Source: an uncultured Eubacterium sp. (GTDB lineage Bacteria; Bacillota; Clostridia; Lachnospirales; Lachnospiraceae). Taken from it: a stretch of DNA of 64,000 bases. The first letter of the stretch is position 1; each line of letters starts with the position of its first letter. The notes beneath the pieces are model-generated. The model was not told where the DNA came from. It was given only the letters and a program-made list of their open reading frames with translations, and made no database searches. The translations under genes and the position numbers were made by a program. Positions 1-64,000 of the stretch are shown here, one piece after another. The DNA is taken from NCBI GenBank assembly GCA_910586225.1, contig CAJUIL010000014.1, positions 22,966 through 86,965 of the forward strand, given 5' to 3'.

Positions 1-948
1 TGATCTCCGCCTTTTCATCAAAAATCTTCTGCAGCTTTTTATACGAAGCGACTGCCGCCGATAAGTCATTTGTCAGCCAGCCCATCATTTCCATCGGCCA
101 CGTACAGTTGCGGCTATATTCGATAAACGCCACCAGCGCGCCAAGCGTCAGCTCCCCACGCATGACCAGATTTCCGCCAAGTACCGCCATAAACACCGGA
201 AGCGCTTTCCCGATAAACTGGAAATATGGATAATACCGCACCAAGATCTTCGACTGTGTAATATTCAGCTCGTAATACCGCTGATTGTGCGACAGAAACT
301 TTGCGATCTCATGCTTTTCACGCGCAAATGCCTTGACAGTACGCACACCTGCCAGATTTTCCTCCGCAACCGTCGTCAGTGCCGCGTTTTCCTCACTCAT
401 ATCCTCATAAACCCCATTCAGCCTGCGTTCCATCACAATCGCTGTCACACCGCACACCAGCATTGCGGCAAGCGGAACAAGCGCCAGCCGCAGGCTCAAT
501 GTAAACATACAATATAAAACAATCGATATATGAATCGTCACTTCGATCGTCAGCATCCCGACAAAGCCAAGCGCGTTCCATATTTTATCCACATCGTCCT
601 TCACCCTCGCCATCAGCTCCCCGGTATTCACATTGTCAAAATACCGTGCAGACAACGTCTGGATATGCGCAAACAGATCCTTTCGAAGCTGCGACCCAAG
701 CTTGGAAGCAAGCACGTCAAACAGATATTCCTTGAGATACCCACACACGCTGCGCCCGATGCCGACAACGACAATTCCCACTAACAGCAAGGTCAAAAGC
801 TCCTGCTTGCCGTCCAAGATCACATCATCTACAATGCTCTGCGTAATTTTGGGATACACCATATCCAGAACGATCGCGATAACCATGCAGCTGACCGCAA
901 GAAAATATGCAAGCCAGCATCTTCCAATATACGTACGAATCCTTTTCA
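1..948 (-). CDS. ABC transporter permease/ATP-binding protein (N-terminal transmembrane domain; 3' end lies outside the window)
   Basis: Reverse-strand frame is open from the window edge to an ATG at 946-948, preceded by a GGAGG RBS. The translation is a six-helix ABC-exporter transmembrane domain (MsbA/ABC-B type). The ATPase half would lie upstream of position 1. Confidence 0.7.
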
Positions 949-1581
949 TGTAAAACCTCCTTCATAAATAAATCACAACATAAAAAACCATGCGCTCCTG
1001 CCCTGCAAAGCAGTCTGCCACATGGTCTTAACGAAGAAAACAAAAGTGTACAAAAAAAACATGACCATACAGCCATGCTTTTCCTTTCGTTCTCTTCAAA
1101 TATCAGCAGGTTATGTAAGCACTTTGTAAGGCGGATGTACCAGTAGACAACCACTGGTATCAGGACAAGCTGCTGCTCTTCGCTCCCGTATACTCCTATA
1201 CGGCACATCACACAGCTATCCCTTTGCAACTATTTAGTTTGCACCATTCTCCATTACACTTATGCACAACATATTCCTGTCTCCTTATATATTTTACTAA
1301 TGAGGCTATCATATACCAGATGGAAGCGACTGTCAAGAGGCAAATTGCGCCGCCTTACGCACTGGTGAAATATTTTATGAACGATGTACCGCCTCCTATC
1401 CCATTTTACTTCCTGGACGATATAATTTACGTTCTACTTCTTTTCTTATTACAGAAATTTCTTCCATTACTTCTTTATCATTTGTTTTCTTTGCAATACG
1501 CTCTAACCGTTCTAATATCGTTAATTGATCAAATAAATATCCGTCGTATTCTCTTTCATTATCTGGCGCAAATAACTCCTC

Positions 1582-1770
1582 CTATTCCTTAATCCTGTCC
1601 AGCTCTGTCAAATTCACACCCATGCTTGACAAAACTACTTTTAATTCTACATATCTTTTATACATAGACTCATATACTTCCGGCACCTTATCTTTAATCG
1701 GTATCATCCAGTCTTGCAGCCTAGACAGCTCTGTCACGTAATCTTTTACAATATCCGCTTGTGATGGCAT
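1582..1770 (-). CDS. Small conserved hypothetical protein (62 aa), paralog of 34770..34961
   Basis: ATG at 1768-1770 with RBS AAGGGGGAG. The C-terminal motif VLSSMGVNLTELDRIKE is shared with the ORF at 34770..34961 (VLTSLGVNLTDIDKIKE). The stop context GATTAAGGAATAGGAGG is identical in both copies. Confidence 0.6.
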   Translation of the reverse strand: MPSQADIVKDYVTELSRLQDWMIPIKDKVPEVYESMYKRYVELKVVLSSMGVNLTELDRIKE

Positions 1771-1859
1771 ATCATCACTCCCCCTTAATCTCAAAAAACT
1801 GTTTCTTGGATACTTTTACTATAGCACATAAAAAAGCCAAAGTCTATTTTATTTTTATA

Positions 1860-1902
1860 TTGACAATCTCTGGATTTTGATTTATTATGTAGCTTGCTAC
1901 AT
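1860..1902 (+). promoter_or_regulatory. Sigma-A promoter (TTGACA-17-TATTAT) plus perfect palindrome ATGTAGCTTGCTACAT, likely the MarR operator
   Basis: -35 at 1860-1865 and -10 at 1883-1888, with a 17-bp spacer. A palindrome with 7-bp arms at 1887-1902 overlaps the -10/+1 region directly upstream of the MarR gene. Confidence 0.55.
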
Positions 1903-1923
1903 ATCCGAAGGGAGTATCCGTAT

Positions 1924-2358
1924 ATGGACGAGCTGAAATGCTATTTTAAAAAGATCCATAACCAGCTGGAAGCCAGCTTTACCCGTGCCCTGCGCAATTA
2001 CGGCCTGACCTGTACCCAGTTTGACGTGCTTGCCTATCTTTTTTATCACACGGAAAGCCCAAATACGCTTACTGGTATTTCCTCTTACTTTGGCGTCCGT
2101 CATACGAGTGTGATCCACGTACTGAAAATATTAGAAAAAAAGGGTATGATCTCCAAATGCGCATCTGCAGATGCCCGCACAAAAACCATTTCGCTGACGC
2201 AGAACGGACAGCAGGTCGTTGCTAAGATCAACGAACGCTGCCCCGCACTGGATGGCATTGTCTTTGCAAAGCTTTCCGAAACTCAGCTGCATCTTTTAGA
2301 GCAAATGCTTATGCAGATTCTTGAAAATCTGGAATCAGACGCCTTCCAAAATTTTTAA
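1924..2358 (+). CDS. MarR-family transcriptional regulator
   Basis: 145-aa winged-helix MarR-like sequence. RBS GAAGGGAG. Sits upstream of a MATE efflux gene, the classic repressor-efflux arrangement. Confidence 0.8.
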   Translation: MDELKCYFKKIHNQLEASFTRALRNYGLTCTQFDVLAYLFYHTESPNTLTGISSYFGVRHTSVIHVLKILEKKGMISKCASADARTKTISLTQNGQQVVAKINERCPALDGIVFAKLSETQLHLLEQMLMQILENLESDAFQNF

Positions 2359-2379
2359 ATAACGAAAGGAGAATTTCAT

Positions 2380-3789
2380 ATGAAAGACAAAACGACAGAA
2401 ATATTCAGAGATGCTCCGGTACCAAAAGCAGTCATCAGCAATGTGATCCCATCAATCATCAGTATGATCATGGTGCTGGTTTATAATCTCGCTGACACCT
2501 TTTTTATCGGGCAGACAAAAAACGCTTATATGGTAGCTGCCGTTTCCGTTGCCACTCCAGCTTTTTTGCTGTTTATGGCAATCGGTATGCTGTTTGGCAT
2601 TGGCGGTACGTCCTTGATCTCCCGGACGCTGGGTGAAGGCAATGCACAAAAAGCCAAAAACGCTTCCTCCTTTTGCTTTTGGACGGGACTTGGGATTGGA
2701 ATTATTTCTATGGTCGCCGTCTTTTTTGCCGCTGTCCCGGTCAGTATGGCGGTCGGCGCCAGTGCGGATACGGTTGGCTATGCTTCCCAATACCTTCGTA
2801 TCGTCTCTACCGCCATCCCGTTTTTGATCATCAGCAACAGCTTTAGCAATATTATCCGCGCGGAGGGTAACGCGCAAGTAGCTATGATGGGTATGATCAT
2901 CGGTAACCTCATCAATATTGTACTGGATCCGGTCATGATCCTGGGCTTTGGCTGGGATGTAGCGGGCGCCGCGATCGCAACTGTACTCGGCAATGTCTTT
3001 GCAGCCGTCTTTTACATCCGCCACCTGCTTTCCAAAAAAGCTATGCTTTCCATCCATCCAAGATATTTCCTTGCAGGAAACGGCATTGCTTCCGGCGTGC
3101 TTGCAATCGGCATTCCGGCATCGCTCAACAGCATTTTAATGAGCCTTTCCAATATCGTCGTCAACAATATTATGGCAGGCTACGGGGATATGGCAGTTGC
3201 AGGACTCGGCGTCGCTATGAAGGTCAATATGATCGTCGTAATGCTCCTCATCGGGCTTGGAACCGGAATCCAGCCAATCTTGGGCTATTGCTTCGGCGCC
3301 GGTAACCGCAAACGCTATCTGGACGTGCTGAAATTTTCACTGATCCTGGCGTTTGGATTGAGCGCTGTTATGACAGTCATCTGCTACTGCGGCGCAGATC
3401 CGCTCGTCCATGCATTTTTAGAGGACGCGGACGCTTTTGCTTATGGGATGTCCTTTGCGCGCATTTACATCTATTCCGGCCCGGTCATTGGCCTGATGTT
3501 TGTATTCATCAATGCCATCCAGTCCGCCGGCGCGGCAATTCCAGCGCTGATCCTATCGGTCAGCCGCCAAGGACTGATCTACCTGCCCGTTTTATTTTTA
3601 TTCCGTCAGATTTTTCATTCCGCTACAATGCTGGCGGCTGCGCAGCCGATCACTGATTATCTGACGACGGCTCTTTCGGTCGTGCTCTTTGTTTTTACTT
3701 ACCGGAAATATTTTCCGAAAGAGGCAGTAACAAAGCCTGTAAAGAACAGTATTTCGGACCAGCCTGAAAGAAGTCATGCTGTATCTTAA
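2380..3789 (+). CDS. MATE-family multidrug efflux transporter
   Basis: 469 aa with 12 predicted TM helices and a two-fold-repeat MATE/NorM-like sequence. RBS AAAGGAG. Confidence 0.85.
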   Translation: MKDKTTEIFRDAPVPKAVISNVIPSIISMIMVLVYNLADTFFIGQTKNAYMVAAVSVATPAFLLFMAIGMLFGIGGTSLISRTLGEGNAQKAKNASSFCFWTGLGIGIISMVAVFFAAVPVSMAVGASADTVGYASQYLRIVSTAIPFLIISNSFSNIIRAEGNAQVAMMGMIIGNLINIVLDPVMILGFGWDVAGAAIATVLGNVFAAVFYIRHLLSKKAMLSIHPRYFLAGNGIASGVLAIGIPASLNSILMSLSNIVVNNIMAGYGDMAVAGLGVAMKVNMIVVMLLIGLGTGIQPILGYCFGAGNRKRYLDVLKFSLILAFGLSAVMTVICYCGADPLVHAFLEDADAFAYGMSFARIYIYSGPVIGLMFVFINAIQSAGAAIPALILSVSRQGLIYLPVLFLFRQIFHSATMLAAAQPITDYLTTALSVVLFVFTYRKYFPKEAVTKPVKNSISDQPERSHAVS

Positions 3790-3924
3790 ATGTTCAAATG
3801 CAAAGTTAAAATAGTTGAAAGGAAAAAGTCCTTCTGGTGTGGTTTTTTGTATAGATATGTAATATTTATCTACAAAGATAAGAATGTGTTGGCAGAATGT
3901 TTGTCAGGACAGCCTAATAAACAA

Positions 3925-3967
3925 GCGCAAAGGCTTTGATGTGGCTTTGCGCTTGTCGTGTGTACTT
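3925..3967. terminator. Stem-loop terminator (ACAAGCGCAAAGGC...GCTTTGCGCTTGT), probably bidirectional
   Basis: 13-bp near-perfect inverted repeat. A T tract follows on the minus strand (cttgtttatt), after the MATE gene and the Rpn-like fragment. Confidence 0.5.
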
Positions 3968-3978
3968 TATAGGGTACA

Positions 3979-4203
3979 TTATAAATATTCACTAACATCT
4001 TTTTCAGTGAGGCAGTATTTTTGCATGATCAGTGTTTTGATCTCATCATTTCCGCGTCCAAAGTCCCGCAGTATATCTACCGCACCTCGAATACCTTTTT
4101 CCATGCCGCTTTTTATACCTTTTTCTAGAGCGTTTTGTTCTCTTAAAATAACCGTGTTCTTTAAAATAGCTGAACAGACCGGCTGGCTTTGTATCACGGA
4201 CAA
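3979..4203 (-). pseudogene. C-terminal fragment of an Rpn/YhgA-like (PD-(D/E)XK) recombination-promoting nuclease / putative transposase
   Basis: EKGIKSGMEKGIRG... repeats and a C-terminal tail typical of the Rpn family. An in-frame stop lies two codons upstream of the TTG start, and there is no nuclease domain. Remnant only. Confidence 0.4.
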
Positions 4204-4304
4204 GTGTTATGGTTATGTCGTTTTCCGCGATCGCATCTACCGTTTTGCCATAGGATTTATACTTCCTCCCGCGTCACCATTTCTAGTGTACTAAGCACAG
4301 CCTC

Positions 4305-4826
4305 TCAAACGCTTTTCTGCGCATACCGCTGCGCCATCTGCAAAATAGAGATCAGCGGAACGATCAAAATTCCGCAGAAAAAATTACTGACCCCATGTAA
4401 AAAATCCCACGGCAGCCCAGCGGCGATCCACGCCAGCATCCCTTCAAAGCTTAATCCAAACATCACCGCCTGCACTGGGGCATACAAGGTGCCGAACAAA
4501 AAGCCATGCGCCGCGCATACCGACATATATACAACCGGACGTATAATCGCCGGCATTTTTCTTGGCAGCAGCATAACCGCGCCCCACAGTACGGTCCATA
4601 CGTACAAGTAAGGCACCCACCACGCCGAAAAGCCAGAAAACATCCCGTTGAGCAGCACATAAATATAAATCGGATACAGTGCCTTTTTCCGGTAAACTAC
4701 CGTAAATGCAATCGTAAAAACACCCAGCAAATGGATATTTGGTGCAAATTCCATAATGATCTTAGAAGCATACATAACCGCCCCAAGCATCGCAAAGCTG
4801 GTAATCTCTTTCGTGGTCAGCTTCAT
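4305..4826 (-). CDS. ECF transporter S component (cobalamin-type, CbrT-like by context)
   Basis: 173-aa polytopic membrane protein with an S-component-like N terminus (MKLTTKEITSFAMLGAVMYA). Co-transcribed behind a cobalamin riboswitch and a DUF4430 lipoprotein. Confidence 0.55.
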   Translation of the reverse strand: MKLTTKEITSFAMLGAVMYASKIIMEFAPNIHLLGVFTIAFTVVYRKKALYPIYIYVLLNGMFSGFSAWWVPYLYVWTVLWGAVMLLPRKMPAIIRPVVYMSVCAAHGFLFGTLYAPVQAVMFGLSFEGMLAWIAAGLPWDFLHGVSNFFCGILIVPLISILQMAQRYAQKSV

Positions 4827-5452
4827 GCTTTTTCCAGTTTCATAGCATAACTGTCGCCTTCTGTAATATCTGTAGCATCTACACCCGACTGCGCATATTC
4901 GTCATTGATATAAAATGCCCAGTACATACCGTCCTTCTCATAGTCAGCCGTAATACCATTGACCGTCTTTACAAACAAGCCGTATTCGCTCTCTTCTCCT
5001 TCAATGATCCCAAGCTCCTCCAAGGCTTCTCCAACGGTCTTTTTATCCGTATGGATCTCCATCCTTGTTTCTTCTCCGTCTTTATCTACAACTGTGAACA
5101 AAAACTGGGCGCTTCCTTCCCCATATACACCTGCCTGCTCTCCGTCTGCGCCGCTCTGAGCGTCTCCATCTGTCTGTGCCCCGCCTGCGTCACTCTGAGC
5201 ATCTACATCTGTGTCATTCTGGGCATCCCCGTCTGCGCCGCTCTGAGCGTCTCCGTCTGTCTGCGCCCCGCTTGTATCCGCCTGCGTCTGCGTTCCGCCT
5301 GCTTCCTTATCTGCGCCTTCCTCGGTCTGCGCATCCGGCGAATCCTTTTTTGCAGTACTGCCATTACAACCAGTTGTAAACAGTGCCATAGCCACAGTCA
5401 GCACGATACAAAGGATGCATGACAGGAATTTCTGATCCTGCTTTTTCCTCAT
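4823..5452 (-). CDS. Lipoprotein with Asp/Gln-rich tandem repeats and a C-terminal DUF4430 (transcobalamin-like) domain
   Basis: Signal peptide plus lipobox (LFTTGC). Low-complexity repeats GAQTDGDAQSGADG appear twice, 27 aa apart (DNA repeat at 5150 and 5232). The C-terminal W.Y.VNG...GD pattern matches DUF4430. RBS AAAGGAG. Confidence 0.6.
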   Translation of the reverse strand: MRKKQDQKFLSCILCIVLTVAMALFTTGCNGSTAKKDSPDAQTEEGADKEAGGTQTQADTSGAQTDGDAQSGADGDAQNDTDVDAQSDAGGAQTDGDAQSGADGEQAGVYGEGSAQFLFTVVDKDGEETRMEIHTDKKTVGEALEELGIIEGEESEYGLFVKTVNGITADYEKDGMYWAFYINDEYAQSGVDATDITEGDSYAMKLEKA

Positions 5453-5477
5453 ATTCGTATCTCCTTTGTTTTTTTAT

Positions 5478-5722
5478 TTTCCTCCCTCAACCGGCGCCCG
5501 CGGTTCTTTGCAGAGGTTTCGGCCTGTACGGATATTCCGGCTCGGCAAGCCGCTGTCCAGCCTTCTCAGATCTCGTCCAATGGCATACTTCCAAATTGTG
5601 GCATTTGGTCAGGTCAGCGGCATCCTGCATCCGATCGGATGCACCAGTGCCTTACGGCGACGGGCTCGCACAGGATTCACACCTGTTTCCCCGTTCAGTC
5701 CGGTATTTATCATAACCATTTA
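5478..5722 (-). promoter_or_regulatory. Cobalamin (AdoCbl) riboswitch
   Basis: The minus-strand RNA contains GGGGAAACAGGUGUGAAUCCUGUGCGAGCCCG, matching the GGGAA..GGUGnnAAUCC..CCCG core. A B12-box-like GGCACUGG and a downstream GCCACAAUUUGGAAG follow. An expression-platform hairpin (AACCGCGGGCGCCGGTT) sits next to the RBS of the lipoprotein gene. Confidence 0.65.
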
Positions 5723-5841
5723 CCGCATTCCCGTCAACTGAAAAATTGCAAAAAAATCTGCCGCACTGGGAATGTCAGAACAAACATCCCGATGCGGCAG
5801 ACGATCTCATAGAAAAGGCAAGCCTGTCCGAACCGTGCCTC

Positions 5842-6099
5842 TTATAAATTTTCCTGGAAGAATTTTTCCATTTCTGCTGCTGCAGCGTCCTCGTCATCAC
5901 CTTCTACAGAAATCGTAACCTCTGTGCCTTTTTTGATGCCCATGCTCATAATCGCCATCAGCTTTGTAGCTTCTGCGTTTTTACCACCTGCGCTGATCGT
6001 AATCTTAGACGCGTATTTTTTAGCCTCTTTTACCAAAATTCCTGCTGGTCTTGCATGAACACCCTGCTCGTCAGTAATTACGTAATTAAATGATTTCAT
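5842..6099 (-). CDS. ptsH: Phosphocarrier protein HPr
   Basis: 85 aa, MKSFNYVITDEQGVHARPAG with the active-site His15 motif. RBS AAGGAGGA. Confidence 0.85.
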   Translation of the reverse strand: MKSFNYVITDEQGVHARPAGILVKEAKKYASKITISAGGKNAEATKLMAIMSMGIKKGTEVTISVEGDDEDAAAAEMEKFFQENL

Positions 6100-6543
6100 A
6101 AATGTTTTCCTCCTTAATTTTACAGCTTTGCACATTTTACATAAAGCGCTTTACTGCGCCAGACAAATCAAAGCGCCTGTTACAGCACCTTTCTGTCAAG
6201 ACATAAAAAAACTGCATCATACTCATTAACAACTACCACAACCGTTTATTGTGTTTCTGTGAGTACAATCCAGCTTTGCCTACTTAAAGTCACAACCTGG
6301 TATGTGCTTTCCTGTTTTCTATATACAGATTTTACTATAAAATAATTTTACTGTCCATCCCCCAATTTTATTTTGTTGTATTTATCCAAATATACCACTA
6401 CTTTTTTATATACTTTTCACAATAACCAGTCCGTCACCCGGTTGGACATAACCATGCGAACGGGTGCAATCTCCTATTCTATTTTTGCTCCGCTCATGTT
6501 ATACTGAAAGCACAACACATCACAGGCAAGGAGGGATTGTGAC

Positions 6544-6768
6544 ATGGTTTTAAAGGATGTGGATGCGGGACAAAGCTGCGTCGTAGAACATATGGAGCTT
6601 CCGCCTCAGATGGAACGTCGTCTGGAGGCGCTTGGAATGACTAGAGAATCTGTAATCACCGTCTTAAACCGCAAGGGAAAGGGCATTATGATCATCAAGC
6701 TGCGCGGTACCCGGTTTGCACTGGGCTATAACATGACAAAAAACATAACGGTACGTGAAGTGAGGTGA
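6544..6768 (+). CDS. feoA: Ferrous iron transport protein A
   Basis: 74-aa SH3-like FeoA. RBS AAGGAGGG. Overlaps the feoB start. Confidence 0.85.
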   Translation: MVLKDVDAGQSCVVEHMELPPQMERRLEALGMTRESVITVLNRKGKGIMIIKLRGTRFALGYNMTKNITVREVR

Positions 6769-8813
6769 ACAACTTGAAAGAAAATTTAACGATCGGATTT
6801 ATCGGCAATCCGAACTGCGGAAAGACGACACTTTTTAATGCCTATACCGGAGCCAATCTAAAGGTCGCCAACTGGCCCGGCGTTACGGTCGAAAAGGTCG
6901 AAAGCGCCATCCGCGACCACGATCTGAATATCCGGCTTGTAGACCTGCCCGGAACCTATAGTCTGACCTCCTATACAATGGAAGAAACGGTATCCCGGCA
7001 ATTTATCTTAAGCGATGAGGTAGATGTTGTCATTAATGTTGCCGACGCTTCCTCGCTGGAACGCAATCTATATCTGACGCTCCAGATTTTAGAGCTTGGC
7101 AAGCCAGTCGTCCTGGCCTTAAATATGATGGATATCGTTGAAAAGCGCGGTATGGAGATCGACCTGCACCGTCTGCCGGAAATGCTTGGCATCCCGGTCA
7201 TTCCGGTATCCGCCAGAAAACGTACGGGCTTGGATTCCCTGCTGCACGCCGCAGCTCATCATAAAGGCCAGGCGGATCCAGACAGCCTGATCCACCATCA
7301 TAAGGACGCCGGACATCACGCCCATGACCACCATGCGGAATTTGCTATGGTCTATTCCGACTCTATCGAGGATAAAATAGACCAGCTGATCAGCGCGCTG
7401 CACAAAAAATACCCGGATCTTACCAACTGCCGCTGGCACGCCATCAAGCTGCTGGAACACGACAGCGAAGTTAGCGAAAAATATCCGGTCGACCTGCCGG
7501 GGGTTTTGGATCACAATTACGAATCGCAGATCATTAATGAAAAATATGATTTTATCGAAGAAATTATCGACGAGGTGCTGCTCCATAAAAAACGGCAGGA
7601 CCAATTTACCGAACGGGTAGACCAAGTGCTGACACACCGTATTTTTGGTATCCCGGTATTCCTCGGCATTATGGCGGTTGTATTTTTTCTGACCTTTGCC
7701 GTCGGAGACTGGATCAAGGGCTATTTTGAAACCGCGATCGATGGGATCTCAAGTATGACCGTAAGCGGACTTCGCGCGATGCATACCCATACCGTAGTGG
7801 AATCGCTCGTTGTGGAAGGTATAATTGGAGGCGTCGGCACCATCATCACCTTCCTGCCCAATATTTTTATCCTGTTCCTGGCGCTTGCTTTTCTGGAGGA
7901 CAGCGGCTATATGGCGCGTGTCGCCTATATTATGGAAGGACTGATGAGCCGGATGGGGCTTTCGGGCAAAGCGTTTATCCCGATGCTGCTTGGCTTTGGC
8001 TGCACAGTTCCGGCAATTATGGCTTCACGGGCACTGGAAAGCAAAAGAGACCGCTACAAGGTCATGCTTGTCACTCCGTTTATGAGCTGCAACGCCCGTC
8101 TGACCATTTACATACTGTTTGCGGAAATGTTTTTTGGCAGCTATGCGATGCTTGCAGCCTACTCTATGTATCTGATCGGCATCGTCGTCGCTGTGCTCGT
8201 TTCGTTCGTCCTGCATCTGCTGGACCGAAAAAAAAGCGCAAACTATCTGCTGATCGAGCTGCCGGAATATAAAATGCCGGACGTGCGCACGGTCGGCATT
8301 TACGTGTGGGATAAAGTAAAAGACTATCTTACAAAAGCAGGCACAACCATATTCCTTGCGACACTGATCATCTGGCTTCTTTTGAACTTTGGGCCGCACG
8401 GATATGCCCCGGATATGTCCGAGGGCTTCGGCGCAATGATCGGAAAATGGCTGGTCCCTGTCTTTGCTCCTGTCGGCCTTGGCTTTTGGCAGATCGCTGT
8501 CGCGCTGATCGCTGGTATATCCGCCAAGGAGGTCGTTGTATCCAGCTGCGCGGTATTGTTCGGTATTGTGAATGCAAACTCCGCGTCTGGAATGGCTGCG
8601 TTTTCCGAAGTATTGCGTCAAATCGGCTTTGGGCCGTTAAACGCCTTCTGCCTCATGGTATTCTGCCTTTTGTATGTTCCATGCGCGGCGACATTGGCTA
8701 CGATCCAAAAAGAATCCGACAGCTGGAGCTGGACCGCATTTGTCACGCTGTTCCAGCTTGCCGTAGCCTGGGCGGTTACATTTCTCGTATACCGGATCGG
8801 ACTGCTGCTTTAG
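6765..8813 (+). CDS. feoB: Ferrous iron transporter B
   Basis: N-terminal G domain (GNPNCGKTTLFN) followed by a polytopic membrane domain. GTG start overlaps the feoA stop. Unusual His-rich insert HHKGQADPDSLIHHHKDAGHHAHDHH at about 7250-7340. Confidence 0.9.
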   Translation: MNNLKENLTIGFIGNPNCGKTTLFNAYTGANLKVANWPGVTVEKVESAIRDHDLNIRLVDLPGTYSLTSYTMEETVSRQFILSDEVDVVINVADASSLERNLYLTLQILELGKPVVLALNMMDIVEKRGMEIDLHRLPEMLGIPVIPVSARKRTGLDSLLHAAAHHKGQADPDSLIHHHKDAGHHAHDHHAEFAMVYSDSIEDKIDQLISALHKKYPDLTNCRWHAIKLLEHDSEVSEKYPVDLPGVLDHNYESQIINEKYDFIEEIIDEVLLHKKRQDQFTERVDQVLTHRIFGIPVFLGIMAVVFFLTFAVGDWIKGYFETAIDGISSMTVSGLRAMHTHTVVESLVVEGIIGGVGTIITFLPNIFILFLALAFLEDSGYMARVAYIMEGLMSRMGLSGKAFIPMLLGFGCTVPAIMASRALESKRDRYKVMLVTPFMSCNARLTIYILFAEMFFGSYAMLAAYSMYLIGIVVAVLVSFVLHLLDRKKSANYLLIELPEYKMPDVRTVGIYVWDKVKDYLTKAGTTIFLATLIIWLLLNFGPHGYAPDMSEGFGAMIGKWLVPVFAPVGLGFWQIAVALIAGISAKEVVVSSCAVLFGIVNANSASGMAAFSEVLRQIGFGPLNAFCLMVFCLLYVPCAATLATIQKESDSWSWTAFVTLFQLAVAWAVTFLVYRIGLLL

Positions 8814-8863
8814 CCAAAAATTACGTTCCGGCGCTTCCCCTTTCGGAAAGCGCCGGATTTCCT

Positions 8864-9511
8864 TTAAAATTGTTTTTTTTGCATAGCGGCAACAGAGATC
8901 TGATAAGAAATTCCCAACGACACTGCCAGCAATACCCCGATGTATACAAACACCTCTGTCTGCCCCAACCCCTGCAGCCATCCGAGCAGATCCACGGAAA
9001 ATATTTCCGCAGCCTTCTTGCACAGATACCCTATCGCCAATATACAGCCGGAAATCATAAACAATACGATCCTGCCCTTCTCTGAGCCAAATTTCAGCTG
9101 CACTGGTATCAAAATCGTAATCATAAGAATTGCCACAGCTAACGAGCTGAACAGCCCCGTCAGAAAAACCTGCAAACTGTAAGGCGCCGACTTTGCAATG
9201 ATAATCGCCATAGCGGCTAAGTTTCCTAAAAATGAAGTGCTTCCTGCCATTAAAAAACTAAATGTATATTTCTCCAGCACATATTTTTTCCGGCTGATCG
9301 GAAGCGTAAACAAAAATCCCATCCCGTTATCCATTTCATCATAGCTGATCGTACTCGTCACAAGCAGCGACAGCATCGCTGTTGCATACGTCACAACATT
9401 TTCCACGTTTTGCCCTTTGATCAAAAAAGCAAAACATATTCCCAAAACTATAAAAATAACATTTTTCTGCGTCAGAATAATCTTCCAGTCCTTGATCAAC
9501 AATCCCTTCAT
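8864..9511 (-). CDS. ABC-2 family transporter permease
   Basis: 215-aa six-TM protein. Translationally coupled to the upstream ABC ATPase. Confidence 0.6.
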   Translation of the reverse strand: MKGLLIKDWKIILTQKNVIFIVLGICFAFLIKGQNVENVVTYATAMLSLLVTSTISYDEMDNGMGFLFTLPISRKKYVLEKYTFSFLMAGSTSFLGNLAAMAIIIAKSAPYSLQVFLTGLFSSLAVAILMITILIPVQLKFGSEKGRIVLFMISGCILAIGYLCKKAAEIFSVDLLGWLQGLGQTEVFVYIGVLLAVSLGISYQISVAAMQKKQF

Positions 9512-10356
9512 ATGCCATTCCCCCGTATTATCATAAACATTAACTCGTCAATCGTTCCCTTTTCCACAACTACCTGCGGATAGTTTTCCACATAAAACTG
9601 CTTCTGGTCTGTCAGACAGCTCACTCCAAATGCTTCTTTTTTGATGCGCAGAATATATTTTTTATCCATGTCTTGGTATTGTTCCTTCGTCATTTTCAAC
9701 AGTGCGTAATTTCCAAGCAGCACATCCGTATCTTCGTGCAGGACAATTTTACCATCGTCTATCATATAAAGATCATCGCAGAACCCTTCCAGATCGCTTG
9801 AAATATGAGAGCTGACCAAAACCGCGCGCTGCTCATGCTCCATATATTCCCGCAGCAGATCCAGCAGTTCATCTCTGGCCACCACGTCCAGCCCAGCCGT
9901 CGGCTCATCTAAAATAAGCAGTCTCGCTTCATGTGAAATCGCGGCAAGCACTTGCAGCTTTTGCTTCATCCCAGTGGAAAATTCCTTGATCCGCTGGTCG
10001 ATCGGCAAATCAAAGCGTCTGCATTTCTTTAAAAATCCTTCCCGGTCAAAGCGATGATACATCCTTGCAAGCACCGGAACAAAATCCGCGATCGTCAAAT
10101 ATCCATTAAAGCCGGAATCTGCAAGCACAACCCCAAGATCCTCTTTATCCAGATCTCCCAGCTCACAAACAGGCTTTCCAAATATCTCGATCCTGCCGCT
10201 GTCCGCAGACACTAGGCCCAAAATCATTTTAAAGGTCGTACTCTTTCCGGCTCCGTTTTTCCCGATCAGACCCGTTACGCATCCCTGCGGCACCTGCAGC
10301 GAACAATCCAGCGCAAAATCTTTATAGCGTTTTTTTACATGATCCAGTTTCAGCAT
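9508..10356 (-). CDS. ABC transporter ATP-binding protein
   Basis: Walker A GKNGAGKST, signature LSTGMKQKL, Walker B ILDEPTAGLD. Confidence 0.85.
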   Translation of the reverse strand: MLKLDHVKKRYKDFALDCSLQVPQGCVTGLIGKNGAGKSTTFKMILGLVSADSGRIEIFGKPVCELGDLDKEDLGVVLADSGFNGYLTIADFVPVLARMYHRFDREGFLKKCRRFDLPIDQRIKEFSTGMKQKLQVLAAISHEARLLILDEPTAGLDVVARDELLDLLREYMEHEQRAVLVSSHISSDLEGFCDDLYMIDDGKIVLHEDTDVLLGNYALLKMTKEQYQDMDKKYILRIKKEAFGVSCLTDQKQFYVENYPQVVVEKGTIDELMFMIIRGNGI

Positions 10357-10359
10357 CTT

Positions 10360-10731
10360 TCATTCCTCCAGTACAATTTGAAATAACTCTAAAAGCTCCT
10401 CCTGACTCATCCCACAGCTTTTTCCTTTACGAACTGCCATATCCATATCGGCTTCTACTTCCTTCTTTTTTTCCTCCAGCATCAAAGCCTGACTTGCCAG
10501 TGTGACAAAGCTGCCTTTCCCATGCACCGTCACGACAAACCCTTCCGCCTCCAACGCATCATATGCTTTCTTTACGGTCAGAGCGCTAACCTTTAGCTCC
10601 TTTGCCAAGGCCCGGACAGACGGGAGCATAACCTCTTCCTTTAATTCTCCGTTCATGATCTTAGCCTTGATCTGCGCCACAATTTGTTCATAGATCGGCT
10701 GCATCGAAGAATTATTGATGATGATATTCAT
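10360..10731 (-). CDS. GntR-family (YtrA-like) transcriptional regulator
   Basis: 123 aa with an N-terminal GntR wHTH (LPSVRALAKELKVSALTVKKAY). First gene of a GntR - ABC ATPase - permease operon. Confidence 0.8.
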   Translation of the reverse strand: MNIIINNSSMQPIYEQIVAQIKAKIMNGELKEEVMLPSVRALAKELKVSALTVKKAYDALEAEGFVVTVHGKGSFVTLASQALMLEEKKKEVEADMDMAVRKGKSCGMSQEELLELFQIVLEE

Positions 10732-10751
10732 GGATTCCCTCCTTCCAATAT

Positions 10752-10890
10752 AAACAGTATATAATAGTATTTAACTGTTGTCAACTGTTTTATACTGTTT
10801 ATTTTTGGAACTGCAGGTTGTGAGAGAAGTGCGGCTATGTTAAAATAGCCATAGTAGAAAAATAGTAATCGCAACAGTATCCGAACTGTT
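10752..10890. promoter_or_regulatory. Cluster of AACAGT/ACTGTT inverted and direct repeats (probable GntR/YtrA operators) in a divergent promoter region
   Basis: AACAGTATATAATAGTATTTAACTGTTGTCAACTGTTTTATACTGTT at 10753-10799, and a palindrome AACAGTATCCGAACTGTT at 10873-10890. They lie between the GntR gene and the divergent DUF4230 gene. Confidence 0.5.
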
Positions 10891-10925
10891 ACGAAAAATA
10901 AGATTACACACAGGAGGAAGCCTTT

Positions 10926-11588
10926 ATGCTAGAACCCGAACACCCTTCTAACGAGCCAGACCGTACCTTCAGGCTCATAGACATCATCCGACGAATAAAA
11001 TCACTGATTCTGCTCAGCATACTGCTCCTTGTCATTTTTATGATCTGGCGGCAGTTTTTCAGCGACAGCGCTGAGAAAAAAGAGCTTACCACAGTAGAAA
11101 CTTCGTCCCGGTTGGAAAAAGTGCTGCAGATCAGCGAATTATCTACCTACCAGGTTACCTTTAACGGTGTTGCCGATGTAACGGACGACAGCGGAGTCCT
11201 GCTTTACCATACCGCGTATAACGCGCAGGTCAGTATTGGACTGGCAATGGACCAGATCAAAGTAAGCATCGACGATACCGACCCGGAAAACAAGCTGATG
11301 CAGGTAACCCTGCCAGATGCAGAAATCGCCGACGTCAATGTTGACCCCGGCTCATTGGACTATATTTTTAAAGACCGCAATGCAGACACCGCCGACGTTT
11401 CCGTCACCTCGCTGCCTTCCTGTATTGCTGACGCAGAAGCGGACTGCCGTTCAAACGAAGAGCTGTTTACATTGGCAAGGGAAAACGCCGTCCGTACGGT
11501 AGAAGCCTTGATGCAGCCATTTTTAGCGCAGAACAAGGAATATACCTTAAAAATTGCAGGAAAAGGAGGTGCTCCTTATGTGTCATAA
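10926..11588 (+). CDS. DUF4230-family membrane-anchored protein
   Basis: 220 aa, N-terminal TM helix. RBS AGGAGGAAG. Confidence 0.5.
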   Translation: MLEPEHPSNEPDRTFRLIDIIRRIKSLILLSILLLVIFMIWRQFFSDSAEKKELTTVETSSRLEKVLQISELSTYQVTFNGVADVTDDSGVLLYHTAYNAQVSIGLAMDQIKVSIDDTDPENKLMQVTLPDAEIADVNVDPGSLDYIFKDRNADTADVSVTSLPSCIADAEADCRSNEELFTLARENAVRTVEALMQPFLAQNKEYTLKIAGKGGAPYVS

Positions 11589-12183
11589 ACGACGAGCCGC
11601 TTTGATTTTTTTGCTCCTGCTGTTCCTTTCCCTGACTGGCTGCGGCGCGCCAGACAGTTCGGAAAAACCAGACAATCCTGATGAATGCTTAAATATCAGC
11701 CAGCTGCAGTCCGTATGCGAATTGGCCACACTGGAATGCTATTACCACAATACAGCAAAATTAAGCTCTGAAAAAAAGATACTGTTTTGGAATACAAGCA
11801 AAAAGCTGTGGATCGAGTATTCCGGAATTGTAAAGGTCGGCATTGACATCAGCCAGCTTGACCTCAAGGTAGATGGCAGCCTTGTTACGATCGTATTGCC
11901 GGATGCGGAAATATTCAGCTGTAAGGTAGACGAAGCTTCTTTGTCTAAGGAAAATTTTTATTCTGAAGAAAAAGGATTCGGCGGCAGCAAAATAACCGCA
12001 CAAGACCAGAGCGAGGCATTTGCACAAGCTCAAAAAAATATGCTGGAAACAGTCCAAAATGACCAGACACTACTGCTTCAGGCAAAAGAACGGGCACGGA
12101 CCCTGATCCTTAACTATGTAAACAATATTGCAGACGCGATCGGCACAGACTATGAAATACAATGGGAAAACGTACCATCTTAA
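11578..12183 (+). CDS. DUF4230-like lipoprotein (tandem paralog)
   Basis: ATG at 11578 after AAAGGAGG. Lipobox LSLTGC. Similar length and predicted secondary-structure pattern to the preceding gene. Confidence 0.5.
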   Translation: MCHKRRAALIFLLLLFLSLTGCGAPDSSEKPDNPDECLNISQLQSVCELATLECYYHNTAKLSSEKKILFWNTSKKLWIEYSGIVKVGIDISQLDLKVDGSLVTIVLPDAEIFSCKVDEASLSKENFYSEEKGFGGSKITAQDQSEAFAQAQKNMLETVQNDQTLLLQAKERARTLILNYVNNIADAIGTDYEIQWENVPS

Positions 12184-12233
12184 AAAACGGCAGGCAAGGG
12201 TATCACTTGCCTGCCGTTTTGCTCCCTCATACT

Positions 12234-13775
12234 TTAACCCCGGAACTGACTGTATGCCGCGTCCTTTTTCAGCCCGCCCCGGTAAGCTGCCATTTCACTC
12301 ACCGTTACCAGCTGATAACCCGCGCTTTTTAAATATTTCATAATAGCATCCGCCGCCATCACCGTTGGCCGGTGAAGGTCGTGCATCAGCACAATAGCGC
12401 CGTCATAAGCTTTTTGCTGGACGCATTGGATCGTTGCGGAGGTACTTCTTGTTTTCCAGTCAAGCGTATCGATCGACCACATAATGACCGGCATTCCCGC
12501 CGCTCCAAATGTCGCAGAGCTATAGCTGCCATACGGCGGACGCAAGAGCCTGATATCGGCGCCGGACTGGTTTTTTACAGCCTGGTTTGTCCGGCTTAAT
12601 ACTGACTGTACCTGCGTACCGCTTAAGTTTTTCAGATTACTGTGGTCATACGTATGGTTGCCGATCTCACAGCCCAGCGACACTGCCCGCCGGATACTAT
12701 CCGCATAACGATCCACGCTGCTCCCTACAACGAAGAAGGTTGCGTGTCCGCCATATTTGGCAAGCGCATCCAATACGACCGGCGTATACGCGGACGGCCC
12801 GTCGTCATATGTCAGCGCAATCATTTTCTTATCCTTATCGATCGCCATCTGGCTCATAGGCTGGCTGTAACCGCTGCGTCCGCCAGAAGCATCTTTTGCA
12901 TATACCTTATAAGAATAGAATGTTCCGCCCTCTCGCCCGCCATCTGTATAAGAGGTTTTTGCACCTTTCACAGCGCCTATAGACTGATATTTTCCAGTCG
13001 CCGCGTTTTTCCGCAGGATTTCATAACCAGCGGCACCTTTTACCGGATTCCATGAAAGCCGCAGCGTCCTGGAACCGGACAGATTGGAAAGCTCTGTCAG
13101 CGTTACCTTCTCCAGCGATCGTCCCGCAACGATCTTACTATTCGCCCGGCTGGCGCGCCCTTTGGAAAATACGGCCAGCTGGTAATAATACACCTTGCCC
13201 AGAACGCGGCCTTTATCCTGATAGACCCCGCCTGCTTTTTTCGATGAATAGATCTGATGAAAGCCGCTGTCTTTTTTCGTACTGCATAACAGCACATATT
13301 CAGCCGCCCCAGCCACCTTTTTCCAGCTCAGCTTGATCGTACCGTTCGGCTTTGATGCTGCTTTTAACACTGGTTTTTTCAGCTTGACAGCAGCAGGCTT
13401 GTCTGGTTTTTCCGGCTGCTCTGGTTCTTCTGTTTCGTCTGGCTCCTGCGGCTGCTCTGGCTCCTGCGCGTTATCTGGTTCACCGGATGGATTCGGTTCG
13501 TCCGATTCACCAGCCTGGTCTGGCTCTTGCGTCTGAACTGGTTCTTCCTCCTGACCTGGCTCTTCCGCTTGATTTGGCTCGTCGGATTCCTCCTGCTGTT
13601 CCAGCTCTTGTAAACGCCGCTCTGCCTCCGCCTCCTGCACATATCCCGCCAGAGATATTTCGTTCACAGATAAGCTTTTTCCAACCGCCAGCGCCGTATT
13701 CCCCGCGATCAGCGAATTGGAAATAACAGCCGCCGCCATCAAACAGACCATTTTCTTTCGTAATTTTTTCTTCAT
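12234..13775 (-). CDS. Secreted polysaccharide deacetylase (NodB domain) with Pro/Glu-rich linker and FN3-like repeats
   Basis: Signal peptide. The C-terminal NodB catalytic motifs are TYDDGP and HTYDH. RBS GGGAGGA. Low-complexity PEEP/QEPE linker. Confidence 0.75.
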   Translation of the reverse strand: MKKKLRKKMVCLMAAAVISNSLIAGNTALAVGKSLSVNEISLAGYVQEAEAERRLQELEQQEESDEPNQAEEPGQEEEPVQTQEPDQAGESDEPNPSGEPDNAQEPEQPQEPDETEEPEQPEKPDKPAAVKLKKPVLKAASKPNGTIKLSWKKVAGAAEYVLLCSTKKDSGFHQIYSSKKAGGVYQDKGRVLGKVYYYQLAVFSKGRASRANSKIVAGRSLEKVTLTELSNLSGSRTLRLSWNPVKGAAGYEILRKNAATGKYQSIGAVKGAKTSYTDGGREGGTFYSYKVYAKDASGGRSGYSQPMSQMAIDKDKKMIALTYDDGPSAYTPVVLDALAKYGGHATFFVVGSSVDRYADSIRRAVSLGCEIGNHTYDHSNLKNLSGTQVQSVLSRTNQAVKNQSGADIRLLRPPYGSYSSATFGAAGMPVIMWSIDTLDWKTRSTSATIQCVQQKAYDGAIVLMHDLHRPTVMAADAIMKYLKSAGYQLVTVSEMAAYRGGLKKDAAYSQFRG

Positions 13776-13806
13776 CTGCAGCAAATCCTCCCTTCGTTCC
13801 TCTCCT

Positions 13807-16073
13807 TTATTTTTCGCACACCATAGCTACAATTATTCGCTGTGCAGCTATATTGTAATAAATATCCTCATATTCAAATCCATTTTTACTGGTACGCATA
13901 CCTAAAAACAAACCCGCGTCCATACCCTGCTGGGACACCACTTTTTTTCGGATACCGTCCCTGACTACTTCCTGCACATATCCCATCGCCTGCATCCTGC
14001 GAGAAATCTCAGCGCCAGATATTTTTTTTACTCGATCCGCGTCACGCAGCTCATTCAGCTTTTCCGCCAGCTCGGCCGCCAGATATTTCTCTGCATACGG
14101 AAACGCCTCCGCCTGTTTTTGCAAAAGATAGAAATCCTCTTTTTTTCCTCTGGACGCAGCGCCCGCTCCGCCAGACTCCGGCTGTATGGCGAGCTCTCCG
14201 GCATCGCCAAAATAGTATTTTTCACGTCTGCCTCCGGCAAAATCAAAAATCGCTTTCAGAAACCGCTCTCCGTACCGTTCAAGCTTATTCTCGCCCACAC
14301 CTGTAACGAGCAGCATCTCCTGCTTTTGCATCGGCGCCTTGACGCACATATCTACGAGTGTCTTATCCGAAAAGATAATATAAGGAGGCATATTTTCTTC
14401 TCTCGCGATCTCTGTACGCAGAGCGCGCAGCCGTTCAAACAGCTCCAGACCTTTCGAATTGAGGATATCCGACCTGCGCACCTTGCCGTTGGAGGACGGG
14501 CGGCTGGCGTTCGCCTTTTGCTCGTCCTGTTTTGCCCTTCTCCATATCATCCTTCGTTCTCCCCGCAGCAGCTCGTCCGCGGAGCGGGGCACTTTTAAGA
14601 TCGCGTACTTATCCTTTGAGGTCACAAGCAGCCCCTCGATCACCATCTGGCTGATGATCGCCTTGATCTCGATTTCCTGCAGCTGCTTTAGGCTGCCATA
14701 GGCGTCAAGATCAAATACCCCGTATTCCCGCAGCTTGGCACGCGTTGCTCCTGCCAGGATCCCAGCAATGACATTGATCCCATAGCGCTGTCTGCACTCT
14801 AAAATACACGCAATGATCTTTGCCGCTTCCTCCGTCACATCTGTTTGTTCATATTCCTTTGCACAGTTTAGACAGTTTTCGCACCTCCCATGCCCCATTT
14901 CGCCAAAATACCGCAAAATATATTCCCGCAGGCAGCCTGTTGTCATGCAATAATACGTCATCGTACGCAGCCGCTCCTCATCCCGCTCCCGCAAAAGCTC
15001 CAGCTCCTCCCACGTATGCTCCGGATTCTGCTCTTTATTTTCGATCAAGTAACGATTCACCGCCACATCCTGTGCGCTGTAAAGCAGCACACACTCCGCG
15101 CGTTCACCATCGCGCCCGGCCCTTCCTGCCTCCTGATAATAGTTTTCCATACTCTGCGGCATATTATAATGGATCACATAACGCACATTGGACTTATCGA
15201 TCCCCATACCAAACGCATTCGTCGCTACCATAACCGGGCTGCTGTCATAAATAAATGCCTCCTGGTTCCTCCTCCGCGCTTCAGTCCCTAGTCCCGCATG
15301 ATATTTCGTTGCTGCGATCCCCTGTGTGCACAGCAGTTCGCAGACCAGATCCACATTTTTACGCGTTGCACAGTAAATAATACCGCTCTCCGTCGAATGC
15401 TCCCGCACATATTCCATTACATAGCTGTCCTTTTTCCGCGGCGTTTCCACCGCAAAGTACAGATTTTTCCGGTCAAATCCAGTGACCAGCATCTGCGGCT
15501 GCTCCAGTCCCAGCACACAGGCAATATCCTCTTTGACTCTTTCCGTCGCAGTCGCCGTAAACGCGCTTAAGATCGGCCTTTTTTCCAAATGTCGGATAAA
15601 CTGTACGATCTTTACATAACTCGGCCGAAAATCCTGCCCCCACTGGGAAATGCAATGAGCCTCGTCCACCGTAAGCATAGAAATCTCCGACTGCTGCGCA
15701 AACTGCAGAAATTCATACGTCTCCAGCCGTTCCGGAGCAACGTAAATGATCTTATATTGTCCCGCGGCTGCCAGCCGCAATGCTTTGGAAATCTGCGATT
15801 CGCTCAACGAACTGTTAATATAGGCAGCATGAATGCCAGCCTGATTGAGTGCCTGCACCTGATCCTTCATTAGGGAGATCAGCGGGGATATAACGAGTGT
15901 AATTCCGGGCAGCAGCAGCGCCGGCACCTGATAGCAGATGGATTTACCTGCTCCGGTCGGCATAATGCCAAGCACATCCTGCCCGCTTAAAATGCTGTCA
16001 ATTAAAATCTCCTGGCCTTCCCGGAAATCCGGATAGCCAAAATATTTTTTCAGTATACCGTATTTATCCATAA
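13807..16073 (-). CDS. recQ: ATP-dependent DNA helicase RecQ (with C-terminal extension)
   Basis: FGYPDFREGQ, PTGAGKS, DEAH, RQC zinc cysteines and an HRDC-like region. RBS CAGGAGG before MDKYGI. Confidence 0.9.
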
Positions 16074-16180
16074 ACCTCCTGTCAATGCTTTGTCTATTGT
16101 TCACGTGTTAAAGAAGCTGCTCCGAATTTTCATAATTATGATTATACCATGACAGGCGTTATTTTACCAGAAAATAATTT

Positions 16181-16221
16181 AAAAAACAGCCGGAAATACT
16201 GTGATCTTCAAGTATTCCGAC
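16181..16221 (-). terminator. Rho-independent terminator downstream of tRNA-Leu
   Basis: Minus-strand hairpin GGAATACTtgaagatcacAGTATTTCC followed by GGCTGTTTTTT. Confidence 0.6.
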
Positions 16222-16253
16222 TACCTTTACTTATCCCATACACTGATTTGAAA

Positions 16254-16333
16254 TGCCGCTGATGGGACTTGAACCCATATGGTTTCCCGTACGATTTTGA
16301 GTCGTATGCGTCTGCCAATTCCGCCACAGCGGC
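16254..16333 (-). tRNA. tRNA-Leu (anticodon CAA)
   Basis: Reverse complement GCCGCTGTGGCGGAATTGGCAGACGCATACGACTCAAAATCGTACGGGAAACCATATGGGTTCAAGTCCCATCAGCGGCA. It has a 7-bp acceptor stem, anticodon stem TACGA/TCGTA, loop CTCAAAA with anticodon CAA, an extra arm, and a T-loop GGTTCAAGTCC. No encoded CCA. Confidence 0.75.
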
Positions 16334-16437
16334 CTTTTGTTGCCTACGAAAATTATATTAACACAAGATATCGAAATATGCAACAGTTTTTTTCAAATTT
16401 TTAAAAATAAAAAATACCAGGTGTTCCCCAGATCTCC

Positions 16438-16926
16438 TTATCCATCCGTACGTATTGCCACATCCGCAATCCGGATCGGAACCGCCTTTTCCAGCTGACG
16501 CAGCTCCAGCTCTACCTGACAGCCAACCTTACCCCCGCTGACCATAATGGTCTGGTGCTGTTCGGCGCTTCTATCAATCACAGTTGGAAACTGTTTCTTC
16601 ATCCCGACCGGAGAGCAGCCTCCATGCACATACCCGGTCAGAGGCAGCAGCTCTTTCTCCCGTATCATTTCAATCTTTTTTTCTCCGACCGCCTCTGCCG
16701 CCTTCTTTAGATCCAATTCACATACGACCGGAACTACAAATACATAGTGCTGCCCGGATTTTCCGACCGTAACCAGCGTTTTAAACACCTGTGCCGGATC
16801 CTGCCCCAGTACGGCTGCTACATCCAGCCCGGCAACCGCCCCGGATCCCATATAAAAATGGCTCTCATAAGCTATTTTATGCTGATCCAGCAGACGCATT
16901 ACATTTGTTTTCTCTTTTTTCTTCAT
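16438..16926 (-). CDS. ybaK: Cys-tRNA(Pro)/Cys-tRNA(Cys) deacylase YbaK
   Basis: YbaK/ProX editing-domain sequence (KTLVTVGKSGQHYVFVVP...GGCSPVG). RBS GGAGGTTTCAAAATG. Confidence 0.75.
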   Translation of the reverse strand: MKKKEKTNVMRLLDQHKIAYESHFYMGSGAVAGLDVAAVLGQDPAQVFKTLVTVGKSGQHYVFVVPVVCELDLKKAAEAVGEKKIEMIREKELLPLTGYVHGGCSPVGMKKQFPTVIDRSAEQHQTIMVSGGKVGCQVELELRQLEKAVPIRIADVAIRTDG

Positions 16927-16975
16927 TTTGAAACCTCCGACTTCATGATAAACGCAGACATTCAGCAAATGAAGA

Positions 16976-17611
16976 TCAGATATCCAAAAACAGATGAAAA
17001 TTCGGATAATATTTTATAACCGCACGCCCGATCAGCATATCTTTGTGGACATACGTATATTGCTGCGCTTCCTCCTGATCAGCTGCTACTCCATCGTCGA
17101 TCGCACACTGTGCCCAGTACCTTGAATCCTCTGAAATATTCCGGTTATCCCCCAGCATCAGATAGCTGTCCTGCGGTACTTCAAAAAAATAGCCGTCGTT
17201 GCCAACCACCCATTCCTCCGGCAGATAATCCTCTTCCAGCGGCTCGCTCGCACCGTCAATATAGATCAACCCGTCCTTAATCTCCACCGTTTCCCCCGGA
17301 AGCCCGATGACACGCTTGATATAGATCGTTTCTCCGTCCACCGGATATCGAAACATCACCACATCATACCGCTCTGGATCTTCCAGCAAATAGGAAAGCT
17401 TGCAGCCAAATATACGATCGCCTTTTTTCAGCAGATTTTCCATCGACTCGGACGGTATTTTTGCGTTGATCACCACATATCGGTTCACGACGACTGCTAA
17501 TAAACAGGCGAAAAAAATGATTCCGACATAGCTTAGCAGTTCACGCCACCAGGGGCGCTTCTCCTCCTGCAGCTGTTCTTCCTCTTCCTGATGTTTCGTT
17601 TTCTTTGTCAT
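16976..17611 (-). CDS. Signal peptidase I
   Basis: S26 motifs: SESM (Ser box), GDRIF, YIKRVIGLPGE, LGDNRNISEDSRYW. Confidence 0.85.
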   Translation of the reverse strand: MTKKTKHQEEEEQLQEEKRPWWRELLSYVGIIFFACLLAVVVNRYVVINAKIPSESMENLLKKGDRIFGCKLSYLLEDPERYDVVMFRYPVDGETIYIKRVIGLPGETVEIKDGLIYIDGASEPLEEDYLPEEWVVGNDGYFFEVPQDSYLMLGDNRNISEDSRYWAQCAIDDGVAADQEEAQQYTYVHKDMLIGRAVIKYYPNFHLFLDI

Positions 17612-17640
17612 ATGCTCCTGTGCCTCCTGTTCCGTTGCTC

Positions 17641-18294
17641 TTAATAAGACAGCAGCGATTCAAAATGTGGATAATACTTCACGATCGCCCTTCCAAGGAT
17701 TTGCTCTTCATCCACATACGTATACTGCTCTGCCTCCTGTTTGTCTGACGCGACGCCACTTTCCAGCGCCCGGTCCGCCCAGAATCTTGCGTCCTCCGAA
17801 ATATTCCGGTTATCCCCCAGCACCAAATACTGGTCCTGCGGCACTTCAAAAAAATAACCGTCATTATCTTCCACCCATTGTTCCGGCAGATACGGCTCCT
17901 CCAGCGGCGTATCCGCGTCATCAATATAGATCTTCCCGCCGCGTATTTCCACCGTCTCTCCCGGAAGCCCGATCACACGCTTAATATAGTTTTGTGTCTC
18001 ATCCACAGGATAACGAAAAATTACAACATCATAACGCTCCGGTTCGGCAAACGTATACGCCAACCGGAATCCAAACAGCCGGTCGCCCGGTTCGATCATA
18101 TTTTCCATCGATTCTGACGGCACCTCCGCGTTGATCAGTACAAAGCGCGTCATAAACTGCGCCAGCAAAAACGCGATCACAAATATTTCAATAAAACTTA
18201 GCAGCTCACGCCATAAAGACCGCTTCTTATTTTCCTCTTCCGGCTCTTGTACGTCCTCCTGCCGCTGTACGTCCATATATTCCTTATCTTCCAT
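17641..18294 (-). CDS. Signal peptidase I (tandem paralog)
   Basis: Same S26 motifs as the neighbouring gene, about 60% identical to it. Confidence 0.85.
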   Translation of the reverse strand: MEDKEYMDVQRQEDVQEPEEENKKRSLWRELLSFIEIFVIAFLLAQFMTRFVLINAEVPSESMENMIEPGDRLFGFRLAYTFAEPERYDVVIFRYPVDETQNYIKRVIGLPGETVEIRGGKIYIDDADTPLEEPYLPEQWVEDNDGYFFEVPQDQYLVLGDNRNISEDARFWADRALESGVASDKQEAEQYTYVDEEQILGRAIVKYYPHFESLLSY

Positions 18295-18470
18295 TGCAAC
18301 CCGTTACTGAAAACTTATAAAAAGCTATAAACTTTTATGTTCCATTCCTACTTCATTGTATATGCTTTTGATTTGTATTTCTACAATATCTACTTACAAA
18401 TTCTTGTACACTCCATAGGCGTAAATTCCTGACTAACGAATCAGTACATATCTGTATGAACTTGAAAATG

Positions 18471-19649
18471 TTATGCCACAGATTTATGTTTGAAAATATT
18501 TTCTCCAAATTTTTTCAAATTTAAAGCTGCCTGATAATCTCTGTCAATTACATTCCCACATTCACACACGTAAATACGGTCTGACAATTTCAAATCTTTT
18601 TTGATTTTTCCACAACAACTACATAATTTAGAACTCGGAAAAAACCTGTCTGCAATAATTACTTGAATATTATTCCATTCGGATTTGTATTCAATCTGTC
18701 TTCTAAATTCATAGAAACCTTGCTGCTGGACTGCTTTGGATATATGCTTGTTTTTCATCATCCCACTGACATTCAGATCTTCGATACAAATAAAACTTGG
18801 TTCTCGTTTTACAATAGAAGATGTTGTCTGATGTAAGTAATTTTGACGAATGTTCGTTAGTCTATGATTTAACTTTAATAAATGCTTTTCCTTTTTTATA
18901 ATGTTGCTCGTTTTACAATAACATTCTCCTTTCTTATTTTTCTCATATCTTCTTGATATGGAACGCTGCAACCTACGTTTCCTTTTCTCTAACTTCTTGA
19001 TCTTTTGCGTTTTATTTATATTCCGATATTTCTCTCCATCCGAACATACTGCAAGATCTTTCAATCCTAAGTCTATCCCAATACCTTCCTTTGATGAAAA
19101 AACAGCAAAATATTCAGATTCAACCCCAATAGTAAGATACCAGTTTAAACCATCGTGCCTAATACGAGGATTTGCATATTTACAACCTGTAGGAATTCGA
19201 TTGTGTTCTGCGAGTCTAATCCAATTCAATTTTTGCTTCCCCTTCTTCCTGGAAGCTGCAAATCCCTCAACCTTTACATGAGTATCCGTAAATTGTATTT
19301 TTACGTTGTCTTGATAGAATGACGGTACAGAGAATTTACGACTTTTAAATTTAGGGAATCTCGAATATCCTTTAAAAAATCTTCTATATGCTTCACAAGC
19401 ATCTTTGATTGCCTGTTTTGTTACATTGTTCGAAACCTTATTCAACCATGCATATTCTTCTGTCTTCTTTAACTGTGTAAACTCTTTTCGCAGCTCACCA
19501 TCCGAAAGAAATTTCCCACCGTTTTCATAATTCTCTTTTTCTCTGCCTAACGCCCAATTATAAGCAAATCGGGCAGTATTTGCGTACTGAAATAATTTTG
19601 TCTTTTGTTTATTATTTGGCATCAGCATTACCCGAATTGTTTTTATCAT
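18471..19649 (-). CDS. tnpB: TnpB (IS605 OrfB-family RNA-guided endonuclease)
   Basis: MIKTIRVMLMPNNKQ N terminus, a RuvC-like core and a C-terminal zinc finger CSCCG...CECG. Confidence 0.85.
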   Translation of the reverse strand: MIKTIRVMLMPNNKQKTKLFQYANTARFAYNWALGREKENYENGGKFLSDGELRKEFTQLKKTEEYAWLNKVSNNVTKQAIKDACEAYRRFFKGYSRFPKFKSRKFSVPSFYQDNVKIQFTDTHVKVEGFAASRKKGKQKLNWIRLAEHNRIPTGCKYANPRIRHDGLNWYLTIGVESEYFAVFSSKEGIGIDLGLKDLAVCSDGEKYRNINKTQKIKKLEKRKRRLQRSISRRYEKNKKGECYCKTSNIIKKEKHLLKLNHRLTNIRQNYLHQTTSSIVKREPSFICIEDLNVSGMMKNKHISKAVQQQGFYEFRRQIEYKSEWNNIQVIIADRFFPSSKLCSCCGKIKKDLKLSDRIYVCECGNVIDRDYQAALNLKKFGENIFKHKSVA

Positions 19650-19699
19650 CTCTTTCACCACCGTCTTCTATAAGTTCTTTTACAAGCTTTTTCGCCTTA

Positions 19700-20115
19700 T
19701 TTGCACGTTTACCTTGCAATTTACAACTAAATACAGTTACACCACTTTCAACTTTATAAATGATACCCCTGCTGGCGGATCTGTTCTCTCAGTGCAAACC
19801 GAAACTCCTGCACGCTTTCTGTCTGATATTTGTAAAATGCCTTATCCTGATACGGTAATATTTTCATGGCGCAGTATGCGATATTGATCAGGTTTACCAG
19901 CATTTCAATCCCTTTGCTGCTGCCCGTCCCCTTTTTACGGTCTGCTGTGGCGGCAGATCATAAATCACGGAATCAGACCATGCATTCCCTATAAGGTCAA
20001 GGTTTTCATATTTATGATGCGGATGAAGTTTGCCATTTTCATCCCAATTCCTCAATGTTTGTGCTGACACTCCTAATATTTTTGAAAATTCATTGATAGA
20101 ATAATATTTACCCAT
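19700..20115 (-). pseudogene. tnpA: IS607-type serine-recombinase transposase tnpA remnant (HTH retained, catalytic domain lost, frameshifted)
   Basis: The 73-aa ORF 19894..20115 has the MerR-like HTH typical of IS607 TnpA. Downstream there is only a short out-of-frame C-terminal-like segment (EMLVNLINIAYCAMKIL...). Confidence 0.5.
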
Positions 20116-20245
20116 AAGTGAAATCTCTTCTTAATGTCTATACTTTATTCTATCAATAAAACTTATAAAAGCAAACACTTATTCTGAGTTTTTATACTTT
20201 TACTTTATCTGTCCTATATACCTCTTTTTTCTGATTTTTATTCGG

Positions 20246-20647
20246 CTATTTTCCTATTATATACATATACGGAGCTAATTGCAAGTAACAGTTCCAGCCT
20301 TTTGCATCCGAAAAAAGACATTTACCATACCCGGCAAATGTCTCATGCTTTTTCAGCTCGTCAACCATCATATGATACTCTTTTACAATATCCTGCAGAT
20401 CATATGCGTACACGGTATGCTCCTCTTCTTTCCGATTTAAAAGCAGCTTAAATTCCTGATAGGAATCGATCCCCAGCTTTTTCATCAAACGAACGATCGT
20501 CGTCCTTGAAACGTGCAGAAAGGACGCTAATTGTGTGCTGTTCATTTCCTTGACCGACTGCTTGTCTCGAAAAACGGTTGTCAGGATCTCCCGGTCATTT
20601 GCCGTCAAAAGATCATACTTATCATTCACAAGTTCTTCTAAGTTCAT
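20246..20647 (-). CDS. RpiR/MurR-family HTH regulator, N-terminal domain only (probably truncated by the IS)
   Basis: HTH_6 (FLHVSRTTIVRLMKKLGIDSYQEFK). No SIS domain. The ORF ends at the IS boundary. Confidence 0.5.
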   Translation of the reverse strand: MNLEELVNDKYDLLTANDREILTTVFRDKQSVKEMNSTQLASFLHVSRTTIVRLMKKLGIDSYQEFKLLLNRKEEEHTVYAYDLQDIVKEYHMMVDELKKHETFAGYGKCLFSDAKGWNCYLQLAPYMYIIGK

Positions 20648-21333
20648 TGCTCGCTCCTGTTACTCTGCGCCGCTGCCGGATCATCGCCTCCATGCTTTAT
20701 CTTCGGAAGGTTCCAGCGGTAATGCGTCGCAAACACTCTTACCAGTATAACGACACACACACCTGCCGCCATAGCCGCCAGATCATCCATGACAGGATCC
20801 AGACAAACGCATACTGCCGCACCTAGGACGGATGCACACGCATAAATATGCTTGGTCAATATATAAGGCTTTTCCTGCGCCATAATATCCCGCAGCAGGC
20901 CGCCGCCAACCCCTGTGATCACGCCGACAAAGATCAGCAAAAAGGTCTGGTCATAGCCGGCATTTTTCGCCGTATTGATACCAGTCACCGTAAATATCCC
21001 AAGCCCGACTGTATCAAAAATAAGCATGATCTTATTATAAGCTGCTGTAATTTTGTCATTTTTTATCGTTCGCTTTACATAAATGATAAAAAACAGCAGC
21101 AGAGAGGTCGTAATTGCCGTTATCGTGTAAACAGGCTTTTGAAACATCAGCGGAGGTATCACGCCCAAGATCAGGTCACGTATCATACCTCCGCCAACCG
21201 ACGTCGTAACGCCCAGCACACCTACTCCAAATAGGTCCATTTCTTTTTGGATCGCAAGCATAGCTCCAGATGAAGCAAACGCGATCGTACCGATGATTTC
21301 CATTACAAATATAAAAATATCCAAATAATTCAT
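20644..21333 (-). CDS. Trimeric intracellular cation channel (UPF0126/Gly-transporter) family membrane protein
   Basis: Two tandem Gly-rich repeats (GGGMIRDLILG / GGGLLRDIMA) with about 7 TM helices. Confidence 0.65.
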   Translation of the reverse strand: MNYLDIFIFVMEIIGTIAFASSGAMLAIQKEMDLFGVGVLGVTTSVGGGMIRDLILGVIPPLMFQKPVYTITAITTSLLLFFIIYVKRTIKNDKITAAYNKIMLIFDTVGLGIFTVTGINTAKNAGYDQTFLLIFVGVITGVGGGLLRDIMAQEKPYILTKHIYACASVLGAAVCVCLDPVMDDLAAMAAGVCVVILVRVFATHYRWNLPKIKHGGDDPAAAQSNRSEQ

Positions 21334-21366
21334 AAAGCCCTGCCTTGATGATCACTCTTATTTTTA

Positions 21367-21936
21367 CTAACACCTTTTTGATACTGCCCGAACACACATA
21401 TGCTCTTTATATTCCTCTCTCTCCCGCCTGTCTTTTCCTAATTCCCTGATCGGATAATCCCACTCGTCAAAAATAACCACAAACTGATTACCGGTTTCGT
21501 AATAGATTTTCGCCAACGATTCTGCTAACGTCTCCTGACCCGTGATCAGCTGCGGATATTCTGCGCGCAGCTCCTTTAGATTATTTTGTTCGATATATTC
21601 GTTCGGGGCTGCGCGTTTTTTATATGCCTCTGTATATTGTGCCTGGATATCCACAAATATCGTATCATATTGATTGAGCGATTCCAAAAACAATGCATCC
21701 TTCACACAGGCAAGTGGTTCAAACAAGCTTTTGGAGTCTGCGCCTTTACTGAAATAGGCAACCAACATATCTGCCGTTACCGACTTTCCAAATCTGCGTG
21801 GTCTGCTGTTGCAGACAAATTTCTCGCTATCATCCAACTCCAGCCGCTTATTGAGAAATGCTGTCTTGTCTACAAAGTATTTGGTTTTTGTAAACCTGGC
21901 AAATTTCTCGTTGCCTTTATTTAAAAATCTTCGCAT
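21367..21936 (-). pseudogene. N-terminal fragment of a predicted AAA-ATPase (PF09820-like, RPRRFGKS)
   Basis: 189 aa, MRRFLNKGNEKFARF...RPRRFGKS, matching the N terminus of the ~500-aa AAA-ATPase_like/PDDEXK_9 family. The remainder of the gene is absent. Confidence 0.4.
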
Positions 21937-22045
21937 TGCAGTCTCCTTTTGAAAACGGTTTTCTTTATTGTAACCGACGATCGAAGAAAAAGCAAAGTTT
22001 TAGAGTAGTCAGTCCGACGAATAGTTTCAGATTTTTCCAAGATAC

Positions 22046-23413
22046 TTAAAAAAAACTGTCAACACACTTCGCAAGCGCAATACCAATCTGCTCACCGCTG
22101 CAATCCTTGTACGCGGTACGATCAATAGAATTGCTAATAAAAACCGGCTCAAGCAAAACAGCTGGCATGGCCGTCTTGCGCATTTCGTTTACACTGCCTG
22201 GTCTTGCACGTTCTACCTTTATAAGCTTTTTCTTATATGCATCTACCTGAACGCCCTTTTCCGACGCTATTTTTTCGATCTTCGCCTCCCTGTGCAAAGA
22301 CAGGCTTTCCATAATCGTATCCAATATCTTACGCGCGTGCTCGGCATTTGTTGTTGCTGCGTTATACAATATTTCCGTTCCATAATACTTTTCAACATCG
22401 ACCAATTTTGCATCCAAGCTGTTCGCATGACAGCTGATAAAATAGTCCGCTCCCCATTCATTCGCTGCTTTAATTCCTGCATTTGCCGCCTGCGCCGCTA
22501 CATTTTTTCCTCCAAACGTCCTGTCCGCAGAACGATAGACATAAATATCATACCCCATTTTATATAACTCTTTTGCCAGCGAAAGCCCGATCTCGTCACT
22601 GACTGTTCTTTCAGGCAGCTCTTTATGATAAGCCCCGGTAAATCCACCTGCTTTTGTAACATCGTGTCCGAGTCGAATAAATATTTTTTTCTTTTTAATA
22701 ATCTCAATATAATAAAATGGCGCTCTTAGATTTTTTAAAAATACACCCCATGCTTTATTGACATCCTCATTTGGCGAAATGCTCTGCGGCTTTGCTTCTG
22801 GTATCACCATAGGCGTATGCCAGTCCGCCGGTAGCTGCTCTCGTTCTGTATAACGCGGAATGCCAGCTTCTTCTGCAAATTCCGCAGGCACGTCGAACGA
22901 TGCTTTTCCATACATAGTGACCAGCTTGCCCACCCACTTTCCACGATTCAGCGTATGATCAGCTTCTACTAGATTCCTCACCTTTTTCGCTCCGGTTGCT
23001 GCCTTTCCAGGATTCGCGGAACAGCTTTCCTTTATCTGTTCTATCCTTACGATCAGATCCATCATATGTCTGTTTTTGATAGAAACCGTTTTTTCTTCTG
23101 TCATAAGAAAGTGAGCGATACTTTTCACATCGCCGATAACAGGGATCGCCATTGCTGAACTTGTTAGTGCTTGTTTTATTTCCGGCCCATTTAAGCACAA
23201 TATATCATTTATAATTTCAGCTACGCTAAAGTTCAATGGCATTCTCGCGGTCTTAGCCAGCGTTTCACTCTGCTTTTGCTGTCGTGTATCTGCGTTACTT
23301 TCACTCGCTGCATTTTCGCCCTTTTTCATTTCCTCTTTGTTTGGATCCTTTTCCTCTGTATTCCCTGATCTTACCGGTATCCTTTGCCGCTTCTTTTGTT
23401 CCACAACGATCAT
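22046..23413 (-). CDS. Cell-wall amidase (MurNAc-L-Ala amidase / SpoIIP-like Amidase_3 domain)
   Basis: The C-terminal ~230 aa match the Amidase_3/SpoIIP fold (GGFTGAYHKELPERTVSDEIGLSLAKEL, HANS). RBS GAAGGGAG before MIVVEQ. Confidence 0.6.
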   Translation of the reverse strand: MIVVEQKKRQRIPVRSGNTEEKDPNKEEMKKGENAASESNADTRQQKQSETLAKTARMPLNFSVAEIINDILCLNGPEIKQALTSSAMAIPVIGDVKSIAHFLMTEEKTVSIKNRHMMDLIVRIEQIKESCSANPGKAATGAKKVRNLVEADHTLNRGKWVGKLVTMYGKASFDVPAEFAEEAGIPRYTEREQLPADWHTPMVIPEAKPQSISPNEDVNKAWGVFLKNLRAPFYYIEIIKKKKIFIRLGHDVTKAGGFTGAYHKELPERTVSDEIGLSLAKELYKMGYDIYVYRSADRTFGGKNVAAQAANAGIKAANEWGADYFISCHANSLDAKLVDVEKYYGTEILYNAATTNAEHARKILDTIMESLSLHREAKIEKIASEKGVQVDAYKKKLIKVERARPGSVNEMRKTAMPAVLLEPVFISNSIDRTAYKDCSGEQIGIALAKCVDSFF

Positions 23414-23539
23414 ACATAGCTCCCTTCTCATCCTATTGTCCGCAATATTCCCGCACATAAAAGCAAATGATATATGTAAGCATACCATATGATCCTAAAA
23501 AAATCTATTTTTTCCGAAACAAATCTGCACCGCAGGCTG

Positions 23540-25190
23540 CTATGCAAGAGGCTTTTCGATGATCTTTTGAATATATCCATTTTCAATCGTAAAGAAAAAC
23601 GGCATTCTAGGTTCTGCATTCTGATAGCTTTCTATGTATTTTTGAAATTCCGCTATATCCATTGTCGTATACTCCTGCGGGCAATCTCCTTTTGTAAAAT
23701 CAATATGCCAGTCCATAAATGTAAAGACTGTGTCTGCATTGCATTTCCATGTTGTTAGCTCCTTGCTTGGATTAAATATATAATATCCATCCGGCATATC
23801 CGCTTCTGTCAGTTCTAATTCTGTTATTCTATCTGTATCAACCGCTTCGATAAATTCTACCGTATCGACTGTAATACTATCAGCTGAAACCTCCTTTATA
23901 AGCGCTGCCACAGTCTCTTCATTTTTTACGCTTTGATTTACCGTCTTTCGTATATCTTTTTCCGGTTGTTCCATGCTGTCCCGCGGATCGAATTGTATCC
24001 ATTTTCCATTCAGATCGACGGCAATGCCAGCACCGTTCCATACAATTTCCGCGCCGATATTTCCAAAGTTGGATTGCAGCTCCTCAGCCGGTTCTTTCGC
24101 TCTGCTGACAACAGATCGGATTGCTCCGATAGGAAGCGTCATAGCTTCTGTTCCCTCAGCCACCATTTCGGAGACATCCTGATTCGTCGTCACAAATAAC
24201 CTGCCGGAAACAAATACCATTTGCTGATTTTTCATTGAAGTTACAAACAACACCATAACGGCCAATACCAATGCCATACTGCTGATCGTTAAGCCGATCG
24301 TCGCTTTCTTCGTTTTCATAATCGACCTTATTCTTTTTTCGATAGCATTTTCGCTAAAGCTGTTGCAAAGCGGGAATAAACCGCTCTGCTTTGCCTCCAT
24401 GTCAATGAGCACTCGTGCGTATTCCGATTTTGACCCTTCGCCGAGCTGCCGCACCACACCTTCATCGCAAGCCAGTTCGATATCAAGATTAAAAAGAATA
24501 TACATAACCCAGACCAAAGGATTAAACCAGTGCATACACAAAGCAGCTGTTACAAACAGCTTTGCAATGGCATCAAAACGATAAATATGCACATACTCAT
24601 GTAAAAAAATATATTGCAGCTGGCTTTCATTGTCCCAGCTTATTTTTTTCGGCATTAAAATGACCGGTCGAAAAATACCATAAGTCAACGGAGCAGAAAT
24701 GCGGTCAGATTGTCTTATTGAAATTGAACGCTTTAAGGGCCATTGCTTTAGCCACTGTCCTGCATATTCATTTTGAACCGGCAGAGAAGTCTGAAATTCT
24801 TTAAAACAACGCCAGTAAGACACGGCGAAAAATGCCGTAAAAAGTATCATTCCAATCAGCCAGACCATATGCCAGACCGACACAGGCAGCGAGGCTTCTG
24901 TCACTAATTGCCCTGTTCTTTGCTCTGTAAGAATCTGTTCTTGCTGTAGCGTAGCAGGCATAAGATTTCCCACTCCTGTTCCAGAAAAAATAGACGTGGA
25001 ACGATCATTACTCATAAGTGTATACACACTGAATATAGATGGAATAGAAAAAGGAATGAGCAGCCTTAATAACACGATCTCCCACAAAATCAGAAATGTC
25101 TTTTTGGGCAGTCGATGAATTGCCGCTACCCGCAGTATTATGATCACGATAATAAGGATTGCTCCTGAAAAACTCATTTGTAATAAACTC
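23540..25190 (-). CDS. BlaR1/MecR1-family M56 peptidase signal transducer with non-PBP C-terminal domain
   Basis: N-terminal 4-TM M56 domain with HEYVHIYRFD (HExxH). About 250-aa C-terminal extracellular domain of unknown type. RBS GAGGTGG. Confidence 0.7.
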
Positions 25191-25321
25191 ATACATACCA
25201 CCTCAACTCTTTCATAAAAACATTCTCGGCCCATACATTACTTTAATTCCAGACAATATCCCTGTCCTTTCACACGAAGCCAACGTCTTTTCTACTTTTT
25301 TATCCATATTTTATGCTCCTT

Positions 25322-25378
25322 CTTGATAAGACTATAGTAGTCCCTTTTGTATAGACTACTACAATCTTATCAAAAAGT
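25322..25378. promoter_or_regulatory. 20-bp near-perfect inverted repeat TTGATAAGACTATAGTAGTC...GACTACTACAATCTTATCAA upstream of the BlaR1-like gene
   Basis: 19 of 20 positions match, separated by 11 bp, about 130 bp upstream of the start. Candidate repressor operator. Confidence 0.5.
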
Positions 25379-25456
25379 CAATAAAAAAAGACTGAAAAAA
25401 GCACTGCATACTCTCTTCTGCAATGCTTTTTCGTATCATTTCAAGTAACAACAACT

Positions 25457-26083
25457 TTAATATTGAAACTCAGTTGTATCAATCACTTCCCATGTTTTAT
25501 CAGAAATCTTAAATGCCAGCTCATCAAGCTTGTCTACCGGCACATAAAGGATACCTGTGATCAGCTCTTCATAAAATTTGGCCACCAGCGGCATTGCAGC
25601 TCCGTCCTCAAACTTTAGGAGCGCTTTGCCAAGTGCAGCTATTATAAATGGCGGATAACCGATCGCTTTGCAGATTTCTTTCATATCTTTGGATTTTATC
25701 GCTTTCATTACTGTATCATGCGCAACAATCCTTGCCTTTTCCCATCCATTATTAAGATTGTCTTGCATAGCCTTCATAAACGTGCTATGTTTGAGTCCGG
25801 CTAAATAAGTTGACCGAAACGTCATATCACTCGGATAACAGATACATGGGATACGTCTACAGATCCCATTCCCCGGCGCTTTTGCAAACTGCTTACGCCA
25901 ATCGTCAAACAACTTATGAAAATCCGTATGCTGCCAGGATTGGATCGGACAGCACGTATAATCAGGCGCAGCGTCATACTCAGCCGCTTTTTCAGGCAGC
26001 ATCGCCACCTGTTTGACTATAAAATTTTGTTTCTGATAAATAATTTTACCATATGGTCTCCAGTCATTCGTCTCAACTCTCAT
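25457..26083 (-). CDS. Hypothetical protein (208 aa)
   Basis: Clean ORF with RBS GGAGGATATAAAATG. No family recognised. Confidence 0.4.
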   Translation of the reverse strand: MRVETNDWRPYGKIIYQKQNFIVKQVAMLPEKAAEYDAAPDYTCCPIQSWQHTDFHKLFDDWRKQFAKAPGNGICRRIPCICYPSDMTFRSTYLAGLKHSTFMKAMQDNLNNGWEKARIVAHDTVMKAIKSKDMKEICKAIGYPPFIIAALGKALLKFEDGAAMPLVAKFYEELITGILYVPVDKLDELAFKISDKTWEVIDTTEFQY

Positions 26084-26118
26084 TTTATATCCTCCGTCGA
26101 TTTAAAATAAACGCACTC

Positions 26119-26150
26119 TTATATTTATCGACAGAAATTGAAAAAAAAGA
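26119..26150. repeat. R1 repeat copy A (TTATATTTATCGACAGAAATTGAAAAAAAAGA); copy B at 27306-27335
   Basis: About 30 bp at roughly 90% identity, in the same orientation, bracketing the TA region. Copy A overlaps the likely promoter of gene 25457..26083. Confidence 0.6.
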
Positions 26151-26422
26151 AACCATCACTTCTGTATTTCCATTCGAACGAGCCAAATATCATTTACAAA
26201 CAGCTCACCTTCAAAAAATACCCGCTGGATGGCAGAAATGGCTGCCAGTGTGAAACACCATGCAGCAACAGCGCTTATGGCAGGACTGTACACACAAGGG
26301 CCTCTGATGATCCAATGCTGGTTACTGACCCGCCGCGCGGGAGTAGTGAGTGGGAAACGGAATACGCCAAAAGGACTTCCGTAGAGCGGTCCAACAAGCG
26401 CGAAAAATTTCCCGCCTGCAAG

Positions 26423-26528
26423 TGTTATAATAATAAGTGCAGATGATGTATGTTGTATCTGGCATGGTTGATATACGCTTTGCATTCTGACAGCGGTGTT
26501 ACGATTACTGCTGCCATTTGATATTTCA
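26423..26528 (+). repeat. R2 element copy A: extended -10 promoter (TGTTATAAT) plus ~90-nt conserved non-coding leader (candidate sRNA); copy B at 27099-27200
   Basis: Both copies start with TGTTATAAT, followed by gtatgttgtatctgg and a conserved hairpin (CAGCAGTG...CACTGTTG in B; a compensated variant in A). Overall about 75% identity. Conservation is not frame-consistent, so it is non-coding. Confidence 0.5.
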
Positions 26529-26530
26529 AT

Positions 26531-26862
26531 TTAACTGTTAATAATTGTACAAACTTTGTCCATGCATTCCGATAGTTTTTCGTCACTCAAATGACCGATT
26601 CGATATAAGATGATTTTTCGGTCTAACGTAAATATTTTGTTTGGACGGATGTTACTGTCCAGATGGAGTGAGCCGGATACGAGATCTGCTTCTGCAAGGG
26701 GTATTCGTATGTGTCGTTGACATTCTTGGACGTGATCTGCAGCATGATATAGTCGTCGCCCGTTATGCCAGAAAGTATGAGGGCGGGGCGCCTTTTTGCA
26801 GAGCTTAGATCCGTGAATGGGAATGGAAGCACGATGACATCGCCTTTTATAAATGTTTCCAT
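26531..26862 (-). pseudogene. PemK/MazF-family type II toxin, frameshifted
   Basis: The N terminus METFIKGDVIVLPFPFTDLSSAKRRPALILS is in one frame (26623..26862). A MazF-like C terminus (...KIFTLDRKIILYRIGHLSDEKLSECMDKVCTIINS) is in another frame (26531..~26640). Confidence 0.6.
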
Positions 26863-27035
26863 GCATCGTCCTCCTCTTTCCGCAGCCAGTCTTTGGCAAG
26901 ACTTGGCTCGCTTAAGAATGCGTTGTTAATATCTGTTTCTTCATGCAGGATGAATTTTACAAAGGCAAGGATGATATCCAGTTTGCTTTCGGGTACATCT
27001 GCGATCAGATGTTCAAGTAATTGTTGTTTTGACAT
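26847..27035 (-). CDS. Type II antitoxin (MazE/PemI-like, ...AWKHL C terminus)
   Basis: 62 aa, overlaps the toxin start by 16 nt. C-terminal SEPSLAKDWLRKEEDDAWKHL is typical of antitoxins paired with PemK/MazF. Confidence 0.55.
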   Translation of the reverse strand: MSKQQLLEHLIADVPESKLDIILAFVKFILHEETDINNAFLSEPSLAKDWLRKEEDDAWKHL

Positions 27036-27370
27036 TTTCTATAATCCTTTCTTTTATTTTTGTATTTAAACTTTTTCTCTCAATTTCCTGCCGGCAGATG
27101 TTATAATACAGATGCAGGCGGTATGTTGTATCTGGTATGATGTAAAGTTTGCAAGGCGGCAACAGTGTTCCTGGCACTGCTGCATTTTCTATTTCTATAT
27201 GAAACATCGGGTAGAAGATACCCCTTACAGAGTATCAGCCCCCACAATACGTTACCGCATATCACCCAAGACTCGCTACGGATGGATAAAAGTTGTAAAG
27301 TCGTGTTATATTTATCGGCAGAAATTAAAAAAAGATAATCTAATATATTGACCCATAAACAGCGCAGCAC

Positions 27371-28069
27371 TTAAAAAATCTGCTTAACTGCATACACCCC
27401 CTGCATTTTTTCAAGATAATAGACAACCTGCGCATTACTGCGATCCTCCGGGAGCCTTAAGGAAATGACCGCGTTGTATACCCCGCCGTCCTTTGGCTCG
27501 TTCAAGATCACATTGCCGACTTTCAGCCCGAACGCCTCCGCAGCAGAACGGATTTCCTGGAGTTTTACCACATCATGGAACTCGACATAGACGCGCATCC
27601 ACATATCATTGTGTGTAAAATGGTCGGAAATACCGCGAAACTTCGTCACAACAATATAAACCGCTCCCGTAGCAAGAATACCGCCCACATAAAACCCAAT
27701 CCCAATCGCAAGGCCGATACACGCGGCAGCCCACAAGCCTGCCGCTGTCGTCAGCCCTCGGATCTTTGTATTGCCTTCAATAATAATGCTGCCCGCTCCC
27801 AAAAACCCGATCCCGCTGACGACCTGGGCGCCCAGCCTGGCCGGATCTCCGGTATGAAACTCCTCATACATATATTCTCCTGTCAGCATCACAAGCGCCG
27901 CGCTCATGCACACCAGCGAATAGGTGCGCATCCCAGCCGAACGGTTTGCCTTGCCCCGTTCGATGCCCAGGATTCCCCCACATAAAATGGAAAGGGAGAG
28001 CCGCAGGATACCGGAAAAAATACGCATATTTTCAGCTTCACTGATCAAATTTAAAAACCACTGTCCCAT
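27371..28069 (-). CDS. mgtC: MgtC/SapB-family membrane protein
   Basis: N-terminal MgtC domain (ILRLSLSILCGGILGIERG) plus a C-terminal ACT-like domain. A G8 tract lies in the RBS region at 28080-28087. Confidence 0.8.
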   Translation of the reverse strand: MGQWFLNLISEAENMRIFSGILRLSLSILCGGILGIERGKANRSAGMRTYSLVCMSAALVMLTGEYMYEEFHTGDPARLGAQVVSGIGFLGAGSIIIEGNTKIRGLTTAAGLWAAACIGLAIGIGFYVGGILATGAVYIVVTKFRGISDHFTHNDMWMRVYVEFHDVVKLQEIRSAAEAFGLKVGNVILNEPKDGGVYNAVISLRLPEDRSNAQVVYYLEKMQGVYAVKQIF

Positions 28070-28101
28070 GCGGACGCCCCCCCCCTTTCCAATCTGAAAG
28101 T

Positions 28102-29394
28102 TTAGTTTCTTGCTACCCGTCTTTCCAGCCGCCTCTGCTTTATTTTCTTGATCTTGTCCATACCGCTGCCCTGTCCGAAATACAAAGCGACGGAAGATAA
28201 GATCATCAAAACGACTGTATAGACAAAACTCATCGCCCTGGCATCCACAGATGCGGATTCATCGGACGCTGCTTTGATCACAACCGACATGACCATCGGG
28301 AAGATTACCGGAAGGATCACCTTGCGCATCGTAGTAAACGCGCCTGCACCCATGCATTTTGCTGCTTCCTCCAAGTCGCCGTCCAGCGAGAAGAACGCCG
28401 CTTTGATCATCCGGCAGGAAAACGGCAGTTTAATCACCGTATAGCCAATCAATAAGATCACGGTCGTTCCTACAAGCACTTTGTTGAAGATCAGCGGATT
28501 TTTATCGCCATAAGCTACAGTAAGTCCTAACGCGATCAATGTGCTCGGCAAAAGCCATGGAATCAGCACGCCGTATTCAAACAATACATTCAGCTTGTTT
28601 TTGGACTTCTGTACAAACCGGACGCAGATCACCGAGACTGCCGCCCTTTTCGATTTTACTGAAAACAGACAGCACCCCGCCGATAATGACCGGAGCCGCC
28701 ATAGCGCCATATCCAGCTCTTGGTAAATACGCTCGCCATCCTTTTCCATCCACGCCATATCAATACGCACAAGGTCGAAAACCGTTTCCTGTCCCGCCTG
28801 CATCTTCGATACCATTCTGCGCAGCTCATCATAAGGCACTTCAATAACCTTGACATCAATGCCGGACTGCTTTTTAAACAGCGGCAGAAGCCTTCGAATC
28901 GCTTTGCTTGTCGCATTTTTGACCGATAACAGGCGCAAGGTTTCTTTTGCCATATGCAGGCTGTCAACATCTTCATCAGACCTTGCAATTACCGCATCAA
29001 ACGAATCTGCCGCATACAGCACGTCAAACGCCCTGTTAAATTTCATAGGATCCGTTGCTGCGAAAACCTCAAAATAGCAGCCTTCACTCTCAAACACTTC
29101 CGATACCGCTTCTATAAACCTTTTGTCATCTGTAAAGCTAACATCCTCGCATAATACCGCGATATTTTTGTTCCCATCCCGCACGCATTTTTCCGCGATC
29201 TCCTTGCCTGCCCTCGCATAGTCAAACGTCGCAAACACAGAATGCTTCGGAAATCCCTTCACATATCTGTCCAGCATCATGATCCGCGTCCCTTCCGGAA
29301 CCGACGCCTTATTTTTCAACAGCGAGCTTACAAGGATCACCGCTGTCGGATTACGGGAAAGCGCCTTGCTTAACAGCCTATATCTGTTACTCAT
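28102..29394 (-). pseudogene. Mosaic ORF: LacI-type ligand-binding half + solute-binding-protein segment + ABC permease C terminus (EAA loop). Probably a degraded transport locus
   Basis: Residues 1-160 resemble the second half of a LacI/PBP-I sensor domain. Residues 170-240 resemble an SBP family-1 N terminus. Residues 270-430 are an ABC permease C-terminal half (LDGDLEEAAKCMGAGAFTTMRKVILP). No single known architecture fits. Confidence 0.35.
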
Positions 29395-29397
29395 TGT

Positions 29398-30213
29398 CTA
29401 AAATTTTCCACCCCCTCCTCCATGTGTTGCGCCGGAAGATGATCTGTGTGTGGAAGAACCGCCCGTACGTTCCTTATCCTTCGGTCTTTCTCTGCGTTCC
29501 ATATGCCGATATAAAAACATATCTTTTTCTTTCGTCAGCCTCATACTGTTCTCTGCAACATAACTGCCTGCCGCCGACTGACTGTACACAGACTTTAGCC
29601 TGCTTCTCATCGTTTCTGCCACTATGAGCGAAATCAAAAAACCTGCACCAAAAGCAATCATAAAATATTTAAAAAACGCAAACGGTTTTTTTGGAAGATG
29701 CCCGTTATCATATACCTTTCCCGCTCGTGCCTGCGTCAGATAATCATCACACAGCCGGGCAAATACCGTAAACGCTGCCGCATATTCCCCCTTCTTTAGA
29801 TCACTTAGAAACTGTTCTGACATATACTTAAGGCCTGCGTCTGTTACTGCTGTGATCCCAAATCCGCTCGTTGTTATATACCAATCTCGTTCTTCCATAC
29901 TGATCAAAAAAAGTATCCCGTCTTTGTCATCACCAAAACCGTAACCTTTCTGATCGTAGAGATCGTCGGCGTATTCCACCGCAGATTTTCCTTGCAACGA
30001 TTTTCTTGTGGCTACTACAATATCCGCCTGCTGCCTTTTACTGATCTCGTCGAGCAGCTCCAACAGCTGGGCTTCCTCGGCGTCTGTAAGCAGATCCGCC
30101 TGATCCGTAAGCCTTGGCCCTGCGTCCTTAGCAGCAAATACCGGACATAGGAAAGCAACCGACAGTAATAGAGCCAAACATACGATATACCATCTCTTTT
30201 GTATCCTTTGCAT
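29398..30213 (-). CDS. TPM-domain (UPF0603/YdjH-like) membrane protein
   Basis: Signal/TM, TPM phosphatase-like domain, a C-terminal TM helix and a Gly-rich tail. RBS AGGAGG. Confidence 0.65.
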   Translation of the reverse strand: MQRIQKRWYIVCLALLLSVAFLCPVFAAKDAGPRLTDQADLLTDAEEAQLLELLDEISKRQQADIVVATRKSLQGKSAVEYADDLYDQKGYGFGDDKDGILFLISMEERDWYITTSGFGITAVTDAGLKYMSEQFLSDLKKGEYAAAFTVFARLCDDYLTQARAGKVYDNGHLPKKPFAFFKYFMIAFGAGFLISLIVAETMRSRLKSVYSQSAAGSYVAENSMRLTKEKDMFLYRHMERRERPKDKERTGGSSTHRSSSGATHGGGGGKF

Positions 30214-30224
30214 CCTCTCTCCTC

Positions 30225-31310
30225 CTATATCATCCACATGATGTAGAAAAGAATATACAGCACCGCACCTGTGATCCCTGTAAGTCCAAGCAGCCATTTC
30301 AGGTACGCAGCCTTATCAAGCGGCAGATCTCCCGCCATTTTCCCGCTTTGACCATTCATGGCAAAAAGATAATTTTGTCCGTTCCATGTCGTACTCAGCA
30401 GCCAAACCGGAAATAGTGCATATTTTACTTTGCCATTGTGCAGCCGGATGCTTCCTGACTCTTTCCTGACAGTTGCATAACCGCGCACCGTTGCGTCAAA
30501 AGCCTCCTGCGCGCTTTTTTGGATCCGCTCATTGGCGCGCCCGATGCTTTCTTTACTATCCACATCATATTTGTCCGCCAGATAGCCTGCCAGATACGCA
30601 GTCTGAAAATCCACCGCTTTTGAAAAATCAAAAGGCTCCAGTGATTCCATTAAATCATCGGCCATTTTTGTCGAACCGTCTACCGGAACGTGCTTAAATT
30701 CCATGCTTCCGCCCCTGCTGACATGATAATAATCTGTTTCGGTATAAAAATACCTGCTGTCGCTCCATGTCCGGACTTTGGTTGCCTTGTAGCGCATATC
30801 TACATCGGCTCCGGCATCAAACAGCCAAAACGGAACATATACGCCTTTTACCTCATTCACATGGTTTTCGTCTTTAAATGCTTTTGGAAGCAGCCGTTTG
30901 CCGGCATAAAAATTGGATAGCGCCTGTTTTGCGGCTTTTTTATCCAACTGAAACGGTATCACATGATCCGGCCTTCGCGCGCCTGCAAACTGTCCCATCA
31001 TAACTACCGGATTTCCGCAAAACGGGCAGGATGTAGCCGCCGTATTTTCATCACACGCAATCTCCCCGCCGCAAGATCCGCAGACATAAGAACGCAGACC
31101 ATCTGCCTCGCCGTCCTGCCATTCGCTTGCGGCAGCCTCTTCCCATTTCAGTTCATCTGGCTGATCGTTTTTCAGCTCGCTGTCATAGCCTGCCAGCGTT
31201 GCCACCTCAAATTCCGTATCGCAGTATGGACACTTCATTTTCTGCGACGTACTGTCAAAAGCAATGGCACCGCCGCAGCACGGACATTTATATTCTTGTA
31301 TTGCTGCCAT
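30225..31310 (-). CDS. Double zinc-ribbon protein with C-terminal TM anchor (YdjG-like)
   Basis: Two CPxCG-type ribbons (CPCCGG...CPYC, CGSCGG...CPFCG), about 200 aa of alpha+beta domain, and a C-terminal TM helix. Confidence 0.55.
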   Translation of the reverse strand: MAAIQEYKCPCCGGAIAFDSTSQKMKCPYCDTEFEVATLAGYDSELKNDQPDELKWEEAAASEWQDGEADGLRSYVCGSCGGEIACDENTAATSCPFCGNPVVMMGQFAGARRPDHVIPFQLDKKAAKQALSNFYAGKRLLPKAFKDENHVNEVKGVYVPFWLFDAGADVDMRYKATKVRTWSDSRYFYTETDYYHVSRGGSMEFKHVPVDGSTKMADDLMESLEPFDFSKAVDFQTAYLAGYLADKYDVDSKESIGRANERIQKSAQEAFDATVRGYATVRKESGSIRLHNGKVKYALFPVWLLSTTWNGQNYLFAMNGQSGKMAGDLPLDKAAYLKWLLGLTGITGAVLYILFYIMWMI

Positions 31311-31348
31311 TTTCTTTCCTCGTAACTTCCTGTTTTTTCATGGATGCT

Positions 31349-32653
31349 CTATTTTATATCATTCTCATCAAATTTATCGCCGCATTCCGGGCAGAACTTT
31401 GGCGGATGCGCAGAATCCTGCGGTTCCCATCCACACTTATCACATCGATAGAGCGGCGTACCCGCTGGTTTCTTAGAACCACAGTTCTGACAGAACTTTC
31501 CCTTATTTAACGTACCGCAGGAGCAAGTCCATCCGGCGCCGTTTACTGGTTTTGCAGCGCCGCATTCCGGACAGAAATTGCCGGATGCCGACGCTCCGCA
31601 CGCACATCTCCATGCTTCCGTCTGCGCCTGCTGCTGTCCTGTCTGCTGCCCCATCACAAACAAATTTTGTGCATTCATGCCGCCTCCCGCATTCATCGCC
31701 ATGCCCATGCCTACAAAACCATTCATCGCTCCGGCAGGATTAGCCGCTGCTGCTTTCATAGCATCTGCCTGCGCACCTGCCAAAGTAGCCGCTGCCATAT
31801 TCGGATTTTGCATCACAGCTGTACGCTGAAGCTGTTTGATCATCTCTGCGTCTTCTTCCGGCAGGGTTACCGAACCAAGCGCAATGCTGACCACCTTTAA
31901 TCCCCGCAGCTCCTCCCATTTCGCCGAAAGCGCGGCGTTCATCGCCTGTTCCAGTTCTGTCGTATGCAAAACGATCTGATTTGGGCGCATCTCCATCGCA
32001 GATAGTCTGCCAAACGCAGGCTGTAAAGCACTGATAAATTCCGTTTTTAACTGGCTTTCTAATTCATCACGCGTATAATCCTCCTGCACATTGCCGCAGA
32101 CATTCGCGTAAAACAGCAATGGATTCGTTATTTTATACGAATATACCCCAGAACATCGAATGGAAACATCCACATCCAATCCGATTTTTGAATCTACCAC
32201 ACGAAAAGGGATCGGATTCGGCGTACCAAATTTATTGTCTGTCAGCTCCTTTGTATTAAAATAATACACACGCTGATCCTTGCCGGTATCTCCGCCATAT
32301 GTAAAACGCTTGCCAATCGTCCGAAACGTCTCTAAAATCCCTTTGGAAAGTCCGCCTGTAAAAATACTCGGCTCCGTAGACATATCATACCGAAACTCTC
32401 CTGGTTCCGCACATACCTCAACCACTTTTCCCTGTTCTACAATGATCATGCACTGACCATCAGCTACCGCAATCCCGCTTCCGTTTGAAATAATGTTGTC
32501 ATTCCCTTTTTTATTTGAAGAACGAGAGACTGTGCGTTTGCGTCCTTTTGTAACCATAACATCTTTTTCCATCGCGTCGCAGTAAAAAAACTCCTTCCAC
32601 TGATCCGCAAGCGTTCCGCCCAATGCGCCCACTCCTGCTTTGATAAGTCCCAT
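31349..32653 (-). CDS. SPFH/band-7 (YdjI-like, PF13421) protein with C-terminal multi-zinc-ribbon tail
   Basis: N-terminal Band_7_1-like domain, a Gln/Ala/Met-rich linker, then six CxxC pairs (CACG..CPEC..CSCG..CQNCG..CDKCG..CPECG). Sigma-A promoter TTGAAA-17-TATAAT upstream. Confidence 0.65.
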   Translation of the reverse strand: MGLIKAGVGALGGTLADQWKEFFYCDAMEKDVMVTKGRKRTVSRSSNKKGNDNIISNGSGIAVADGQCMIIVEQGKVVEVCAEPGEFRYDMSTEPSIFTGGLSKGILETFRTIGKRFTYGGDTGKDQRVYYFNTKELTDNKFGTPNPIPFRVVDSKIGLDVDVSIRCSGVYSYKITNPLLFYANVCGNVQEDYTRDELESQLKTEFISALQPAFGRLSAMEMRPNQIVLHTTELEQAMNAALSAKWEELRGLKVVSIALGSVTLPEEDAEMIKQLQRTAVMQNPNMAAATLAGAQADAMKAAAANPAGAMNGFVGMGMAMNAGGGMNAQNLFVMGQQTGQQQAQTEAWRCACGASASGNFCPECGAAKPVNGAGWTCSCGTLNKGKFCQNCGSKKPAGTPLYRCDKCGWEPQDSAHPPKFCPECGDKFDENDIK

Positions 32654-32819
32654 AAAAATCTCCCTTCTGTATTTTATCTTTATTTTGCTTGTTGCTGGTA
32701 ATCGTTACATAGGTTACATTATAATATGAAATGCCTATTTTTTCAATTAGGATTGCAGACACGAAAAAAAGACTATCTTATCACTTTGCATAACGGCTCA
32801 AAACCGCCCATATTTTTTC

Positions 32820-32861
32820 TTGAAAACAGGTGGCAGTCTAATATAATATAGAAAAAACGAG
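32820..32861 (+). promoter_or_regulatory. Strong sigma-A promoter (TTGAAA-16-TATAAT), near-identical duplicate of the promoter at 34713-34754
   Basis: cttgaaaacaggtggcagtctaatataatatagaaaaaa versus cttgaaaataggtgacaatctgatataatatagaaaaaa (about 90% identity over 42 nt). Confidence 0.6.
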
Positions 32862-33421
32862 GATGGATGTGGGGGAGCTTGAAAAACTTCGTGGACATGA
32901 CTGCGAAACAAAGTCATTCAAACGGCTGGCATTTCCTGATCCGGTACAAAGACGGGAGCATCCCGTCAGTTGCAGAAGCATACCGCAGCATACGTGGTTA
33001 TGGCGGATCAAACAGCCTGGATGGTACAATAGCCAGGGAATACCCAAGAAAAGGGAAAGTAAACAAAAACTGCATATGGAATGGGTTACAGCCTGACGCC
33101 GGAAATAGAAGAAACGCAGGAAAAAACAGAAAAACCAAAATGCTCGCTTTCCAGTGGCCACAGTAAACGCAAGATTTCTCACTTCGGATATCTATCTTTG
33201 ACAAAGGAAATTTTACAATGACAAGAGCCGAAAAAAGATATGAGAAGAAAAAGTTTGGAAAAGATTTTGCCTCTTTCTGCCAGATTCCGCATCGGGTTAA
33301 AAAACAGCTCAAATAAAAGAACTGTTTTTTAACCCGAATAAAAAATAACGAAAGCAGCTTTCAATGCTGCGATTGCCGTAAAACCGTTTCCTTTCTCCGA
33401 AACATATGCTACAATGCTGTT

Positions 33422-34582
33422 ATGAAAGTACATGAACTGAGTTTTTATTCAAAATTTCAATGCGCAATGGGAAGCTGCCCCAACACTTGCTGCCATGGCT
33501 GGCAGATTGTATTAGATCATGACACGGTGCAAAAATATATGGAAAAAAAGGGCCGTCAGGGTCTTTGGCTGCGTAGCAGCCTCACAAGCCATAACGGGGC
33601 GATCCTGTTTAAAGGTTCAAGAAGAAAGTGTCCGTTTCTGTCAAAAGACCTGCTTTGCAAGATCCAGCTTTCCCTTGGCGAAGAATATCTCTCTGACGTA
33701 TGCCGCATTTTCCCTCGTCAGAGAATAAACTATGGATATTTTGCCGAAGAGTCGCTTTTTCTTGCATGTCCACAGGTTTGCAGGTTATTTTTAAACAACT
33801 TGGATCATTTATGCTATAAAACGACAGACCGGAACGTATCCTACGCAAAATCCGGAACGAATGACGACGCCGAATATTTGCAGGAATTAGTGGAAATCCG
33901 TCTTGCGTTAACGGAGCAGATTATGAATCATCCCCTGCCGCGTCCCATGCTTTACACAGGACTGCTATCTTACGCAAAAGCTCTGCAGCAGTCTTATATT
34001 GCAAACTATGCTCTATCAGACGGTTCAAAAAGTTCTTACTTTAGCAAACCGGTGCACACGGATCTTGCCGCCCATATCCGGGAAGCGGACACTCCTTTTA
34101 TCATACCGCATGATATTACTTACGCGATGCTGACCGGCAGTTTTTATCACATCTTTTTAAAGATGGTCTCACCGTTTTTATATAGCCTATGCCGGACATA
34201 CCTGAAAGAATTTAAATGGCTGACATCCGCCAAAGGAGATACAAAGCTCAGTGTGCTTTTGGAGCAGCTGCATGTCCATCATCCGAATACGGAACGCATT
34301 TTGCGCGGATATCTGACTTACTATCTGCTGGAAAAATTTCTGACCGTTTATGAAGACTACAGCTTTCTTCACAACATTGCCACAGGAATTATGCACACCC
34401 ATCTGCTGGAACTGTTTTTTGCTCTTTACCATGAGAAAAATCACCGCCTGACAGACGACGATATCATCCGGATTATTACCGTTTATAACCGCAGAGGGAG
34501 ACATAATGATGAAATTGAAACGGAAATGTATGAAAAGCTAAAGCGTTTTTTAGACGCGCCGGCAGGAAAACAGCGCCCATAA
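33422..34582 (+). CDS. YkgJ/FliB-family protein (CxxxxCxxxCC putative Fe-S/zinc cluster; flagellin lysine-N-methylase-like)
   Basis: N-terminal CAMGSCPNTCC motif with FliB-like length (386 aa). The ATG follows directly after a TACAAT -10 with no RBS, so the mRNA may be leaderless. Confidence 0.5.
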   Translation: MKVHELSFYSKFQCAMGSCPNTCCHGWQIVLDHDTVQKYMEKKGRQGLWLRSSLTSHNGAILFKGSRRKCPFLSKDLLCKIQLSLGEEYLSDVCRIFPRQRINYGYFAEESLFLACPQVCRLFLNNLDHLCYKTTDRNVSYAKSGTNDDAEYLQELVEIRLALTEQIMNHPLPRPMLYTGLLSYAKALQQSYIANYALSDGSKSSYFSKPVHTDLAAHIREADTPFIIPHDITYAMLTGSFYHIFLKMVSPFLYSLCRTYLKEFKWLTSAKGDTKLSVLLEQLHVHHPNTERILRGYLTYYLLEKFLTVYEDYSFLHNIATGIMHTHLLELFFALYHEKNHRLTDDDIIRIITVYNRRGRHNDEIETEMYEKLKRFLDAPAGKQRP

Positions 34583-34769
34583 GGCAGAATGCAGGCAGGC
34601 CCGGCCCTGAGCGCCGTCCTGCTTAGAGTGTGTCTTAAAATTGATGGTATTTATGGTAAGCGTGCTGATTTAATTTTATGCAGATGGTATCCTATGATTA
34701 TATATTTGAGTCTTGAAAATAGGTGACAATCTGATATAATATAGAAAAAATGCAAGGAAGGGTGATCGT

Positions 34770-34961
34770 ATGCCAAGTAACGGTGAAATTGTAAGAGATA
34801 CCGTTGATCAGTTTCAGAAAGTGCAAGCACATATGAAAAATGCAAAAGAAGAGAATGCAGTTAAAACATATGAAGGTTTGAAAAATGATTATTTATCATT
34901 AAAAGCAGTATTAACTTCTTTGGGTGTTAATCTTACTGATATTGATAAGATTAAGGAATAG
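34770..34961 (+). CDS. Small conserved hypothetical protein (63 aa), paralog of 1582..1770
   Basis: Promoter at 34713-34740, RBS AAGGAAGGGTGAT. C-terminal VLTSLGVNLTDIDKIKE. Same stop context as the paralog. Confidence 0.6.
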   Translation: MPSNGEIVRDTVDQFQKVQAHMKNAKEENAVKTYEGLKNDYLSLKAVLTSLGVNLTDIDKIKE

Positions 34962-35253
34962 GAGGCGAGAGAGATTTCACCGGTATCAGAAGCAAAGAAG
35001 CAGTATTTGAAAAGATGGAGCGTGAACCATGATACGCTCTATTTTTTTTGAGCCAGAAACAAGACACCCGGCATCCCGAAATTTTCTGTATGATTCCTGT
35101 AAATTCCAAATATTGCAAATAACAGGAAATCCACCAACGGGATTCCCTTGTTATCGCCCTGCGTCACAAAATCCACTGACGATGCGCCGTCCGGTTTCGT
35201 ATCGTAATTACCAGCCAGCGCGGTCATCATTTTTTCTGAATGCGCAATCTGTT

Positions 35254-37545
35254 TTAGTTTTCATCCTGCCCCAGCGCTGCACGATAATTTTTTCCATGCT
35301 CATAGAATTCATTTTGCATACTGACGCTCGTCGGCAAGCCGGACATCCACTTCGCTTCTTCCGTAAGCACAGCCGCGTCTGTACCTTGCACCGGATTTAA
35401 CGCGATCCCATCATACAAGTATATTCCATTTACGAAAAATGGTTCGTCCTCGACATAAAAAATATTTACATAACCGTACATAGCGACCACCGACTGATCC
35501 AGCATACAATAAGAAATCTCAGAGTTGTAGTCTCCGGTCTGCCATTCGTATAACCGGAAAAACCCCATCCTCCTGCCGTCCATCGCAGGCGCATCCCCCA
35601 GTTTTTCTATCGCCTGCCGTCCCGCTTTCATGATAGGGAGCAGATATTTTGCCATACGCTCCCAAGAAACGCGCTCTTTGTATATCCCGCTGCCGGAAGG
35701 ATCAATAATTTTCATAATCTCCTCATACTGCTGCCCATACACTTCCGCCTGAGAGCGATCCGTTAGGATCGTACGATAAAGCTGGTATGCAAAACGCATC
35801 TGAGATGCAAGCAAATACATCTGCTCACAGACCGCATCGCGGTATTCTTCCAGGCTGATCGCCTGGTCACCGTACAGGCTCTGCAAAATACACAGATTCT
35901 GATACTTCGTACTCATATCGCAGCTTTCATCCACAAGACTGTCCAGGAAATATAAACGCCCCTCCAGCTCCTCTACAGCTGCTCTGGCATCTGTCACGCA
36001 TTGCAGACAAGCATCGCTGATCGATTCATTCATATCGGCCATATTTTTGTAATAAACATCGCTGGCGTCGATCATGCCAGAGGCCGCAAGACTAAAAAAC
36101 AGTCCGCCCGGAATATATTTTGCAATTTTTCCAACTGCATAATTCAGCTGATTATTTTCTTGCACCCACTCGCTGCCCGCCATATCGTACTGGGCTTCAA
36201 AATTTTTGATAGAATAGTTCCTGACAGCCTGACAGTCTGAGTCAATCTGCCAAATCTGCTTCCGATATCCGCTAAGCGGCTCTAACAGCTTTTCCCCTAC
36301 ATCCCGAATACCCTGAAAAACCTCAAACGCAGTATCATATTCTGCAATCTTCGCCTTTAACTGTTCTGCCTGCTGCGCCAGTGTGCCGGCAGGTTCCGCT
36401 TCATCCTCCGTAACTTCCGGCAGCTCCATGCCAATAGCTTCTACTACATCTTCCGGCACATCGAATGAACTTTCCATACACTGCTTTTGATCCAGCATCG
36501 CAATCATGACCTCGTTGCGCACATACTGCCGATACACTGTTTCCATTTTCTCATAGCACTGTTTCCAGTCGAAATCAGCTCCTTCGCCAGAAACGCCCAG
36601 CTCCTCCAAGATATTGCCAAACTGGGAGTATTGATACATCATCTCTCCCATATCCTCGGACGACACCTGGCTTTTCTCCAGAAAAGCCGCTATTTCCTGC
36701 GTAGAATCCTGCGCGCTTTCCGACAGCTGCGATAAAAGAGCCGTGGGGGTCTTATCATAATCCAAAACCCCGCTGATCTCCCCGATCAACCCGCCCGCCA
36801 TCTCATCTGCCAGATCTTCATAAGATGCGCCTTCCAGCAACCCTTTTGCCGCGCTTGCCAGCCCTCCGGTCGTTTGATCCAAAATAGAAAGCGCATACTT
36901 TTGCGGTATCTCCTGAATTGCTGCCGTAACGCCATTTGTTACAGAATCCGCCGCACTGCTTAAAGCGTCTGTCAGGCTGCCGCTGGATCTGAATGCCTCC
37001 AACGATCCGGAAACCCCGTTTCTCAAGATCTCACGCACATCGTCATTCGCAATCTCCGACAGGATACTGTCTGTAACCGTATCTGTAATCAAATCCTTAT
37101 ATTCGCCGATCGCCGCATCCACGGCGCCGCCGGACGAAAAGCCGTCTGGAACCTCCACGCCGATGCTCCCCATTACAAGCGTTTTCATCTCCACTGCTAA
37201 AAGCGTATTCTCCTGATAGCATCGGAGCATTTCACTCTGGATCAATTCTTCCAAAGACAGATCTGTGATCTCTTTTAACGTATCCTGACATCGCTGCGCT
37301 GCTTCCCTCTGCTGCCTATAACCGGACATCTGTATTTCCAGCTTTGCTTTCAGCTTTGCAAGATCCGTTTTTGATATCTCATCTACCCGGCGCAATCCCT
37401 CCGCCTCATCCGGCTGCGCCTCCCTGACGCCCGCTTCCTGCTGCTTGTCTTCCACAGCTGTCTTATGACAGCCTGCTATGGGAAATGTGAGGATAAAAAC
37501 CGTAACAAGCAGAATAACAGGCAGAAAACATTTGTTATTTCTGTT
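35254..37545 (-). CDS. Large lipoprotein of unknown function (about 760 aa)
   Basis: The start MNRNNKCFLPVILLVTVFILTFPIAGC has a lipobox, after a G-rich RBS. Largely alpha-helical, acidic, no recognised domain. Co-oriented and contiguous with the upstream YD-repeat lipoprotein. Confidence 0.6.
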   Translation of the reverse strand, partial: NRNNKCFLPVILLVTVFILTFPIAGCHKTAVEDKQQEAGVREAQPDEAEGLRRVDEISKTDLAKLKAKLEIQMSGYRQQREAAQRCQDTLKEITDLSLEELIQSEMLRCYQENTLLAVEMKTLVMGSIGVEVPDGFSSGGAVDAAIGEYKDLITDTVTDSILSEIANDDVREILRNGVSGSLEAFRSSGSLTDALSSAADSVTNGVTAAIQEIPQKYALSILDQTTGGLASAAKGLLEGASYEDLADEMAGGLIGEISGVLDYDKTPTALLSQLSESAQDSTQEIAAFLEKSQVSSEDMGEMMYQYSQFGNILEELGVSGEGADFDWKQCYEKMETVYRQYVRNEVMIAMLDQKQCMESSFDVPEDVVEAIGMELPEVTEDEAEPAGTLAQQAEQLKAKIAEYDTAFEVFQGIRDVGEKLLEPLSGYRKQIWQIDSDCQAVRNYSIKNFEAQYDMAGSEWVQENNQLNYAVGKIAKYIPGGLFFSLAASGMIDASDVYYKNMADMNESISDACLQCVTDARAAVEELEGRLYFLDSLVDESCDMSTKYQNLCILQSLYGDQAISLEEYRDAVCEQMYLLASQMRFAYQLYRTILTDRSQAEVYGQQYEEIMKIIDPSGSGIYKERVSWERMAKYLLPIMKAGRQAIEKLGDAPAMDGRRMGFFRLYEWQTGDYNSEISYCMLDQSVVAMYGYVNIFYVEDEPFFVNGIYLYDGIALNPVQGTDAAVLTEEAKWMSGLPTSVSMQNEFYEHGKNYRAALGQDEN

Positions 37546-37567
37546 CATAAATCCTACCCCCCCTGCA

Positions 37568-38914
37568 TCATGCGCCTTCATAGACAAATTTATACTGACA
37601 CCCATCTCTGTAGCCGTAGCCGTACGGCAACTGCACCCCTATTTCATCTTTAATATATTGGCTTACGAAATCCAAATCATTTACCTGAAGGATTGAATCA
37701 ACATCCAAATGTTTGTAAAGCTCATTACGAGTCGCCTGCACCAGCTGCTCTCCTTCATAGACCAACTCCCATTCAGTTACATCATTGACTGCGGTGGATA
37801 CAAGCTTCCCGTTCTCCCCGTATGTATAACTGCGTACCCATTCATCAGTTTCGTTAAGATTCTCAAAAACAGTTTCTTCCGCCACCTGTCCGTTTGCATC
37901 ATAAGAAATAATCACCGAAGCCCTTATATCCCCGTCACTTATTTCCTTAATGGACCACGGTCGTCCCTCCTCGTCGTATTCGTATTCATATTCGGTTTCG
38001 TAATAATTATTACTACTGCTCCTACTCTTAAACACTTGATTTCCATATTCATCATACTGATAATTATAAATTAACGCCTCATCTGCAATAGATAAAATCT
38101 GTCCATCTTCGCTGAATGAAACGGTTTCCCGACAAAACCTATCATTGCCTGACGAAGGAATGATTTCTGCTGTATCATCCCCATAGACAACGTCATAAAT
38201 ATCGTGATAGCCCTCATCATAGCTACCCTCTGCAGCGCTCACCAGCCGATTCTCATGATCATATGAATACGATTGACCCCATGATCCATCCACATTCCAG
38301 CTCTTTAAAAGACTCTCGTTTGTATGAACCGTAATACCCTTAAAGTGATCTAAATGACTAATCCCGCTGTCAAAGCCTGGCTCATTCTTTAAATAAGCAA
38401 GCAAGTTAAAGCCTTTCACCTTATTTCCCGCTTCATCAGTCAGATATTCATATTGTAACTCACTTATTACCTGACCAGACTTATCCACTAACACCCTTTT
38501 TATCAAATCCAGATCCTTATCATAATAATACGTTCTAGGTTCGCCTGTTTCTTCGTCATTCACGATCCCCATCCATTCTATCTGCTGTAAAAGACCGTGC
38601 ACCTTTTCTTCCCCTTCCTGTGCTGTATCCGAACCATCAGATATTCCTTGCCCGTCTGATCCCGTTGTCTGGTCCTGTATATTTGTTTCATCTGGTACAC
38701 TTGGCTCATCCTGCACTGTCGTATTATCCGATACTGCCGTATCATCCTGCACCGCCGTATCATCCGGTACCGTTGTCGTATTATCCTCCTCAAATTCGTT
38801 CTGTGAAACAACCGTATCCTGCGAAACCTGTTTTGGCTTCCCACAGCCTGACAAGAGAAACATTCCGCTAAGTGCCGCTACAGATAAAAAATAAATAAAA
38901 TTTTTCCTTTTCAT
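37568..38914 (-). CDS. Lipoprotein with YD-repeat (Rhs-like) motifs
   Basis: Lipobox LLSGC, a low-complexity D/T/Q-rich linker, then multiple YxYDxxG(N/R)xV motifs (YSYDHENRLV, YQYDEYGNQV, YEYDEEGRPW, ISYDANGQVA, YTYGENGKLV). Confidence 0.6.
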   Translation of the reverse strand: MKRKNFIYFLSVAALSGMFLLSGCGKPKQVSQDTVVSQNEFEEDNTTTVPDDTAVQDDTAVSDNTTVQDEPSVPDETNIQDQTTGSDGQGISDGSDTAQEGEEKVHGLLQQIEWMGIVNDEETGEPRTYYYDKDLDLIKRVLVDKSGQVISELQYEYLTDEAGNKVKGFNLLAYLKNEPGFDSGISHLDHFKGITVHTNESLLKSWNVDGSWGQSYSYDHENRLVSAAEGSYDEGYHDIYDVVYGDDTAEIIPSSGNDRFCRETVSFSEDGQILSIADEALIYNYQYDEYGNQVFKSRSSSNNYYETEYEYEYDEEGRPWSIKEISDGDIRASVIISYDANGQVAEETVFENLNETDEWVRSYTYGENGKLVSTAVNDVTEWELVYEGEQLVQATRNELYKHLDVDSILQVNDLDFVSQYIKDEIGVQLPYGYGYRDGCQYKFVYEGA

Positions 38915-39094
38915 AATTAAGATCCCCTATTCTACTCCTATGTAAAACTGCTGAGCTACAACTTTCTAAATACTATTTTTGAACGAAAACTTTCTAAATC
39001 CAAAAAACAAGCACACCTCCTTTTCAGCATTTCACGATACATACAATATCCGAAAAAATTTTATGAAGTACGACTAACTGTGATATCGTTAACT

Positions 39095-39135
39095 TCATTC
39101 TACCCCCCCCCACAAACTATTTGTCAATAGAAATT
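39095..39135 (-). promoter_or_regulatory. Candidate promoter with G9 homopolymer in the spacer (TTGACA-N19-TAGAAT) upstream of the lipoprotein operon
   Basis: Minus strand ctaTTGACAaatagtttgtGGGGGGGGGTAGAATgaag. The C9 run sits at 39103-39111 on the plus strand. Confidence 0.45.
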
Positions 39136-39319
39136 TGCAAAACTCCCAAAACAAAAATGTGCCGCTCTCATTGACAAAGTACACTTGATGTACTAACATA
39201 AATAGTACATTTTGCAGGCTCAATCTCAACACAAAGCGAAAATTTCCAATACGTTCTAGTGAAATGGGAATGCTGATATATCTTTTAAAACAAGTGGAGA
39301 AAAAACGCCTAATGCTGTA

Positions 39320-40094
39320 GCAAATTTTTTTAAGGTTACAAAGTCTATGGCTACAAATATGGCAACTTCTTTACTTCACAAAGGATATATTTACTGATCA
39401 TAAAACGTTTCCTAATGCTTTAAAAGATATTGACCGGGTATTTATCATGCGACCTCCCCACTTGGGAAATCCAGAAGATCTGAAGCCTTTTATTGACGTT
39501 TTGAGAGAAGGTGGCAAGATAAGGCTTGTCGGTTTCTTATCCTTGATAGGAGTTGAAAATAACCCATTCCCTCCGCATCATAAAATCGAGAAATATATTG
39601 AATATGCCAGTCTTCCATATTGTCATATTCGCCCCAGCTTTTTTATGCAGAACATCAGCGGTGTACACGCTATTGAAATTAAGCATTTTAATAAGATCGT
39701 CGTTCCTGTAAAAAAATCGTTAACCAGTTTTATAGACGCAGAGGATGTTGGAGAAATTACAGCCAAAGTCTTATGTGAGCCGGAATTACATCAGGGTAAA
39801 ACTTATTCTATAACAGGCGCAGAAGCAATCGACTACTGGCAGGTAGCTAAAATCTTGTCAAAAGAATTAGAGAGAGAAATCATATATACGAATCCTGATC
39901 CATCATTTGCAAAAAAGTACTGGTTAAAGATCAGAGGTTTGGATCAAGATTATTGTACGGTTATGGGAATGCTCTATATGATGACACGTTTAGGAACGGC
40001 AAAGAAAGTCACTCCTGTTTTTGAACAGGTTATGGGAAAAAAACCTCGGACATTTCAGCAGTTTGTTAAAAAAAATTTAGCATTTTGGCAATAG
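39320..40094 (+). pseudogene. NmrA-family NAD(P)-binding protein with degenerate, frameshifted N terminus
   Basis: ORF 39447..40094 encodes the NmrA-like C-terminal two-thirds. Upstream in other frames there is a mutated Rossmann motif (KVTKSMATNMATSLLHKGYIY versus xVTGATGNxGxxLVxxLLxKGYxV) with stops. Confidence 0.5.
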
Positions 40095-40502
40095 AAAGTA
40101 AGCGGGAGAAAATGACTATTACATTTTCATATTTGCAGCAAGGTATTATGGCATTTTACAATTAGAAAGGAAAACGTATTAGAGCCAATGATGAGTCACT
40201 TGTATGCCACTTCTGTTATGCTTCACTTCTGCTCGTGATAGTGAAGCTGCTTATGAAACTGTTAAAGTATCAATCATGTTCATTCACATTTTTTGAAACA
40301 GCTCGTTTTATACAGAAAAATAAAGTGTGCAGTTAGATTTGCTGTATTTCTAACTTACACACTTATTTTACACTCCCAACAAGATATTGACCCATTGCTC
40401 CCCCAATCAAGGAAAGGGACTTTGTTCAATCCTGCAAGCATTCCGCACGCAATAGAATATTCTGTATATTTTGTGATAGTTACTCTGAATGTTAAATATT
40501 AT

Positions 40503-43205
40503 CTACATACTTTCGATCAACTCATCCAATTTTTTCAGCAACAGTTCATCCGGCTCCTGGTGGTGAATAAAGGAGCTGTCCATCCCATTCCTCCTCAGCC
40601 TGTCAATCCATTGCAGCGCTGCCTCTCGGCTAATGTTTTGCTCCAACATACCATAATAAATATATGCCAGTTCATTTGATACATTTGTATTAAAGACCGC
40701 CGGGTCATCGGAATTGATGCAGACAATTACATTCTGGACATCGTTTATCTGATTCATTTGGTATAACTGGTTTTCCTCCACCACATCCAAACCAGCAATC
40801 GCTGTATTGGAAGAGGGATTTACTTCTATAATAATACCTTTTCTCCCCAGCTTTTTCTTCAATATTTTCTGCAGCTCCTCTACAATCAGCAAATCCTGTT
40901 CTGTGATTTCATAATGAATGGGCCTTTCCATCTCTTTCACAAATTGTATACAGTGTCTAGCTGCTGCCAGCAGCGCAGAATCCCAGTGAATTTTCTTTCC
41001 TGCACATACCTTGCTGCAAAATTCCTTTTTTACCCTTTCATATGCTTGATCTTGAAAAACAAATAATCTGTGGTAACCTGATATCAGAAGCTCCAATGCA
41101 ATTCCTTCCTGTTCTGTTACCGCGCATTCTTCTCTATTTCCGTAAATTTTCCCAGACAATTCATAGATCTGCTTCTCCATATACGCCAAAATAGTAGCTT
41201 GGAAATCACTATAATTTTTACTCAATGTATCATATGCCCATAGATAATTTTCCAATGCTTCTATCTGCGGAATGATGATAACCGGATTTTGATTTTTCCA
41301 TTCCCTGGCGGAAATCCCAAGCGCAATTCCGTGGCCGATTCGATCTCCTGCATGAAATTTTAAATAATCCACAGCCTCGTCAATCCTTCTCAGCCCTGAC
41401 AAAATATGCCGAAAATCTTCTCCCGCATGAAAAGTAAAACCAAGACTTTGCGTATAGTCTCCATACTCATTTCTTCTTCCAATCTTTTCTATGCTGCTGT
41501 CTCTTGCTTTTTCATAGATTGGCGCAAATACCCAGACTGGCGTTGAATTTTCCAAACTTGCTGCATCTATTCCCACCAAATATCTGCTCAACTCACTGTA
41601 TTCTGACCTTAATTGAATGAAATTTTCAATCTGCTGTTGATAGCTTTGTTGGAGTTTGCCAAAGTGAAAATACGAACAGTCGTCTTTTCCATTTTGAAAG
41701 CATTTCTCCGGCACTGACGAATCTGGCTTTTTCAGAAAATGAATCACCAATCCCACCTGGGGAATTTTACGATATAGGATATATTCCTTTTTTTCATCAT
41801 CATAATAGGAATAATCTTCCTTTAATATTTTCTGATACGCTTTCAGAAAACTCAGTAGTTCCTTTCTGAACTTTGCGTAAGACATCGGTATGGAGGATCG
41901 AAATTCCACCTTAAATAAATCCTGATTCTGTAACTGTTCTCGCATTGCAGTTTCCCAAAAATTTTTTATATTCGCATGGCTCAAAGCAGAATTTACACCA
42001 TAATGCTCCTGCTGAAAATAATCCAGTCCTTTTATTGTCTTCTGCTGCACGCTCACATGGAACAAATAATTCCTGACCCTCAAATACTGCATCAAACATT
42101 GCTTCATATCCCATGTCATTTTTTCGTTCATCATCATGTATAACGCATAATATAAAAAAACATTTTCATCCATAGTATGAAGTTCAGAATCTTCATTTAA
42201 AATAGATGTACAAAAACGTTCCTCGGAAAAAGGCTCCTGCTGAATTTCTTTAAGGCTGTCCCAAAGCCCTATATAATAAGCAGTAATTTCTTTTTCATCT
42301 TTATCCTCATAATTATCTCTGAAAAATTTCTCAAACATCTGTCCTTCCTGAAATTTTTCAATCAGCTCCTCCACTTTTTCTCCATATGCATTTGGTCCAG
42401 ACTTCTGCCCCTTAATCAAAACAGATGAAATTTCCAAAGCCAGATATGCCCTGACAATTCCACTGCCCAATATGTAAAAAATCAATCGATTATTTTGCTC
42501 TTCTGTGCCGTCAATAAATTTCCGCTCCCAGAAAAAACTGCTGTCTTTTACCGTAAGCGGAGCCATCAGTGAGTCCCATATGCTTGAGAATGTTCTGGAC
42601 ACTCCTTTATGCAGGTGGTTCTCGGCAACTCCTTTCTCCAGAATTTTAGACAACTGCTGATCCGCCACCTCTATATTACCATAAAAGTAATCCAGACATC
42701 TAGCATCCAGTTCTTCCTGATTAATGATCATATAGACAATCCCAATTACGTCCATCGGAATGTGACAGTTCAGGCTGTGAAACAAAGTTACCTTGTTATG
42801 ATTTGCAAATCCACCAAATAACTCCTTATCGTTTTTATTCCTCCAATACTTAAAAACGATTCGTCCATCTCTGTGAGAAATTAAAGCTGCCGCCATCTTT
42901 TCCATAATATATTGGTACAGCTGTAAAGCATTGTCAAAACCTTTTTCTCCATCTACATAACCATAATAAAGATAGCACTTTTCCAGATACAAATATATTT
43001 CATCATAGGAATAAATATTGTAGTTTCGACGGATATAGCTGATCAACTGGCTTTTCAGACGTTTTCGTATATCTTCTGCTTTCTTTTTCTCTCCCGCTTT
43101 TACAGCAAAAATATATTCATTGATAAGATCTTCCCGGAATGCTTCCATGGACGTAAACGGATAACATAAAACCCCCAGAAAGCGGTTGATAGAATCATTC
43201 ATCAT
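40503..43205 (-). CDS. RdrB-like large protein with C-terminal adenosine-deaminase-family domain
   Basis: 900 aa. C-terminal amidohydrolase/ADA motifs: ENHLHKG (HxH), FHAGEDF (HAGE), RIGHGIAL, EVNPSSNTAIAGL, CINSDDPAVFNTNVSNELAYI (SxNxDDP). N-terminal ~500 aa unassigned. RBS AGAGG. Starts 15 nt after the stop of the upstream ATPase gene. Confidence 0.7.
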   Translation of the reverse strand: MMNDSINRFLGVLCYPFTSMEAFREDLINEYIFAVKAGEKKKAEDIRKRLKSQLISYIRRNYNIYSYDEIYLYLEKCYLYYGYVDGEKGFDNALQLYQYIMEKMAAALISHRDGRIVFKYWRNKNDKELFGGFANHNKVTLFHSLNCHIPMDVIGIVYMIINQEELDARCLDYFYGNIEVADQQLSKILEKGVAENHLHKGVSRTFSSIWDSLMAPLTVKDSSFFWERKFIDGTEEQNNRLIFYILGSGIVRAYLALEISSVLIKGQKSGPNAYGEKVEELIEKFQEGQMFEKFFRDNYEDKDEKEITAYYIGLWDSLKEIQQEPFSEERFCTSILNEDSELHTMDENVFLYYALYMMMNEKMTWDMKQCLMQYLRVRNYLFHVSVQQKTIKGLDYFQQEHYGVNSALSHANIKNFWETAMREQLQNQDLFKVEFRSSIPMSYAKFRKELLSFLKAYQKILKEDYSYYDDEKKEYILYRKIPQVGLVIHFLKKPDSSVPEKCFQNGKDDCSYFHFGKLQQSYQQQIENFIQLRSEYSELSRYLVGIDAASLENSTPVWVFAPIYEKARDSSIEKIGRRNEYGDYTQSLGFTFHAGEDFRHILSGLRRIDEAVDYLKFHAGDRIGHGIALGISAREWKNQNPVIIIPQIEALENYLWAYDTLSKNYSDFQATILAYMEKQIYELSGKIYGNREECAVTEQEGIALELLISGYHRLFVFQDQAYERVKKEFCSKVCAGKKIHWDSALLAAARHCIQFVKEMERPIHYEITEQDLLIVEELQKILKKKLGRKGIIIEVNPSSNTAIAGLDVVEENQLYQMNQINDVQNVIVCINSDDPAVFNTNVSNELAYIYYGMLEQNISREAALQWIDRLRRNGMDSSFIHHQEPDELLLKKLDELIESM

Positions 43206-43220
43206 GATATTTACCTCTGC

Positions 43221-46200
43221 TTATTCATTGACTTTAAATAACTCTTCAAAGTCTTTAGAATCTATTTTTTGTTCTAAGTTCTTATTCAATTCATCTATAA
43301 AATTCTCCAATACCTGTCTGTCAGCCTCCTTATGTGCGTCTGGTAATTTTTTCGCTATTTCTGATAACAAACGGGCATTCTGTATAATATTCTTACTCTG
43401 CTCTGCTTCCATTTTGTATTTATACAGACATTGTAAAAGAAACGCAAAATAAGAATGCCTCTTAACCCATGTATCCCAGTCCAGCTCATCTGGCTCAACT
43501 TCTGTATTTTGCATTTTTGGCTCAGCTGATGCTTTTTGCAATTCATTTAAAATCTGCTGCGCTTCATATTGCCCATACCGGACACGGTTATTTCCGGCTA
43601 ATTTGCCTAGCTCCTTGATTACTTTTCCGTATGTCTCAAAAGACATTCCTTCCTGAAAGCCTTCTTCTTTTTTATCATCAAGACACCGTGAGACATTATT
43701 TCGTATGCATTTGGCCTTCGTATTAGATACGCCAGCATATATTTTTTGTAAATTTTCCCAGCTCTCCTCGGCGTCACTTGTCTTTAATTTCCAATGTTTA
43801 CCACCTTCCACAGCTTTTTGGATAAATTCAAGATACCTATCTACCATCCTTTTTAAATAAACTGCTGCATTCTCCGCAGCTTCTACCTGCCAAAGTATGC
43901 CTGAATGTATCGCCTTTAAAACTTCTGCCTTTCTTTTCAGATCTTCTCTATCTTTATCTTCTTTGATCTCCTTTTCCCCTTCCTCTTTAGATTTATCCGC
44001 AACATACAAATTATCAAAATAAATCTCTTTCCACTCTTCTTCAATTTCATCCTGATCCTGCGCTGCCAAAATTCTAGCCAATGTATTTGACAGAATCCGA
44101 TTCATTGTTCTTTTTTCTTCCCACGATCCATCCTTGACAACCGCATTTATTTCATCACTAAATATTCTTATCACAATGTTTTGTGCGACAGAACTTGACA
44201 GTTGATTTCGGATATATGCAAATTCTTTCCAAAAAACCGGGTAATGCCTGGCAATTATTTCCAATGTCGTTTTCGAATTTACCTTTGCTATTGATGAAAA
44301 AGACTTCCACATGGCAATTACAACATCCTGCTCCAATTCTGCTGTGGAAATTATATCGGCATTTGATACGTCCGATGCTCTATCTTCATACAATCTCAAT
44401 ATTCTATCTAACGGGAGATTTTTATAGTATGCCAAATTCAGTATCAAATCTCCCTTTAACAGAAAGCTGCCGTTTACATCCTTTAGCTTCATATCTTGCA
44501 GCGCCGGGTATTCCTTGATCCCTTTCCTTTGCGCCTCATCTTTTGATCTTTTCTTATCTACGCTTTCCCATCCGTAATTGGAAACCTCCATCACCTTTTC
44601 CGCTATCACAGGATGGAAAAACAAGTCTTTCATTGCTTTATCCTTTAGATTTTTATAACATCCATCTTCTTTTATCTGCTCTTCATAATTATCCACTTCG
44701 TACAGAAGCCTGGCCGCAAAATCCACCAGAATAAACAAAGAAAACCTTTCTACGGGATCTGTTATCTCATATTCTTCCCGACCTTGGGAATGGTCCGCCG
44801 GATCCTTACTCTTATAAATGACTGCCTCCGCATTATCAAAAAACACTTTGCTGTCTGTATTTGTCCCTATATGGAAAAAATTCAACTGTATATCGGTTCT
44901 ATATTTGTTATAAATTGGTTTGGAAGATATGATCGTATCCAGCAGCAATTTCTTTTCTTTGGAATAATCCTTCCCTTGTTCTTTCTTTTCCGTTGAAATT
45001 TCGCCCAGAACATTATAGACATTATTCAGGCCGCGGGAAGTATTGTCAAATAAATGATACGTATAGGGCAGATTCCGTTTCTCGCTTTCTTCCTGCTTTT
45101 CATCCTCCATGTCCTGCCTGATCTGCGCATAGCAAAAAAAAGCTGGATCAACCCACCCCTTTAATTTCTCAACCAAAAGTTCGGAAAGCGTAATTCCCGC
45201 TTTCTGTCCTTTCTCATTTGCTTCATCAGGGAGCGCTTCTTTTCTCTGAATCTCTTCCCGCTCTGTAATGCAGTAATTTCCCTTTTCCTCTAAAGACCAG
45301 AATTTAATGTGATACCTGTATGCAGGAGGAATGATCTTTTTCAAATATTCATAAGCAAGCTTCTGTTTGCTGTCAAGCAGCGTATTGCTGCCTATTTTCT
45401 TATCCAGAATATCCTTGTTCAGCACATTTTCCTGTCTAAGAAAATCTAATGTCAATGCTTCCTCAAATGTCTCAAGATCCCCTGAAATAAAAGTGACAAT
45501 ATTTTCATTGGACAGATAGGAAAGCAGCGTCTTTACAACATCCGCACACCGATATGTGCTTAAATCAATATCGTCTATAAAAAGGAAAAGAAGGCTGCCA
45601 TCCTGTCTCCCTGCATCTACCAATTCGTCAACCAGTTCATGAAATTTATTGATAAATTCCGTATCCGAATTAAATACACTCGTTGAGCGGTTTACATAAT
45701 CATTCTCCGTCGTGTATTGGCTGATCAGGATATCCCGGTATTCTTTCTGGATATAGGTATACTGCTTGATCACTTCATCATACTTTTTCCGAAGCTCAGT
45801 TTTCTTAATGCAATCGACGTTACTTTTTTTCTGCCTTTTTTTCTCTTGCTCGTCCCTTTCCTTTATTACTTCATTCAGCATTCCCAGAACGGTTGCCATC
45901 AACGTACCGGATTCCGACATATTCTCTGGAACGATGATGGGAAGGATAATATCATGCAGCGTATGCTTGTTCTTTTCCAGCTGAACACGAATTGTCTTTA
46001 AAATAGATGTCTTACCTGCTCCTCGGACACCTATGATTCCTATATTGTTGGTTTTTTGATCTTTATCTCCGCCATTTACCTTTTGTCCTTTCGAGTTGCC
46101 TATAAAAGTTTTTTCTGTACGAAACTGATCTATCTGATAATAGATCCGATTGTAATTTGGCATAATTAATTCGGCCTCTAAATCCGACAGGCATCTCGCT

Positions 46201-46235
46201 CCTATTTTATTTTTACTTTCCTTTTGTTCATTCAT
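43221..46235 (-). CDS. RdrA-like large P-loop ATPase
   Basis: 1004 aa. Walker A GVRGAGKTS, Walker B LLFLFIDDIDL, long helical Lys/Glu-rich C-terminal region. RBS AAGGGGGAATAACGATG. AT-rich codon usage, unlike the flanking genes. Confidence 0.7.
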   Translation of the reverse strand: MNEQKESKNKIGARCLSDLEAELIMPNYNRIYYQIDQFRTEKTFIGNSKGQKVNGGDKDQKTNNIGIIGVRGAGKTSILKTIRVQLEKNKHTLHDIILPIIVPENMSESGTLMATVLGMLNEVIKERDEQEKKRQKKSNVDCIKKTELRKKYDEVIKQYTYIQKEYRDILISQYTTENDYVNRSTSVFNSDTEFINKFHELVDELVDAGRQDGSLLFLFIDDIDLSTYRCADVVKTLLSYLSNENIVTFISGDLETFEEALTLDFLRQENVLNKDILDKKIGSNTLLDSKQKLAYEYLKKIIPPAYRYHIKFWSLEEKGNYCITEREEIQRKEALPDEANEKGQKAGITLSELLVEKLKGWVDPAFFCYAQIRQDMEDEKQEESEKRNLPYTYHLFDNTSRGLNNVYNVLGEISTEKKEQGKDYSKEKKLLLDTIISSKPIYNKYRTDIQLNFFHIGTNTDSKVFFDNAEAVIYKSKDPADHSQGREEYEITDPVERFSLFILVDFAARLLYEVDNYEEQIKEDGCYKNLKDKAMKDLFFHPVIAEKVMEVSNYGWESVDKKRSKDEAQRKGIKEYPALQDMKLKDVNGSFLLKGDLILNLAYYKNLPLDRILRLYEDRASDVSNADIISTAELEQDVVIAMWKSFSSIAKVNSKTTLEIIARHYPVFWKEFAYIRNQLSSSVAQNIVIRIFSDEINAVVKDGSWEEKRTMNRILSNTLARILAAQDQDEIEEEWKEIYFDNLYVADKSKEEGEKEIKEDKDREDLKRKAEVLKAIHSGILWQVEAAENAAVYLKRMVDRYLEFIQKAVEGGKHWKLKTSDAEESWENLQKIYAGVSNTKAKCIRNNVSRCLDDKKEEGFQEGMSFETYGKVIKELGKLAGNNRVRYGQYEAQQILNELQKASAEPKMQNTEVEPDELDWDTWVKRHSYFAFLLQCLYKYKMEAEQSKNIIQNARLLSEIAKKLPDAHKEADRQVLENFIDELNKNLEQKIDSKDFEELFKVNE

Positions 46236-46866
46236 CGTTATTCCCCCTTATACTTTTCCTTGCGTTTTCTCTTTTGACCAGCAAAGTGTAGAATAGAATT
46301 GAGACGATTACTCATATCTACTCCCCATACTGCTCCGCTAAACAGAGTCTTTGTACATGGAAACAGATTTTTTATAATAAATTCAAGAGAACGATCCTGC
46401 CATCGTCCTGTGTTTTCTATCAGTAATTCTTTGTTGTAATTATAACATACATTTTAACTAAATTTATGAAAAACAGCAAATGTAATTTATATAAGTTAAT
46501 AGCCTTCTATTTATACTGGCAACCTGTCCCTCAGACACAACACCCAACCTCGATTGTGTCAGGTTAATATCATACCATTCTGTCATTCAGCATCCCCGCC
46601 GTTTATCAGTAAGCATATTTTGACCAGCCAGACGAAAAAGCATTCTGCCGGCAAAAGGTCAGATCCGTAATATAACAGAGCAGCCCCAAAAAACAGAATT
46701 TCAGAAATCCTTGTGGTAATTTTTTGCCAAGTTACTGAAATCTGCTGTGGATATGTAAAAATATGTTGATCCCACACGCATTTTACTGTTTTCAGCAGTC
46801 AAAAATTATCAGGGCTAAAAATCAGCGGAACACCTTGCTTTTACAGGCATCCCGCTGATTTTAACC

Positions 46867-48552
46867 TCACACATTCCGAAAATTCTCAAACGTCTTATAC
46901 AAATCCAGCTGCCCCCACCCCCATTCCCGATTCGGATACTCCCTAGAATCATCCCTGACCGCCCCGCGAATAAAATAATTCTTAATATTCGCCGTCGTAG
47001 CCGAAATATCATTCCTCCTAACCCCAGTCCATTCCAACATCAACGCCCCCGCGCCCGCTGTAATGGCAGCGGCTACGCTCGTGCCGCTGCGGGTCTCAAA
47101 TTTTCCTTCTCCGACCGGGCCGTATATGTCTACGGCAGGAGCCGCGATATCTGGCTTGATCTCCCGTGTTGCTGTATAACCACGACCGGATTCAAAGAAA
47201 ACGCTTCCGTCCAGGCCGTTGTATCCGGCGACTGTGATCGGCGCTTCCGCGTCTGATGGTACCGTAATGGTTGTGTCCGGATTAGAGCGGATAAAAAATA
47301 CTGGGCCGGAAACCATATCCTCCATTGGAACCCAGACATGATAAATGCCGTCTGTAAAATTGCGTACGGATACGTTCAATATCCAGACACCGGATATCGG
47401 CTTATGAAATCTTACATAAATCAGTTCGTTCCTGTTCGCCGCGCCTGTCAGCAGGTAATCGACCGTTACCATAGTACCTTCAAACAAAAAGCGGTATTCC
47501 GTATGGCTGCCGGGCGCAGTTGGCAGCGCATTAAAGCGCTCTCCGGTCGGGGAAATGACGGTTACCTCATATAGCTCTGGCGCTTCTGCCCACAATTCCG
47601 CAATAAAGCCTTCCACGCCTTCCGCTACGCTGATCTCCACACGCTCCTGCGCATTTTGTCCGCTAATGCCTCCCTGAAAATGATGCCTTTTATCCGCTTC
47701 GTTTCCGCAGGCCACCGCCACACAGCGCTGCCTGCGGTTGGATACCTCGTTGAGCGTATGCGCTAACGGGCTCGCACCGCCGCGGTTGCCCATGTTCGTG
47801 CCGAGCGCGATGCAGATGGACAACGGCTTACGCAGTTCTGAAGCCAGCATATTCAGATAACGGATACCGGCCATAATATCATTTTCCTGGAACACCGGCG
47901 TATCGTCCGGGATATAATAAAAATCCTTTAAGTACTGCTTTGCGGACTTTAGCTGTACAAACGCGATGTCGCATTCCGGTGCTGCGCCGCTGAACTGGTT
48001 GTCAAAATCCTCCGAACCAGCCGCCAATGCTGCCAGAAATGTACCGTGACCGTCCGCATATGGTATTTTTGCCGTCATCGAATCGTGATTAGCCAAAAGC
48101 TCCTCGTTGATCTGCTCCCTCGTATATTCCGTCCCGTACAAAAATCCTCTGGGCGGCATACCGCTGCGCTCCTCTTGGTTCCAAATACGCTCCACGCGCG
48201 TTGTACCATCCGTATTGCAAAACAGCGGATTTGTATAGTCAAAATCCGTGTCAATAAAGCCCATCAGCACACCCCGCCCAGTCAGAGCCAGGTTCGGCTG
48301 GTCGCGCACTTTTAAAATGCCGCTCTCGCCAAGCGCGAGGTTGTTCAAGAGTCCAAAGCATTTCGGGATAATGCCGTAAGAAAAATCACCTGTTTTTAAT
48401 TGCCTGCCGCGCATATGATCATAGACAACTACATAATCCTCATCCAATTCCTGTACGCAGTAATCTCCTGGAGGGACATCCTCCATAAATTCCTTTGTTG
48501 CAAGAAAGTCAAAATAATCGTTTGAATAAACAGCCTCTTCACAATCTGTCAT
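46867..48552 (-). CDS. S8-family (subtilisin-like) serine peptidase
   Basis: Catalytic triad contexts GFIDTDF (Asp), HGT (His), GTSVAAA (Ser). RBS GCAGGAG before MTDCEE. Confidence 0.8.
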   Translation of the reverse strand: MTDCEEAVYSNDYFDFLATKEFMEDVPPGDYCVQELDEDYVVVYDHMRGRQLKTGDFSYGIIPKCFGLLNNLALGESGILKVRDQPNLALTGRGVLMGFIDTDFDYTNPLFCNTDGTTRVERIWNQEERSGMPPRGFLYGTEYTREQINEELLANHDSMTAKIPYADGHGTFLAALAAGSEDFDNQFSGAAPECDIAFVQLKSAKQYLKDFYYIPDDTPVFQENDIMAGIRYLNMLASELRKPLSICIALGTNMGNRGGASPLAHTLNEVSNRRQRCVAVACGNEADKRHHFQGGISGQNAQERVEISVAEGVEGFIAELWAEAPELYEVTVISPTGERFNALPTAPGSHTEYRFLFEGTMVTVDYLLTGAANRNELIYVRFHKPISGVWILNVSVRNFTDGIYHVWVPMEDMVSGPVFFIRSNPDTTITVPSDAEAPITVAGYNGLDGSVFFESGRGYTATREIKPDIAAPAVDIYGPVGEGKFETRSGTSVAAAITAGAGALMLEWTGVRRNDISATTANIKNYFIRGAVRDDSREYPNREWGWGQLDLYKTFENFRNV

Positions 48553-48678
48553 AAACAACTCCTGCTATTTTCCTTCTATTCCATCATATGAAAAAAGCTT
48601 TAAAAGGTCCACAGCAACCTTTTAAAGCTTTTACATATCATCCATATCACAGCTGCGGCAAGCCGAACTGCTGCAATG

Positions 48679-49182
48679 CTAATCAGAAAAAATGATACTC
48701 GCATGGTGCATCCGGACTTCATTCAGCATCGCCTCCGACGGCTCCACCTTGACCTCCTGCAGCATCCCCTGGCTGGCAAAGATCATGCTGTAGATCCGGT
48801 GCTCCGGATTGCCGGAAGAAAAATCACGCACCTTAAGCTGCGGATTAGAATGATAGGCGTCCAGCCTGTGCGAATGAACCGGCGCCATGCACTGGAGCTC
48901 GCTTAACGCATACGACGTAAGTTTTTTGCGTTTGCTTTTATTTTTTACTACCGCAATATCCAGCTCATCTGAGACAAGCAGATATTCGTACTCCCGGTAT
49001 CGGTTTTTCAATGTGGAAAAGCTCACCGGGATCATGACGATGCCTATCAGCAAAAACAACATCTGAAACATCGCGCCGAATAATAATAAACCCATCGTAA
49101 GCAAGATTAGGCAAACTCCCAGCTTCTTCCCCGCGATATCCTTTTCATCATGCACGATCACCTCTGCATATGACTCTGACAT
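48679..49182 (-). CDS. Hypothetical membrane protein
   Basis: 167 aa with two TM helices. No family recognised. Confidence 0.4.
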   Translation of the reverse strand: MSESYAEVIVHDEKDIAGKKLGVCLILLTMGLLLFGAMFQMLFLLIGIVMIPVSFSTLKNRYREYEYLLVSDELDIAVVKNKSKRKKLTSYALSELQCMAPVHSHRLDAYHSNPQLKVRDFSSGNPEHRIYSMIFASQGMLQEVKVEPSEAMLNEVRMHHASIIFSD

Positions 49183-49342
49183 ATATTCCTCCTTTATAAC
49201 CCTACGCTCCCCGAACAGGAAGCCTTATCTTTTCCTCCTTACTCAGGAAGCCCTCTTTGTATGCTCAGCCCTGCCTCCTGCTCAAGAAGCCCTTTTTGTA
49301 TGCTCAGCCTGCCTCTTGACGCAAGAAACCCTTTTTATATAC

Positions 49343-50791
49343 TCAGCCTGCCTCCAGGCCGTCCCTTGCGTGCTCCGGCAGCCCATGTACACCACGCATC
49401 GTGATCAGCGGCCCGCCCTTTCCTTCTACATAATCCTCCGTAATGGTAACGACGCCGATATTGTCATCCTTTGGGATTTCATACATAATATCCAGCATAA
49501 ACTCTTCCAGAATGGCCCGCAACGCCCTGGCGCCGACCTTCTTTTCCTTTGCTTTTTTGGCAATCGCGTGCAAGGCGTTATCTTCAAATTCCAGACGCAC
49601 CTCGTCGTAATCCAAAAGCTTCTGGTACTGCTTGATAATCGCGTTTTTCGGCTCCGCCAAGATACGCACAAGCATATCCTCCGTCAGCGCTTCAAGGGAA
49701 AATAAGATCGGAAGCCTGCCGATAAACTCCGGGATCATGCCGAATTTACGGATATCCTCTACCGTTACCTTGGACAGCAGGTTTTCCTCTTTATCGTATT
49801 TATCCTTTAAATCCGCCTGAAAGCCGATCGAGGACGCTTTGTTCAGACGTTCCTTGATGATCTCATCCAGATCCGGAAAAGCGCCGCCGCAGATAAATAA
49901 AATGTCCTTCGTATTGACAGTCGTCATCGGCACCATCGCGTTTTTACTGCTGGCACCAACCGGAACCTCCACCTCGGCGCCTTCCAGCAGCTTTAACATT
50001 CCCTGCTGTACCGATTCGCCGCTTACATCGCGCTGGTGGGTGTTTCTTTTTTTCGCAATCTTGTCTATCTCATCAATAAAAATAATCCCATGCTCCGCCC
50101 GGTCTACATCATTGTCAGCCGCCGCAAGCAGCTTGGATACGACGCTTTCAATATCGTCCCCGATATAGCCCGCCTCCGTCAGAGAGGTCGCGTCCGTGAT
50201 CGCTAACGGCACATCCAAAAGCCTTGCCAGCGTCTTGACCAGATACGTCTTGCCAGATCCGGTTGGACCGACCATCAGCATATTGGATTTCTCAATCTCA
50301 ATATCGTCCTCGCGGCCGCTGCTGATGCGCTTATAGTGGTTGTATACCGCTACGGACATTACCTTCTTCGCGTGCTCCTGACCCACGACATAATCATCCA
50401 GCTTTGCCTTTATTTTATGCGGCGCCGGTATTGCATTGATATCAAAAACAGGAGCTTCTTTTTTTTCCTTTGGCTTTTTCTTTTTAATCTTCTGCGTATT
50501 CGGCATCATATTCTGCAGATCCGACAAATTGATCATGCTGATATTCGGCATTCTGCCGCCCGTATTCTGCATCGGGCCAAGAATATCATCCAACCGGAAC
50601 CCAGATTGGTTCATGCCGTCAAACGTACGCTGCATACAGTCCTGACAGATGCAGATATTATTCGGTATTTTGATCATTCTGCCAGCTGCACTCTCCGGAC
50701 GATGGCAGATATAGCAGACTTCCTCATAATCATCATTTTTCTCTTCCTTGGATCCGTTCAGATCCACTTCTCTGAAATCATGTTCTGACAT
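49343..50791 (-). CDS. clpX: ATP-dependent Clp protease ATP-binding subunit ClpX (long N-terminal zinc-finger/linker variant)
   Basis: C4 zinc finger (CYICH...CICQDC), a K-rich linker and an AAA+ module (LMVGPTGSGKT, IIFIDEIDK, GYIGDD). No clpP adjacent. Confidence 0.85.
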   Translation of the reverse strand: MSEHDFREVDLNGSKEEKNDDYEEVCYICHRPESAAGRMIKIPNNICICQDCMQRTFDGMNQSGFRLDDILGPMQNTGGRMPNISMINLSDLQNMMPNTQKIKKKKPKEKKEAPVFDINAIPAPHKIKAKLDDYVVGQEHAKKVMSVAVYNHYKRISSGREDDIEIEKSNMLMVGPTGSGKTYLVKTLARLLDVPLAITDATSLTEAGYIGDDIESVVSKLLAAADNDVDRAEHGIIFIDEIDKIAKKRNTHQRDVSGESVQQGMLKLLEGAEVEVPVGASSKNAMVPMTTVNTKDILFICGGAFPDLDEIIKERLNKASSIGFQADLKDKYDKEENLLSKVTVEDIRKFGMIPEFIGRLPILFSLEALTEDMLVRILAEPKNAIIKQYQKLLDYDEVRLEFEDNALHAIAKKAKEKKVGARALRAILEEFMLDIMYEIPKDDNIGVVTITEDYVEGKGGPLITMRGVHGLPEHARDGLEAG

Positions 50792-50915
50792 AATCTATCC
50801 AACTCCCATCTATTTTTGTACGGCTGCAAATTCCTGACTTCCAAAAGCCAGACTATACCATTATAAGAAAAACCCGCGCATTTGGCAACCAGTAAAGGAA
50901 TATTTAATAATAAAT

Positions 50916-51914
50916 TCACAAATTATGTTCCTCGTACAGATCCTCTTCTTCCAGTATGCCAAGCGGCTCCTCCCTTCTGCGGTCCAGCACACGCAAAAAC
51001 CTTCCGGCTTCTTCCCACGCCCTTTTAGATTCCTGCAAGATCAGCTCTCCCATCTGGAACACATGGAACATCCCCTCGTAGACGCTCAGGCGAACCTTAA
51101 CGCCCGCTTCCTTCGCCTTTTTTGCAAGCTCCGTCGAATCGCTCAGCAGCATCTCGACCGAGCCTACCTGGATCAGCATCGGCGGAAATCCATCATAAGA
51201 GCCGAACAGCGGAGAAATATACGGATTCGAAGCATCCTCCTTACCGACGTAATCCCGGTTGTAGATCATGCTCTCCTTCGTATTCCCAAACAGCGGATCC
51301 AAGGTAAAGTTTGTCTCATACGATTCCCCGCTCGCCGTCAGATCCGTCCACGGCGACATCAAAATCAGCCCCTCCGGCAGCTCCATACCATGATCCTTTA
51401 AATACAGGCAGAGCGCAAGCGCAAGCCCGCCCCCTGCAGAATCTCCGGCAATTACGATCTTTGCAGGCTGGCGTCCGCTTTCCAGCAGCCAATTCCATGC
51501 ATCCAACGCGTCCTCAAGCGCTGCCGGATACGGATTTTCCGGCGCCACACGGTAATCCGGCGTAAAAACGCTGATCCCACCGCCAATCTCATTATACAGT
51601 CCGGCGAATGAACGATATTTGTTGCGCATCGCACCGATATAGCCCCCGCCGTGCAGCTGCAGAACAACCCGGTCCAGATTCGGATTTTGCGCCAGACTCA
51701 GCAGCTCCGCCCTGCAGTTTGCAAGATCGATCTGCGTTACATGAAAACACGCTGGACATTTCCAAGGCGGCTCCACGAGGTTTTTACGTATTTCCCCGTT
51801 TTGGATCTTCGGACCGATTAGTCGATCCGCCGTCATCCGCGCGATCATATCCCGTACAAACGCCGCAAATTTTGATTCTTTTCCAGTTTCCTGATTCGTC
51901 ATGTCTCCAGCCAT
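50916..51914 (-). CDS. Alpha/beta-hydrolase fold-3 esterase/lipase
   Basis: HGGGY oxyanion motif, GDSAGG nucleophile elbow. Confidence 0.75.
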   Translation of the reverse strand: MAGDMTNQETGKESKFAAFVRDMIARMTADRLIGPKIQNGEIRKNLVEPPWKCPACFHVTQIDLANCRAELLSLAQNPNLDRVVLQLHGGGYIGAMRNKYRSFAGLYNEIGGGISVFTPDYRVAPENPYPAALEDALDAWNWLLESGRQPAKIVIAGDSAGGGLALALCLYLKDHGMELPEGLILMSPWTDLTASGESYETNFTLDPLFGNTKESMIYNRDYVGKEDASNPYISPLFGSYDGFPPMLIQVGSVEMLLSDSTELAKKAKEAGVKVRLSVYEGMFHVFQMGELILQESKRAWEEAGRFLRVLDRRREEPLGILEEEDLYEEHNL

Positions 51915-51960
51915 TTTCTACCCCTTTAAAATCTATCTCCGAATGATCCAAACGCCGCTC

Positions 51961-52635
51961 CTACATTACATGGAACCTGCGCTTTAGCTCATTTCTGGCA
52001 CGCCTGCCCCCAATAATAAACGCAGCCAGAAACAGCACGATCGAAACGCCAAACGCCGTATAGCTCATCAGCGGCCTTTCGATCACTCCAAACAGACTGA
52101 GCAGCACGCAGACACCGCTGCACAAGATCATAAAGATCTGGAACAACAAATAGCTCTGCCAGTTGCGCAGATTAACAAACATCACCGCGACGATCATCAC
52201 ATCCATGATCATAAGCGCCGAAGGTATCCCATAATTCAGCGACCAGTGCCGAAAGCCGAGAATATAATCGATCAGCACCATATAAGCCGCTCCGCAGGCC
52301 ACGCCGGTCAGCGCCTTGCTGCGGTAGCCTGCATGCTCATTTTCAATAAAGAAAAACAGGATCAAAAGCATATACCCAAGCCCGCCGACAACAATGCCGC
52401 TCCACCAGATTGTGCCTTCCTGCATATAGTTCACCAATACCGCCAGCGCGCCCAGCACGATGTCCAAAAATAGGACAATCCTGCCGATCAGCTCCAGCTT
52501 CCTCCCCTTCAGCCGGATATCCGGATACCGCTCCGCTTCCGGCGTATCCTCATCCACATCAACCACACACTGACAGAGCGGGCATACGTCTGTCTGGTCA
52601 GCTATCCGGATACCGCAATGCAGACATTTATTCAT
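51961..52635 (-). CDS. Membrane protein with N-terminal zinc ribbon
   Basis: CLHCG...CPLCQC followed by about 6 TM helices. Overlaps the upstream acyltransferase gene by 8 nt. Confidence 0.45.
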   Translation of the reverse strand: MNKCLHCGIRIADQTDVCPLCQCVVDVDEDTPEAERYPDIRLKGRKLELIGRIVLFLDIVLGALAVLVNYMQEGTIWWSGIVVGGLGYMLLILFFFIENEHAGYRSKALTGVACGAAYMVLIDYILGFRHWSLNYGIPSALMIMDVMIVAVMFVNLRNWQSYLLFQIFMILCSGVCVLLSLFGVIERPLMSYTAFGVSIVLFLAAFIIGGRRARNELKRRFHVM

Positions 52636-53962
52636 AATACACCCCGTTGCTTTCTATCGTTACATCCAGCCCTTCCGCCGCCAGCGTACGGAAAAAGATC
52701 TTCTGTACAACAGGCTTTTCAAATACCGAGCTGAACGTAAATACCAGTGTCTCTTGATACGAGCATATCGTACCCTTCAAAAGCTGCCCCTTGCTCATCG
52801 CCAGGAACGAATGAAACATTTCGATATAAGGCTCATACGCCTCCTGCACCTTCACATTGCCAATATTCGTCACCGTCGTTGTATTCGCCAGCGCCGACTT
52901 GGTATAGACCGAACGGATCGCCAGATTTTTAAAGATCAGCGGTACCGCACGCATCGCCAGATTTTTCTCATTTGACACGTTATAAGAAAAAATATCTTCC
53001 AAATTTTCCTTGCGTATCTGGCTGCGCAGGCTGTCCTTTACGATCTGCAGCACCTCGTCAAACGTGTAATTTTCCTTTTCCGGCAAAAACTCCGCGGACA
53101 CCACGACGAAAAAGTTTTTCGTCGTTACGGAATCAAAATACGGACGCAGATTAACCGGCACGGCCGCTCGGACCGGACGGCTGCTTTGCGCGCCGTGCAG
53201 ATATCCCTGATAAATACTCCATACAACGAGCGACACGAGATATTCGTTAATACTCATCTCATGCCGCCTGCAGACTTCTTTAAGCTGCGGGATATTTAAG
53301 TACCCATGCATCACGCCAAATTCCTGCTTGTGTAGCCTTGGCGCCTTCATAATAAACGCCCGTCCCGAACGGTAATTTCTGGCATGGCCTTTTTTGTAAT
53401 TCTGTAAAAAGCTGTCCTCACGGTTCAAGGATGTATCGATACTCAGCCGGTCCCCCTCCTGCTCGCGCAGCTTCGGATGGGACAGCCGCAAATACTGGTA
53501 GGTCAGCTCCTTTAAAAAATTCAGCCCGCCCATACCGTCCGTCAGCACATGGAACACCTCCAGATTGATCCTGCACATATAATAGGTCACCCGGAACAAA
53601 TAGCTGTTGTTGCGGTTCTGCAAAATATAACGGCACGGATAGGTACTCTCCTCCCGCACCTCCGGCGCAGGCTTGCCGTTTTCCTCAAAATAATACCAAA
53701 AGATCCCCTGCCGCAGGCGGACGTTAAATCCGTCAAATTTTGGCAGCACCATATCCAGCGCCTTTTGCAGCGTCGTTCCGATCACTGGCTCCTTTAACAC
53801 AACGCTGATACGGTAAACATTTGTCATATCATCACCGGCGATGACCGGAAATAAATGGGCTGTATTATCCAGCTTGTCCCATTTCGGCTCATGTCCGCGT
53901 CGGGACAACCGCTTCCTTCGATCCTTCCCTGATCTGATTTCGTTTTTTTCCGTTTTACTCAT
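52628..53962 (-). CDS. HxxxDG acyltransferase (condensation-domain/WS-DGAT-like superfamily)
   Basis: 444 aa with FHVLTDGMGG active-site-like motif. Confidence 0.5.
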   Translation of the reverse strand: MSKTEKNEIRSGKDRRKRLSRRGHEPKWDKLDNTAHLFPVIAGDDMTNVYRISVVLKEPVIGTTLQKALDMVLPKFDGFNVRLRQGIFWYYFEENGKPAPEVREESTYPCRYILQNRNNSYLFRVTYYMCRINLEVFHVLTDGMGGLNFLKELTYQYLRLSHPKLREQEGDRLSIDTSLNREDSFLQNYKKGHARNYRSGRAFIMKAPRLHKQEFGVMHGYLNIPQLKEVCRRHEMSINEYLVSLVVWSIYQGYLHGAQSSRPVRAAVPVNLRPYFDSVTTKNFFVVVSAEFLPEKENYTFDEVLQIVKDSLRSQIRKENLEDIFSYNVSNEKNLAMRAVPLIFKNLAIRSVYTKSALANTTTVTNIGNVKVQEAYEPYIEMFHSFLAMSKGQLLKGTICSYQETLVFTFSSVFEKPVVQKIFFRTLAAEGLDVTIESNGVYYE

Positions 53963-54067
53963 GTCGTTTTCGCATCACTTTGCTTTGTATTTTATAATAC
54001 CTATACAATAATTTGCCATAAAAATCAAAATTATGCAACTGTTTCTTTTCGGCATTTTGCAAACGAA

Positions 54068-54118
54068 AAAATGCACATTCGTCAGCTGCCCCGCAGCAAA
54101 ACAAATGTACATCCTTGC
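54068..54118 (-). terminator. Rho-independent terminator after ilvE
   Basis: Minus-strand hairpin ATGTACATTT...GCTGCGGGGCAGC...AATGTGCAT followed by TTTTT. Confidence 0.6.
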
Positions 54119-54131
54119 GTTAAATTATGTT

Positions 54132-55154
54132 TCAGATTTCCTGGATCCATCCCTGCGGCGCTTCGATATGCCCCATCTGGATACCAGTCAGCGTATCATA
54201 TAACTTCTGCGTTACAGGCCCCATCTTCTCCATGCCGCTCGGCAAACAAATCTCGGTACCATGGTCTACGATCTTGCCGACCGGTGAAATAACCGCAGCC
54301 GTCCCGCAAAGGCCGCATTCCGCAAAATCCTTTACCTCATCTAACGTCACCTTTCTTTGCTCAACCTTCATGCCAAGATACTGCTCAGCAACCGTCATCA
54401 GGGAGCGGCGTGTGATCGAAGGCAGGATACTATCTGACAGCGGCGTAACAACGGTGTTATCTTTGGTTACAAATAAGAAATTCGCACCGCCTGTTTCTTC
54501 CACATACGTTCTGCTCGCGGCATCCAGATACATATTTTCGTCATAGCCTTCCTCATGTGCCGTTACGATCGGATACAGGCTCATCGCGTAGTTTAAGCCC
54601 GCCTTGATATGGCCCGTACCATGCGGCGCCGCGCGGTCGTAGTCCGTAACGCGGATCGTCAGAGGCTTCACACCACCCTGGAAATACGGTCCTACCGGCG
54701 TCGTAAAAATGCGGAACTGATATTCATCCGCAGGCTTTACGCCGATCACCGGATCGCTGCCAAACATAAATGGACGGATGTACAAGGTCGCTCCTGAGCC
54801 ATATGGCGGAACATAAGCCGCGTTTGCCCGGACCGTCTGCTTAACCGCGTCTAAAAAACGCTCCTGCGGGAATACCGGCATCATCAGGCGCCGGCAGGAA
54901 TCCTCCATACGCGCCGCGTTCAGATCCGGCCGGAACGTAACGATCCGTCCATCCTCTGTCGTATATGCCTTAAGCCCTTCAAAACAAGTCTGCGCATACT
55001 GCAGCACGCCCGCGCATTCGCTGATGACGATCTTATCATCTTCTACCAGCCCGCCCTCGTTCCAAGCGCCGTTTTTGTACTCCGCTACATAACGTTTGTC
55101 TGTTTTGCGATAATTAAAACCAATCTTTTCCCAGTCGATGTTCTTTTTTTCCAT
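54132..55154 (-). CDS. ilvE: Branched-chain amino acid aminotransferase
   Basis: Class IV aminotransferase sequence (CFEGLKAY, EETGGANFLFV, GTAAVISPV). RBS GAAGGAAGG. Confidence 0.9.
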   Translation of the reverse strand: MEKKNIDWEKIGFNYRKTDKRYVAEYKNGAWNEGGLVEDDKIVISECAGVLQYAQTCFEGLKAYTTEDGRIVTFRPDLNAARMEDSCRRLMMPVFPQERFLDAVKQTVRANAAYVPPYGSGATLYIRPFMFGSDPVIGVKPADEYQFRIFTTPVGPYFQGGVKPLTIRVTDYDRAAPHGTGHIKAGLNYAMSLYPIVTAHEEGYDENMYLDAASRTYVEETGGANFLFVTKDNTVVTPLSDSILPSITRRSLMTVAEQYLGMKVEQRKVTLDEVKDFAECGLCGTAAVISPVGKIVDHGTEICLPSGMEKMGPVTQKLYDTLTGIQMGHIEAPQGWIQEI

Positions 55155-55248
55155 TTTATCTTAACCTTCCTTCACTATGTTCTTTACCCGGCTTTGTTGT
55201 ATAGTTTACTCCCATGAAGCGGGACTGTCAAGAACACAGCTGCACTTT

Positions 55249-56319
55249 TTACAGATACTCCTCCCTGTTGCAGATCTTTAGGTTTTCCAGCACCAGCTTA
55301 ATATCCGGCGTACTGCCCTTGTCACAGATCAGCGTAGCATCCTCCGTATCCACAATGATCAGATCCTCAATGCCGACCGCGGCGATCAGCTTATTCCCGC
55401 CTTGGATAATATTATTTTTACTGTGTATCGTAATAATATTCCCAGTTACGACATTGCCGCTTTCGTTAGACTTGCGGATACGCTCGACGGCCAGCCAGGA
55501 GCCAACATCGTCCCAGCCGAACACGCCCGGAAGGATAAAAATATCCTGCGCTTTTTCCATAATGCCATAATCGATCGATACGGATTCCAGCTCCGGAAAT
55601 ACCTTTTCCAGTACGATTTCCTGCTGCTGCGTCCCAATCGCTTCCCCGATCTTTGCCAGTCCGTCATACATATCCGGCAAAAAGCTGCGGATATTTGACA
55701 AAATAGTAGACACCTTCCAGATAAACATCCCGCTGTTCCACAAATATTCCTCTGTCGCCAAATATTCCTTGGCCGTCTCAACGTCCGGCTTTTCTACAAA
55801 GCGGTCAACGGCATACGCGTTCCCGTCCGATTCATCCGGACGGAACTTGATATATCCGTAGCCTGTCTCCGGATAATCCGGCGTGATCCCGATCGTCACA
55901 AGGTTGCTCCCTTTTTCCGCAATGCTGCATCCATCCTTTAATGCGTTTAAAAACATCTGGTTATATTTGATCAAATGGTCGCTCGGCAGCACCATCATCA
56001 AAGCGTCCTCATATTTTTTTGCCATATGCACGGCTCCCAGCCCGATACAAGGCGCCGTATTCCTTCCGGCAGGCTCGCATAAAATGTTTTCCGGCGGAAG
56101 CTCCGGCAGCTGCTCTAACACCAGATCGCGGTACGCCCGGTTTGTGGAAATATAAATATCCTCCATCTGTATCAGCGGACGGATACGCTCTACTGTAAGC
56201 TGTATCATCGTCCTCCCATCCGCTGTCAAAGATAAAAACTGTTTCGGCAGGCTCCTGCGGCTCTTCGGCCAAAAACGCTCGCCCCTCCCGCCAGCCATGA
56301 TCAATGCGGTTTTTTTCAT
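55249..56319 (-). CDS. Mannose-1-phosphate guanylyltransferase
   Basis: N-terminal NTP-transferase motif LIMAGGRGERFWP plus a C-terminal left-handed beta-helix region. Confidence 0.8.
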   Translation of the reverse strand: MKKTALIMAGGRGERFWPKSRRSLPKQFLSLTADGRTMIQLTVERIRPLIQMEDIYISTNRAYRDLVLEQLPELPPENILCEPAGRNTAPCIGLGAVHMAKKYEDALMMVLPSDHLIKYNQMFLNALKDGCSIAEKGSNLVTIGITPDYPETGYGYIKFRPDESDGNAYAVDRFVEKPDVETAKEYLATEEYLWNSGMFIWKVSTILSNIRSFLPDMYDGLAKIGEAIGTQQQEIVLEKVFPELESVSIDYGIMEKAQDIFILPGVFGWDDVGSWLAVERIRKSNESGNVVTGNIITIHSKNNIIQGGNKLIAAVGIEDLIIVDTEDATLICDKGSTPDIKLVLENLKICNREEYL

Positions 56320-56457
56320 CACATAACCCTCTCTTTGTATTGTGTTTATTTTTATTATCCATATTATTTTTTGTTTTGTAAACTGTAAGCATTATTTTTT
56401 GCAATAAAATAACATACTGACTCTAAAACAAATTTTCGCATACCAGTGGGGCACGCT

Positions 56458-56985
56458 CTAGCTATCACTCGTTTTAAAAGCCCAAAATTTATTGATAAAA
56501 AAGTTTACAGGCACACTGATAAACAAATTCATAAGCGGCGCGATAAATTCCGAAATATGCAGCACCTGTATCCACAAAACAAGCAGCAAAGTGCTTAAAA
56601 ACAATCCAGTAAAGGAATAAGACACATAAGTCTTTAACAGCGACTTCCAGATGGAACGCTGCTTGCCGTCCTCCAATACAAAGACCGCCTTATTATTCCA
56701 GTAAAAAGACCATAATACGCTGAGCACAAAGGAAAAGCCCTGCGCCGCAAGATAATCCGCATCCGCCCAAAGCCCTGACGCACGCAGTCCAAGCAGGCTT
56801 ACCGTATACAAGATATAAGAAATCACGGTGTTGCTGACACCCACGATCCCGAATTTTACAAACTGCAGAAAGCCTAAAACCGCTTCATCCGTCAGCTCCT
56901 TGCCCATTTTCTGATACAACGGCTTTAATACAAGGATGACCGCCTGTGCGATCCATTCCCATATGCCTTTCCCGATCTGCTGCAT
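56458..56985 (-). CDS. GtrA-family polysaccharide biosynthesis membrane protein
   Basis: 175 aa, 4 TM, with FVKFGIVGVSNTVISYILY. Confidence 0.7.
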   Translation of the reverse strand: MQQIGKGIWEWIAQAVILVLKPLYQKMGKELTDEAVLGFLQFVKFGIVGVSNTVISYILYTVSLLGLRASGLWADADYLAAQGFSFVLSVLWSFYWNNKAVFVLEDGKQRSIWKSLLKTYVSYSFTGLFLSTLLLVLWIQVLHISEFIAPLMNLFISVPVNFFINKFWAFKTSDS

Positions 56986-57012
56986 CCCTTTTCTCCCTTT
57001 ATCATTTTCCGG

Positions 57013-58332
57013 CTACCTGCGCAGCCCTTTTGGATAGTGGTTTTTCAATACACCTGCGGACGCTTTTCCCCAGCCCGCCGAACAGCCGCATACTGTCACC
57101 AGCGTCCAGCCCTTCTGCGTCCCGCAGCCAATCTGCTCGCCCCTTAGGTAGCGTTCTGGCTCCGCCAACTCTACCGTCTGGCTTACCTCATCCGGATGGA
57201 GCGCCATCGCCAACGCGTGTGCCGGCTCAAACCTTCGCTTTTTGCAGCATCCCAGCTGCAGTCCCGCACGCTCTGTTTTCAGACCGTCCAAGCTGCGGAT
57301 TCCAGGCGGCAGCAAATACAGCTGTTCTCCGAATGCCGCCAGCCGTCCTGATCTGACACCTTCCAGCAGCCGTTCCCTCGCCTGCGCCGTCAGCGTCTGC
57401 TCGCAAAACTGATAAAATTCCTCAGAAACAGGCCCTCTATTCTTTCGATCCGAAAGCTCCGCTGCAGCTTGCGCAAAAACGGTTCCTTCTTTGATAAAAC
57501 GCGCGGCAAAATGCCCCTCGCCGCGCTGCAGATGCGGCCATATCTGCTCCTGCGCCGTCAGACGAAGGCTTGGATACTCCTGCACCAGCCAAGCCGCGTT
57601 TTGTTCATTTTCCTGCGGTGCAAACGTACAGGTAGCATACACCAAAACACCGCCGGGCTTTAGCATCTGCACCGCCTGTGCTAAGATTTCCCGCTGTCTT
57701 TTGGCACATAGCTGCGTCTGCGCGTAGCTCCATTCGCCCCGCGCCTGCACATCCTTTCGGAACATTCCTTCTCCAGAGCACGGTGCGTCTACTAAAATAC
57801 GGTCAAAAAACGCCGGGAAACGCTCCGCGAGACGCTGCGGCGTTTCATTCAAAACAACAGCGTTCGTAACCCCCATGCGCTCGATATTCGAAGAAAGTGC
57901 CTTTGCGCGCTTGGAAATAACTTCATTGCAGACAAGCAGCCCCTTTCCCTGCAGCCGCCCCGCGATCTGTGTGCTTTTCCCGCCAGGCGCCGCGCACAGA
58001 TCCAAGACAGACTCCCCCGGCTGCGGGTCCAGAAGCTCGACCGCAACCATTGCGCTCGGCTCCTGTATGTAATATGCCCCCGCCTCGTGCAGCGGCAGCC
58101 TGCCAGGATGCGTATCCGCAGGATAATAAAGCCCTTCCGCCGCCCACGGCACCTGCTCGGTTGTAATCTGCTGCGCGGACAATGCCTGCCGCAGCGTTTC
58201 CTTTTCGATTTTCAGAGGATTATAACGCAGCCCGTATGTCCGCTCTTCCTCGTAAGACTTTAGAAAAGCCGGATAAGACGCCCCAAGCTGACGCTTTACG
58301 CGCTCTAAATAATCATACGGCAGATCCACCAT
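57013..58332 (-). CDS. 16S rRNA m5C methyltransferase (RsmB/RsmF, NOL1/NOP2/Sun family)
   Basis: SAM motif DLCAAPGGKS, catalytic DAPCSGEGMFRKD, and TC(T/S) cysteine. Confidence 0.8.
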   Translation of the reverse strand: MVDLPYDYLERVKRQLGASYPAFLKSYEEERTYGLRYNPLKIEKETLRQALSAQQITTEQVPWAAEGLYYPADTHPGRLPLHEAGAYYIQEPSAMVAVELLDPQPGESVLDLCAAPGGKSTQIAGRLQGKGLLVCNEVISKRAKALSSNIERMGVTNAVVLNETPQRLAERFPAFFDRILVDAPCSGEGMFRKDVQARGEWSYAQTQLCAKRQREILAQAVQMLKPGGVLVYATCTFAPQENEQNAAWLVQEYPSLRLTAQEQIWPHLQRGEGHFAARFIKEGTVFAQAAAELSDRKNRGPVSEEFYQFCEQTLTAQARERLLEGVRSGRLAAFGEQLYLLPPGIRSLDGLKTERAGLQLGCCKKRRFEPAHALAMALHPDEVSQTVELAEPERYLRGEQIGCGTQKGWTLVTVCGCSAGWGKASAGVLKNHYPKGLRR

Positions 58333-58359
58333 TTTTTATATTCCTCTTTCCCTGTTCAT

Positions 58360-59331
58360 TTACATCTCAAATACTTCCCGTATGAGACGGTCCAGCTCCT
58401 TCCAGGCTTCAGTATCTTCAAATTCTCTCAGCTTATTCGCGACTGTCCGATAATACCAGCCGTGCATATTTTTATCCTTCTGATGAAAACGCTCCCAGAA
58501 GTGCTCGTCATTTTTCAAATATCCCTGACGGGTCGCACGCATATTCGAAAGCTTATCGGCCAGCGCAATGATCTTTTCTTCCCGCGTCTTATGATCCAGC
58601 CCGTCTATAAATTCCTGCTTACGGATCTTCCATGTCGCAGACGCATCCTGTCCCTTGCGCTTATTCTCGCTTTCTATCTGCACCAAATGCGCGATCCGGC
58701 TGCCAAACGCGTCCTCGATGTCCTTGGCGCTATAGCGCGTATCCTCAATAATATCATGAAACAAGGACGCGATCACAATATCGCGATCGCTTGTCAGCGT
58801 CATCGCGATCAGCGCCGTCTCGATCGGGTGCATAATATACGGCACCGAAGAGCCCTTGCGTACCTGGCCCTTATGCGCCCGCATAGCAAATTCCAGCGCA
58901 CGCTCAAAATAATCGCGCTTTTCCGCTTTACTGCGCGCGGCCTGCGCAAACGGATCGTCCTGCTCCTCTTCCTCGTCAAACGGACGTCCCTCAGCCAATG
59001 CACAAGCCTGGTCAAATACCTGGCCAGCATCGTCCTTTAATAAAATGTACGGTATATGCTCCAGTACATTTGCGAAAAAAGATCCTTCCGGACGCTCCAG
59101 CAGCAATTCCAACATTTTCTGGTCCGAAATAATCAATACATCAGCAATCGCGGCCGCTTCCTCGTAGCAGTCCTCATGCCTGCCATCCTGCTTAGTGTCG
59201 CTGTCCAGAATGCCAGGAAAAAAAATCAGGTTTACATTTTCCTGTTCCTTCGCCCGTCTGCACAGCCCACGGATGATATGCGCCGCGTGTTCCGCATATG
59301 CGTTGCTCATCACCACTCCTATCGTGATCAT
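58360..59331 (-). CDS. HD-domain protein (RelA/SpoT-type hydrolase domain) with N-terminal unknown domain
   Basis: HKGQVRKGSSVPYIMHPIETA...LFHDIIEDT HD motif. RBS GGAGGTGAG. Confidence 0.65.
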   Translation of the reverse strand: MITIGVVMSNAYAEHAAHIIRGLCRRAKEQENVNLIFFPGILDSDTKQDGRHEDCYEEAAAIADVLIISDQKMLELLLERPEGSFFANVLEHIPYILLKDDAGQVFDQACALAEGRPFDEEEEQDDPFAQAARSKAEKRDYFERALEFAMRAHKGQVRKGSSVPYIMHPIETALIAMTLTSDRDIVIASLFHDIIEDTRYSAKDIEDAFGSRIAHLVQIESENKRKGQDASATWKIRKQEFIDGLDHKTREEKIIALADKLSNMRATRQGYLKNDEHFWERFHQKDKNMHGWYYRTVANKLREFEDTEAWKELDRLIREVFEM

Positions 59332-60224
59332 GACTCACCTCCGAACAATTCCATGACACGGTTCATAACGCTTCCCTCTGCCGGAGCCTCCTCCAGCTTT
59401 TCCGAGGTGCCGTCCTCGCGGATAATATCCAGATGATATGGGATATCTTCAGATTCCAGCCCCTTTTCTACCACATAATATCCCACCTGCTCTGTCAGCG
59501 GATTCCACACTACATAAAGCTCCCGGCAGTTTGTCTGGTACAGATATTTTGACGGTGCAAGAATCTGTATCAGGCTCAGGTCCTCCCGGATGCTCAGCTC
59601 CATCATCTCAAAGCTGTCGCTTGTATAAGGATAAGCCTTCTCCTGCCCTACTTCAATGTAAGGCGTGCGGTACAGCTCGCACAGCGTATCTTCTGAGAGG
59701 CTTTTGATAAATTCCAGCTTCCCGGCAAACAGCTTTTCCGGGATCAGATGAAATTCCACATTATGCCGTACAATCATGCGGAAATCCTCTGTCTTGACCG
59801 AATAAGCCTTTGGCTGCTCCTTTGCGCTGCGCTCTACCTGCCTGCTTAATTCCAACATCTGTGATTTTAGCAGCAGGTTGTCCGAAAACGGATTCAGCGC
59901 AATGCCCTGTACAAGCGTCGGATGGTCCAGCAGCATCGACACACACTGTTTATACTGTATTTTCAGCATTCCCTGGTATCTTTGTGTCTGCGGGAACTTC
60001 TGCATCGATGTAAACGCCGGCATATACAGATCGCCCTGCGAATTTTTAATAATATAAGGCTGGAAGCCTCCCTTTTTCTGCACAGCCATTGCCGGAACAA
60101 ACAGCTTTGTTTCCTGGATGGCATAGACAAGCTTTATGAGGTTTTCCTTATCCTGATCCTTCATATAGACCTGCATGGCCTCCTCCAGCTTCGTATTGTC
60201 GATATCGTTCATTTTAATGCTCAT
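59328..60224 (-). CDS. SseB-family protein
   Basis: SseB N-terminal domain-like sequence, about 300 aa. Confidence 0.5.
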   Translation of the reverse strand: MSIKMNDIDNTKLEEAMQVYMKDQDKENLIKLVYAIQETKLFVPAMAVQKKGGFQPYIIKNSQGDLYMPAFTSMQKFPQTQRYQGMLKIQYKQCVSMLLDHPTLVQGIALNPFSDNLLLKSQMLELSRQVERSAKEQPKAYSVKTEDFRMIVRHNVEFHLIPEKLFAGKLEFIKSLSEDTLCELYRTPYIEVGQEKAYPYTSDSFEMMELSIREDLSLIQILAPSKYLYQTNCRELYVVWNPLTEQVGYYVVEKGLESEDIPYHLDIIREDGTSEKLEEAPAEGSVMNRVMELFGGES

Positions 60225-60434
60225 GGCCACTCCCATTCCTTCTAAAAAGTATTCTAAATATTCGTTATATTCACAACCTGATTGTATTCTATAACATTCC
60301 CCGGCGTTTTTCCAGCTATTTTTGTATGTATTTCCTTAAAAAAATTTCACAAAAAAAATCCAGATATTGTCTTTTTTCCGGCAAAAGGTTATAATAGTGC
60401 AGGATGCTGTTAATTTAAGAAGGGAGTTATCAAA

Positions 60435-60941
60435 ATGCATACATTTCAACCGTACCCGATCGACTTAATTGAGTTTGATCCGTTTACAAAAATTGGAAGC
60501 GAATGGATGCTGATTACAGTCAAGTCCAAAGACAAGGTCAATGCCATGACCGCCAGCTGGGGTGGCGTCGGTGTACTCTGGGGGAAAAACACCGCATTCA
60601 TTTTTGTGAGAGAAAGCCGCTATACAAAAGAACTTATCGACGAATCCGATTATTTTTCACTCACATTTTTCGACAGCAGCTACAAATCTGCCATGAAATA
60701 CTTTGGCGTAGTATCCGGCCGCAAAGAGGATAAGATACAGACCGCCAAAATGAACGTTAACTATTATGATGAAATTCCATTTATTGATGAAGGCAATTTC
60801 GTTATCTGCTGCCGGAAAATGTCCGCTACGGCGCTTCTTCCGGAGGACTTCCACGACTCCGAGATCATGGATAAGTGGTATAAGAACGGCGATCTGCATA
60901 CGATGTATGTCGGCGAGATCATGCAGATCCTCGCACGATAG
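60435..60941 (+). CDS. Flavin reductase-like (FMN-binding split barrel) protein
   Basis: MTASWGGVGVLWGKNTAFIFVRESRYT motif. RBS GAAGGGAG. Confidence 0.75.
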   Translation: MHTFQPYPIDLIEFDPFTKIGSEWMLITVKSKDKVNAMTASWGGVGVLWGKNTAFIFVRESRYTKELIDESDYFSLTFFDSSYKSAMKYFGVVSGRKEDKIQTAKMNVNYYDEIPFIDEGNFVICCRKMSATALLPEDFHDSEIMDKWYKNGDLHTMYVGEIMQILAR

Positions 60942-60991
60942 CGCAAGCCGCAAGCATAATAATGTGAATAACCAAGGAGGAGGTACACACA

Positions 60992-61708
60992 ATGTCTAAC
61001 ACACCTATACCAACCCCGCACAACAGCGCAGCTGCAGGGGATTTTGCAAAAACCGTATTAATGCCGGGAGATCCGCTGCGCGCGAAATATATCGCGGATA
61101 CTTATCTGGAGCATCCAAGACAGGTAACCGCGGTAAGGAATATGTTTGGATACACCGGCACCTACAAAGGAAAAGAAATATCTGTGATGGGCTCCGGCAT
61201 GGGAATCCCGTCCATCGGTATTTATTCTTATGAGCTGTTTCATTTTTACGATGTCGACAGCATCATCCGCATCGGCTCTGCCGGAGGCTTACAAGACAGC
61301 TTAAAGCTGATGGATGTGGTCGTTGCTATGGGCGCCTGCACCAATTCCAATTACGCGGCGCAGTTTGGCCTTCCGGGGACGTTCGCGCCGACCGCGGATT
61401 ACAGCCTGATGAGCCGCGCCATCGAAGCTGCCAAAGAACAAGGGACAAATGTCGTTGTAGGAAACGTCCTGTCCTCAGACACGTTTTACAACGCAAACAG
61501 CAACGCGAATGACCTCTGGAAATCTATGGGCGTGCTCGCTGTGGAAATGGAAGCAGCAGCTTTGTACATGAACGCCGCAAAAGCAGGCAAAAAAGCGCTC
61601 TGCCTGCTGACGATTTCTGACCATATTTATTCCGGAGAAGAATTAAGCGCCGAAGAACGGCAGCTTGGATTTGGTAAAATGATGGAAATTGCACTGGAAC
61701 TTGCTTAA
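60992..61708 (+). CDS. deoD: Purine nucleoside phosphorylase DeoD-type
   Basis: VLMPGDPLRAKYIA...GMGIPS...MEAAALY. RBS AAGGAGGAGG. Confidence 0.9.
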   Translation: MSNTPIPTPHNSAAAGDFAKTVLMPGDPLRAKYIADTYLEHPRQVTAVRNMFGYTGTYKGKEISVMGSGMGIPSIGIYSYELFHFYDVDSIIRIGSAGGLQDSLKLMDVVVAMGACTNSNYAAQFGLPGTFAPTADYSLMSRAIEAAKEQGTNVVVGNVLSSDTFYNANSNANDLWKSMGVLAVEMEAAALYMNAAKAGKKALCLLTISDHIYSGEELSAEERQLGFGKMMEIALELA

Positions 61709-61716
61709 AAGCACTT

Positions 61717-61765
61717 TGGGGCGGCCATACGAAGCAAAATACATTTTTCTTCGTACGGCCGCCCC
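61717..61765. terminator. Bidirectional stem-loop terminator (GGGGCGGCCATACGAAG...CTTCGTACGGCCGCCCC) between deoD and purB
   Basis: 17-bp stem with one mismatch, between convergent genes. Confidence 0.7.
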
Positions 61766-61799
61766 ATAACGCCTTTAATCCCTGTCCTTCCCTTTTCTC

Positions 61800-63259
61800 C
61801 TATACAAAAATCTCCGCCTTCATACCCAGTACTTCCTGATTGTTCTCCAGCACCGGATCTACGACCTCTTTTAAAAACTTCTCCACCTGCAGCGGCGCGC
61901 GCCCAACATATTTCGACGGATCCATCCCTGCCTGCAGCTCCTCCAGCGAAAGGCGGAACGCTTCATCGGATGCGATCAGCTCCAGCAGGTTGTTCTCCAG
62001 CCCGTGTTTCTTTACATTCTCGCCCGCTTCCATTGAAAGCTTGCGGATACGCTCATGAAGCTCCTGTCTGCTGCCTCCTTTTTTCACCGCGTCCATCATA
62101 ATATTTTCGGTCGCCATAAACGGCAGCTCCGCCATCAGATGTTTCGTAATGACCTTTTCATACACAACCAAGCCATCTACTACATTCAGGCAAAGATCCA
62201 AAATACCGTCCACCGCCAAAAATCCCTCTGGTATGGACAGCCGCTTATTTGCCGAATCGTCCAGCGTGCGTTCAAACCACTGTACCGCGGAAGTGATCGC
62301 AGGATTCAGCGCGTCGATCATTACATAGCGGGACAGCGACGCAATCCGCTCGCTGCGCATCGGGTTTCTTTTATATGCCATCGCAGACGAACCGATCTGG
62401 TTTTTCTCAAACGGCTCTTCAATCTCTTTTAAATGCTGCAGCAGACGGATATCATTAGACATCTTATGCGCGCTGGCCGCAATACCAGACAGCACATTCG
62501 CAACCCGCATATCTACTTTTCTGGAATACGTCTGTCCGGATACTGCATAACAGTGTGCAAATCCCATTTTTTCTGCAATCATCGGGTCGATCTTATCAAT
62601 CGTTTCCTGATCTCCCTGAAACAACTCCTGAAAACTCGCCTGCGTCCCGGTCGTGCCCTTTGACCCAAGCAGCTTCATCGTCAAGATGATATAGTCCACA
62701 TCTTCCAAGTCCATCAGAAATTCCTGCAACCAGAGCGAAGCCCGTTTTCCTACCGTGGTCGGCTGCGCAGGCTGGAAATGGGTAAAAGCAAGCGTCGGCA
62801 GGCTCTTATACGTATCTGCAAATTCGCGCAGCTTCGCAATCACGTTTAACAGCTTACTGCGCACAAGCCGCAGCGCTTCTGTCATAATGATAATATCCGT
62901 ATTATCCCCGACATAGCACGAGGTCGCTCCAAGATGAATGATGCCGGCCGCTTTCGGACACTGTAAGCCATACGCATAGACATGGCTCATAACGTCATGG
63001 CGCACTTCCTTTTCCCGTCTGCGCGCGTCCTCATAATTGATGTCCTCCGCGTGTGCTTTTAGCTCGTCCACCATCTCCTGCGTAATGACTGGCTCGTTGT
63101 CCGCTCCCTTTAAGCCCAGCTCCATCTCGGTTTCCGCCAGCGCAATCCACAGTCTTCTCCATGTACGAAATTTCTTATCCTGTGAAAAAATATACTGCAT
63201 CTGGCTGCTCGCATACCGCTCGGACAGCGGGCTTGTATATTTGTCTGTTGCTTCTGCCA
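61800..63259 (-). CDS. purB: Adenylosuccinate lyase
   Basis: SERYAS.QMQYIFSQ N terminus and fumarase/ASL signature (GSSAMAYKRNP). RBS GAAAGGAG before MAEATDKY. Confidence 0.9.
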
Positions 63260-63301
63260 TAACTGCCTGCTCCTTTCCCTTCCTCCAGTTCCTATTCGCT
63301 T

Positions 63302-64000
63302 CTAACATTTCTTACGGTCATAATAATCGCCGCGGATATCCTCCTTTGGTGGCTCCAGCGGATATTTTCCAGTAAAACAGCCTTTACAGATCGAAAGCCC
63401 GTCCACCATTTCCTCCAGCCGCTCTACCCGCAGATAGCCAAGGCTGTCGGCTCCGATCATATCCCGGATCTCCTCCAGCGTCCGGTTGTACGCGATCAGC
63501 TGTTCCCGCTCTGGAACATCCGTCCCAAAATAACACGGCCATAAAAACGGCGGCGCGCTGATGCGTACGTGCACCTCAGCCGCTCCCGCTTCCTTTAGTA
63601 TCGAAACGATCCGGCCGGACGTCGTTCCCCGGACGATCGAGTCGTCGATCATAATGATCCGCTTGCCGTTTACCGCTTCCTTGACCGCGTTGAGCTTTAC
63701 GCGCACGCTGTCCGCCCGGAAGGACTGCTTTGGCTTGATAAACGTCCTTCCGACATAGCCGTTTTTCATAAACGCGATCCCATACGGAATGCCTGACTGC
63801 ATCGAATAGCCAAGCGCCGCCGCGTTGCCGGACTCCGGCACGCCGACTACCAAGTCCGCCTCCACCGGAGAGTCCATTGCTAAAAACCGTCCGGCGTTTA
63901 CCCTGGCATTGTAAACACTTACGCCGTCTATGTGGCTGTCCGGCCTTGCAAAATAAATATATTCAAAAATGCACCTTCCGGCCTGCTCCTGCGGCAAACA
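63302..64000 (-). CDS. purF: Amidophosphoribosyltransferase (C-terminal PRTase domain; N terminus lies beyond the window end)
   Basis: PRTase motif IIMIDDSIVRGTTS and a C-terminal Cys cluster. The frame is open to the window edge. Confidence 0.85.
   Translation of the reverse strand, partial: CLPQEQAGRCIFEYIYFARPDSHIDGVSVYNARVNAGRFLAMDSPVEADLVVGVPESGNAAALGYSMQSGIPYGIAFMKNGYVGRTFIKPKQSFRADSVRVKLNAVKEAVNGKRIIMIDDSIVRGTTSGRIVSILKEAGAAEVHVRISAPPFLWPCYFGTDVPEREQLIAYNRTLEEIRDMIGADSLGYLRVERLEEMVDGLSICKGCFTGKYPLEPPKEDIRGDYYDRKKC

Follow-up and report, generated by a model that had tools for sequence, protein, structure and literature searches.

A PemK/MazF toxin-antitoxin pair of an uncultured Eubacterium sp. 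lies between two sets of direct repeats, R1 and R2, nested in the order R1, R2, cassette, R2, R1. This arrangement raises the question of what the repeats are and whether they form a bracket built around the cassette. A preliminary description of the same DNA regarded them as duplicated elements, with each R2 copy specifying a candidate convergent sRNA, directed antisense into the toxin 3' end (copy A) or toward the 3' end of mgtC (copy B). We considered the repeats in the context of the full 64-kb stretch of DNA (referred to here as the window) and of related loci in other genomes and metagenomes. The explanation that we favor, and consider reasonably probable as a whole, is that R2 belongs to an sRNA-like family from prophages encoding a large serine recombinase (LSR), that the window is a mosaic of relics, and that R2 would act in these prophages to restrain the integrase.

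Both pairs of repeats are real, and each repeat occurs only twice in the window. R2A (positions 26406 to 26530, + strand) and R2B (positions 27072 to 27198, + strand) share one orientation, with 68.5% identity from end to end; BLAST within the window aligns 26406 to 26530 with 27082 to 27198 (70.4% over 125 nt, E = 3e-7), and a covariance model (CM) scan of the 64 kb with filters off returned no further copies. R1A and R1B, also in the same orientation, match at 88% over 33 nt (92.9% over 28 nt, E = 1e-5). The R2 repeats had been correctly recognized in the preliminary description apart from their 5' boundary, which lies 17 nt further 5' than given there.

The R2 family and its genomic context

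More than 160 copies of R2 were found in gut metagenomes (at least 120 contigs), IMG/VR (40 contigs), and five other genomes; the family was first gathered with exact patterns spanning its core. Matches in other organisms reach E values of 5e-29, and CM matches reach 140 bits. The module is ∼115 to 125 nt long and comprises, in order on the + strand, an extended −10 element (TGnTAnnnT), a near-invariant core (GGTATGTTGTATCTGGTATGAT), the motif TTTGCA, and a GC-rich hairpin, whose loop is a conserved TTCCCAG, followed by a T-rich tail. A core of ∼25 nt is common to prophages whose integrases are ∼25% identical. The loop motif is essentially confined to R2, with the addition of one solo relic in loci L366 and L367 (see below), and the hairpin was therefore rejected as a generic, genome-wide terminator repeat.

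R2 is a module of prophages of gut Clostridia (mostly Lachnospiraceae), located immediately 5' of the LSR gene, at the edge of the prophage, and facing away from it. In 130 of 165 copies, an LSR open reading frame (ORF) with Resolvase, Recombinase, and Zn_ribbon_recom domains lies on the opposite strand and starts 39 to 72 nt upstream of R2. On the other side of the module, a convergent ORF ends directly past the R2 hairpin (128 of 135 copies), and this cargo varies. Retrieval that started from the LSRs gave an R2-like unit 5' of nearly all LSRs at ≥55% identity. As 76 of 111 LSR 3' ends adjoin a truncated ABC-ATPase gene, R2 is internal to the prophage and lies off the att junction. LSR att sites are imperfect palindromes of ∼40 to 50 bp that integration splits to the prophage-host junction. 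R2, on the other hand, is unsplit in integrated elements, in which the LSR 3' end marks the junction (the same 76 of 111), and its assignment as attP, attL, or attR was rejected. An integron attC site or cassette array was also rejected by reasoning, as there is no intI, R2 is no end-to-end imperfect palindrome, and the module is tied to an LSR.

The family occurs in hundreds of metagenomic contigs, but neither Rfam nor the collections of isolate phages and plasmids contain it. Rfam 15 gave nothing credible over positions 25900 to 27500 at E values up to 10 and no match to four intact family members at E values up to 1; searches of INPHARED phages and PLSDB plasmids likewise gave no match to R2. 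In the literature, we found no description of an LSR-adjacent sRNA, and the R2 core was not found in 200 of the 408 supplement files of a human-microbiome structured-RNA catalogue (PMC8040213).

Within the window, R2A is an orphan, partly degenerate member of this LSR-associated family and R2B an orphan, better-preserved one, scoring 87.9 and 111.4 bits, respectively, with a CM whose training set includes both copies. Each contains the perfect extended −10 element reported previously (TGTTATAAT, positions 26423 to 26431 in R2A and 27099 to 27107 in R2B). The palindrome CTGCCGGCAG is also present as reported, with coordinates shifted by one base (27088 to 27097). In R2A, a 5' hairpin (∼26438 to 26484) is followed by a terminator-like hairpin (∼26488 to 26516) and a T-rich tail extending to 26530; the conserved TTCCCAG loop is replaced by TTACGAT, the stem is shorter, and the terminator is weak. 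In R2B, the 5' hairpin (27113 to 27153) is followed by a terminator hairpin (27156 to 27183; terminator-like scanner call at 27163 to 27179) and a T-rich tail (27184 to 27197). R2B looks potentially functional and R2A degenerate. Neither copy folds better than its shuffles (z = −1.6 and −1.7). Among four strains, R2A varies at 4 of 125 positions and R2B at none.

The closest relative of R2A is L212 (85.6% identity), with which it shares lineage-specific indels. R2B is 87.5% identical to L241 and 81.9% identical to L009 (over 27072 to 27194), two loci that adjoin LSR pseudogenes. By these comparisons, R2A and R2B are two sublineages of one family and did not arise by local duplication; copies that are 68.5% alike, compared with 85.6% and 87.5% for those of other organisms, are not the duplicates that they had been taken for. 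R2B sits in a toxin-antitoxin and defense island, with its predicted promoter and structure intact.

Strand and RNA structure of R2

Among 34 family representatives, TGnTAnnnT is found on the + strand in all 34 and on the other strand in 8. At least four T residues occur within the 9 nt past the hairpin in each of the 34, whereas none has a U-rich tail on the opposite strand. The terminator stem is 93% paired and shows compensatory changes at 10 of 12 pairs (a value reached by 0 of 500 shuffles), with 30 G-U cells on the + strand versus 10 A-C cells. RNAalifold, which the preliminary description had proposed alongside the alignment of the two copies (70.4% over 125 nt), predicts a 5' hairpin and a terminator for the family. 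The 5' hairpin contains four to six G-U pairs and is unable to form on the integrase strand; its changes are one-sided transitions only, opposite G or U partners, which makes for a weak test. Because the pattern-based collection covered the core, its invariance and the missing two-sided covariation of the 5' hairpin are in part products of ascertainment.

Folds of intact R2 members are well separated from shuffles (z = −4.6 and −7.6), and five diverged relatives with differing sequences retain the same layout of two hairpins and a U-tail (z from −2.7 to −7.7), along with the promoter on the + strand. The earlier impression that R2 looks like a small noncoding unit on the + strand was thus strengthened, as a predicted promoter, a conserved RNA, and a predicted terminator are kept in hundreds of relatives, and the hairpin previously described as compensated was confirmed and shows covariation among family members. 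As for the attributes of an sRNA gene, R2 possesses its own promoter and an intrinsic terminator on the same strand, both as read from sequence. Two further candidates were rejected. A micro-ORF in the core (MLYLV*) loses its stop to an insertion in R2A and L212 and has no usable ribosome-binding-site spacing, and a symmetric bidirectional promoter for the sRNA and the integrase would require a minus-strand extended −10 element, which is present in just 8 of 34 representatives and is unconserved.

An inverted repeat flanks the −10 box and also covaries (CCCACTG/CAGTGGG in L355 and TCTGCC/GGCAGA in L006), with 35 cells pairing only on the integrase strand versus 16 only on the + strand. Since this repeat pairs better on the integrase strand, some function at the level of DNA or of the opposite strand would be present as well; its 5' arm falls outside the sRNA, and the repeat is probably an integrase-leader hairpin or operator. 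The same counts favor a broader proposal, namely that R2 in its entirety is the promoter, operator, and 5' leader region of the integrase gene, working either at the DNA level or through the integrase strand, and that the + strand signals arise incidentally from an AT-rich box and a hairpin past the cargo gene. The consistent spacing of 39 to 72 nt from the integrase start and the position of the hairpin directly past the cargo stop codon point the same way. The extended −10 element, however, is directional: all 34 representatives have it on the + strand and 8 of them on the integrase strand. The T-tail is confined to the + strand (34 versus 0 of 34). Also against this proposal are the 30 G-U versus 10 A-C cells of the terminator stem on the + strand, a 5' hairpin whose four to six G-U pairs are impossible on the integrase strand, and the retention of the promoter, both hairpins, and the U-tail on the + strand in diverged loci. 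We consider the proposal unlikely as a full account, though it carries appreciable weight. It is compatible with R2 as an RNA gene, and R2 may serve in both roles.

Relics of prophages and islands around the cassette

The cassette itself is a standard two-gene PemK operon on the minus strand, of the type II kind known as prophage "moron" cargo. The toxin gene (26531 to 26862) is frameshifted, with an N-terminal frame at 26623 to 26862 and a C-terminal frame at 26531 to 26705. PF02452 (PemK) is matched at positions 2 to 62 in the former and at positions 54 to 108 in the other frame (ORF 26531 to 26899, minus strand). The frameshift reported in the preliminary description therefore exists, and its position was revised from near 26630, which is merely where the first toxin frame meets a stop, to a 1-nt deletion between 26705 and 26706, outside any homopolymer. 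On the coding strand, intact strains read TACGCAATACC at this site and the window reads TACGAATACC. The deletion shortens the product to 79 aa; other strains have an intact 110-aa toxin (PemK, E = 4.5e-12, positions 2 to 108 of 109). Because the 79-aa allele recurs on 12 contigs from several independent samples, we count it as a real segregating allele and not an assembly error.

A 62-aa antitoxin gene (27035 to 26847) lies immediately upstream of the toxin gene in the same orientation and overlaps its start by 16 nt. Neither Pfam nor NCBIfam assigns a family to the antitoxin; its pairing with the toxin is kept in every homologous cassette examined. A fold domain and a paired antitoxin, as expected of a type II PemK/MazF system, are thus present, and an intact toxin frame is lacking in the window. 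A candidate sigma-70-like promoter for the operon (27056 to 27083, minus strand; TTGAGA, 16 nt, AAAAAT) was located as a consensus pattern match only. Comparison with L366 and L367, which derive from another species, defines the cassette as a mobile unit (26530 to 27060, minus strand): nucleotide identity is 86.8% over exactly 27060 to 26530, and similarity ends at both edges, with none beyond. R2A and R2B abut these exact ends. Homologous cassettes are found among HTH regulators and other toxin-antitoxin pairs and adjoin phage integrases (L368 to L372), whereas the cassette in the window is frameshifted, has no integrase, and sits between two orphan integrase-proximal modules.

The R1 repeats have a separate origin. 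R1A (26119 to 26151, minus strand) is the promoter region (a T-run and TGTCGATAAATATAA) of a gene encoding 208 aa (25457 to 26083, minus strand), and R1B (27306 to 27338, minus strand) is a second copy of this promoter motif, directly downstream of mgtC (27371 to 28069, minus strand; identified by profile search). The 208-aa product matches no Pfam family. Its homologues (77 to 89% identity) reside in various defense and toxin-antitoxin islands and in every case have an R1-like region upstream. In L135, L138, and L141, the motif lies 35 to 45 nt ahead of the start codon. R1A is 82% identical to L141 over 67 nt (BLAST), and R1B is 87% identical to the L141 promoter over 31 nt. By these comparisons, R1 belongs to this gene as its promoter region and is no partner of R2. 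An empty site was sought through homologues of this gene, which was seen only to move between islands. The possibility that R1 is an inverted partial 5' end of R2 was dropped, as the CM gave just 6.7 bits (E = 9.8) at 26115 to 26151 on the minus strand. R1 is short and AT rich.

Between R1A and R2A lies a relic of the C terminus of an IS1182-family transposase (26207 to 26395, + strand), which matches positions 386 to 449 of 488 in NCBIfam NF033551 (E = 5.9e-4, far under the full-length cutoff) and carries, as read from its translation, the Y-2-R-3-E-6-K motif YAKRTSVERSNKREK. On the other side, a spacer between R2B and R1B (27199 to 27305) contains 14 nt that match the toxin gene in inverted orientation and shows no similarity to any of the loci compared. 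No LSR gene is present in the 64-kb window, and both R2 copies are orphans for want of a recombinase. From the orphan R2 copies, the cassette ends, the IS1182 fragment, the R1 copies, and the frameshift, it follows that the locus is a mosaic of prophage and island relics and no purpose-built bracket. The view of the module as decaying and rearranged is upheld by the frameshifted toxin allele, the IS1182 fragment, and the absence of a recombinase.

The nested order of the direct repeats, the coincidence of cassette and R2 ends, and the 88 to 93% identity of the R1 copies would also be expected if R1 and R2 were products of an in situ duplication or a Campbell-type insertion around the toxin-antitoxin operon, akin to att sites or target duplications. 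For R2, this is contradicted by the 68.5% whole-length identity of the two copies compared with the far closer foreign ones, by the indels shared with L212, by the lack of a crossover point inside R2, and by the intactness of R2 in integrated prophages, where the LSR 3' end forms the junction. We judge this origin improbable for the repeats together; for R1 alone, an origin by recombination is possible. We consider it highly improbable that R2 represents an IS or MITE terminus. An IS1182 transposase fragment does adjoin R2A, and R2 is multicopy in metagenomes, but the IS homology stops at the R2A boundary, R2B and the more than 160 other copies have no nearby IS, each locus has a single R2 copy beside its LSR gene, and the only two copies in the 64 kb are direct. 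No terminal inverted repeats, target duplications, or inverted partner were found. A known IS or MITE end had been named in the preliminary description as grounds for abandoning its proposal; a mobile-element origin did emerge, in the form of an integrase-adjacent module internal to prophages and not of an IS or MITE end. Chance or low complexity, to which the shortness and AT richness of R1 might lend some color, is an explanation with almost no probability left, given the E values within the window of 3e-7 for R2 and 1e-5 for R1. For R2, it is already refuted by matches elsewhere down to 5e-29 and up to 140 bits with the CM.

Proposed function and related systems

With R2 read as an RNA gene of LSR prophages, each copy would encode an RNA of ∼80 to 90 nt, consisting of a G-U-rich 5' hairpin followed by an intrinsic terminator. 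Small RNAs meant to run antisense into the toxin gene or mgtC do not fit this organization, since the family unit faces away from an integrase gene and has its own terminator ahead of the convergent cargo gene. In intact prophages, transcription of the sRNA would run counter to that of the cargo and integrase genes. Because of this orientation, the sRNA would be fully complementary to integrase transcripts reading in from upstream lysogeny or cargo genes. Integrase expression would then be held down by transcriptional interference, by duplex formation and cleavage, or by both.

This proposed regulation of the integrase is drawn by analogy. RNA-OUT of IS10, which acts against RNA-IN, and art200 of IS200 are cis-encoded antisense RNAs that restrain transposase expression. 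Like these, the RNA of R2 would be short and structured, with a promoter that looks strong and constitutive; it would be encoded head-to-head with a recombinase gene and end at its own predicted terminator. RNA-OUT, however, covers both the start codon and the ribosome-binding site of the transposase gene, whereas the R2 unit begins ∼45 nt 5' of the integrase start and is directed away from the integrase gene, so its RNA could pair only with transcripts that start further upstream. R2 also differs from the IS10 and IS200 systems in that its partner is a prophage LSR and in that it is known from sequence alone. The sib element of lambda, located downstream of int, is a cis-acting RNase III site on the int transcript. 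Like sib, R2 would form an RNA hairpin adjoining an integrase gene, with a proposed role in its posttranscriptional control; unlike sib, R2 is upstream of the gene and carries a predicted promoter that reads the opposite strand. Among phage antisense RNAs, lambda OOP is antisense to cII and depends on RNase III, and P22 encodes sar. STnc6030 of the Salmonella prophage BTP1 is an antisense RNA expressed during lysogeny that mediates superinfection exclusion, acting in trans on the incoming phage (PMC7067206). R2 would resemble OOP, sar, and STnc6030 in being a small prophage RNA that is antisense to neighboring phage genes and has its own promoter, but these three come from proteobacterial hosts, have other targets, and show no sequence or structure similarity to R2.

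An orphan R2 RNA could act in trans, as it would be complementary to the same region of a related incoming phage. A more ambitious reading, which we regard as a rather distant prospect, is that R2 is an undescribed and very common sRNA family in the gut prophages of humans, mice, and termites and that the orphan R2B is expressed and blocks the integrase of superinfecting phages in trans. If so, R2B would be a relic of RNA-based immunity that blocks lysogenization by a logic like that of STnc6030. Should R2 be expressed at all, it would represent a widespread and so far unannotated regulator of large serine integrases, which decide lysogeny in abundant phages of gut Firmicutes and are mined as genome-engineering tools. 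For annotation, the repeats that bracket this cassette are the footprints of lost prophages, outside the addiction module, and R2 can be used to mark the ends of LSR prophages and their relics.

Repeats and toxin-antitoxin cassette in the window

With the entire window as target, self-BLAST of the region returned two direct-repeat pairs and no others: R1, of 33 nt (26119-26151 and 27306-27338; 92.9% identity over 28 nt, E=1e-5), and R2, of ~120 nt (26406-26530 and 27082-27198; 70.4% over 125 nt, E=3e-7). Each R2 carries the extended -10 motif TGTTATAAT (26423-26431 in R2A and 27099-27107 in R2B). The antitoxin open reading frame (ORF) lies at 26847-27035 and mgtC at 27371-28069, both on the minus strand, and the toxin occupies two frames, one matching the N-terminal half of the PemK profile and the other the C-terminal half. 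The repeats, promoter motif, and gene calls of the preliminary description are confirmed. A scan found no third R2 copy in the 64-kb window, and a gene for a large serine recombinase (LSR) is absent throughout it.

The toxin is frameshifted, as described previously; the position near 26630 given for this event, however, is only the stop of the first frame, and alignment of assemblies places a single-base deletion at 26705/26706. On the coding strand, intact strains read TACGCAATACC versus TACGAATACC in the window, and the site lies outside any homopolymer. The identical locus occurs in four other assemblies of the same species, three of which encode an intact 110-aa toxin that matches the full PemK profile (E=4.5e-12). 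Twelve contigs, derived from several samples and by several assemblers, encode the shortened 79-aa toxin; among them, record GCA_948957185.1 is the same as the window at all compared sites. The frameshift is a real segregating allele. Beside it, a 14-nt stretch of the toxin coding region (26691-26704) has an inverted match (93%) in the spacer downstream of R2B (27218-27231), which may be due to chance.

R2 family and serine integrase genes of gut prophages

The interest of this locus lies in the R2 family to which it leads rather than in the locus itself. Homologues were first collected with a pattern linking the -10 box to a conserved 14-mer, which retrieved true R2 homologues from five other genomes (Acetatifactor, Lachnospiraceae, "Eubacterium," and a metagenome-assembled genome labelled Bacteroides), whose similarity to the window is limited to R2 itself (e.g., 81.9% between R2B and locus L009 over 27072-27194). 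Four of these genomes have R2 directly upstream of a gene for a 456- to 459-aa LSR (Resolvase, Recombinase, and Zn-ribbon domains) and pointing away from it; in the remaining genome, R2 adjoins a recombinase pseudogene.

A second search, using a pattern for the core only, yielded 40 viral contigs (IMG/VR) and at least 120 metagenome contigs, from the gut of humans, mice, and termites. Among the matches listed, 130 of 165 copies have, on the opposite strand, an LSR start codon 39-72 nt away from the core, and a convergent ORF ends right 3' of the R2 hairpin in 128 of 135 evaluable copies. These ORFs belong to 15 unrelated families, including XRE repressors, lipoproteins, membrane proteins, and SWIM proteins, and are typical variable cargo. 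The LSR 3' end is where many viral contigs stop. Of the 111 cases with flanking sequence, 76 have at this end an ABC-ATPase gene truncated at the Walker-B motif, which places the LSR at the prophage edge and R2 inside the element. ABC-transporter ATPase genes are the integration target of LSR prophages that bear R2, with a conserved attB inside a protein-coding motif. The convergent ATPase ORF is cut right after the Walker-B sequence ILADEPTG (e.g., L007, 4829-5386; L013, 3893-4657).

An independent retrieval, begun from the LSR protein and continued with a covariance model, found R2-like units upstream of almost every LSR in this clade, down to 55% identity. Within the main LSR clade, the core decays below ~70% LSR identity, and the same core is common to two LSR clades that are only ~25% identical (L262, L166, and L181 versus L242). 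The distribution of the core over LSR clades suggests that R2 is exchanged as a module. Neither the window copies nor intact family members match Rfam 15, and searches of isolate phage genomes and of plasmids with R2 were negative. The R2 family is widespread and unannotated; its members are predicted small transcription units that accompany serine integrase genes in gut prophages.

R2 as a candidate small RNA and its possible role

R2 had been proposed as a candidate small RNA, a reading upheld in the family by a predicted plus-strand promoter, a covarying hairpin, and a T-rich tail. Strand tests employed 34 representatives that are <93% identical to each other. The motif TGnTAnnnT is present on the plus strand in all 34, versus 8 of 34 for its equivalent on the other strand. 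On the plus strand, the 9 nt 3' of the hairpin contain at least four T in every representative and at least five in 32, while the other strand has a U-rich tail in 0 of 34. The GC hairpin is 93% paired, with two-sided changes at 10 of 12 pairs; none of 500 shuffles reached the observed values, and sliding the partner columns collapsed pairing to 23-50%. Its stem holds 30 G-U versus 10 A-C cells on the plus strand. RNAalifold folding, which the preliminary description had suggested along with pairwise comparison of the two copies, predicts for the family a 5' hairpin in which the first RNA bases, GCAG, pair with conserved TTGCA and the core is self-paired via several G-U pairs; this hairpin is impossible on the other strand. 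Most of the core was prescribed by the patterns used to collect copies; ascertainment therefore accounts in part both for the constancy of the core and for the lack of two-sided covariation in this hairpin. Intact members fold far better than shuffles (z = -4.6 and -7.6), and five diverged, barely alignable relatives keep the extended -10, 5' hairpin, GC hairpin, and U-tail (z = -2.7 to -7.7). This strong comparative evidence argues for R2 as a small RNA gene of ~80-90 nt, and we consider it probable that the gene is expressed.

An inverted repeat around the -10 box (CCGCCTGCA, 17 nt, TGCAGRCGG) is also conserved and covaries in four loci (L006, L009, L255, and L355). Because the 5' arm is located upstream of the promoter, this repeat cannot belong to the plus-strand RNA; pairing is better on the integrase strand (35 versus 16 cells). 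It can be read either as a hairpin in the integrase leader or as an operator.

The preliminary description had transcription from R2A running antisense into the toxin 3' end and that from R2B toward the mgtC 3' end; a design to act on the toxin or mgtC was not borne out. In intact prophages, the order is cargo genes, R2, and integrase gene, with the genes on one strand and the R2 unit on the other, such that any integrase transcript originating upstream must cross the putative small RNA gene in the antisense direction. About 45 nt before the integrase start, a strong antisense unit with its own terminator would damp such read-through; transcriptional interference could be responsible, as could an RNA duplex that is then cleaved. 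The scheme would resemble RNA-OUT, OOP, and sar in logic; its geometry differs, however, because the R2 unit leaves the ribosome-binding site uncovered. That R2 restrains the integrase is a tentative proposal, to which we give slightly less than an even chance.

Origins of the window locus

R2 had been described as a local duplication. The two copies are 68.5% identical, and each is closer to a copy elsewhere: R2A shares 85.6% identity and lineage-specific insertions with the R2 of L212, which sits at a normal prophage end (XRE, lipoprotein, R2), whereas R2B shares 87.5% with L241 and 84.8% with L009, both relics beside LSR pseudogenes. These affinities contradict a local duplication: R2A and R2B stem from different sub-lineages. 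In R2A, the conserved loop is gone, the stem is partly missing, and four sites vary among four strains; R2B, invariant among the four, retains its promoter and its 5' hairpin as well as its terminator, with one mismatch.

The sequence directly 5' of R2A is a remnant of an IS1182-family transposase gene (positions 386-449 of 488 in the model) that breaks off at the R2A boundary. An 87%-identical toxin-antitoxin copy from another species matches exactly 27060-26530 and nothing beyond; both R2 copies thus abut the ends of the cassette, which is, on sequence comparison, a mobile unit. Cassettes related to this one are found at plain chromosomal sites as well as near phage integrases, where they are cargo. 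In the loci with the 87%-identical copy, the toxin gene is followed on the same strand by a lone R2 terminator hairpin (L366, 3370-3400; L367, 730-760) that retains the loop conserved in the family (GGCAGCAATGTTCCCAGCACTGCCG), a second, independent association of cassette and R2 in the opposite relative orientation.

A relationship between R1 and R2 was considered and rejected. R1 is the promoter region of a 208-aa gene without a known domain (25457-26083, minus strand) and is conserved upstream of it in three unrelated islands; R1B is a second copy after mgtC. In L141, one of these islands, a remnant of the toxin 3' end (36 nt, 83% identity) lies 17 nt upstream of R1, which hints at an older order of cassette, R1, and 208-aa gene, with R2A and the IS fragment as later arrivals. 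The window locus is an ordinary relic mosaic, and its earlier description as a decaying, rearranged module stands, given the frameshifted toxin allele, the IS1182 fragment, and the missing LSR.

The 208-aa gene moves with its own promoter among defense and toxin-antitoxin islands (L135-L141), next to an MmeI-type restriction-modification system, RelB-PIN with a Cas3-like helicase, or Phd-PIN, and may be a defense-island gene. Elsewhere in the window, Rfam gathering-score matches are a RAGATH-18 RNA (18345-18419), a tRNA (16254-16333), and a cobalamin riboswitch (5513-5733), all on the minus strand. A 430-aa ORF (28102-29394, minus strand) joins a periplasmic binding protein-like N terminus to an ABC permease C terminus and is a strain-specific deletion fusion; at this site, L002 and L004 have intact genes for the substrate-binding protein, ATPase, and 579-aa permease, and L001 has a deletion differing from that of the window.

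Follow-up and report, generated by a model that had tools for sequence, protein, structure and literature searches.

A promoter copy with no gene behind it

What is made from a strong promoter that stands in front of no convincing gene? This question is raised by the 768-bp gap between an SPFH operon and a fliB-like gene in the window, by which we mean the whole analysed stretch of 64,000 nucleotides. The gap contains P1, a near copy of the promoter (P2) of a gene encoding a 63-aa protein. A preliminary description had proposed that P1 drives a transcript of ~470 nt ending in a hairpin, which might be an sRNA, a leader peptide or regulatory RNA, or a decayed paralog whose promoter had survived. 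The two promoter copies are located as follows.

32818..32857, + strand: promoter copy P1, with -35 TTGAAA at 32820-32825, a 16-nt spacer and -10 TATAAT at 32842-32847
34711..34750, + strand: promoter copy P2 of the 63-aa gene (34770..34961), with -35 at 34713-34718, -10 at 34735-34740 and TG ahead of the -10

Ungapped alignment of 32818-32857 with 34711-34750 yielded 36 identities in 40 positions, all four differences being transitions, and the likeness stops abruptly at 32857 and 34750, respectively. With one gap, a weak likeness runs ~12 nt further upstream (TATATTT..TC). A degenerate 38-mer derived from both copies matched the window only at 32820-32857 and 34713-34750 and had no match in 100 dinucleotide shuffles, which bears out the duplicated promoter block of the preliminary description. 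P1 and P2 each read TTGAAA-16 nt-TATAAT (11 of 12 positions to consensus) and share 12 of the 16 spacer positions; by their hexamers and the criterion of a 16-18 nt spacing, both are predicted sigma-70-type promoters. Transcription from P1 would start near 32853-32855. As had also been described, the region is divergent from the SPFH promoter, for which a promoter-like site is present on the minus strand at 32746-32718.

Among 185,579 species-representative genomes (GTDB), the promoter pattern TTGAAAANNGGTGNCANTCTNATATAAT was found in a single one, that of Eubacterium plexicaudatum ASF492, in the same two places, and it had no match in the JGI metagenome collection. This distribution indicates that P1/P2 is a local, species-specific duplication. 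A regulon-wide or otherwise widespread regulatory motif is ruled out by the same counts. The exact sequence of the 63-aa protein occurs in 104 collection blocks, and a second paralog is encoded at 1582..1770 of the window, indicating that this family has been duplicated before. In the closest SPFH relative (85% protein identity), homology spans the SPFH promoter region and stops at window position ~32787, ~30 nt before P1. No P1-like sequence was detected at up to 8 mismatches in the loci of 80 SPFH relatives, none of which had a 63-aa, fliB-like or transposase gene near SPFH. Thus, P1 lies on the variable, species-specific side of a junction. The P1 40-nt core was invariant in 7 strain alleles, a small sample in which the 30 nt upstream comprise four polymorphic sites. 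An invariant, near-consensus core hints that P1 is perhaps still under selection and drives something useful.

Fragments of two insertion sequence copies downstream of P1

Only five bases (CGAGG) separate the end of the P1-P2 similarity from sequence that corresponds to fragments of an insertion sequence (IS). P1 itself was ruled out as a part of this IS; IS homology does not begin until 32863, within the transposase gene, and the part of the IS that precedes this position bears no relation to P1. The interval up to the fliB-like gene is composed of the following features, in which residue numbers refer to a transposase model that is a composite of fragments from different copies.

32867..33166: 99-aa ORF
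32863..33096: 77-aa ORF
32863..32897, + strand: IS relic A, piece 1, transposase residues ~107-118 (MDVGELEKLRG, matching ..SKMDTGELEKLR..; tblastn), 83% DNA identity to L023 518-552
32897..32930, + strand: IS relic A, piece 2, residues ~209-220 (DCETKSFKRLA), 88% to L023 825-858
32921..33089, + strand: IS relic A, piece 3, residues 253-308 (NGWHFLIRYKDGSIPSV...KVNK, frameshift, KLHMEWV; tblastn)
33084..33158, + strand: IS relic A, piece 4, residues ~315-343 (GYSLTPEIEETQEKTEK ... LAFQW; tblastn E 2e-6), 74% to L014 5259-5324
33159..33193: non-IS spacer, which in cassette-bearing strains lies ~110 bp downstream of an immunity gene
33194..33286, + strand: IS copy B, 5' fragment, 24 nt of transposase 5'UTR with ribosome-binding site (AAAGGAAAT) and codons 1-23 (MTRAEKRYEKKKFGKDFASFCQI)
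33292..33370, + strand: IS copy B, 3' end, with sub-terminal hairpin (33292-33337), A-rich tail and degenerate right inverted repeat at 33356-33370 (CAGCTTTCAATGCTG)

Overall, the pieces displayed 70-88% amino acid identity to transposase relatives (E 2.5e-28, 2e-6 and 1.2e-9) and 74-88% DNA identity to IS copies in the unrelated contigs L014, L017, L018 and L023. No further pieces of the same IS were detected in the window outside 32863-33370.

In relic A, the alignment places the start of homology at 32863 with none before it. The sequence counterpart of piece 2 is NDCETKAFKRLA, carried by P0009-P0016. Pieces 1 and 2 are joined by a deletion, and L001-type strains retain 71 bp more, reading ..QMIH..LLRRRKFEDARFLG. 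Within piece 3, 32921-33067 corresponds to residues 253-301 (88% identity, tblastn E 2.5e-28) and 33067-33087 to residues 302-308 in another frame; DNA identity of this piece to L014, L017 and L023 amounts to 83-88%, and P0003-P0007 match at the protein level. Piece 3 and the L018 copy have the same 97-bp internal deletion, by which the ..VLADSLYASEPVF.. (..LADSLYA..) segment is gone and with it the second catalytic Asp. This common deletion indicates that the window relic descends from an already defective lineage. In piece 4, 33084-33134 matches residues 315-334 in a third frame, and the match then proceeds to 33158 (..LAFQW) back in the frame of 32921-33067. It stops at a deletion junction at 33158, while the L006 reading goes on as FQWLTDLTV. 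Over 300 nt, the frame that matches the transposase thereby changes three times, and the number of internal deletions is four or more. Judged by the loss of an intact reading frame, the window IS is a relic and not a live element.

Accordingly dissected, the 99-aa and 77-aa ORFs are artefacts of deletion-joined, frameshifted transposase pieces. A database search with the 99-aa ORF yielded short fragments only, e.g. P0003-P0007 (E 1e-16 to 1e-22), of which P0005 and P0007 read LADSLYASEPVFKCIKDNGWHFLIRYKDGSIPSVAEEYRS...KLHMEWVPEIDYRGYSLTLLALEIEE...FQWLTDL..NAGEFA.AGRRRW. It is also resembled (..SNGWHFLIRYKDGSIPSVAEAY..) by the transposase C-terminus (..DSGWRYILRYKEGSIPTVSDEY..) of a further IS in ASF492. 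Pfam had no match to any of the five region ORFs on both strands. In some assemblies, gene callers annotate a 75-aa or 105-aa ORF in the region, and such 75-105-aa "hypothetical proteins" are spurious. The earlier statement that no convincing gene lies downstream of the first promoter copy therefore agrees with our finding of only transposase fragments there. The suggestion of a decayed paralog was right in that decayed sequence lies beside a surviving promoter; the fragments are those of an IS transposase, not of a paralog of the 63-aa gene.

The 5' fragment of copy B is 79-86% identical at the DNA level to L017 3265-3353, L018 2985-3063 and L023 173-265 (tblastn E 1.2e-9), and the N-termini of P0010, P0011 and P0012 read MTRAERRNE.KKYGKDFASFCRI. 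The 32-aa ORF, which the preliminary description had reported along with the 99-aa ORF, exists as well but was placed one base off; it occupies 33218..33316 and comprises 23 transposase codons followed by 9 codons through the hairpin arm. By its composition, it is a transposase N-terminus that a deletion has brought together with the final 79 bp of the IS. These last 79 bp are 85% identical to L014 5806-5883, located ~150 bp past the transposase stop. The right inverted repeat at 33356-33370 matches in 11 of 15 positions, and both left ends are deleted in the window. Unique sequence restarts at 33371, the right end of the IS being positioned 51 bp upstream of the fliB-like ATG. A classification as a MITE or internally deleted non-autonomous IS fails, as copy B starts at IS position ~86 and has kept the right repeat but not the left one.

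The insertion sequence belongs to no named family

From the comparison of its copies, the IS would be ~1.6-1.7 kb in size, with 16-bp terminal inverted repeats (ACAGCTCTGAAAGGTA) and a DDE_Tnp_1 transposase that has a DDE_Tnp_1_assoc N-terminal domain. Three IS copies lose mutual homology at the same left point, where they start with ACAGCTCTGAAAGGTA. At the right end of the L018 copy stands the exact reverse complement of ACAGCTCTGAAAGGTA (IRL CAGCTCTGAAAGGTA, IRR TACCTTTCAGAGCTG). Longer relatives, obtained with an N-terminal query from one such copy, begin with MTRAERRNEKKKYGKDFASFCRIMKLYFPDF.. and run through ..SKMDTEELEKLRSQMIH.., ..SKNDCETKAFKRLAEKLKK.. and ..VLADSLYASEPVF... The Pfam matches to DDE_Tnp_1_assoc and DDE_Tnp_1 are carried by these longer relatives (P0014, P0016 and P0047); P0014 scored 36 bits for DDE_Tnp_1_assoc (PF13808, cutoff 32.3) and P0047 scored 23.0 bits for DDE_Tnp_1 (PF01609, cutoff 23). 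On these domain matches, the transposase is classified as a DDE homolog of the DDE_Tnp_1 type (IS4 superfamily/ISNCY-like).

Membership in the IS4 family as defined by NCBIfam/ISfinder was rejected, the composite transposase scoring 29 bits against cutoffs of 115 and 152 for two IS4 models, and scores for the NCBIfam IS1380, IS1634, IS701 and IS1182 models were far below cutoff. A plasmid search for an intact, named IS returned only distant matches of ~26% identity that are annotated as ISNCY family or hypothetical. No intact full-length copy was found among 5.8 billion proteins, the longest ORF having 281 aa, and a literature search for the Pfam domain name found nothing. We concluded that the IS is a new representative, as yet unnamed, of a familiar kind of element. 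As a separate observation, the 80 SPFH-relative loci lack transposase genes just as they lack the 63-aa and fliB-like genes.

The hairpin is a sub-terminal structure of the IS

The stem-loop that had been described as 9 bp is real but larger, with a 16-bp outer stem at 33292-33337 and a predicted energy of -24.2 kcal/mol. The L014 hairpin is separated from the transposase stop by ~150 bp and lies directly inward of the right repeat. A stem of 14-16 bp is formed in L014, L018 and the window despite differing arm sequences, as obtained from three separate folds; in a three-sequence RNAalifold run the window row was misaligned by one column, and its pair counts were not used. No T run follows the hairpin on the + strand, where GAATAAAAAATAAC comes next, and the hairpin was not listed in a terminator scan. 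A stem followed by GAATAAAAAATAAC and not by a U-tract indicates that the hairpin is not a terminator for P1 transcripts, and a discrete ~470-nt transcript ending there is not supported. The T run of L014 and L018 comes after the stem when the strand opposite to the transposase is read. This is how a terminator against outside transcription entering the IS would be arranged. In the window, the opposite-strand T run has been lost through internal deletion.

The Rfam covariance-model scan for which the preliminary description had asked gave no relevant match: none within the region at gathering score in a scan of the whole window, and only chance matches for 31000-36500 at E up to 5 in Rfam 15 (mir-1544, E 0.95, on the hairpin; FTX_2, E 4.2). 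A putative 487-nt transcript folds somewhat better than shuffles (z = -2.86), and this is mostly due to the one IS hairpin.

Four structural alleles among Eubacterium plexicaudatum strains

The window is assigned to Eubacterium plexicaudatum, a mouse-gut member of the Lachnospiraceae that belongs to the Altered Schaedler Flora. We obtained strain contigs by exact-protein look-ups with the fliB-like, 63-aa and SPFH proteins; their flanks were 95-100% identical to the window. The interval between SPFH and the fliB-like gene occurs in four structural alleles, all with an IS relic.

Allele 1, window type (L003, L007, L009, L010)
Allele 2, L006 type: past 33158, a 131-aa HNH-motif ORF, a 166-aa ORF, a homolog of 33158-33198 and a different 117-bp module
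Allele 3, L001/L011/L012 type: as L006, the HNH-motif protein having 260 aa with a signal peptide
Allele 4, ASF492 (L008/L013): a 1,676-bp IS on the opposite strand, inserted at window 33061-33070

In allele 3, the region of the 99-aa ORF has 71 extra bp and lacks 20 bp. The IS of ASF492 has 17-bp inverted repeats and a 10-bp target duplication, AAACAAAAAC, which is window 33061-33070. A cassette with an HNH-motif toxin and an immunity gene stands in place of 33158-33353 in some strains; its Pfam support is weak (HNH, E 0.03-0.08; SUKH_6, E 0.004), and a promoter of its own, TTGACA-17-TAAAAT, precedes the toxin gene. Identity of window 33158-33198 to L006/L008 2417-2457 and L001 3775-3815 amounts to 95-98%.

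The structural differences between the alleles indicate that the proposed transcript body is not conserved as a unit even within one species, and this polymorphism among same-species strains conflicts with the sRNA, leader-peptide and regulatory-RNA readings. The preliminary description had named lack of conservation in close relatives as an argument against its proposal, and this lack was found for the transcript body but not for the promoter core. No empty-site allele or ancestral arrangement was present among the exact-protein loci, the loci of fliB-like homologs and the 80 SPFH-relative loci. In this member of the Altered Schaedler Flora, the locus is a hot spot at which IS have driven rearrangement; a toxin-immunity cassette varies in presence or absence between strains, and a strong promoter without cognate gene lies beside a gene with a conserved leaderless-type promoter. 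The latter is located as follows.

33407..33424, + strand: fliB-like promoter, with extended -10 TGcTACAAT (33407-33415), 6 nt and ATG at 33422; no Shine-Dalgarno sequence, leaderless-type

Homologs with 63% and 69% protein identity, situated in the unrelated contexts L028 and L032, are preceded by the same arrangement, TGyTACAAT-N6-ATGAAAGTACATGA. Such fliB-like homologs (63-69% identity) reside in unrelated contexts, never beside a 63-aa homolog or SPFH. As the fliB-like and toxin genes have predicted promoters of their own, P1 does not appear to be needed for its neighbours.

Origin of the locus

Taken together, we put at roughly 0.88 the probability that the region is a decayed patchwork of two copies of one IS behind an orphan copy of the neighbouring promoter. 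Readings as an sRNA, leader peptide or small-protein gene are rejected. In the 768-bp gap, P1 is followed by the debris of both copies, copy A keeping internal transposase pieces only and copy B the transposase start and the last 79 bp of the IS. The interval from P1 to the fliB-like gene would formerly have contained two IS copies in direct orientation. Copy A still has its own right repeat just before the toxin promoter in L006- and L001-type strains, whose copy B has shrunk to the right repeat and, joined to it, ~30 bp of left end; in these strains, the two copies bracket the pair of HNH-motif toxin and SUKH-like immunity genes. At the window junction, ..TTCCAGTGGC of copy A meets CACAGTAAACGC.., a sequence that elsewhere lies ~110 bp downstream of the immunity gene, which fits a deletion of the cassette in the window allele with its junction at 33158. 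Copy B of the window keeps IS positions ~86-178 and the last 79 bp. Its internal deletion differs from that of the L006 type, suggesting for both a more complete ancestral copy. The order in which the two IS copies, the cassette and the deletions came about has been reconstructed.

P1 itself is probably still an active promoter, and its transcript would be functionless by itself, reading through the hairpin toward the fliB-like gene. P1 may have outlived a gene that it once drove and that was lost in an IS-associated deletion, or else it may be one of two arms duplicated when the intervening segment was acquired. The outcome is mainly one of clean-up, as it strikes the region from the candidate loci for an sRNA or small protein and traces the odd ORFs, the hairpin and the weak ribosome-binding site all to a dead mobile element.

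Alternative explanations

A bona fide sRNA or cis-regulatory RNA extending from P1 to the hairpin, possibly an IS-derived domesticated RNA, is very improbable. The strong promoter, the stable 16-bp hairpin and the z-score of -2.86 for the fold of the whole region argue for it, but no Rfam family was matched even at E up to 5, a U-tract is missing from the + strand after the hairpin and the T run in intact IS copies lies on the opposite strand. In addition, the body is disrupted in strains of the same species (71-bp and 20-bp indels, the 1.68-kb IS and the cassette replacing 33158-33353), and every segment is accounted for by transposase coding sequence or IS ends. We give hardly any credence to the 99-aa, 77-aa or 32-aa ORF as a functional small protein or leader peptide. 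Annotation of a 75-aa or 105-aa ORF in some assemblies is in its favour, as is a plausible ribosome-binding site of the 32-aa ORF, although this site is inherited from the transposase gene. Against it, L001-type strains have the 99-aa frame disrupted by their 71-bp and 20-bp indels, and gene callers call nothing there; the transposase-matching frame switches three times in 300 nt, and the sole SD-like motif overlaps with or directly adjoins the ATGs at 32863 and 32867. Moreover, the 32-aa ORF is absent from the L006, L001 and L008 alleles, and no Pfam match was obtained.

It is possible, though unlikely, that P1 works as an additional promoter upstream of the fliB-like gene, and in other strains also of the cassette, with the IS debris forming a long 5' leader. 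Read-through from P1 would then add to or modulate the leaderless-type promoter, which is compatible with the composition of the region as IS debris, the sole point of difference being a role of P1 today. P1, the relic and the fliB-like gene share one orientation, no + strand U-tract is present past the hairpin, which is missing from the terminator scan, and the P1 core is invariant among strains. Translation of a long transcript would be possible in L001, L006 and L008, where the fliB start is overlapped (ATGA) by a 36-aa ORF that has a ribosome-binding site. However, the window has neither an upstream ORF coupled to the fliB start nor a Shine-Dalgarno sequence, so that a long-leader mRNA would be poorly translated, and the fliB-like gene keeps TGyTACAAT-N6-ATG in species without P1. 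The toxin gene likewise has its own TTGACA-17-TAAAAT, and in ASF492 the 1.68-kb opposite-strand IS splits P1 from everything downstream.

We regard it as rather improbable that P1 and P2 are the arms of a 40-52-bp direct repeat, generated when the IS copies, the cassette and the fliB-like gene now between them were inserted at ~+5 of one ancestral promoter of the 63-aa gene and left as an att-like or duplication-junction scar. P1 and P2 are indeed direct repeats at a distance of 1,893 bp, and what they enclose is exactly the IS relics and the fliB-like gene; four transitions in four differences are expected after divergence from one sequence. The fliB-like homologs elsewhere are never beside a 63-aa homolog or SPFH, and the whole block is missing beside the SPFH operons of the 80 relatives. 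Yet the bracketed segment contains no integrase or recombinase, a repeat of 40-52 bp far exceeds the 10-bp target duplication of the related IS, and no empty site was found. The limits of the repeat are moreover those of a promoter (about -50 to +4), which fits retention by function. There is a slim chance that selection keeps the P1 core, with P1 and P2 sharing an operator for one regulator in their spacer or with read-through tuning the fliB-like promoter by interference or occlusion; if P1 read-through did so, IS decay would have made a new regulatory leader.

Comparison with known systems

As a decayed patchwork of IS copies, the region resembles known IS remnants such as intergenic DDE transposase fragments and solo IS ends. 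It has internal pieces in several frames, nested or adjacent copies and internal deletions between short direct repeats, and it has kept a terminal inverted repeat and the sub-terminal hairpin. Presence/absence and indel polymorphism are further common traits, and the ASF492 relic carries a further related IS with its 10-bp target duplication. Unlike the remnants of named elements, the window IS belongs to no named family and is represented by fragments of at most 281 aa only. The alleles of L001, L006 and L008, with relic A and its own right repeat before the toxin and immunity genes and a second IS remnant after them, are reminiscent of a composite transposon. In contrast to such a transposon, neither IS copy is alive any longer, the outer left end has been lost and the window does not contain the cassette.

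The near-consensus P1 without a cognate gene, with IS sequence starting 5 nt on, is comparable to orphan promoters left after IS-mediated deletion. It differs from these in being neither IS-borne nor a hybrid -35/-10 promoter, and it abuts an internal part of the transposase gene instead of an IS end. That it is a 90% copy of a neighbouring promoter is unusual. At promoters of leaderless mRNAs, an extended -10 is placed such that transcription starts at the A of the AUG. The fliB-like gene adjacent to the region, with TGcTACAAT, 6 nt, ATG and no Shine-Dalgarno sequence, is predicted to follow this arrangement, which thus concerns the neighbouring gene and not the region downstream of P1.

A strain-variable cassette between the IS remnants

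Related gut Clostridia have SPFH / Zn-ribbon / TPM operons whose synteny with the window stops just past the SPFH promoter (window 32654-32787 against L042 290-386, the contig of the closest SPFH relative). At this point the closest relative instead has the terminus of a convergent ORF.

Between the two IS remnants, other strains of E. plexicaudatum encode a secreted HNH-motif protein of 260 aa (shortened to 131 aa in some strains). Next comes a 166-aa protein that matches SUKH_6 weakly.

Location of the HNH-motif / 166-aa cassette in other strains
L001 2382-3666
L006 1411-2308
L008/L013 (ASF492) 3130-3973

The two proteins likely represent a toxin/immunity pair with its own promoter. The cassette varies from strain to strain within the species and does not occur in the window, where the junction is located at 33158.

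In the ASF492 reference genome, a second, related IS resides inside the relic (L013 1234-2909), inserted at the equivalent of window 33061-33070. This element has the inverted repeats CAGCTCTGACGATTAAA and a 10-bp target duplication, AAACAAAAAC, and its transposase is encoded on the opposite strand, split into ORFs of 296 aa and 134 aa. In this strain, the orphan promoter copy P1 is cut off from everything downstream by the inserted IS.

Most of what survives of the relic's transposase family, in contigs from gut metagenomes, appears to be defective. All database representatives (P0003-P0051) are fragments of at most 281 aa, and the best DNA copy of the IS, on the unrelated contig L023, carries a stop codon at the position of a Trp in its relatives. 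One 97-bp deletion is common to the window relic and the copy on another unrelated contig, L018; further DNA copies lie on L014 and L017.

Start of the fliB-like gene

Start regions of the fliB-like gene (FliB_C) and its homologs
33407-33424 (window), promoter/start region
L028 ~3960-4003, homolog, with TGyTACAAT-N6-ATGAAAGTACATGA
L032 ~1900-1945, homolog, with TGyTACAAT-N6-ATGAAAGTACATGA

In the window, an extended -10 element, TGcTACAAT, ends exactly 6 nt upstream of the fliB-like ATG, and no Shine-Dalgarno sequence precedes the gene. Since the same arrangement is kept before homologs of 63% and 69% identity, whose genomic contexts are unrelated, a conserved leaderless mRNA is suggested for the fliB-like gene. 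In ASF492 (L013 4234-5517), the frame is open for 41 more codons upstream, through the IS left-end/right-end remnant, and automatic ORF lists therefore report 427 aa rather than about 386 aa.

Further features of the window

The 63-aa small protein has a paralog, encoded at 1582-1770 (-), with 43% identity across the full length and a common C-terminal ..L.RIKE. The promoter of the paralog differs from that of the 63-aa gene, and the paralog adjoins ORFs of 154 aa (1894..2358) and 469 aa (2380..3789).

RNAs matching Rfam at gathering score
5513-5733, minus strand, cobalamin riboswitch
16254-16333, minus strand, tRNA
18345-18419, minus strand, RAGATH-18 RNA

Follow-up and report, generated by a model that had tools for sequence, protein, structure and literature searches.

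A tract of nine G residues fills the last part of the spacer of a likely promoter upstream of a two-gene lipoprotein operon in the 64,000-nucleotide stretch of DNA analyzed here (the window), and the length of this tract differs between assemblies whose surrounding sequence is identical. On balance we think it probable that the tract controls a strain-variable lipoprotein operon as a slipped-strand switch in the promoter spacer, or as a 'volume control', in the manner of porA, opc and vlp, and that the long tracts correspond to low or OFF states.

On the minus strand, the sequence across the promoter is ctaTTGACAaatagtttgtGGGGGGGGGTAGAATgaag, as read directly from the window. Ten nucleotides come first in the spacer and the nine G residues form its final 9 bp; this reading confirmed the two hexamers, the 19-bp spacing, the G run and the coordinates that had been given for them in a preliminary description of the window. 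The resulting arrangement, TTGACA-10-G9-TAGAAT, places a homopolymer of at least 7 nt between recognizable -35 and -10 elements upstream of a gene, and 183 bp separate it from the ATG of gene 1, the first of the two lipoprotein genes. Our automated promoter scan was restricted to spacers of 16 to 18 bp, and the site is missing from its output because the spacer is 19 bp. From its sequence and position we infer that TTGACA/TAGAAT is the functional promoter of the operon. The features of the region are collected in Table 1.

Table 1. Coordinates in the window of the poly-G promoter, the lipoprotein operon and neighboring features
Feature	Position	Strand	Remarks
Terminator-like hairpin after gene 2	35124..35148	-	Probable operon end
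Gene 2, 764-aa lipoprotein	35254..37548	-	ATG at 37548; lipobox IAGC; no family match
G7 tract between genes 1 and 2	37557..37563	-	Ends 8 nt before gene 2 ATG; likely Shine-Dalgarno
Gene 1, 448-aa lipoprotein	37568..38914	-	ATG at 38914; lipobox LLSGC; YD/RHS-type repeats
5' leader, about 176 nt (putative)	38915..39090	-	Start near 39090 predicted from sequence
-10 hexamer TAGAAT	39097..39102	-	5/6 consensus positions
Poly-G tract G9 (plus-strand C9)	39103..39111	-	Adjoins -10; G9 or G10 elsewhere
Spacer, AATAGTTTGT + G9, 19 bp	39103..39121	-	Read directly
-35 hexamer TTGACA	39122..39127	-	Perfect consensus; read directly
IS element, 1.5 kb	39152..39162		Lineage D only; 25 bp upstream of -35 hexamer
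Divergent promoter TTGACA-17-TAACAT with GTACA...TGTAC operator	39171..39199	+	Own promoter of the MarR-NmrA cassette; back to back with the poly-G promoter

Runs of at least six G or C occur just three times in the 64-kb window (9, 9 and 7 nt), and all three are minus-strand G and intergenic. Based on run-length counts, which drop about fivefold with each added base, we would expect 0.04 runs of nine or more, while two were observed, an excess of about 50-fold. Pairs consisting of a perfect TTGACA and a -10 element with at least 5/6 matches at a distance of 15 to 21 nt number six over the two strands, whereas Markov shuffles of the window give 1.2 (an enrichment of about fivefold), and four of the six have a 17-bp spacer. 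For the intergenic strand that carries the poly-G promoter, the expected number of perfect -35 elements paired with a 5/6 -10 is approximately 0.003. Other promoter-like sites are TTGACG-17-TATGAT, just ahead of a cobalamin riboswitch, and TTGCAT-17-TAATAT, which has an upstream TG and stands just ahead of a tRNA gene; ordinary sigma-A/sigma-70-type promoters with 17-bp spacers therefore appear to be used in this genome. Together with the enrichment of hexamer pairs, this makes it very likely that the TTGACA/TAGAAT pair is a real promoter or a former one, and its 19-bp spacer is anomalous because of the G tract. The poly-G promoter-spacer site is not a chance feature.

The preliminary description had proposed a comparison of tract length across strains, and the length does vary. 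Fifteen independent assemblies span the promoter, namely the window and 14 further assemblies that were recovered, like all of our comparative loci, by exact-protein look-ups; each is a consensus and reports the majority allele only. Nine of the 15 have G9 and six have G10, with no other length, so that the spacer is 19 bp (G9) or 20 bp (G10) in every case. We defined four haplotypes over the 3.9 kb downstream of the tract. Haplotype A is identical to the window (G9 in four assemblies, G10 in one), haplotype B has 12 differences from it (G10 in two), haplotype B2, a near relative of B, is entered with 2 differences in the comparison with the window (G9 in two), and haplotype D has 42 differences (G9 in three, G10 in two). 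The remaining contig, L024, has G10; it overlaps the downstream region by only 163 nt, where it matches A, and is B-like upstream. Thus G9 and G10 coexist inside haplotypes A and D, the members of each matching one another over 3.9 kb. The clearest case is the haplotype A contig SRR9205135_66, which has G10 and aligns to the window over 21.8 kb with 0 mismatches and a single indel, the tract itself. Samples from the same studies also differ: SRR9205130 has G9 and SRR9205135 has G10, while SRR29841302 and SRR29841316 have G9 and SRR29841315 has G10. At least three independent changes between 9 and 10 are needed to account for these data (in A, in B/B2 and in D). The changes are unpolarized, and their recurrence in separate lineages is consistent with reversibility. 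By these alignments the tract is genuinely hypermutable relative to its surroundings.

Runs of 9 to 10 G are error-prone on Illumina platforms, and only consensus assemblies stand behind the G9/G10 calls, as might be expected if the difference were a sequencing or assembly artefact at a homopolymer. However, G10 was obtained from SPAdes, Logan and other assemblies of six samples, and G9 in nine. In SRR9205135_66, the G9 tract at MgtC and the G7 tract before gene 2 have the same length as in the window, and nothing else differs in the 21.8 kb; that these other G tracts are unchanged argues against a generic homopolymer error. Runs of A or T up to 8 nt long likewise show no indels in the 3.9-kb comparisons within haplotypes. 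We consider an artefact extremely improbable.

The window is identical to the MAG GCA_948957185.1 over the 20.6 kb compared. Its MgtC belongs to the same 90%-identity cluster as the MgtC of Eubacterium plexicaudatum ASF492, related MAGs carry the NCBI label "Eubacterium sp.", and the neighboring NmrA gene has close relatives from Lachnospiraceae; we infer that the host is a mouse-gut member of the Lachnospiraceae close to E. plexicaudatum. Some strains lack everything to the right of window position 32790, and the lipoprotein operon is accessory and strain-variable. The divergent promoter that lies back to back with the poly-G promoter is homologous to the MarR promoter of intact MarR-NmrA cassettes (L038 and L039). 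In the window this cassette is degraded, having lost 355 bp relative to the intact copies, and as a result the beginning of MarR is now fused to NmrA at residue 47 of the latter. Homology to the cassette ends at approximately 39170, leaving about 44 bp to the -35 hexamer; the poly-G promoter is therefore a separate element outside the cassette. Further upstream of the cassette lies a RADAR-like defence gene pair, and the window lineage also has an ABC-transporter deletion fusion.

Lineage D provides a natural test of which promoter serves the operon. Its IS element carries the inverted repeats CAGAATAAACGCATGAAC at its ends and has duplicated about 10 bp of target sequence. It lies between the operon and both a weaker candidate promoter at 39229-39202 and read-through from the defence genes, while the poly-G promoter is untouched and both genes are intact and constrained. 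Because the insertion isolates the operon and the genes have been kept, it speaks for the poly-G promoter as the relevant one. Alternatively, an outward-reading promoter inside the IS may drive the operon in this lineage. Lineage C (samples SRR32020868 and SRR23013066) has an alternative sequence upstream of gene 1 that is missing from the window; an inversion or shufflon is unsupported, as the lineage C sequence is not present in the window.

A distant relative of the operon carries a similar promoter. At locus L054 (GCA_021770345.1), the products share 25% (gene 1, E = 2e-15) and 38% (gene 2, E = 2e-145) identity with those of the window. The promoter of this operon, TTGACA-AAATATACC-GGGGGGGG-TAAAAT, has 9 nt followed by G8 in a 17-bp spacer and agrees with the consensus at 11/12 positions. 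It is the only promoter-like site in its region, and its G8 is the longest G/C run in the 18.4 kb of the locus. Ahead of it we noted by eye a hairpin followed by a T-run, unlisted by the terminator scan, which looks like the terminator of the upstream gene. The upstream regions of the window and L054 can be aligned only at the two hexamers and the G run. By descent or convergence, the operon is associated across a large evolutionary distance with poly-G directly next to the -10. This recurrence is our best reason for regarding the tract as functional, and L054 also shows the optimally spaced form of such a promoter. The association is not found in every relative: at L010 the two genes are part of a longer operon in which G/C runs of at least six are absent, and at L056 an ordinary TTGACA-17-TATAGT promoter, with no G/C tract, precedes a small ORF.

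The same position in two distant orthologous promoters, with a length of 8 to 10 in all copies, would also be expected if the poly-G by the -10 were a fixed regulatory element (a binding site or a DNA structure) whose length changes are tolerated and not used. We regard this as very improbable: no regulator gene is conserved beside both operons, the spacer is without dyad symmetry, and the two species have spacers that differ by 2 to 3 bp, a difference not easily tolerated in a fixed architecture. An over-long spacer of the MerR type (19 to 20 bp) was rejected on similar grounds, the spacer containing no dyad or inverted repeat and the divergent neighbor being a MarR remnant.

Changes in G-tract length are also found elsewhere in the species. 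The tract before gene 2 has nine G in L007 but seven in L005, two contigs that are otherwise identical. At the ribosome-binding site of MgtC the tract (28077-28085 in the window) is G4, G5, G6 or G9 according to strain, most strains having G5 and the window lineage G9, and the lineage D contig L049 has an extra G9 in place of the window's TGGGGGAG. Over all fetched loci, 615 kb in total, there are six distinct G tracts of at least 7 nt, of which two are the promoter tracts of the window and L054. Tract-length change is not specific to the promoter site. Since tracts at ribosome-binding sites vary to the same degree and have no evident part in switching, variation alone indicates hypermutability and not selected switching.

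Shine-Dalgarno sequences rich in G (GGGG, GGGGG) are frequent in this genome, 7 to 9 nt from the start codon, and the window's other two G tracts of at least 7 nt end 7 to 8 nt ahead of real start codons. The promoter tract could by the same token be the Shine-Dalgarno sequence of a 24-codon ORF (MKLTISQLVVLHKIFSDIVCIVKC), whose ATG at 39098-39096 follows the tract by 4 nt; transcription would then begin at some point farther upstream, and the flanking hexamers would be incidental. The spacing of 4 nt is, however, shorter than the 7 to 9 nt found after other G-rich sites, and the hexamers, with the low chance expectation given above, would have to be a coincidence. In addition, L054 has the same promoter layout with TAAAATTCTTG downstream of the tract and hence without an ATG, and the lineage D IS removes transcription from upstream. 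A translational role for this tract is, in our estimation, quite improbable. All available copies of the 24-codon ORF are nearly identical. A second small ORF in the leader has a strong ribosome-binding site, AAAGGAGGTG, followed by a TTG at 39010 and 14 codons' worth of product (14 aa). The leader matched zero RNA families in Rfam at both gathering and permissive thresholds, and it folds no better than shuffled sequence (z = +0.4).

Both products of the operon are lipoproteins by sequence, as had been proposed: each has a signal peptide followed by a lipobox, which we judged by reading the sequences against the pattern [LVI][ASTVI][GAS]C. The gene 1 product begins MKRKNFIYFLSVAALSGMFLLSGC, lipobox included, with the sequence ...MFLLSGC (Cys24); that of gene 2 has ...TFPIAGC, with Cys27. 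The ATG of gene 2 is 20 nt past the gene 1 stop. The description of gene 1 as a YD-repeat protein holds on a weak but above-threshold match to the Pfam family RHS_repeat (score 29 bits, cut-off 22 bits; E = 1.4e-6), and YxYD motifs are repeated in the sequence; on this match we describe it as a putative YD-repeat-containing lipoprotein. We rejected the idea that it is an Rhs toxin, as it has 448 aa and neither an Rhs core nor a toxin domain. Gene 2 had been described as having no known function, and it indeed matches no known family or fold: there was no family in Pfam or PADLOC, no sequence match in a profile search of the PDB and no significant match of its model to a PDB fold. The AlphaFold model, which is of medium confidence (pLDDT 67.7), consists mostly of long alpha-helices with a small C-terminal beta domain.

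The operon is rare in the collections that we searched. The gene 2 family comprises six 90%-identity clusters among 5.8 billion, and a protein-based locus search found no relatives of gene 1 in GTDB representative genomes or JGI metagenomes. Exact scans for the promoter pattern with any tract length had no hits in GTDB representative genomes, JGI metagenomes or IMG/VR, and a 256-bp segment containing the promoter and leader had no match in plasmid and phage collections.

Gene 1 is intact in lineages A, B, B2, C and D, and both genes are intact in five lineages. According to a cluster listing, gene 1 is split into products of 187 and 241 aa in one further strain. Between A and B, gene 1 has 11 nonsynonymous changes and 1 synonymous change, clustered near residues 396-411; these numbers are small, and they are compatible with an exposed protein under diversifying selection. 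For gene 2, pN/pS ranges from 0.07 to 0.18, the highest value being that of lineage D.

These observations bear on the explanation that we find hardest to set aside, in which neutral slippage has acted in a decayed promoter: a spacer of about 17 bp, like that at L054, would have expanded to 9 to 10 G because G tracts in this species tend in general to grow longer, the promoter would now be permanently weak, and the difference between 9 and 10 would be mutational noise about an equilibrium length. Alleles below G9 are absent from the 15 assemblies, and G tracts elsewhere in the species (at MgtC, before gene 2 and in L049) expand and vary as this account would predict. The window lineage shows other signs of decay in its MarR-NmrA and ABC-transporter deletion fusions, and the apparent split of gene 1 (187 + 241 aa) in one strain points the same way. 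On the other hand, five lineages have kept both genes intact, with purifying selection on gene 2, and the operon must therefore be expressed. The presence of poly-G at the same position in the distant L054 ortholog is hard to explain without function. Finally, every one of the at least three changes is between 9 and 10, with none to 8 or 11, which is a weak sign of constraint. We judge a decayed promoter to be unlikely, but it deserves serious consideration.

In the switch that we favour, the G tract would be a hypermutable simple-sequence repeat within the spacer of a sigma-A-type promoter driving the two-gene lipoprotein operon. Slipped-strand mispairing during replication would add or remove G residues, and each change in length would alter the distance and the rotational phasing between -35 and -10 and with them the strength of the promoter. 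Spacers of 19 and 20 bp would give low or no expression, shorter active alleles would arise as minority variants, and the gut populations that were sampled would be mainly in the low or OFF state. The preliminary description had suggested phase-variable expression from this promoter. The changes between G9 and G10, and the G8 tract with its 17-bp spacer at L054, agree with that suggestion, while the variation of other G tracts weakens it. The lengths at which the promoter would be ON, G7 or G8 (spacers of 17 or 18 bp), found no counterpart: they are absent from all 15 assemblies, and there is no ON/OFF pair among them. The 17-bp version comes solely from the orthologous operon at L054, in another species.

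Textbook examples of promoter switching by slipped strands come from mucosal pathogens, among them Neisseria, Haemophilus, Helicobacter and the mycoplasmas. In the porA and opc genes, which encode surface proteins, slippage in a tract of about 9 to 14 nt changes the length of the spacer and thereby transcription. Van der Ende reportedly found in 1995 that porA promoters with 11, 10 and 9 G give high, medium and no expression, and Sarkari (cited in PMC5084427) is said to have described in 1994 phase variation by a poly-C tract in the opc promoter spacer. Like the site in the window, porA (poly-G) and opc (poly-C) of Neisseria meningitidis have a G/C homopolymer between -35 and -10. The Neisseria alleles, however, straddle the optimum, whereas the site in the window has spacers of only 19 or 20 bp, and Neisseria is a proteobacterial pathogen, whereas the host here is a Gram-positive-type gut commensal. 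Repeats in intergenic regions can change how promoter elements are spaced in Neisseria (PMC5084427).

The closest analogue, both in gene product (lipoproteins) and in phylogeny (a Firmicutes-related lineage), is vlp of Mycoplasma hyorhinis. In vlp, as in maa2 of M. arthritidis and vmm of M. mycoides, single-base indels in a spacer homopolymer switch surface lipoprotein genes ON and OFF (PMC2268961). The vlp homopolymer lies in the spacer directly upstream of the -10 of lipoprotein genes, as does the tract in the window. It is a poly-A tract, its genome is AT-rich, and the lipoproteins under its control form a multigene family and vary in size, whereas the window has a poly-G tract at a single operon whose proteins are unrelated to Vlp. 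A cautionary example is vpma of M. agalactiae, a lipoprotein promoter that also has a homopolymer immediately upstream of its -10: experiments showed that this poly-T causes no phase variation and that Xer1-mediated inversion does the switching (PMC2268961). A tract beside the -10 is therefore insufficient evidence of a switch. Invertons produce stochastic ON/OFF expression of surface and other genes in gut commensals and in Clostridioides difficile (reviewed in PMC11868660). Their mechanism is entirely different from the one proposed here, and the locus is without notable flanking inverted repeats or a recombinase gene. An inverton was rejected for this locus: inverted repeats are weak (10 to 15 nt), the orientation is the same in 15/15 assemblies and the adjacent genes include no recombinase.

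Work on stochastic surface variation in gut commensals has dealt mostly with invertible promoters. To our knowledge, descriptions of phase variation in commensal gut Clostridia have been confined almost wholly to DNA inversion, and in the full-text literature outside subscription journals we found no report of phase variation by simple-sequence repeats in Lachnospiraceae. The locus is probably a further case of an established mechanism, and its host group is an unusual one for it. A broader proposal, which we put forward tentatively as a possibility, is that the poly-G-gated promoter is a heritable trait of a rare family of two-lipoprotein operons in Lachnospiraceae, with a 17-bp spacer in one species and 19 to 20 bp in another, and a genuine simple-sequence contingency locus in commensal gut Clostridia, with mouse-gut populations mostly in the low or OFF state, 2 to 3 slips from full ON. 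Public read sets exist for this locus, and several samples from the same studies carry one strain with different tract lengths. If our interpretation is correct, slipped-strand spacer switching would extend to the Lachnospiraceae, to a lipoprotein operon of the mouse gut, and this fast-evolving, uncharacterized pair of lipoproteins would be a likely target of host or phage pressure.

The sequence upstream of gene 1, the YD/RHS-repeat lipoprotein gene of the lipoprotein operon, is not the same in all strains. Five contigs carry an identical gene 1 but wholly different sequence from position -10 upward (GCTGTTATTCCGTGAATAATTCAGG|TTAATTATG), and all five end approximately 32 nt upstream. This alternative sequence is not found in the window, and looks like the 3' end of a preceding gene. 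Because gene 1 is identical in these contigs while its upstream sequence differs, the poly-G promoter is located at a strain-specific rearrangement junction. The features of this region, and others discussed below, are collected in the table.

Features of the window, with positions in the window unless a contig is named
Feature	Position	Strand	Context or basis
Junction	38915-38923; L005/L007 positions 1-32		upstream side of gene 1
Two leader mini-ORFs	38966-39098	minus	
IS insertion site, one lineage	39152-39162; IS, L049 5729-7274		L049 sequence
MarR-NmrA cassette, pseudogene	39264-40094	plus	comparison with L038, L039
RADAR-like anti-phage gene pair	40503-46235	minus	PADLOC RdrA and RdrB matches
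G7 tract	37557-37563		between gene 1 stop and gene 2 start
Second G9 tract	28077-28085		7 nt before MgtC/SapB start codon
430-aa ORF, deletion fusion	28102-29394		comparison with other strains (L026)
RAGATH-18 RNA and IS605 OrfB/TnpB-type gene	18345-19661	minus	Rfam, Pfam

On the other side of the poly-G promoter, the MarR-NmrA cassette of the window has become a pseudogene through a 355-bp internal deletion, as judged against two loci from other assemblies (L038 and L039) in which the cassettes are intact and encode MarR proteins of 111/142 aa and an NmrA protein of 286 aa. The promoter and palindromic operator of the cassette are retained at 39171-39199. In one lineage, represented by contig L049, a 1.5-kb IS element with a DDE_Tnp_1 transposase, 18-bp terminal inverted repeats and a target duplication of about 10 bp has the MarR promoter on one side and the poly-G promoter on the other. 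Farther upstream, a 1004-aa ATPase matches RdrA (E = 1e-11) and a 900-aa protein with an adenosine-deaminase domain matches RdrB (E = 3e-34). Between rdrB and the lipoprotein operon, no intrinsic terminator is obvious.

Within the leader, the first mini-ORF begins with ATG at 39098 and has 24 codons, and the second begins with TTG at 39010, after a near-perfect AAAGGAGGTG ribosome-binding site, and has 14 codons. Gene 1 itself varies: at 37700-37760 (codons ~396-411), haplotypes A and B differ by 9 substitutions in 45 nt, almost all of them amino-acid-changing (ATRNELYKHLDVDSILQVND versus ATYNDLSKHLDVHSIIRVND). Either recombination brought in this cluster as a patch, or the site is under diversifying selection. 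In one strain (ERZ15891940 NODE_46), the cluster listing, our only source here, has gene 1 seemingly split into products of 187 aa and 241 aa, and the gene may be a pseudogene there.

Other G tracts also vary in the species. The second G9 tract, since its end is 7 nt upstream of the start codon of MgtC/SapB, is a Shine-Dalgarno sequence; its length across strains is G4, G5, G6 or G9, with G5 the most frequent and G9 confined, among the strains compared, to the lineage of the window. Between genes 1 and 2, the tract is G7 in contig L005 and G9 in contig L007, which are otherwise identical. In L049, a lineage D Logan contig, positions 4472-4480 (near window position 40405) read G9 in the one assembly covering the site. 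The corresponding sequence is TGGGGGAG in the window and in two further lineages, and the G9 reflects either further G-tract growth or a sequencing artefact.

Elsewhere in the window, the fused 430-aa ORF was produced by a deletion of approximately 5.4 kb that, relative to L026 (a locus from another strain), removed most of a LacI/solute-binding protein and the whole of three genes, for GDPD, a solute-binding protein and an ABC ATPase, and also took away part of the permease gene. The TnpB-type gene, whose OrfB_IS605 and Cas12f1-like_TNB domains were assigned in L025, an identical locus, is followed 52 nt downstream by the RAGATH-18 RNA (67.9 bits). A guide RNA of an IS605 OrfB/TnpB-type element would be expected at this position.

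Follow-up and report, generated by a model that had tools for sequence, protein, structure and literature searches.

A predicted two-gene RADAR anti-phage operon in an uncultured Lachnospiraceae genome, with a divergent RdrA C-terminal lobe

Introduction

RADAR systems pair an ATPase, RdrA, with an ATP deaminase, RdrB. Structures are available for RADAR from Escherichia coli P0304799.3 (PDB 8fnt, 8fnv, 8fnw, 8hr7, 8hr8) and from the Gram-positive Streptococcus suis SS993 (PDB 8fnu), the latter protecting E. coli from T2, T4 and T6 (PMC9994260). The RADAR systems of Lachnospiraceae bacterium A4, Lachnospiraceae bacterium 3-1, Clostridium sp. ASF356 and Paenibacillus gorillae, with matching protein sizes, are listed in Table S1 of Duncan-Lowey et al. 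2023, and a relative from Anaerotignum propionicum likewise appears in the published catalogue (PMC9994260). An adenosine deaminase (ADA) fold like that of RdrB is also found in Cad1, an antiviral type III CRISPR effector that deaminates ATP to ITP. Here we describe a locus in a 64,000-nt stretch of DNA (the window) from an uncultured mouse-gut-type Lachnospiraceae, which a first-pass annotation had read as an rdrA-rdrB operon.

Results

Gene layout and composition

The locus consists of two large minus-strand genes 15 nt apart, in agreement with the first-pass annotation, and its features are as follows.

43221..46235, minus strand: rdrA, encoding a 1004-aa AAA+ ATPase (RdrA); ORF with ATG start, assigned by RdrA HMMs, PDB 8fnu and Foldseek.
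40503..43205, minus strand: rdrB, encoding a 900-aa split adenosine-deaminase-fold enzyme (RdrB); ORF with ATG start, assigned by RdrB HMMs, PDB 8fnw/8fnv and Foldseek.
43206..43220, minus strand: rdrA-rdrB spacer of 15 nt, GCAGAGGTAAATATC, with a GAGG ribosome-binding site read from the sequence.
46236..46285, minus strand: leader upstream of rdrA with ribosome-binding site AAGGGGGAATAA; conserved block in alignment A3 and 5' edge of the shared cassette.
40311..40365, minus strand: terminator-like hairpin and U-tract, 140 nt past the rdrB stop codon; then UUUAUUUUUCU.
46871..46932, unstranded: insertion junction of a defence hotspot at the 3' end of the S8 peptidase gene; 62 bp, repeated in sister strains L003 and L005.

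From the 15-nt distance, the ribosome-binding site in the spacer and the single terminator-like hairpin after rdrB, the two genes are predicted to be co-transcribed. The hairpin (40322-40365), which had been proposed earlier, folds on the minus strand with -19.9 kcal/mol (z = -2.9), and is followed by UUUAUUUUU, with a U-tract; a simple terminator scan did not pick it up, probably because its loop is longer than the scanner's 8-nt limit. GC content is 0.36-0.40 over about 37.5-46.9 kb compared with 0.47-0.53 in the flanks, and the AT-rich island annotated at first pass is therefore real yet extends beyond the coordinates it was given. An NmrA ORF at 39447-40094, described in the same annotation as a decayed pseudogene, is indeed truncated, spanning only Pfam positions 124-273 of 298, with the N-terminal Rossmann part absent and a stop codon upstream, which fits decay without proving it.

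RdrB active site

The following motifs were located in RdrB.

42609..42617, minus strand: HxH zinc ligands H197 and H199 (AENHLHKG; HLH aa 197-199), invariant in alignment A1.
41418..41429, minus strand: HAGE, aa 593-596 (H593 zinc ligand, E596 catalytic Glu), both invariant in A1.
41331..41342, minus strand: RIGH (H625 zinc ligand), aligning with E. coli H530, invariant in A1.
40701..40712, minus strand: SDDP, aa 832-835 (D833, D834), invariant in A1 and aligning with GSDDP of E. coli RdrB.

Together with RIGHG (aa 622-626) and EVNPSSN (aa 794-800), HLH, HAGE and SDDP complete the deaminase motif set claimed earlier, and H197, H199, H593, E596, H625, D833 and D834 are invariant, as counted, like the RdrA residues below, in 35-36 family members (RdrA alignment A2, RdrB alignment A1). 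Each residue of the zinc tetrad, and the catalytic Glu, has its counterpart in E. coli P0304799.3 RdrB (H593/H498, E596/E501 and H625/H530 in a phmmer alignment), in which the roles of the residues behind the H593 and E596 assignments have been described (PMC9994260). H197 and H199 are probably the counterparts of E. coli H152 and H154, judged from motif and spacing; the motif stands in the same context, ADNHIHLG, in the PGAP-annotated RdrB of Aliivibrio. The adenosine-deaminase fold is interrupted from HxH to HAGE by a large insert, about 390 aa long. At the sequence level, the predicted zinc-binding histidine tetrad (H197, H199, H593, H625) and catalytic Glu596 are intact, and in the AlphaFold model the pLDDT falls below 50 exactly around these catalytic motifs.

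The nature of this site also bears on a different account of the same RADAR system, in which RdrB would edit adenosine to inosine in RNA stem-loops and so stop growth, free ATP/dATP deamination not being the cause. RNA editing of this kind was reportedly the original RADAR proposal, by Gao et al. in 2020, and is discussed in PMC9994260. The RdrB described here has an ADA/AMP-deaminase-type His tetrad rather than an ADAR/cytidine-deaminase-type site, and E. coli RADAR protects without detectable RNA editing, and purified RdrB turns ATP into ITP (PMC9994260). Set against this are the Citrobacter rodentium system, for which a weak A-to-G signature has been reported (about 4% in ssrA; PMC9994260), and the titles of PDB entries 8hra and 8hrb, in which RdrA rings are 'in RNA-loading state'. 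We consider RNA editing an unlikely basis of the system, and ATP deamination by RdrB the favoured reading.

RdrA motifs and domains

Three features were assigned in RdrA.

46005..46031, minus strand: Walker A GVRGAGKTS, aa 69-77; G72, G74 and K75 invariant in alignment A2.
45564..45590, minus strand: Walker B LFLFIDDID, aa 216-224; D221 and D222 invariant.
43386..44615, minus strand: hypervariable C-terminal lobe of alpha-helices (aa 541-950), a proposed sensor region.

Both Walker motifs reported at first pass were recovered. Walker A aligns with GDRGTGKTS in S. suis RdrA, its E. coli counterpart being G81/K82/T83 (PMC9994260), and the Walker B stretch LFLFIDDIDL (aa 216-225) was set by hhalign on IDDVD of the PGAP-annotated RdrA of Aliivibrio. 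The sensor-1 motif is likewise intact, and all three motifs lie at nearly equal residue numbers in E. coli P0304799.3 RdrA. Residues 541-950 form the region with the lowest conservation across the family.

Identification as RADAR

The ATPase matched RdrA HMMs (PADLOC, 1.2e-11; NCBIfam NF041743, 1.5e-12) and the deaminase matched RdrB HMMs (PADLOC, 2.7e-34; NCBIfam NF041744, 1.5e-57), with scores far below the NCBIfam equivalog cut-offs (46.8 versus 600 bits for RdrA, 195.7 versus 800 bits for RdrB). Among solved structures, the sequence of RdrB matched 8fnw/8fnv (6e-20), and the best PDB match for RdrA was S. suis 8fnu (1.5e-5), the similarity being confined to the ATPase domain.

AlphaFold models of both proteins were searched with Foldseek. 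For RdrA (pLDDT 78.5), all 20 matches with E <= 0.001 were RdrA chains (best 8e-10), mostly aligned over > 800 columns with low TM-scores of 0.26-0.37, and the next matches, TRIP13 and ORC, had E > 0.02. For RdrB (pLDDT 73.4), all 8 matches with E <= 0.001 were RdrB (best 2e-14, TM 0.53-0.66), followed by a first non-RdrB match at E = 0.35. Significant matches of both models were thus exclusively RdrA or RdrB structures, over 800-960 alignment columns and so almost the whole length of each protein. In the ATPase the C-terminal ~700 aa, and in the deaminase the N-terminal half, where the first-pass annotation recognised no domain, proved to be the RdrA- and RdrB-specific parts of these folds.

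With E. coli P0304799.3 the pair has in common the two-layer fold of RdrA and the split-ADA fold of RdrB, at an identity of 11-16% in structural alignments; the proteins here are about 100 aa longer and below the equivalog cut-offs, and their assembly and ATP-to-ITP activity are predicted. S. suis RdrA matches in fold over about 830 columns at a structural-alignment identity of only about 14%, and is about 100 aa shorter than RdrA here.

These comparisons leave little room for another ATPase-deaminase module that merely resembles RADAR, such as a Cad1-like CARF-adenosine-deaminase effector or a KAP/STAND NTPase with an ADA effector, which we judge very unlikely. The weak PADLOC match to CARF_ADA (7e-9) spans just profile positions 486-597 of 605, the strand region at the C-terminal end of the deaminase, and Foldseek gave E = 0.47-0.99 for Cad1 structures versus 2e-14 for RdrB. 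Unlike Cad1, RdrB here has no CARF domain, as searched with PADLOC and Pfam profiles, and no cyclic-oligoadenylate sensor; its partner is an AAA+ ATPase, and CRISPR-Cas genes were not found beside the operon. Weak matches to the Pfam AAA_16, NB-ARC and nSTAND families, and RdrA and RdrB HMM scores both under curated cut-offs, would fit such a module, but STAND and ORC-like ATPases reach only E > 0.02 versus 8e-10 for RdrA.

In 85 of 97 loci, most of them collected through RdrB, the RdrB-like gene has an RdrA-like gene immediately ahead of it. The HMM and solved-structure matches, Foldseek results, intact active-site residues and non-core distribution (below) all back the RADAR reading, and the locus is very likely a functional two-gene RADAR anti-phage system.

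Relatives and genomic context

RdrB is 77% identical to its counterpart in Lachnospiraceae bacterium 3-1, 63% in A4, 39% in Clostridium sp. ASF356 and 30% in Paenibacillus gorillae. In the catalogued A4, 3-1 and ASF356 systems gene order is the same and RdrB identity is full-length; RdrA/RdrB sizes are 937/903 aa in A4 and 1000/894 aa in ASF356 versus 1004/900 aa here, and A4 RdrA is 48% identical. The nearest relatives in the genome collection were an uncultured Dorea sp. MAG (90%) and Petralouisia muris (87%). The operon thus falls in a clade that the RADAR catalogue already covers, and is a further member of a known system rather than a new one, because genomes of close relatives are in the catalogue and the Gram-positive RADAR of S. 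suis has been shown to defend (PMC9994260). Its description at first pass as a possible divergent Gram-positive variant overstated its novelty; it differs from the catalogued systems in allele, in its uncultured host and in genomic context.

DNA homology with RADAR cassettes in other Lachnospiraceae starts at 46235-46285. The pair is not part of the core genome: other species carry it in unrelated contexts, adjoining GmrSD, HD-CE or WYL genes, and it is absent from a sister species whose upstream synteny is the same, an MNT/HEPN pair taking its place. In L003 and L005, the 62-bp stretch flanks an insert of 7.4-8.8 kb on both sides, with a DRT RT_UG29 reverse transcriptase (1629 bits) and a PDC-S05/RhuM-like gene as cargo. 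Together rdrA and rdrB make up a minimal 5.8-kb cassette that probably moves between Lachnospiraceae genomes; here it occupies a variable defence hotspot, which begins immediately past the 3' end of the S8 peptidase gene.

Allele comparison

Compared with a same-species allele, nucleotide identity is 81-90% in RdrA aa 541-950 versus 96-99% in the rest of the operon. Between these two alleles, 96 nonsynonymous and 18 synonymous differences fall in aa 541-950 (dN/dS 1.38), compared with 17 and 26 in the remaining RdrA and 17 and 44 in RdrB (Fisher p = 1e-7 and 2e-13); dS is uniform at about 0.08. From this one within-species allele pair, together with between-species pairs, the RdrA C-terminal lobe appears to be under diversifying selection, and RdrB and the RdrA ATPase core, with dN/dS of 0.09-0.14, under strong purifying selection. 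Such constraint and two intact ORFs argue against an inactive relic, and a housekeeping adenosine/AMP deaminase of purine salvage, accompanied by an accessory ATPase, is equally improbable, the least credible reading of all, since the Pfam A_deaminase and TIGR01430 matches cover the last ~110 residues of a 900-aa, split-fold RdrB, the score is 53 versus an adenosine deaminase cut-off of 216 bits, and the pair is missing from the syntenic sister species and found in unrelated contexts elsewhere.

Discussion

The RADAR operon described here is consistent with a mechanism analogous to the E. coli and S. suis systems, carried over from proteins 11-16% identical in structural alignments. RdrA is an AAA+ ATPase in which Walker A, Walker B and sensor-1 are all intact and which carries a large alpha-helical C-terminal lobe; in this proposal, its rings would dock on an RdrB dodecamer. 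The phage may be met by the C-terminal lobe, as the allele comparison suggests, and poisoning of the nucleotide pool would then abort the infection. The divergence of RdrA aa 541-950 between alleles is in line with the proposed role of the C-terminal lobe as phage sensor, and this allele contrast is the one observation that adds value.

Organization of the rdrA-rdrB operon

ORF calling on the window recovered an intact two-gene operon on the minus strand, with a 1004-aa RdrA-like ATPase gene followed by an adjacent, co-oriented 900-aa RdrB-like deaminase gene, which is the gene order of RADAR. The same pairing, with an RdrA-like gene directly 5' of an RdrB-like gene, was present in 85 of the 97 loci compared.

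Features of the window operon and its surroundings
46464-46586, minus strand: 40-aa ORF, gene-called in public assemblies, identical within the species
46439-46447, minus strand: candidate extended -10 element TGTTATAAT, seen in the sequence, not conserved
46388-46409, minus strand: terminator-like hairpin AGGACGATGGCAGGATCGTTCT in the rdrA upstream region, downstream of the possible TGTTATAAT
46238-46315, minus strand: 25-aa ORF overlapping the rdrA ribosome-binding site, identical within the species
43221-46235, minus strand: rdrA, 1004 aa (ORF call)
Between the two ORFs, minus strand: 15-nt spacer GCAGAGGTAAATATC, containing a GAGG ribosome-binding site
40503-43205, minus strand: rdrB, 900 aa (ORF call)
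40322-40365, minus strand: hairpin, followed by a U-tract, 140 nt past the rdrB stop codon (-19.9 kcal/mol, z = -2.9 against shuffles)
39447-40094, plus strand: NmrA-like ORF, matching Pfam model positions 124-273 of 298 only, with an in-frame stop upstream

This layout bears out the two large, closely spaced minus-strand genes and the downstream hairpin described in the first-pass annotation, the hairpin being folded on the minus strand and followed by a U-tract. The AT-rich island reported there is also real, but the low-GC zone is wider than the 40100-46860 first assigned, with a GC content of 0.36-0.40 over ~37.5-46.9 kb vs 0.47-0.53 on both flanks. The neighbouring NmrA-like ORF, which had been called a decayed pseudogene, is truncated at its 5' end, a state that fits decay. 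NmrA-like sequence broken by stop codons extends upstream over 39150-39446, and the ORF is preceded by ~530 nt of non-coding DNA. Elsewhere in the same low-GC variable region, two overlapping minus-strand genes (35254-38914) encode a 448-aa protein with RHS/MORN repeats and a 783-aa protein with no family match, each with a lipoprotein-like N-terminus and neither with a PADLOC match.

No co-oriented ORF that could represent a third gene lies between rdrB and the hairpin. The 631-nt gap upstream of rdrA contains only the 40-aa and 25-aa ORFs, which are probably not genes; none of the other RADAR loci has a counterpart of either ahead of rdrA. A search of 38800-47000 against Rfam returned no structured RNA at E <= 0.1. 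When 295 nt of upstream sequence from each of seven loci were aligned, the conserved part was confined to the final ~50 nt, corresponding to the ribosome-binding-site leader. Neither TGTTATAAT nor the hairpin AGGACGATGGCAGGATCGTTCT is conserved in other species, and given this non-conservation, assigning TGTTATAAT as an rdrA promoter element would be a guess.

Identification of the deaminase as RdrB

The window deaminase matched the PADLOC RdrB profile at 2.7e-34 and the NCBIfam RdrB model NF041744 at 1.5e-57 (195.7 bits, far below the equivalog cut-off of 800 bits). Pfam detected only the last ~110 residues of A_deaminase, at profile positions 226-324 of 330, and the PDB sequence match was E. 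coli RdrB (8fnw/8fnv, 6e-20, residues 368-875). An AlphaFold monomer model built from the family alignment (pLDDT 73.4, pTM 0.74) was compared with known structures using Foldseek; all eight matches with E <= 0.001 were RdrB (8fnv, 8hr7), with E of 2e-14 to 5e-12 and TM-scores of 0.53-0.66 over 860-960 columns, and the next match had E = 0.35.

All of the motifs quoted in the first-pass annotation are present, and the key residues of both proteins are invariant in the 35-36 homologues aligned. In RdrB these are H197, H199, H593, H625 and E596. By phmmer, H593, E596 and H625 align with H498, E501 and H530 of E. coli RdrB, residues that belong to the zinc ligands and catalytic glutamate (PMC9994260). 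H197 and H199 lie within AENHLHKG, and the same motif context, ADNHIHLG, occurs in the PGAP-annotated Aliivibrio RdrB. The spacing from HxH to HAGE is 396 aa in the window protein, compared with 346 aa for E. coli and 355 aa for Aliivibrio RdrB, identifying it as an RdrB-type split deaminase, in which a large insertion divides an ADA fold carrying the zinc His tetrad and the catalytic Glu. Comparison of the RdrB family profile with the single Aliivibrio RdrB by hhalign aligned the conserved core only (99.9% probability, C-terminal part).

Two other deaminase identities were not supported. For Cad1 (CARF-ADA), whose deaminase follows an N-terminal CARF sensor, the PADLOC CARF_ADA match covers profile positions 486-597 of 605 only, Pfam detects no CARF domain, and Cad1 structures appear in Foldseek at E ~0.5-1. 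For canonical adenosine deaminase (Add, TIGR01430/PF00962), the score was 53 bits vs a cut-off of 216.55; canonical Add is a contiguous TIM-barrel of ~330 aa, and the window deaminase matches PF00962 at positions 226-324 only.

Identification of the ATPase as RdrA

The window ATPase matched the PADLOC RdrA profile at 1.2e-11, over N-terminal residues 21-309 only, and NCBIfam RdrA NF041743 at 1.5e-12 (46.8 bits, far below the equivalog cut-off of 600 bits). In Pfam the sole match was to a generic AAA_16 domain. The PDB sequence match was Streptococcus suis RdrA (8fnu, 1.5e-5, residues 62-278). KAP_NTPase (PF07693) gave no match to the window ATPase at E <= 0.1. A precomputed PF07693 match is present on a few RdrA relatives, and 8fnu is deposited as a 'KAP NTPase domain-containing protein'.

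Foldseek analysis of the RdrA monomer model (AlphaFold from the family alignment, pLDDT 78.5, pTM 0.74) returned 20 matches with E <= 0.001, all of them RdrA chains (8hr8, 8fnu, 8fnt, 8hra, 8hrb, 8hr7 and 8fnw_M; best E 8e-10), mostly over more than 800 columns and including the RdrA-specific alpha-helical C-terminal lobe of the model. The next families, TRIP13 and ORC, had E > 0.02. TM-scores were only 0.26-0.37, indicating that the RdrA domain arrangement differs or is mis-modelled. Since the Foldseek matches of both models are nearly full-length, the regions in which the first-pass annotation recognized no domain correspond to the RdrA- and RdrB-specific parts of the folds.

The Walker A (G74-K75-T76), Walker B (D221-D222) and sensor 1 (D253) residues are all present; in the family alignment G74, K75, D221 and D222 are invariant, and T76 and D253 nearly so. 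Their equivalents in E. coli RdrA are G81/K82/T83, D221/D222 and D253 (PMC9994260). By hhalign, the RdrA family profile aligned with the single Aliivibrio RdrA over the conserved core only, with 95% probability in the Walker B region.

With RdrA and RdrB HMM matches, RdrA and RdrB folds and intact catalytic residues, the window operon is RADAR, as first proposed; a Cad1-like, STAND-like or housekeeping identity is not supported. The NCBIfam models NF041743 and NF041744 are tuned to the proteobacterial type, and failure to reach their cut-offs is not treated here as a biological criterion.

The window operon belongs to a catalogued RADAR clade

Among about 38,000 genomes, 270, spanning 7 phyla, were reported to carry RADAR, and a Streptococcus suis system was shown to protect E. 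coli (Duncan-Lowey et al. 2023, PMC9994260). Table S1 of that study, the source of the rows below, already contains relatives of the window operon, which thus falls within a clade already catalogued; the suggestion of a divergent Gram-positive variant was not upheld.

RADAR rows in Table S1 of PMC9994260 (RdrA / RdrB sizes)
Lachnospiraceae bacterium A4: 937 / 903 aa
Lachnospiraceae bacterium 3-1: fragmented
Clostridium sp. ASF356: 1000 / 894 aa
Anaerotignum propionicum: 955 / 889 aa
Paenibacillus gorillae: listed

An RdrB profile scan of one genome per species recovered relatives in four of these genomes (A4, 63% identity; 3-1, 77%; ASF356, 39%; P. gorillae, 30%). The scan also identified relatives in Petralouisia muris (87%) and in many mouse-gut MAGs. 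The 955-aa protein of A. propionicum (P0224) is a full-length RdrA match. The recovered sequences form about 170 RdrB-like and 340 RdrA-like clusters, most of which come from gut metagenomes. Most of the RADAR relatives are nameless in public sources, and the few records of this clostridial/Lachnospiraceae clade that carry a name read 'hypothetical protein', as do 7 of the 8 plasmid matches. These labels are explained by scores of window-type proteins below the NCBIfam cut-offs.

A minimal cassette at a cargo hotspot

DNA homology to other Lachnospiraceae RADAR cassettes begins at 46285, ~50 nt ahead of the rdrA start codon, and ends at the rdrB stop codon (40501-40503), defining the shared unit as a minimal 5.8-kb two-gene cassette. 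Its neighbours elsewhere are different: DUF6273, GmrSD and HD-CE genes in one species, GntR and WYL genes in another. In the window's own species, RADAR is present on every contig that reaches beyond the identical S8 peptidase gene. No RADAR-free strain was found among about 21 contigs, so within this species RADAR seems to be fixed at the locus.

Two same-species strain loci have an identical S8 gene and an extra insert of 7.4-8.8 kb between S8 and rdrA (L003:11679-19020 and L005:11679-20446). A 62-bp stretch (window 46871-46932) occurs at both junctions of the insert and marks the insertion point. The insert encodes a 55-aa ORF, a RhuM-like PDC-S05 protein and a reverse transcriptase whose length is 1939 or 2438 aa; the 2438-aa reverse transcriptase, the form scanned, is a full-length match to DRT RT_UG29 (1629 bits). 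In a sister species (L104:11693-14085), the S8 protein is 81% identical, the upstream gene order is the same, and RADAR is absent after S8, where a 118-aa ORF, an MNT (NTP_transf_2)/HEPN pair and small ORFs are found. In a further relative, S8 is followed by three genes and then the Band_7/361-aa/TPM module (window ~29-32.6 kb). The post-S8 site is thus a cargo hotspot across species, and ~32.7-46.9 kb of the window is variable and carries defence cargo. With unrelated contexts elsewhere and a sister species without RADAR, the pair is not part of a conserved core-genome synteny.

No direct or inverted repeats or tRNA-type scars were found flanking the island, and homology to other cassettes ends at the coding ends. 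Among 50,697 phage records there was no match, and plasmid carriage was limited to 8 matches, all distant. Co-travelling of the S8 peptidase with RADAR was rejected; one other species has an S8 gene upstream, which is only 32% identical and so is taken as a coincidence or a paralogue. Two same-species assemblies (L102 and L103) break at or within the S8 gene adjoining the hotspot, which would fit samples containing strains that differ at this site. The proteobacterial reference, an annotated rdrA-rdrB pair on the conjugative Aliivibrio salmonicida plasmid pVSAL840 (L113:7334-11535), adjoins a GTPase/GASH (GTPase-associated system) module and an IS30 transposase.

Divergence and a selection signal in the RdrA C-terminal lobe

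Every paired comparison showed faster divergence of RdrA than of RdrB.

Identity of RdrB and RdrA in paired comparisons
RdrB 98%: RdrA 88%
RdrB 90%: RdrA 75-76%
RdrB 78%: RdrA 59%
RdrB 63-68%: RdrA 45-48%

Comparison of window positions 40358-50171 with another same-species strain locus (L006) revealed nucleotide differences of ~0.5% in the flanking ClpX-to-S8 genes and ~2.3% in rdrB, rising to 10-19% in 43400-44600 (RdrA residues ~545-945). The cassette alleles look to predate the strain split or to have been exchanged between lineages. Nei-Gojobori analysis of this one within-species allele pair put dS uniformly at about 0.08 throughout the operon, with a dN/dS above 1 confined to RdrA residues 541-950.

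Substitutions between the window and L006 alleles
RdrA 541-950, C-terminal lobe (window 43386-44615): dN/dS 1.38; 96 nonsynonymous, 18 synonymous
RdrA ATPase core: dN/dS 0.12-0.14
Rest of RdrA: 17 nonsynonymous, 26 synonymous
RdrB: dN/dS 0.09; 17 nonsynonymous, 44 synonymous

By Fisher's exact test, the lobe differs from the rest of RdrA (p = 1e-7) and from RdrB (p = 2e-13). The enzymatic cores are under purifying selection. Residues 776-875 alone contain 46 nonsynonymous and 2 synonymous changes. In the lobe alignment, conserved blocks are broken by substituted positions and small indels, the latter at aa 751-752, 853 and 908-916. The 541-950 region is also the least conserved part of RdrA family-wide. 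In a sister RADAR clade with ~44% RdrB identity (L043-L057; P0220-P0240), the RdrA proteins are 1110-1230 aa long and match window RdrA over the first ~600 residues only, an alignment pattern which indicates that their C-terminal lobe has been replaced.

Two other origins of the variability were considered. Import of a diverged segment by simple recombination was rejected because the hot zone has the same dS (0.078) as the remainder of the operon, and DGR-type mutagenesis was rejected given that neither an adenine-specific substitution pattern nor a template repeat was found. The RdrA C-terminal domain has been proposed to sense phage (PMC9994260), and the lobe variation, seen in one within-species pair and in cross-species pairs, fits this proposal. 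We tentatively suggest, as a possibility that we rate at somewhat short of even, that the C-terminal helical lobe, especially aa ~750-925, may be the direct, allele-specific sensor of a phage protein and may be positively selected within one gut Lachnospiraceae species. The strains provide a natural allelic series at the same locus, with RdrA proteins of 1004, 998 and 996 aa, each paired with a nearly identical RdrB.

Discussion

A mechanism for the window RADAR can be drawn from the homologous systems of E. coli and S. suis. As in those systems, RdrA heptamers would dock on an RdrB dodecamer, the window proteins themselves having been modelled as monomers, and the nucleotide pool would be poisoned and the infection aborted. 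The original RNA-editing model of RADAR is retained here as a minority alternative.

None of these results alters the current understanding of RADAR. The clade scores far below the RdrA and RdrB cut-offs of NCBIfam, so RADAR is probably undercounted in inventories of gut-microbiome defence systems. The locus offers a clean natural case of a minimal two-gene defence cassette at a hotspot that also holds DRT-UG29, RhuM-like and MNT/HEPN cargo. Beyond the identity of the system, the make-up of this hotspot and the signal of positive selection on the lobe are of moderate specialist interest; the within-species nonsynonymous excess, confined to the RdrA lobe, is sequence-level support for the published sensor idea. 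If the lobe is indeed the sensor, the allelic series would be a ready handle on the RADAR trigger, which was called unknown in PMC9994260.
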